Below, piece after piece: positions 1 to 20,076 of a DNA stretch of 20,076 nucleotides. The position numbers and the translations under genes are program-made. Where the stretch lies: positions 1 through 20,076 of the forward strand of contig JBHHXN010000092.1 of NCBI GenBank assembly GCA_046757025.1. The letters are read 5' to 3'. This stretch comes from a bacterium (lineage in GTDB: Bacteria; Zhuqueibacterota; Zhuqueibacteria; Oceanimicrobiales; Oceanimicrobiaceae). Positions within the stretch are counted from its first letter, which is position 1. Each line of letters begins with the position of its first letter. Under the pieces are notes generated by a model. The model worked only from the letters and a program-made list of their open reading frames with translations, was not told where the DNA came from and did no database searches.

Positions 1-774
1 ACCGGCAAGCTCTGGTTTTACAATAACCGCGGCAGGCTCACGCAAGAAGTCACTTTATTCCCGCAAGCTGAATACGATTTAGAGCGCAGCCAGCACTTAG
101 CTTTGAGCGCGGACGGTTCCGCGCTCACCGTGGCCGCCTCGAATCGCAGCTCGGTGCCAGGCAGTGAAAATGCAGCAACCGTGCAGGAAGCGCAGGTGTT
201 CCTGTTCCGTGCAAACGGCGAACGGCTGTGGCGCAGCATTCTGCCTGAAAACCGGACGGCACTGACCGCCCTTTCTACGGACGGAAAATTTACAGCCGTG
301 GGCTGTTACAATTCCGATGACCCGGCAAACATCAAAAAACGCACCCTGCTGTTCGACGGCGCCGGGCAGCGAATCGGGGAAGCGAAAATTTTGTTCATAA
401 TGGCGGCTTTTTCTCCCGATTCAAAATATCTTATTTTAGCCGACAACCACGCTGTTGAAATGCTGGAGCTGGCCAGCGGGCAAACTCTCTGGACGCAAAA
501 TCTGAACAGACAGCACGGCCGGCTCACGGCGGTGGCGCTGTCGAATGCGGCTGATTTTGCCATCGCCCTGATCGCCAAAAGCCATTTCAAAGCGAACACC
601 TTTGTCTTTTCCGAGCCGCGGCTGCGGGTTTACAGCCGCACCGGAACGATGGTTCAGGAAATTTCCTTTGCGGGTGAAGAATTCGCCACATCCGCGCTTA
701 CCCTCTCCGACGACGCCCGTGCGCTCGCTATCGGATTTAAAAATTCCTACTACCTTTTTGAAGCCCACCGATGA
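1..774 (+). CDS. 5'-truncated beta-propeller-like (WD40/PQQ-like) hypothetical protein
   Basis: Frame 1 is open from base 1 (TGKLWFYNNRG...) into the 103..774 ORF, so the true start lies upstream of the window. It has repeated blade-like motifs (ALSADGS, ALSTDGKF, AFSPDSKY, ALSNAADF, TLSDDARAL), and its stop overlaps the next start (ATGA at 771-774). Confidence 0.75.
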   Translation, partial: TGKLWFYNNRGRLTQEVTLFPQAEYDLERSQHLALSADGSALTVAASNRSSVPGSENAATVQEAQVFLFRANGERLWRSILPENRTALTALSTDGKFTAVGCYNSDDPANIKKRTLLFDGAGQRIGEAKILFIMAAFSPDSKYLILADNHAVEMLELASGQTLWTQNLNRQHGRLTAVALSNAADFAIALIAKSHFKANTFVFSEPRLRVYSRTGTMVQEISFAGEEFATSALTLSDDARALAIGFKNSYYLFEAHR

Positions 775-3023
775 CCCTGAAAATCTTTTCATTATTTATG
801 GTAGTTTTTTCTGCCGATTACCTGCTGGCGCAAACGCAATTTCCCTGGCCCATAGACGATGTGAATCAGCCACACGAAGTTTCAGGCGCCTTTGCCGAAT
901 ACCGCGACACCGGAAGTTCGGATCATTTTCACAGCGGTACAGATATTCCAAAAGCAGACGGCTCGCCGGTCTATTCGGTGAAAGATGGCGTGGTCACCCG
1001 TTTTGTTACGACCGGGTCCGCCGCTTATGTACGGGTCCAGGACATGGCTTACGTGCATATAAAGCCCAATCCAGCGCTTGCCATCGGGGATTCGGTTTTT
1101 GCTTCAAAAACCATTGTGGGCACCATTCTACCGGGACAGGGGCACGTGCATTTTATCAACGGCAATCCGGGAGCTGAAAAAAACAGCAGTTTGATCGGCA
1201 GCGGTTTGACGCCGTTCGTGGACGATTGCCCGCCCAGAATCCAGTACATTCGCTTTTATCAGAACAACTCCAACGTGCAGTTTCCCTCCAACGAAGTGAG
1301 CGGGCTGGTGGACATCATCGTCAAGGTGAAAGAAGAGCACGGCCCGCCTGGCAGCGGTATCTGTCGGCGAAACAACGGTGCTTACAAAGTGGGGTATAAA
1401 ATTCTGTCGGCAGACCGCCAGACCGTGGTGTTCGAGCCGCCCAACAACGGCGTGCGCTTTCAATTCGACCGCAAGCCCAACAACGCTTACGTGAACATCG
1501 TCTTTTTCAAAGCGCTCTCCACCCTCTCCAGCCACGTGTACCAGGTAACCAACGACGTCAGCCGGGACAATTTCTGGAACACCACCGCCATCCCCAAAGG
1601 CGAATATGTGGTGATGGCGTTTGCCGAAGACACCCGTGGGCATGCGGACACGGCCTACGCGACGGTGGTCACCACCGAGGCCGACCTGACGCCGCCGGCG
1701 CAGCCGATTTTTAAATACACCAAAGAAAGAGGAAACGACCTGACTTTAAGCTGGTTCCCGAATGCTGACTCCGATCTGTTGGGCTACCGGCTCTATTTCA
1801 GCTTCGACAATTTGCGCTGGTCGCTGTTTCGGGACGAGAACGTCATGACCGCGGCAGTGAACGACACGGCCATCACTCAGGTGCTGAATCGGGACGTCTA
1901 TTTTCGTCTGACCGCAGTGGACAAAGCGCCGGTGCCCAATGAAAGCGCGGCCTCCGACGTGTTCGGCCTGAGCAACGGTCCTTTTATCGACAAGGTGCTG
2001 ATCGTGGACGGCTTTGACCGCGCCCTGGGCGCAAGCTGGAACGAGCCCGGACATCCGTTCGTTTTTGTGCACGGCCGCGCCATCATCGCCAACGGTTACA
2101 GTTTCGACGCCGCCACTAATGACGCCGTGGAGGACGGCGCCATCGATTTAAACGACTACAAAGCCGTCTTCTGGATTTTGAGCGATGAATCTTCAAGCGA
2201 TGAAACCTTCAGCCAGAATGAACAGGCTTTAGTAAAAAATTATTTGGAAAACGGCGGCTGCCTGTTTGTGAGCGGTTCGGAAATTGCCTGGGATCTGGAC
2301 CAGGACAGCGGCGCGTATGGCACCACCACGGTCGATGAACAGTTTTTGAACCAGTACTTGAAAGCGAATTTTGTGGCGAAAATTTCAAATCCAGGACGTC
2401 TTAACGGCACACCTGGAGGCATTTTTGAGGGACTGAACCTCACCCTCAGCGACAGCCTTTATTCAGAAGATTCCACCCACGTCGTCGAACCGGCTGACGA
2501 AAAGGTCGTCACCAACCTGACCTACGGAGATTCCCGAATCGCCGGCCTTCAATTTCAGGGAAGGTTTGGCAGCGGCGCTACCACGGCTAAATTGGTTTAT
2601 GTGGCATTCCCGTTTGAAATCATTTCCGGCAAAGAGGCTCGGGTGGAATTCATGCGGCGGGTTTTGGATTTCTTTTTCAATGTCACCTCGGTGGTGTCCA
2701 CTGAAACCAGCACACCGCCCAGGGAGTTTTCACTGCTGCAAAATTATCCCAATCCATTTAATCCTGAAACCACTGTTGAATTTCAACTGCCGCAAACGGC
2801 ACGGGTGAATCTGTCCATTTTAAATCTCCTGGGACAGAAAGTGCGGACGCTCTCAGCGGGCGTGATGACTGCGGGCGTTTTCCGCCGTTCCTGGAACGGT
2901 GTGGATGACCGCGGTCAGTCTGTCACCAGCGGGGTCTATTTTCTGCGCTTTCAGGCGAAATCGGTGAATTCATCAAACGAAATTCTGTTTCAGAAAACAC
3001 ACAAAATGTTGATACTAAAATAA
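771..3023 (+). CDS. Secreted M23-like metallopeptidase with FN3, IVDGFDR domain and C-terminal T9SS-type sorting/FlgD-Ig domain
   Basis: 750-aa ORF with a signal peptide ending LLA|Q. M23-type zinc motifs HSGTD (HxxxD, ~930-944) and HVH (HxH, ~1143-1151). FN3 segment (DLTPPAQP..LSW..DLLGYRLY..YFRLTAVD..NES) and C-terminal QNYPNPFNPETT..WNGVDDRG..SGVYF. Confidence 0.85.
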   Translation: MTLKIFSLFMVVFSADYLLAQTQFPWPIDDVNQPHEVSGAFAEYRDTGSSDHFHSGTDIPKADGSPVYSVKDGVVTRFVTTGSAAYVRVQDMAYVHIKPNPALAIGDSVFASKTIVGTILPGQGHVHFINGNPGAEKNSSLIGSGLTPFVDDCPPRIQYIRFYQNNSNVQFPSNEVSGLVDIIVKVKEEHGPPGSGICRRNNGAYKVGYKILSADRQTVVFEPPNNGVRFQFDRKPNNAYVNIVFFKALSTLSSHVYQVTNDVSRDNFWNTTAIPKGEYVVMAFAEDTRGHADTAYATVVTTEADLTPPAQPIFKYTKERGNDLTLSWFPNADSDLLGYRLYFSFDNLRWSLFRDENVMTAAVNDTAITQVLNRDVYFRLTAVDKAPVPNESAASDVFGLSNGPFIDKVLIVDGFDRALGASWNEPGHPFVFVHGRAIIANGYSFDAATNDAVEDGAIDLNDYKAVFWILSDESSSDETFSQNEQALVKNYLENGGCLFVSGSEIAWDLDQDSGAYGTTTVDEQFLNQYLKANFVAKISNPGRLNGTPGGIFEGLNLTLSDSLYSEDSTHVVEPADEKVVTNLTYGDSRIAGLQFQGRFGSGATTAKLVYVAFPFEIISGKEARVEFMRRVLDFFFNVTSVVSTETSTPPREFSLLQNYPNPFNPETTVEFQLPQTARVNLSILNLLGQKVRTLSAGVMTAGVFRRSWNGVDDRGQSVTSGVYFLRFQAKSVNSSNEILFQKTHKMLILK

Positions 3024-3056
3024 AATGGCAGCCGAGATACCTAAGGAAAATATTCA

Positions 3057-5543
3057 ATGAGACAACAGACTTTATCGATCATTCTTCTGATTTTTGCAAA
3101 CACGCAGCCGGGCTTTGCCTTGCAAACGAAAAATGCCGGCAAACCGGCGCCGCAAGAAAATCAATTCATCAGCATCCATCAAATAGAATGGCAGCAGCAC
3201 AAAGAGCAGCCGCTGGAGGAAACCATTGCCAAATTTACAGGCCCTCCCATGGACTTGGTGGCAAGAAGCGCGGCGCCGGACAAAGAGATCTTTGGTTACC
3301 TACCGTACTGGATGTACAACAATTATCCCAATTTAAATTACGATCTTTTAACCACCATCGCCTATTTTGGCGTGGATATCAACGAGCACGGCAACATCGT
3401 GAACCGGCACCACTGGCCGGCCGCCGGCTTGATCAACCTGGCGCACAGCAAAGGCGTGCGGGTGGTGTTGACCGTCATCCTTTTTGTTCCTCCGCAACTG
3501 GAGTCGCTGCTCAGCGACGCCAGCCGCAGAACACACCTCATTTCTAATTTATTGTCTCAGGTCAAAAACGCCAACGCCGACGGTGTCACCATCGATTTCG
3601 AGGGCATCCCACGCGGGAATGAAGCCAACCTCACGGCTTTTATGTCGGAGCTGACCGAGCGCTTTCACACGGAAATCCCCGGCTCCTATGTCACCATTTT
3701 CACGCCGGCGGTGGATTGGCGCGACAATTACAACTACTTTGAGCTGGCACAGATCACCGACGGCCTGGTGATGCAGGGCTACGATTTTCACTGGAGTACC
3801 GGTCCCACGGCCGGCCCCACCGCGCCCCTGGCGGGCGGCACCTACAACGTCACCCGCACCGTGAACGAGTATCTCGGCGAAACCCTGTACAGCACTTCCA
3901 AACTGATCCTGAGCGTGCCTTTTTTTGGATTTGAATGGCCCACCAAAAGCAGCGCCAAAGAATCGCAGACCACCGGCAGAGGCAATTCCATTTTTTACAG
4001 CGAAGCCTATCCCAACGCCATGAATTACGGCCGGTTGTGGGACAGCGTATCCCAGACCCCCTGGTACCGGTATCAGGACAACGGTCAGTGGCACCAGGGC
4101 TGGTACGACGACAGCTTGAGTCTGGCTAAAAAGTTTGAGCTGGCGAATGCGGAAGCTCTGAAGGGCATCGCCATCTGGGCGCTGGGCTACGACGGCCAGC
4201 GGCCGGAGCTGCAAAGCGCGTTGGCGGACGCGTTCGGCTCCACAGCCGCCCCGCTGAAACCGGTGGCACTGCAGATTTTAAACGCCGGCAACGCCACCGT
4301 ACAAATCGTCAGTCAGCCGGCCGCTGGCGCCACAGCTTACAAGATTTACCAAAGCCGGGATGGCAGCCAATTCGACCGCGAACGGACGTTCCCAAACGAA
4401 GTCATCACCTTGACCAATCTGTCGCAGGACACCACTTACTATTTCAAATTATCAGCGGTAAACGGTAACGGCGAAAGCAACGCCACCGAAGTCCTGGCGG
4501 TGCGGCCCAGTACGGCCCCGGTGGAAATTTTAATCGTCAACGGTTTTGATCGCACCAACGGCACCGTCAACACTTTCGATTTTATCAAGCGCTTTGCCCC
4601 GTCCGTGGTGCGGACCGGTTACGCGTTTGATTCCTGTTCCAATGAAGCGATTCAGAACCGGATGGTGCCGTTGAGCAATTATTCGATGGTGCTGTGGATA
4701 TCCGGGGAAGAGGGCACGGCCGACGAGAGCTTTAGCGCCACCGAACAATCCTTGGTTGCGGACTATCTCGAGCACGGCGGTAAACTTTTTGTCTCTGGCT
4801 CTGAAATTGGTTACGACCTGGTGGAAAAAGGCAGCTCTGCAGATAAAAGTTTTTACCACACTTACTTGAAGGCGGAATATGTACAGGATAAAGTCGGTAC
4901 ACACTCTGCTTCAGGTACCCCTGCAGGCATCTTCGCGGATATTCTGGCAGCCACTTTCGACAACGGCTTGCACGGCACCTACAACGTCGATTTTCCTGAC
5001 GGCATCAGACCAGTGGAGGGCGCTCTATTAAATTTAACCTACGATGGCTTCAACGTTGCGAGTAGTGGCGGCGCGGGCATTCAATATGAAGGTACTTTTG
5101 GCGATGGCACATTATCAGGAAAGCTTGTGTACCTGGGTTTCCCTTTTGAAACCGTTTATCCGGAAACAACACGAGACCAGATCATGCAATCCGTAATGGA
5201 CTTTTTCGATGGCACTTTAACCAGTGTTGCTATACCGGTCACTGAAAATCCCACGCCAGACGAATTTATGCTGGCGCAGAACTATCCCAACCCATTCAAT
5301 CCTGCCACCACGATTTTTTACCGCCTGAGCCATTCAACTCCGCAGCGCGTGCAGCTCAAAGTGTTTAATTTGAAGGGCCAGGAAATCGTTACGCTGGTGG
5401 ATGTACCGCAGGCCGCTGGAGAATACCGGGTTTCCTGGAACGGTGAAGATTATTTGGAGCAGAAGGTCGCCAGTGGAGTGTATGTTTACCGTCTGCAGGT
5501 TGGAGAGCAATTCCAGCTCAAACGCATGACACTGGTGAGGTGA
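3057..5543 (+). CDS. Secreted GH18 glycoside hydrolase (chitobiase/peptidoglycan-hydrolase-like) with FN3, IVNGFDR domain and C-terminal sorting domain
   Basis: 828-aa ORF with a signal peptide. GH18 features IFGYLPYW, DGVTIDFE (~3579-3602), MQGYDFHW, WYDD..SL..K and GIAIWALGYD. FN3 (TYYFKLSAVNGNGES) and C-terminal QNYPNPFNP..SGVYVYRL. Confidence 0.88.
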   Translation: MRQQTLSIILLIFANTQPGFALQTKNAGKPAPQENQFISIHQIEWQQHKEQPLEETIAKFTGPPMDLVARSAAPDKEIFGYLPYWMYNNYPNLNYDLLTTIAYFGVDINEHGNIVNRHHWPAAGLINLAHSKGVRVVLTVILFVPPQLESLLSDASRRTHLISNLLSQVKNANADGVTIDFEGIPRGNEANLTAFMSELTERFHTEIPGSYVTIFTPAVDWRDNYNYFELAQITDGLVMQGYDFHWSTGPTAGPTAPLAGGTYNVTRTVNEYLGETLYSTSKLILSVPFFGFEWPTKSSAKESQTTGRGNSIFYSEAYPNAMNYGRLWDSVSQTPWYRYQDNGQWHQGWYDDSLSLAKKFELANAEALKGIAIWALGYDGQRPELQSALADAFGSTAAPLKPVALQILNAGNATVQIVSQPAAGATAYKIYQSRDGSQFDRERTFPNEVITLTNLSQDTTYYFKLSAVNGNGESNATEVLAVRPSTAPVEILIVNGFDRTNGTVNTFDFIKRFAPSVVRTGYAFDSCSNEAIQNRMVPLSNYSMVLWISGEEGTADESFSATEQSLVADYLEHGGKLFVSGSEIGYDLVEKGSSADKSFYHTYLKAEYVQDKVGTHSASGTPAGIFADILAATFDNGLHGTYNVDFPDGIRPVEGALLNLTYDGFNVASSGGAGIQYEGTFGDGTLSGKLVYLGFPFETVYPETTRDQIMQSVMDFFDGTLTSVAIPVTENPTPDEFMLAQNYPNPFNPATTIFYRLSHSTPQRVQLKVFNLKGQEIVTLVDVPQAAGEYRVSWNGEDYLEQKVASGVYVYRLQVGEQFQLKRMTLVR

Positions 5544-5662
5544 AGTGAGAGGGCTGCCTCTTGGGTACAGGGAGTGGTGGGCTGCGCAAATTCTCAAAAA
5601 ATGTCATTAGTAACATTTGAATTATCATAAAAAATTCAAACCTGAATAGAAGGAGGCAAGTT

Positions 5663-6133
5663 ATGTTCAAGAAAAATTTAATTATGTTTATTTTGGTGCT
5701 AATCGCAGGTGTTGTGACGATGGCTTTCAACACACTTTCAAATGAAAACGACACAGCGGTGGACGAGGTGCGTTCGCTGGTGGAAGCCGCCTACCTGAAC
5801 GGCGCCTTCAACGATTTGGACACCGAAAGCATGCGAACGGGTTTTCACCGCAAGTTTGCGATTTTTTCTGCGCAAGGGGAGGAATTACGCAAATACCCCA
5901 TCAAATCCTGGATCGCCGGTATTGAAAAAAGAAAAGCGCAGGAGGATTTTGATCCCAATTCTCAAAAATGGGACTATGAATTCAAATACATCGACGTCAC
6001 AGGTGGTTCCGCGGCAGTGAAAATCGAGCTTTACAAAAAATCGCAATTGATTTACACCGATTATCTCTCGCTGCTAAAATTTGAAAGCGGCTGGAAGATC
6101 GTGGCGAAAGTTTATCACAAGCATGTGGACTAA
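5663..6133 (+). CDS. Exported NTF2/SnoaL-like protein (putative lumazine-binding family type)
   Basis: 156-aa ORF with RBS AGGAGG upstream and a hydrophobic N-terminus. Family-like motifs AYLNGAFN..MRTGFH, IDVTGGSAAVKIE and YTDYLSLLK..GWKIVAKVY. Confidence 0.85.
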   Translation: MFKKNLIMFILVLIAGVVTMAFNTLSNENDTAVDEVRSLVEAAYLNGAFNDLDTESMRTGFHRKFAIFSAQGEELRKYPIKSWIAGIEKRKAQEDFDPNSQKWDYEFKYIDVTGGSAAVKIELYKKSQLIYTDYLSLLKFESGWKIVAKVYHKHVD

Positions 6134-6186
6134 AATGGAATATTAATTTGATTTTATTGAGGGAATGAAATTACTTAATCATAAGA

Positions 6187-6241
6187 TGCGCAGGGGAATC
6201 CTTTACTGGCCGGACACATTTATCAGTAAATCCCTTGCGCA
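6187..6241. other. Long imperfect inverted repeat (stem-loop) downstream of the NTF2-like gene
   Basis: TGCGCAGGGGA (6187-6197) pairs with TCCCTTGCGCA (6231-6241) with one G-U, and TTTACTG (6202-6208) pairs with CAGTAAA (6224-6230). There is no U-tract on the + strand. Confidence 0.55.
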
Positions 6242-6471
6242 CTAAAATAACGATGTTTGAATTCCAAAAGAGTTTTCACTCAAACACTCATTTTTAACCA
6301 GCGTTCAGTGGAATAACCGATTTCGCTGAATTATTGACTTTCGAAAACTGAGAATCTCCACACCTCTATTGCTTGCAAAATTATCAAAATAGATTACTGT
6401 TTCTCTCTCGAAAACCATACCGGGTATAAAAAACAAAGCTTCAAATATTTCTTATGTTCATTGAAATTTAT

Positions 6472-6487
6472 TGGTACAAAATTCGCA
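6472..6487 (+). promoter_or_regulatory. Putative sigma-54 (-24/-12) promoter
   Basis: TGGTACAAAATTCGCA has exact GG-N10-GC spacing and resembles the TGGCACRNNNNTTGCW consensus. It lies in an AT-rich spacer and faces the YCF48/S8 genes. Confidence 0.4.
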
Positions 6488-7073
6488 ATGCATATTCCAA
6501 CCAACTAGATGATCAAGATTTACAAACCCAAAAAGATGGCGGTTTTTATCTTTAAAGCAAGAGGTCTAACCTTATAACGGCTCTTTTTTACAATCCGTGT
6601 CTTCTTACCTGAAAATTTTATAAATGCCCTACTGTTGCCAACTGCGTGCTCCAAACCACTACTTGTTTAAGAATTCAAGAGCGATAAATTTTTTAGTTTA
6701 AAAATGAATGATAACTAATTGGAAATTTTTGCACAAAATAATATGAAAAAAAGAAATTATTTTGAGCAGAAACTCAAAAAATGTTGTCTTAAATAGAAGA
6801 AACCATTATACTCTAATAAATGAAAACAAGAAAATAACTATTCACTATAGTAAAAAAAAAATATGAAAGGAGGTAATGCAAGGCCATAATAGAATCAATT
6901 AAGCGCTTTCTGAGCATGTCATTTTTCTGCAGCAGCCGATCAAAATTCGTATAAAGCAAAAGTCTTGAAAAAGATTGAATAGATTCCAGGATTTTTCTTT
7001 TTTCAATCTTAGCACAACACCGATGAGAAAGAGACCACTCTTATGTTTTATACTAACCACAAAGGTAAGCAAA

Positions 7074-9215
7074 ATGAAATCAATTATAACGCTCATGGTA
7101 ATTCTATCCAGCAATCTCATTTTTGCTCAGGGATGGCAATGGCTCAACCCATTGCCCCAGGGCAACACCTTACGAAACATGTATTTTGTGGATGCCAGCA
7201 CAGGTTGGCTGGTAGGCTATGGCGGCATGATCTTGCACACCCGAGATGGCGGTGAAAACTGGGAGATTCAAGAGAACCCGACTCGTGCCTGGTTTGAGAC
7301 GGTTTTTTTCGTTGACGTCAACCACGGTTGGGCGGGTGGCGACAGCTTCGATGGCGATGCTCTTATTGTTCATACCGTAGATGGCGGACAGACCTGGAAA
7401 GAGCAATCACTTGATAGTGTAAATGTATCGCGAATCAACGATATTTATTTCCTGGATTCGCAAACCGGCTGGGCGGTTGGTGATTTTGGCACAGTCTTGC
7501 GTACTACAGATGGTGGGACAAATTGGACTCAACAAAGTATCCCCGTATTTTATCATGATCTAGAGAGCGTTTTTTTTGTTGATTTGAATAAAGGTTGGGG
7601 GGTTGGCGATGGCTTTTACACAACAACAGATGGCGGCCAGAACTGGATGATCGATACCACGGATACGTTTGAACCATACAGCAGCCAGGAGATACTGTTT
7701 ACAAACCCGATGGATGGTTGGTTGTTGATGATGGGAAATAAGGTGTTTCGCACGAACGACGGCGGACAGACTTGGACAGTAAAAGGTGATGGACTGATTG
7801 GCGACCTGTCTGATCTTTCGGCGGTGAATGCGGATACGGCCTGGGTAGCTGGTGATGAAGGTTTGTTTCAGACCACGGATGGCGGCGATACATGGACAAA
7901 CAAATTGAGCAGCAACTACGTTGGCAAGGAGCTGGTTTTTTCCCCTGATGGTAGGCATGGCTGGGCTGTGCTCGACCGTCATAAAATCTACCGCAGCACC
8001 GACGGAGGCGAGCAGTGGCAGAATTTGACTGAAAATGTTTCCGAAGTTGAGTTCTGGTGTATCGATTTTGTTAATGGCAGCAACGGATGGATTGTTGGTT
8101 CAGGTGGGTTAATCCTCTTTAGTCAAGACGGTGGCGTTAATTGGCAGCAGCAATCGATTAACACCAATGCCCGGTTGAATCATGTGAAGTTTCTTGATGA
8201 GTTGACCGGATGGGTGGTGGGCTTCAATGGCGTTATTGCGAAAACTGAGGATGGCGGATCTAACTGGACTATGCTAAACCGGGATATGGGCGGACGCAGC
8301 CCGCATCAGGCTAGTTATTTTGTCGACCCACTCACTGGTTGGGTAGTCGGTGGTGATGTCGGCGAGCAGGGCTGGATATTGCATACACAAGATGGCGGCC
8401 TCAATTGGGTGGAGCAAACTCCCGGCGTGGTGGCGCAGATAAGGGATATCTTTTTTGTGAATCGGGAAGTTGGATGGGCGGTGAGTAGAATCGGTAATAT
8501 ATATCATACCGATGACGGTGGGTTGAACTGGAGCGAGCAATCTTCTGACACCAATAAATCTTTACGATCCATGTTTTTTTTCAATGAAGATATAGGGTAT
8601 ATTCTTCCGGAAAAAGAGTACATCTTATATACCAACGATGGAGGAGTTGAGTGGCAGAAGATTTATCTCAGTGGGTTTCATGGGGGATGGGATATGGCAT
8701 TTGCTGATATGCAGCATGGCTGGATCGTGGGTGGCATTGGGAAAATATTTGCGACATCCGATAGTGGCAAGACCTGGGTTTTGCAAAAAAGCGGTACTAG
8801 TCAAGGGCTCATCTCGGTTGATTTTGTGAATCAACATAAAGGTTGGGCTATCGGTGTTAATCATACCATTCTCGGCACGGAAACGGGCGGCAATGTCACC
8901 GGCGTCAAAATTCCGGAGAGTGATAGCTCCCTCCCTACTTCGTTCAAGTTCTTTCAGAATTACCCCAATCCATTTAATGCTGAAACCACGCTGTCATACG
9001 AAATCTCTTCACCCTCCCGGGTCAAATTGACTATTTACGATTTACTCGGAAGGCAGGTCATTGTATTGGTGAATCAGAATCAGCCGCCGGGAGATTACCG
9101 TTTCACCTGGAACGGCAAAAACAAAAAAGGCGAGGATGCGTCAACTGGTTTGTACCTGGTACGGTTGAAGGTTGGCCTGGCCAGCTGGGTGCAGAAGATG
9201 ACTTTACTCAGGTAG
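7074..9215 (+). CDS. YCF48-related/BNR (Asp-box) beta-propeller protein with C-terminal sorting domain
   Basis: Repeated F-x-D-x-x-x-GW-x-VG and T-x-DGG-x-x-W blades, N-terminal WQWLNPLPQGNTL and C-terminal QNYPNPFNAETT..KMTLLR. The start is placed at ATG 7074 (MKSIITL..IFA|Q signal peptide, AAAGG upstream) rather than TTG 6975. Confidence 0.88.
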   Translation: MKSIITLMVILSSNLIFAQGWQWLNPLPQGNTLRNMYFVDASTGWLVGYGGMILHTRDGGENWEIQENPTRAWFETVFFVDVNHGWAGGDSFDGDALIVHTVDGGQTWKEQSLDSVNVSRINDIYFLDSQTGWAVGDFGTVLRTTDGGTNWTQQSIPVFYHDLESVFFVDLNKGWGVGDGFYTTTDGGQNWMIDTTDTFEPYSSQEILFTNPMDGWLLMMGNKVFRTNDGGQTWTVKGDGLIGDLSDLSAVNADTAWVAGDEGLFQTTDGGDTWTNKLSSNYVGKELVFSPDGRHGWAVLDRHKIYRSTDGGEQWQNLTENVSEVEFWCIDFVNGSNGWIVGSGGLILFSQDGGVNWQQQSINTNARLNHVKFLDELTGWVVGFNGVIAKTEDGGSNWTMLNRDMGGRSPHQASYFVDPLTGWVVGGDVGEQGWILHTQDGGLNWVEQTPGVVAQIRDIFFVNREVGWAVSRIGNIYHTDDGGLNWSEQSSDTNKSLRSMFFFNEDIGYILPEKEYILYTNDGGVEWQKIYLSGFHGGWDMAFADMQHGWIVGGIGKIFATSDSGKTWVLQKSGTSQGLISVDFVNQHKGWAIGVNHTILGTETGGNVTGVKIPESDSSLPTSFKFFQNYPNPFNAETTLSYEISSPSRVKLTIYDLLGRQVIVLVNQNQPPGDYRFTWNGKNKKGEDASTGLYLVRLKVGLASWVQKMTLLR

Positions 9216-9435
9216 GGAAATAGCAACCAGTAGAAGCCGGACTAAAGGAGGTGATGGCTATATGGCGATATTGTGAATTTGTCAAATTAAGCGCCCCCAG
9301 TGCATAGTATCCAGGAAAATCGCTGGCAACGAATTTCAATGACCCGGGAAGCAATCCCGGACCGGGATAACTGTTTCCTGAGGGCTTGTTAATTTAACCT
9401 ATTATGCCCAAAAAATCAAGGCAAAGGAGATTATC

Positions 9436-12400
9436 ATGTTAAGGAAAGATTCTCTTCAGATGTGGATAAACCGTACTCTGTTTTGCAAGGATACATTCTT
9501 TTGATTACGGTTTTGTCTCTTTTCTTACTATCAATAAGCAGTTCCCTTACCTTAGCCCAGCCTACGAATGCTGAGGACACAATTCTTTATTCCGAAGCCC
9601 CGATCATCTTTGAAAATGGGATCAAGAAATCCAACGCTTTAACTGTCAAGTTCCGGATCCGAGTCCTGGATCTTCCAAAGGGTGTCCGGGAAGCCGGTTT
9701 AGAACAAATCGATCCAGCTTTTTCAAATATAACCCGGTTTTTCGACGAATTGCAACTGAAGTATCCGGACGTCACGTTGCGCAAACAGATTCCAAACGCG
9801 GTCTGGGGCGACACCTTACGAGTGAATCGAAACTCTGGAAGACAGGTCAGTGTGCATGATATGTCGCAACTGTTCACCGTGAAGTTTTCGCAATTTGTGC
9901 CAATTGATTCGCTCATTCAGGAATTAGAGCAATTACCGGAAGTAGAATATGCGCATCAGCCCGTGCAGGTGATCCTGGCGGTTGACCCGGATGACCCGAA
10001 CTATCCCGCTAACCAGTGGAACTTAACCAAAGTCAATGCTGCTGCTGCATGGGATATTACCAGGGGCAGCAGCAGTATTGTTGTGGGGATTATCGATCCT
10101 AAGGGGGTAAAACGCGCTCATGAGGATTTCACAAACAGGGACCAAACCAGTCAGTTTGTCGCCGGCAAAGGAGATACCGAATTTACGGAAAGCCATGGAA
10201 CCCAGGTGGCTGGTGTAGTGGCGGCAGCGACGGACAACACGAAGGGGATTGCCAGTTTGGGGTGGAATATTAAGATGATTCCATATAAATGGGATAACGC
10301 TGAGGACTTTGATGAGGCAAGTGCGCAAAATCTTGCGAACAAAATTTTCGAAGCACGGAATGATCCAATAGATGTTCTTAACTTAAGTTTTTTTACCGGA
10401 ATAGAATTCCTAAATATTCTAGATTGTCCACCGAAAGAATGTGTGCGTTCTGAGGACTATAACAGCGTAAGAGATGAAATTGAGAATGCGATAAATAGTG
10501 GCATCATTGTGGTGGCGTCAACCGGTAACGGACCGATAAATCAACAATTGGGTAGAGGGTGGTGTTTTGATTGTGAATCTTTCCCTTACATTCCTTATCC
10601 TGCGGCTTATCCGGGTGTCATCGGCGTCAGTGCCACCGAACAAGATGACAGTTTTCACACAGGATATAATTATGAAACGGGTGATGGAGGAGAAGCTGAT
10701 TTCATCGATGTGGCTGCTCCCGGGAAAGATATCCTGAGTACATCCATTTCCGGATATTATTCAGAAGATGGCACCTCATTCGCTGCGCCCTTGGTTGCAG
10801 CGTTGGCCGGGCTTGTTAAATCAGTTAATCCAAATTTAAGTCGCAGCCAGGTTGAGCAAATAATCACATCGACTACTCTGGATTTGGGAGCCTCAGGACG
10901 TGATAACTTCTATGGCTACGGCCGCATCCAGGCCCAAGAGGCGGTTTTAAAGGCGGCTAAAAAATCTCTCAATGCAGACGCGACGGCTCACAATGGCGGG
11001 CGTCGCCTGGTTCGGGATAGTTCTGGAAACTATCACCTGATTTTTGGGTCCAACGGGGAAATATTCTACCGTAAGATAGTGGGAGGGAGTTCCTGGCAGT
11101 CTGCACACCAACTGAGCAGTGGCAACGGCAACAACAACTTTCCCTCCATTGCCGAACGCGGCGGCAAAGTCTTCGTCACCTGGCAAAGGAACACCGGCAG
11201 CAGCCACGACGTCTATTTTCACAAAAGCACCGACGGCGGCGCTTCCTGGCCGTCGGGCAACCGCCAGGTTCTTGCCACCAATGTCGGTACCTCTGACCCG
11301 CTGCCGGTTATCGCCAGTCCCGCCACCAACGAGCTCATGCTGGTCTATCGCTCAAACAGTGGTCTGGTATGGAAACGCAGTACAGATAATGGAGCAAATT
11401 GGACTACTTCTGGCGTTTTTACTGGCTCAACTTTCAACTCGCCAAGTGTGGCGCCAGGTAAAACCCCCTGGAATGCCGATATTACGGTGTTGGCTTACGC
11501 TACGGCCGAAATCCCCAATACCTCCGATATTAAAGTCGACTATCATTCCAGTAGCTGGTCAAATGAGAAAAACCTAACTTCTGACCTGCCCGGAAACCTA
11601 AGTCAACACGCTCATCCTTCCATCGCGTTCAGCGGTAACTTCAACTCCATCACCCATGTTGCCTGGGACGCTCACGATTCATTTCGGTCGGCACGGGTGA
11701 TTCTACACAAGAAGATGGGCTTCTGGAGCGTTCCCAGCACCTAACATGAATTTTATTACCAAACTGAAGACCGACCGAGTATCACGGGACTGGCGGGTTC
11801 TAAAGCAGCCATTGCCTACCGGAGAGGTTCAGCTTATGTTTTTACCCGCACCTTCGATGGCAGTTACTGGAGCAGTTTCGCATCTGCGGCCGGGATGTAC
11901 CCTTCGTTCTCTGTAGGCAGCACCCAGGCCAGGTATGTGACGACCACCGGCAGCGCCGCGCCTTATGAAATCGACCTCAGTTCAACCACCTTTAGCAAGT
12001 CCGGAGTTCTTGTTGAGAACACCGGTACCACCGAAGGAAGCAGCGATTTTGCATACCTGCGGGCTGTGGGTCTCAAAGACAAAGAATCTGGTGCCTGGTT
12101 GAACGTGCGCGTGGAGAATTTTGTGGTGAAACACAGAGATGGTAGGGTTTCGAATATTGGCTTTTCCGTTGCGCCTTCAGATACGGTCGAGTTATCTGCT
12201 GAGCAGGCCTGGTCAGCTCTGGCTTCCGCGGATTTCACCCTGCCTACCGATGCCGACAGTCTGATTGTGGTTTTCGCTGTTGCCGGTGAGAAAGTTGCAA
12301 ACCTTGCAAACGGGCCGGGCGCGCTTGAAATTTTGTTTCAAATCCAAAATCCTCTAAATAAACAACTCGATAAGAAATTTCAACCCTTAAGATTCGCATC

Positions 12401-12887
12401 TAATGACGCTTTTAGCCGGCCCCACATGCGTGTTGGATTGAGCAGCCATAGCTTTGCTTCTGGAGTTGTCTTAAACTTCAAGACCATGCTCAACAATCAG
12501 AAATCCGACAGTATTCTCGTCGCCAGTTTAGGGCATGTTTATGATTACTCAGAGAATTCTACTAGCCCGGGATTTAAACAGGCGAGCAGTACCCATAGCA
12601 ATTTATCGCGTGTATTTGGTTTAGCGCAGAACTATCCGAATCCGTTCAATCCTGAAACCACGCTCTAGTACCATCTTGAGAATGCATCTGCCGTGACCTT
12701 GAAAATATACAATCTACTGGGAAAGAAAATTCGCACTTTGGTCGAGGGCGTGCAAAGAGCCGGACTGCACGAGATTCGCTGGGATGGCAAAGACGCCCGG
12801 GGGCAAACGGTTGCTTCGGGAATTTACGTAACTAAATTGCAGGTGGGTGAACAAATTTCGGTGATAAAGATGGCACTGTTGAAGTGA
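9436..12887 (+). pseudogene. Interrupted secreted S8 (subtilisin-like) peptidase with BNR-like repeats and C-terminal sorting domain
   Basis: ORFs 9462..11744, 11895..12668 and 12693..12887 share one frame and are separated only by TAA 11742-11744 and TAG 12666-12668, with sense codons in between. The TAG splits the motif NPFNPETTL*YHL. Catalytic motifs GIID, HGTQVAG, STGN and GTSFAAP are intact. The ATG at 9436 with the best RBS is out of frame. Confidence 0.8.
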
Positions 12888-12975
12888 ATGTTGCATAGCT
12901 TGCGTCTGATTTATAATCGTGCCCGGGCATACCACTCTTTCTTTTTTATGATCGCGAACGTCCTAACATATAGAG

Positions 12976-13006
12976 AAAAAGCCCGCGAACTGAATGCGGG
13001 CTTTTT
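12976..13006. terminator. Bidirectional rho-independent terminator
   Basis: AAAAAGCCCGC-gaactgaat-GCGGGCTTTTT lies between convergent genes and has a U-tract on both strands. Confidence 0.85.
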
Positions 13007-13033
13007 TAGATCAATCAATTTTAGAATTTAGCA

Positions 13034-14404
13034 TCATTTGCACAATCCTGCTGGAGTACTGCTGCTGCAAGAGTTGTTTTTCCAGGTGTTGGCCGTGCCG
13101 GCGGTACCAGCGCCGCTGGTATCGTCCACTGAGTCGGTGCTGCCGCTGCCGCTGATGTCGTTGTTGAATATGCGATTGTCTGCACCATCCCAGATGTGGA
13201 TTCCTTCTACGGCGCTGCCCTGAATATCGTTGATGATGATCAGATTGTTATTAGGAGTGGTAGAAATGGTGGTGGGATCGAAGTTCACTAAACTGACGCC
13301 GGTGTCGCCGCTGTCTTTGATATCGTTGTTTTTGATGAGATTGTTTTCTGGTGGGGTGACGCCGCAGCCGATATCGCCCCAGAATAAACCGATAAATTGC
13401 AAGCTGATGCCGTCGAAAACGCTGTCGTAGATATCGTTGTTGAGGATTTTAGCGCCATCATTGTCAGCCAGAGCGATGCCGAGATCCGCTGCGCGGACGG
13501 TATTGTTTTTCACATTGGTAGGGCCCGCACAAAATAGCAGGATTCCGCTGCCGGCACCGCCTGGCGGATTGGGTGACGGATTGTTGTTCACTTCATTACC
13601 CCGGACCTTGGCTTCGGCCCCGCGTGAAATCTGGATGCCGTTGGGCGCCCACACCCTCGGTAGTACCGGACCATCAATGTCACATTTTTTTACGGTGAGT
13701 TTTACACCCACACCATTTCCGTAAATACCCACACGAGTGTAATTGGAAACGATGGTTTTTTCAACCCTGACCTTTGCTTTGGCCCCACTCGATGACACGC
13801 GAATACCGATGCCCTGCTCGCTGCCGGAGGCATTGCGGATGTTTTTCACTTCGACATTCTTGATGCGGCCGTCGGATTCTTCGTAACGGATGCCGTAGTC
13901 GGTGCCGCCGGACATGGCCGATCCACCGTCAACGGTTAGCTCTTTGATGACCACCTTGCTGCCCGGCAGCACGTCGATGATCGGACCGTTGGTGCCGGCG
14001 ACGCCCGTCACATTGGTGGCGCCCACGCCGGAGCCTTCGAGTGTGACATCGGAACCGCCGGGAATGGTGACGTTTTCCGCATACGTGCCCGCACGAATAA
14101 TGATTTTTTCCGCGCCCGAATCCACCGCGTCCTGAATGGTGGTGAAATCTTCGCCGCCGTCATCGTCCACTACCACCGTGGCGCCACCTGCCAACTGATT
14201 CCTTTTAATGACGTCTTTTTTGACGAATTTGTCGCCTTCAAACTCCGGCAGCAAAGCGGGCTCCGCGGCCGGACGTTTGGCCATCTGCGGATTTTCCGGA
14301 TTGTATTTATGGATATCATCGACGGGATTGACGGCTTTCCCACAGCCGGAAATCAGCAACCCCAGCATGATCGACAGGACGATTAAAAATATGCATTGTT
14401 TCAT
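13034..14404 (-). CDS. Right-handed parallel beta-helix (pectin-lyase-like/NosD-type repeat) lipoprotein
   Basis: The start is placed at ATG 14404 with RBS GGAGGAG (14412-14418) and lipobox LISG|C. Motifs DFTTIQDAVD..IIIRAGTYAENV and many I-x-N-N-x-I / GI-x-L coils. Substrate unknown. Confidence 0.85.
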   Translation of the reverse strand: MKQCIFLIVLSIMLGLLISGCGKAVNPVDDIHKYNPENPQMAKRPAAEPALLPEFEGDKFVKKDVIKRNQLAGGATVVVDDDGGEDFTTIQDAVDSGAEKIIIRAGTYAENVTIPGGSDVTLEGSGVGATNVTGVAGTNGPIIDVLPGSKVVIKELTVDGGSAMSGGTDYGIRYEESDGRIKNVEVKNIRNASGSEQGIGIRVSSSGAKAKVRVEKTIVSNYTRVGIYGNGVGVKLTVKKCDIDGPVLPRVWAPNGIQISRGAEAKVRGNEVNNNPSPNPPGGAGSGILLFCAGPTNVKNNTVRAADLGIALADNDGAKILNNDIYDSVFDGISLQFIGLFWGDIGCGVTPPENNLIKNNDIKDSGDTGVSLVNFDPTTISTTPNNNLIIINDIQGSAVEGIHIWDGADNRIFNNDISGSGSTDSVDDTSGAGTAGTANTWKNNSCSSSTPAGLCK

Positions 14405-14891
14405 GGTAGTTCTCCTCCATTGAGTTGTTAGTTTGGTGTGAATTAATTTGTAAACAGGAAAAGTACTGGCGGACTTTTGTTGCGTTTTTGTACCTTCATG
14501 GTCGTAGTCCTCCAAAAGTGATTTTACACCATTGATTTCGGAAGATGTAAAAGGCGAGTGCGCCCCTTTATATATTGTGCAAAATCAACTGAACTGAGCA
14601 ATTCAGTGATTTGCCACCTTATATATATCAAAACTGCGGTGGAATAAAAACGCTTGAATAGAACCCCCAATTTAATGGAAGATGGGCAAAGAAACCCAGA
14701 AGTCGTGCCTGAAATTATGGTTCATTAGGAAGGATCACAACCCAACCCCAAGGAGAAAGAATTACCGAAATTCATAGACAACTCGCTATCGTCACTGATG
14801 GCTTTGTCAGAATGAATCGTCATCGAAGAAATAACCTGATTCTGAATGCAGCATCAAGTCGTAAACAGTAAAAGAACTAAGGAGACGTAAC

Positions 14892-14920
14892 AACATAACT
14901 ATTTTTTATGTCATTGTCAA
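14892..14920 (-). promoter_or_regulatory. Putative sigma-70 promoter facing the beta-helix gene
   Basis: Minus strand TTGACA (14920-14915), 17-nt spacer, TATGTT (14897-14892). Confidence 0.45.
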
Positions 14921-14939
14921 CTAATTTCTTTCAGTGGCC

Positions 14940-15065
14940 GGTGTTCACGCTTTATCGTGCTTTCCCCCACCCACCCGGCACGTTGAAGCGTGAACACCCA
15001 CCCCCCGGTGTTCGCGCCTTCGCGTGAATTTTCCTCACGCTCCAACAAGCTGAATCTTGAACACC
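14940..15065. repeat. Cluster of four REP-like palindromic units in two inverted doublets (REPIN/BIME-like)
   Basis: GGTGTTCACGCTTTATCGTGC (14940-14960) is inverted to GCACGTTGAAGCGTGAACACC (14978-14998), matching at 19/21. A second doublet is GGTGTTCGCGCCTTCGCGTG (15007-15026) with CAAGCTGAATCTTGAACACC (15046-15065). Confidence 0.8.
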
Positions 15066-15075
15066 GTATCCGAAT

Positions 15076-16758
15076 TCAACTGCCGTTGCTCAACCGCTCT
15101 GCCAGCGGATATTTTGGAACGATATCCACCGGAATGTCCTGCAATTTTTCCAAGCCGGCTTCGAGGACGGCGGGCAGATGTACGTATTTCTCAAACAATT
15201 TTTGCGTGCCGGCATAATCGCCATGGGCCTGCAGCACACACAGGTCGTGCACGATGTCGCGGATACCGTCCTCAAACGCTTCGAAGTCCACGGCAAATTT
15301 GCCGGTGGCTTGGTTAAATGAAATGGCGCCTTTCTCCAACAGGTAGTTAAATTGCAAAACCGTGCCTTTGCCGTGCGCCTCGCCAATGCCGAAACGGATG
15401 CTGCGAAACAAACCGGCAAGGTAGGTCACCGCGATTTCTTTGCGCATGGATGCCGGCAGCAGTCCTTTGTGGATCATGAAGTGGATATTGTAAACCCCCA
15501 TGACGTCGGCTTTGGCTTCTTCCATGGCGGAGTAGAGCTCTTTTAGCTCCAGGCGCACTTCGGTTTCGCGGCCGTCGATTTTAATTTTGCCCGGCCCCAG
15601 ACCGTGCGACAATTCATGAAACAGCACTTCGTTGGTGAAGGCCTCCGCAGACAGATAGGATAGCTGCTCCTCATTCACCAGCAGTTCGGCGATGGGTTTG
15701 AGGATTTTTTCGTATTTGGCGGCGATGACGTTGCGCAGCAGCACTTTTTTGCTGCCCTTTTGTTCCCGCACCACTTCGTCGTTGGGCAGATTAAACGCGA
15801 TGGTTTGAATACCCGATTTGGTGTCGCCGGCGGTGAAGACCACGTCCACCACGCGGATGGGCGATTCGGTACCGCGATTGAGATTTTTCATTTTTACTGG
15901 AATGGGCAGATTGATTTCCATGGCCGGCAGCTCGGCTTTGTAGCGCGCCAGCTTCTGGCTTTCCCCAGGGTCGGTGACGGTCACGAACGATTCGAAGGCG
16001 GCTTTGTAGCCAAACAGCTTGTCCTCGTAAACTTCGTAGGGCCCGATGGTAATTTCGATGGGACTTTCCAGATCCATCCAGTCCATGTCGCTTTGCCGGT
16101 AATCGTTGGTGAAAAAGGCGTCGGCGCGTGATTTCAGAAATTTTTTCAGCGAGGCATTCTCGGTGAGGTCCGCGGCTTCCCGCATGAGCTCGGCGGCCGG
16201 ATTCAGCCATTCTTTAAACGCGTCCGAATACGCCACTGCCGCCAGCGCGTCGGCTTTGCGCCGAACTAATGTGAAGAGACCTTTCAACGATTCCGCTTGC
16301 TCCGGGTGCGCTTCCAGATAATTGTTGAACTCCTCTTTGGTCATGTCGGCCGGGTAGTAACCCGCACCCGCCGGTTTGGGCATGCTGCCCACAAACGGCG
16401 GTTCGTGCTCGTCCAGCCGGTTCCAGGGACCGAACGAAATCTTGAAATACGCGTAAGCCGGCCGGCCCAGCTCATCCGTGCGTTCGGATAAAGCTTTCTC
16501 GTATCGGGGATTTTCCGGCCACACCTGGCGCAGAAAAATCTCGTCCATGTACTTGCTGGCCTGCACCAGTTTCGCCAGAGCCTGGCGCTCGTTTTCTGGT
16601 AAAAAGGAAATATCGGTGGTGATTTCTACTGGCGCGAATTTAGCCAACAGCTCTCCCACTTCTGGACTAATGGTCAAATCCAGCTTCTCAGTTTTGCTGC
16701 AACTGCAAAAAATTACAGCTGAGAAAATCAACAGAAACATGGTTTTTAGTTTGAGCAT
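15076..16758 (-). CDS. Peptidase M49 (dipeptidyl-peptidase III-like) lipoprotein
   Basis: 560-aa ORF with RBS AAGGAGG and lipobox IFCS|C. Motifs IGPYEVYED, AFNLPND, zinc site HELSH (15604-15618), EEAKAD, and RFG..EAHGKG. Confidence 0.92.
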   Translation of the reverse strand: MLKLKTMFLLIFSAVIFCSCSKTEKLDLTISPEVGELLAKFAPVEITTDISFLPENERQALAKLVQASKYMDEIFLRQVWPENPRYEKALSERTDELGRPAYAYFKISFGPWNRLDEHEPPFVGSMPKPAGAGYYPADMTKEEFNNYLEAHPEQAESLKGLFTLVRRKADALAAVAYSDAFKEWLNPAAELMREAADLTENASLKKFLKSRADAFFTNDYRQSDMDWMDLESPIEITIGPYEVYEDKLFGYKAAFESFVTVTDPGESQKLARYKAELPAMEINLPIPVKMKNLNRGTESPIRVVDVVFTAGDTKSGIQTIAFNLPNDEVVREQKGSKKVLLRNVIAAKYEKILKPIAELLVNEEQLSYLSAEAFTNEVLFHELSHGLGPGKIKIDGRETEVRLELKELYSAMEEAKADVMGVYNIHFMIHKGLLPASMRKEIAVTYLAGLFRSIRFGIGEAHGKGTVLQFNYLLEKGAISFNQATGKFAVDFEAFEDGIRDIVHDLCVLQAHGDYAGTQKLFEKYVHLPAVLEAGLEKLQDIPVDIVPKYPLAERLSNGS

Positions 16759-16847
16759 TTTTCCTCCTTAAGTTTCATTTTATTATTTACTTTATCGTAA
16801 ACAGATTTTATATTTAGTTGGTAAAAAACAATTCAGCAAGCGGGGTC

Positions 16848-16876
16848 ATAATAGCAATAAAATGAAATAATGTCAA
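16848..16876 (-). promoter_or_regulatory. Sigma-70 promoter with extended -10 for the M49 gene
   Basis: Minus strand TTGACA (16876-16871), a 17-nt spacer ending TGC, then TATTAT (16853-16848), about 90 nt upstream of the ATG. Confidence 0.7.
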
Positions 16877-16966
16877 GTTAATTTGCGGTTGCATTAATCG
16901 AGAGATTTTCCGTTTTTTAATCTAATAATAGTTGATAATTGGTGTTTGAACGAAGACACCCCAAAT

Positions 16967-17001
16967 TGTCATTTCAACAGAGCGCAGCGGAGGAGAAATC
17001 T
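16967..17001. repeat. REP-like element of the TGTCATTTC...GAGAAATCT type
   Basis: TGTCATTTCAACAGAGCGCAGCGGAGGAGAAATCT, in which ATTTC pairs with GAAAT. It resembles from memory a widespread intergenic palindromic repeat type, and no inverted partner is seen. Confidence 0.5.
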
Positions 17002-17021
17002 GGTTAGTCATATATGAATTG

Positions 17022-17047
17022 CGTTCCAAAATAGAAATTTTGGAACG
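17022..17047. repeat. Perfect 11-bp inverted repeat (REP-like element or operator)
   Basis: CGTTCCAAAAT-agaa-ATTTTGGAACG. Confidence 0.6.
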
Positions 17048-17209
17048 GGAGCGGCGTGGATTTTCTACCTAAATATGGCTTACAGTAATCATTTAATCCT
17101 TATGTTGATACAAAAACGTTGCTGATGGATTCGAAATAATATTCTCTGAATGAGTTATAAGTCAATCACTGTTTAAACTTTTTTTTAAAATATCACAAGG
17201 AGGTTTAAA

Positions 17210-18673
17210 GTGGATCGGAATATCGTTTTGAGTTTAAAACTCGCGGTTATTTTTTGGGTGGCCATATTTATCTTCGGCTCCTGCGCCACCAATCCCGTGA
17301 CCGGTAAAAAAGAGCTTAGTTTATTGAGCAACTCCCAGGAAATTCAACTGGGGGCCGAAGCCGACCCGGGCATCGTGGCGCAATACGGACTGTACGACGA
17401 TCCCAAAATCGCCAAATACGTCGATGAGCTTGGACAGAAGATGGCCAAAATTTCCCACCGCCCGACCTTGCAATTTCATTTTCGCGTGCTGGACAGTCCC
17501 GTGATCAACGCGTTCGCGCTGCCCGGCGGCTACGTTTACATCACTCGCGGCATTCTGGCTTACATGAATTCGGAAGCGGAACTGGCCGGCGTCATCGGTC
17601 ATGAAATCGGCCACATCACCGCCCGCCACGGGGCTAAGGCGTACACGCGCGCGCAGTTGGCGCAGGTGGGATTTGGCGTAGGCTATCTGTTTTCGGAAAC
17701 CTTTCGCCAGTTCAGCGACGTGGCGCAGATGGGCGTGGGGCTGTTGTTTTTACGCTTCAGCCGGGATCAGGAACGGCAGTCGGACGAGCTGGGTGTGGCG
17801 TATTCCACCAAAGTCGGATACGACGCCACCCACATGTCGCATTTTTTCGGCACCCTCAGCAACCTGCGCGGACTGAGCGGCACGGACAGCGGCGGCGCCC
17901 TGGAAAGCTGGTTCTCCACCCATCCCGATCCGCATGACCGCGAAGCCAAAACGCTGCAACTGGCCAAACAAGAGCAAGCCAAAGCCGCAGCCAAAGGCTT
18001 CAAGGCAGCGCGCGATCACTATCTCAATCTTATCGACGGCATCGTCTTTGGGGAAGACCCCCGGCAAGGGTTTGTGGAAAACGGCGTTTTTTATCATCCT
18101 ACTCTGGAGTTTCAGTTTCCCGTACCGCAGGGCTGGCAGCTCATCAACACGCCGCAGCAAGTGCAAATGGTCAACAAAGAGCAGACCGCCGGCATGCAGT
18201 TTACCCTGTCGCAGCAGCCCAGCGCCCGCAATTCCGCAGATAAATTCGTCAGCGATTCCAAGGGGCAGGTGACGGCCTCGGATTACCAACGCTTGCACGG
18301 CTTGAACGTCGAAATTCGCGAAGTGCTGGTGGCCAGTCAACAGGGGGATTTAAAAGTGCTGGCGTATTTCATCGAAAAGGATCGTTACGTGTACAGCTTT
18401 CTCGGCATCAGCGGCGCCAATAATTACAGCAAAAACGTCGGCGCCTTTCGTTACACCATGAACAACTTTCAGCGGCTGAAAAATCAAAAAGCCAAAACGG
18501 TCAAGCCCACGCGAATCAAAGTAGTGCGGGTGAATCGAACCACCACGCTGCAAAATTTTCTCAAGCGTTATCCCAACAAAACCGTTTCTGCGGAAAAGTT
18601 GGCCATCATCAACGGCAAGAATTTGACGGACAAGCTACAGCGAGGGGAGCGGGTGAAAGTGCTGACGAAATAA
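17210..18673 (+). CDS. M48 family zinc metalloprotease lipoprotein (BepA/YfgC-like) with possible C-terminal LysM-like region
   Basis: RBS AAGGAGG before a GTG start and lipobox FGS|CATNPVTG. Motifs NAFALPGGYVYITRG, HEIGH, FSRDQERQSD and FSTHP. C-terminal LAIING..LQRGERVKV. Confidence 0.92.
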   Translation: MDRNIVLSLKLAVIFWVAIFIFGSCATNPVTGKKELSLLSNSQEIQLGAEADPGIVAQYGLYDDPKIAKYVDELGQKMAKISHRPTLQFHFRVLDSPVINAFALPGGYVYITRGILAYMNSEAELAGVIGHEIGHITARHGAKAYTRAQLAQVGFGVGYLFSETFRQFSDVAQMGVGLLFLRFSRDQERQSDELGVAYSTKVGYDATHMSHFFGTLSNLRGLSGTDSGGALESWFSTHPDPHDREAKTLQLAKQEQAKAAAKGFKAARDHYLNLIDGIVFGEDPRQGFVENGVFYHPTLEFQFPVPQGWQLINTPQQVQMVNKEQTAGMQFTLSQQPSARNSADKFVSDSKGQVTASDYQRLHGLNVEIREVLVASQQGDLKVLAYFIEKDRYVYSFLGISGANNYSKNVGAFRYTMNNFQRLKNQKAKTVKPTRIKVVRVNRTTTLQNFLKRYPNKTVSAEKLAIINGKNLTDKLQRGERVKVLTK

Positions 18674-18676
18674 ATT

Positions 18677-18704
18677 CAGTTTCGAGTTTGAAGTTTCGGG
18701 TTTT
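18677..18704. repeat. Degenerate 7-nt-period tandem array
   Basis: CAGTTTC GAGTTTG AAGTTTC GGGTTTT, starting 3 nt after the M48 stop. Confidence 0.6.
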
Positions 18705-18747
18705 GTCAGTTAAAAAAAACAGGTTTACGGCTAATCAATGATTTCCC

Positions 18748-18776
18748 TTGACAATTTTAAGATAATTTGACATATT
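18748..18776 (+). promoter_or_regulatory. Putative sigma-70 promoter for the FHA gene
   Basis: TTGACA (18748-18753), 17-nt spacer, CATATT (18771-18776). A second TTGACA lies at 18767-18772. Confidence 0.4.
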
Positions 18777-18838
18777 TATTGAAATGTCTGATCACAACTT
18801 TCCCCCAAATGATGTGTAACAAAAAGTAGGGTAAAATC

Positions 18839-19690
18839 ATGGGCTTAAAAGATAAAATGAAAAACGCCTGGAAACGGGTATCCGACCTGGAGGATGATTC
18901 TGCTGAGGCCAAAAGCAGCGCCAGCGAATCAGAAAGGATCCCGTTTAAAGAAATCTCCAAAAAATTAAAAGAGATCATGAAGCAGAACGTGGACGTGGTT
19001 GGCAGAAAAATTATCATCCCCAACTATTATGCCCTCTATTTCAACGAAGCCGATCGCAATTTGCGGCTGGAAGTGGAAGACGTTCTCGCCGATGAGCTGA
19101 GAGAAGAGTTGTACCACGAGATGCGCAAGATCAATCCCGAACAAAACAAACGGGAAATGCTCATCGAAATGAAAACCGACACCACGCTGAATAAAGGCGA
19201 ATTTAGAATCGAATACCACATCAAAAAGCCCGACAAAGAAACGCCCATCAAAAAATCCACCGAGATATTAACCACGGTACCGCAACCGGTGGTGGAAGAA
19301 GAAAATGACTACAAAGCCACGGTGATCGAACAGGCCAAACCGCTGGTATCAGACGACGAGCAGGCGACGATAGTCCAAAAACCGCCGGCAGAGATTCTTT
19401 ATAAAATTTCGGTGGAGTCGGATGGCAACAAAGAGGAAATCACCATCAAAAAAGATCTGATTACCATCGGCCGCAGCACCCAGGATGACGTGGTTTTAGC
19501 CAGTCCGGATTTTTCCATTTCCCGCTCCCACGCGGTCATTGAAATGCGTGATGGGGAATATTACTTGCTGCCCTCCGGCGTGAACGGTACCGTGCTCAAC
19601 GGAGAAGAGCTGGAGTTGAATAATGAAGTGAAAGTCACGCCGGAAGATGAGATCGTGATCATGAATTACACCTTGAGAATCATCCCCTGA
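18839..19690 (+). CDS. FhaA-like protein (DUF3662-like N-terminal domain, linker, C-terminal FHA domain)
   Basis: C-terminal FHA motifs ITIGRS..DDVVL..ISRSHA..NGTVLNG. The N-terminal IIPNYYALYFNEADR segment resembles the FhaA N-domain. Confidence 0.85.
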   Translation: MGLKDKMKNAWKRVSDLEDDSAEAKSSASESERIPFKEISKKLKEIMKQNVDVVGRKIIIPNYYALYFNEADRNLRLEVEDVLADELREELYHEMRKINPEQNKREMLIEMKTDTTLNKGEFRIEYHIKKPDKETPIKKSTEILTTVPQPVVEEENDYKATVIEQAKPLVSDDEQATIVQKPPAEILYKISVESDGNKEEITIKKDLITIGRSTQDDVVLASPDFSISRSHAVIEMRDGEYYLLPSGVNGTVLNGEELELNNEVKVTPEDEIVIMNYTLRIIP

Positions 19691-19733
19691 GGGATGCCAA
19701 TTCAAAATTAATTTAACACAATTAGTAACTATT

Positions 19734-19768
19734 CAGCTATTGGCATTTAGCTGTTAGCTGTTGGCCAT
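19734..19768. repeat. Degenerate 7-nt-period tandem array upstream of the four-helix-bundle gene
   Basis: CAGCTAT TGGCATT TAGCTGT TAGCTGT TGGCCAT, ending 22 nt before ATG 19791. Confidence 0.7.
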
Positions 19769-19790
19769 TGTTCATAGTTGGTTGCACACC

Positions 19791-20076
19791 ATGAGAGATT
19801 TCAGGACTCTGAATATTTGGAAAGTTGGGATTGCAAGGGAAACATGCCATGTTTAAACCTTCCAGGTTTTTAAAACCTGGAAGGTTTAGAAGTCTTTATT
19901 GTTGAAGAAAAATATGGCTTAAGAAGTCAGATTTGTCGTTCGGCTGTATCGATACCTTCAAACATTGCCGAGGGTTGCAGTCGCCGCAGCCAAATAGATT
20001 TCAAACGGTTCCTGGAAATGGCTTTAGGTTCATCGTTTGAATTGGAAACTCAATTAATTATTATTGAAGAACTATC
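19791..20076 (+). pseudogene. Disrupted four-helix-bundle protein gene (23S rRNA IVP / Avd-like family), running off the window end
   Basis: ATG 19791 gives MRDFRTLNIWKVGI.. and stops at TAA 19854-19856. In another frame from 19901 it reads VEEKYGLRSQICRSAVSIPSNIAEGCSRRSQIDFKRFLEMALGSSFELETQL, which contains the family signature S-I-P-S-N-I-A-E-G. It is absent from the ORF track. Confidence 0.85.
19854..19888. repeat. Perfect 17-bp inverted repeat (REP-like) inside the four-helix-bundle gene
   Basis: TAAACCTTCCAGGTTTT-t-AAAACCTGGAAGGTTTA. Confidence 0.85.

Follow-up and report, generated by a model that had tools for sequence, protein, structure and literature searches.

A probable IS66-mobilised cassette with a broken IVP gene between two FHA genes of a bacterial genome

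How did a gene of the PF05635 family, preceded by an array of 7-nt repeats, come to lie between two neighbouring host genes, and does its own protein account for its presence there? The question arises at the right end of the DNA analysed here (the window, 20,076 nt, which is all of contig C92 of genome G000). Proteins of this family are common, and we know of no function for them outside DGRs. An earlier note on the window had proposed that array and gene form a small unit in which the encoded four-helix-bundle (IVP) protein recognises the repeats.

The unit and its place in the host cluster

The left array (19734-19768, plus strand) consists of five 7-nt units in the order CAGCTAT, TGGCATT, TAGCTGT, TAGCTGT and TGGCCAT, and its period-7 score of 20/28 was reached by none of 5000 shuffles. 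As the earlier note described, a gap of 22 nt separates it from an ATG at 19791, and the proposed consensus YRGCYRT fits four of the five units. The gene placed at this ATG stands only in part: the ATG and a SIPSNIAEG signature are both present, and the family is PF05635/TIGR02436, but the two lie in different frames. The 5' piece (19791..19856, plus strand) retains about 15 homologous codons, followed by unrelated filler and a stop, according to an alignment with sister copies. The 3' piece (19901..20076, plus strand), in another frame, carries the signature (19949-19975, plus strand), continues past the window edge and terminates on contig C47; in profile searches, the C-terminal piece of the gene scored 81.4 bits against PF05635 (cut-off 33.8) and 82 bits against TIGR02436 (cut-off 24). 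A REP-like palindrome of 33 bp (19855..19887, no strand assigned) interrupts the gene. Because the ATG frame stops at 19856, on the edge of this palindrome, and the signature lies in another frame, the window IVP gene is a pseudogene; with the stop, the frameshift and the palindrome insertion, the window copy has no intact frame for all four helices. Elsewhere in the window (9462-12890), a gene for a subtilisin-like secreted protein shows apparent splits near 11744-11895 and near 12668, and its C-terminal sorting-type domain continues in another frame past about 12668. This split gene is possibly a pseudogene or a product of assembly errors.

The palindrome, which like the other palindromes and hairpins of this genome we take to be REP, has 22 genome copies within 6 mismatches. 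It occupies the same place in the sister copies on contigs C14 and C21 and a nearby place in the copy on C1. A single insertion before the copies spread would explain the site shared by C92, C14 and C21, but the closest sister, on C51 (96.7% identity to the window copy, compared with 85% for C14), is without the palindrome, and recurrent REP insertion or conversion is as likely as one insertion before the spread. A REP-associated tyrosine transposase was considered as the source and set aside: on C137, one perfect copy of the palindrome has a broken PF01797 ORF about 640 bp away, and no link was established. Searches of loci L071, L240 and L241 gave no Rfam match at E <= 0.1.

The remainder of the unit lies on contig C47. 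Its reverse complement starts with the last 55 nt of the window (20022..20076, plus strand), and this 55-mer was found only at these two contig ends. C47 supplies the rest of the IVP frame, the stop codon, a reverse-complementary array and right terminal repeat (C47:32950-32985), the right target duplication and the next host gene. The complementary array that had been predicted downstream of the stop is thus present, and array and gene do form a discrete unit, of 467 bp, set between two FHA genes and not within an rRNA gene. The upstream host gene (18839..19690, plus strand; Pfam PF12401 and PF00498), which has orthologues in relatives, encodes a protein with FhaA_N and FHA domains. Past a short spacer on C47 follow a second FhaA_N/FHA gene, a transpeptidase gene and an FtsW/RodA gene (G000:C47:29020-32930), so that the upstream gene is the first of a conserved, fhaA-fhaA-pbp-ftsW/rodA-like cell-wall cluster whose genes are co-oriented around the unit. 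This cluster presumably resembles the actinobacterial fhaA-rodA-pbpA cluster.

When 60 relatives were queried with the upstream FHA protein, 15 full-length orthologues were obtained, 14 of them informative in having enough downstream DNA. The orthologue of the C47 FHA gene directly follows in all 14, about 10-300 nt away, which confirms the join of C92 and C47; the adjacency of the first two FHA genes extends to other families of the class. Empty sites in relatives, which the earlier reading implied, were also found: the slot holds neither an IVP match nor IS66-type ends in 14/14 informative relatives, two of which have other REP-like hairpins there. The unit is therefore an insertion, on a between-genera comparison, as these relatives belong to other genera (54-63% protein identity) and do not provide empty alleles at the nucleotide level.

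Terminal repeats, target duplications and a candidate transposase

The earlier note overlooked that the unit is bounded by 13-bp inverted repeats, GTAACTRTTCAGC, with one mismatch. The left repeat, GTAACTATTCAGC (19725..19737, plus strand), overlaps the outer part of the array with its inner part and is of the IS66/ISBst12 type, being the same end as on the IS66 locus L093 and resembling the ends of ISDge4. Its mate, GCTGAACAGTTAC, ends at C47:32950 on the minus strand of C47 and closes the 467-bp unit. Directly outside the left repeat lies one copy of a degenerate 8-bp target-site duplication, CACAATTA (19717..19724, plus strand), with the right copy, CATAATCA, on C47. The two match at 6/8 positions, which was equalled by 1.2% of 3339 local background 8-mers. 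Duplications at the other IVP-derived copies, all with both ends on single contigs, match at 8/8 (C51), 8/8 (C90) and 6/8 (C271), and those in relatives at 7/8 (L108, L227 and L236) or at 3-6/8.

The same ends are abundant in the genome, with 43 occurrences of GTAACTATTCA where 1.6 would be expected. For the 16 strict GTAAC...GTTAC pairs, the flanks are most alike at a length of 8 bp, with an identity of 0.81 (5 exact, 9 within one mismatch), and all other lengths between 2 and 12 give 0.22-0.46; the 8-bp peak was reached by 0/20000 permutations. A looser search for end pairs recovered 34 paired elements, the majority around REP-like hairpins and four IVP-derived. About 20 REP-like hairpin elements have IS66-type ends, many with 8-bp duplications (for example G000:C20:34338-34461, C27:375-497 and C129:9742-10204), and one such element sits inside an IVP remnant on C332. 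In general, palindromic DNA seems prone to capture by IS66 ends. Copies of the window unit itself form 34 BLAST clusters in the genome; many are truncated or internally deleted, and a few consist of the REP or of a single arm.

The sister element on C51 (L241, G000:C51:10051-11747) has grown to 1697 bp and is flanked by a perfect 8-bp duplication. At the start codon of its IVP gene it carries a 284-aa ORF, with a GIY-YIG-like start recognised by eye, followed by a palindrome that we take to be attC-like; a further hairpin is also present. This insert indicates that the element can carry foreign cargo. In distant genomes, gene-less elements of 131-159 bp combine the same IS66-type end with similar heptamer arms (L113, L118, L119, L124 and L126 in UBA9088; L123 and L125 in Bacteroidota), and duplications at L123 and L125 match at 7/8 positions.

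The window element has no transposase of its own, and its copies are dispersed in the genome. A candidate source is the locus L093 in a genome of the same family (G013), where a single-ORF IS66 transposase of 512 aa (NF033517, 324 bits, cut-off 180; PF03050) lies between GTTACTATTCAGCC and GGCTGAATAGTTAC, the same ends as those of the window unit. It is the only one of 16 PF03050 loci from 40 relatives with these ends, and no matching flanking duplication was found at it. A complete IS66 element was also sought in the own assembly (374 contigs, 94.8% complete) and not found: there is no PF03050 match, and the one trace is an N-terminal transposase fragment that abuts the end of a contig and upstream of which no GTAAC end was seen. 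ISDge4, a single-ORF element of the ISBst12 group, has the ends GTGACTACTCAGCA and GTAACTGCTCAGCA, nearly the same as those of the window unit, and like the unit is flanked by an 8-bp repeat (PMC12898284). IS66 elements in Frankia also produce 8-bp repeats (PMC11946415), and IS66 elements with passenger genes have been described (PMC12888890). The 8-bp duplication together with GTAAC-type ends, as in ISDge4 and L093, thus marks the unit as IS66-like.

These ends are rare in the wider IVP family. Of 141 other IVP loci, one is bounded by IS66-type ends at left and right, and the idea that IVP cassettes in general share a target duplication was rejected, as flanking matches at 83 loci were not above chance (6-mers at 4/83 against 1.5% expected, 8-mers at none). 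To collect relatives of the window subfamily, 167 genomes of the phylum were searched at the DNA level, and GTDB genomes were scanned for an exact pattern (22 loci). Of the 18 subfamily copies that have an IS-type end on one or both sides, 17 are broken, and 8/8 copies without ends are intact. This contrast is inflated because the DNA query included the end, because kin copies do not count as independent, and because L212 and L228 were omitted, being cut by contig ends. The one exception is the C51 copy, into whose start a cargo gene has been inserted. IS66-type ends also occur in a second IVP lineage, which shares about 37% identity and has a different heptamer; 3/4 of its copies with such ends keep an open frame. 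Its duplications match at 6/8 (L049) and, by eye and beside a degenerate left end, at 8/8 (L045). On the starred branches of the protein tree, both-ended copies need at least two origins, and across the tree the end label is not more clustered than in shuffles (182/500). We infer two or more captures of plain cassettes between IS66 ends.

Heptamer arms of the IVP family and alternative explanations

Inverted heptamer arms are general for the IVP family. The genome has 9 PF05635 matches, and most of the paralogues are flanked by the period-7 repeats that the earlier note would lead one to expect, each with its own unit and mostly mirrored downstream. The number of units varies, so that the five of the window are not special. 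A wider survey took 8 loci from the own genome and, from relatives, the 69 that scored best among about 165 matches, 77 in all; 7 were dropped because of N or short flanks, leaving 70. The upstream flank was compared with the reverse complement of the locus's own downstream flank, and values above the 95% level of mismatched pairs were counted: 50/70 IVP loci passed, compared with 22/70 in direct orientation and 17/700 control small ORFs. Both flanks are period-7 at 32/70 IVP loci versus 3/700 controls. In a metagenome set of another IVP subfamily (72 of 80 loci used, with 2 dropped for short flanks and 6 as duplicates), 40/72 passed the inverted test versus 9 the direct one. Exceptions occur: the arms of L011 are swapped relative to the gene, those of L035 (in part) and L069 are direct, and several loci have a period of 8 or 9 instead of 7. 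G000:C166:1996-2878 holds a tandem pair of identical IVP genes, each of them with heptamer arms.

Such arms raise the possibility that a pentameric IVP protein binds them, in RNA or in single-stranded DNA, and acts as driver or regulator of the cassette, the dead window copy being served in trans and the IS66-like ends being secondary. Period-7 arms are indeed strongly tied to the family (82/140 single flanks compared with 28/1400 control flanks; 111/144 in the metagenome set), and no transposase footprint occurs at most cassettes. The repeat unit also tracks the protein: among 48 relatives, pairs with more than 60% protein identity share it in 67-100% of cases and less similar pairs in 0-6%; however, linkage alone predicts this pattern, so that it fits co-inheritance and does not imply recognition. 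In the homologue Avd, all five protomers take part in binding an RNA stem-loop (bioRxiv 10.1101/2023.10.23.563531), and by analogy with this structure arm binding by IVP proteins may be kept in consideration. At the window, however, the gene is broken, the other paralogues of the genome carry different units, and the same ends and 8-bp duplications also surround REP-type hairpins without IVP sequence. Protein-driven movement of the window unit is therefore quite improbable. The proposal that the unit works through its own protein recognising the repeats is not supported for this copy, since its gene is broken and the IS66-type ends and 8-bp duplication explain the insertion without an IVP protein.

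A reading at the RNA level is more doubtful still. The unit might be an intervening sequence of the operon mRNA, with arms that pair and are cut by RNase III, which would excise the unit or process the transcript, a function that would keep it in place. The unit lies between co-oriented genes, and its complementary ends are able to form a stem: the 45-nt ends pair at -37.8 kcal/mol, compared with -18.5 +/- 2.6 with the right arm shuffled (0/300). The IVS of Coxiella, with tandem heptameric repeats before the S23p gene, is cut out by RNase III (PMC4990558). The sequences show no bias towards pairing on the sense strand, however: in 107 elements, G-U pairs are not in excess over A-C mismatches (171 versus 155, or 37 versus 34 when counted by element; p = 0.81). 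Moreover, the empty slot in relatives indicates that the operon can do without the unit, and the 8-bp duplication is left unexplained. A retained mRNA-level function is thus very improbable, while RNase III cleavage of a unit transcript may occur as a side effect. That the right half is an accident of assembly, with a wrong contig join and a 6/8 duplication by chance, can practically be dismissed. The family has many copies, and public contigs, from at least four sequencing runs, are interrupted within the element and so gave no empty allele. Yet the joining 55-mer is unique to the two contig ends, the gene past the join is the orthologue of the one next to the FHA gene in 14/14 informative relatives, and in C51, C90 and C271 a single contig spans both ends.

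Origin of the unit and its relation to known systems

The window unit is probably a 467-bp, transposase-less, IS66-ended element with a broken IVP gene, inserted by an ISBst12-type transposase acting in trans, and the window copy most likely is a dead, non-autonomous IS66 (ISBst12-type) cassette. Its ancestor would have been a plain cassette with an intact IVP gene, heptamer arms and no IS ends, a type still seen in relatives. After gaining IS66 ends, such a cassette would have spread as a MIC or MITE (both defined in PMC3281130), and the transposase would have inserted a copy between the two FHA genes. With the protein no longer needed in place, the gene may then have decayed by REP insertion and internal deletion. 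In the window lineage as a whole, captured cassettes would have multiplied and later decayed into the many truncated copies. This IS66 reading is limited in that the unit's own duplication matches at 6/8 positions and its right end rests on a contig join. The IS66 mechanism covers the IS66-ended copies; it does not cover the movement of plain cassettes or the role of the IVP protein. In a broader scheme, stand-alone IVP genes would be the cores of a widespread and hitherto undescribed class of small mobile cassettes, in which an Avd-like pentamer recognises its own arms and aids transposase-less spread of the hairpin-bounded unit, and rRNA IVS, many intergenic heptamers and IS66-ended units, captured at least twice, would be habitats or debris of the class. 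We regard this scheme as rather unlikely.

The unit resembles MITEs and MICs in having no transposase of its own, short GTAAC terminal repeats, an 8-bp duplication, an intergenic position and many decayed copies. What sets it apart is the cargo, an IVP gene flanked by inverted heptamer arrays, and the occurrence of the same ends around REP-like hairpins of this genome. With the 23S rRNA IVS of Coxiella (S23p/PF05635; 428-444 nt compared with 467) it shares the protein family, stem-forming ends, heptamers just before the start codon and a decaying ORF (PMC4990558). Unlike that IVS, it lies between protein-coding genes and has IS66-type ends and a target duplication.

The DGR protein Avd (NF033474) has a homologous four-helix fold, and solved relatives are pentamers; an intact IVP paralogue matches 2GSC (5 chains) at E 5e-14. 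This paralogue is nevertheless no Avd by profile (NF033474, 28.5 bits against a cut-off of 80), and the window piece gives no match. No RT or template repeat is linked to the unit, and, in line with the earlier note, the window's ORFs include no reverse transcriptase. The sole PF00078 (RT) match of the genome is on C20, where a DGR-like locus at the contig end (L242, G000:C20:1-1843) comprises an Avd-like ORF, the PF00078 RT and an Asn-codon-rich stretch that resembles a template repeat. A tie between the window unit and the DGR of this genome was considered and rejected, as the DGR-like locus is separate.

Rehm et al. (2015) described inverted intergenic heptameric repeats in Xanthomonas and Nostoc (PMC4692102), which like the arms studied here have a period of 7, are intergenic and often form inverted pairs. 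In the accessible part of that account, they are not linked to a gene family or transposase, whereas the units studied here differ from one IVP lineage to the next. Directly after an M48 peptidase gene of the window lies a solitary, degenerate heptamer array (18674-18707); its unit type is that found at the intact IVP paralogue on C16, and it is probably cassette debris. The available portions of PMC10053308, PMC8700078 and PMC10910872 mention the IVP family without repeats or mobility. A literature search whose coverage lay mostly outside subscription journals recovered no paper that treats the heptamer arms as a general feature, connects IVP genes with IS66 ends or describes an IVP gene as cargo of this kind.

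As the window copy is dead, its own biological effect is probably small. The locus nevertheless provides one concrete route by which PF05635 genes can spread, namely capture between IS66 ends, with a candidate transposase in a related genome. It sets apart two layers, a general heptamer-armed cassette without a transposase footprint and a lineage-specific IS66 wrapper, and it offers a possible origin for some intergenic heptamer repeats, which may be the debris of IVP cassettes.
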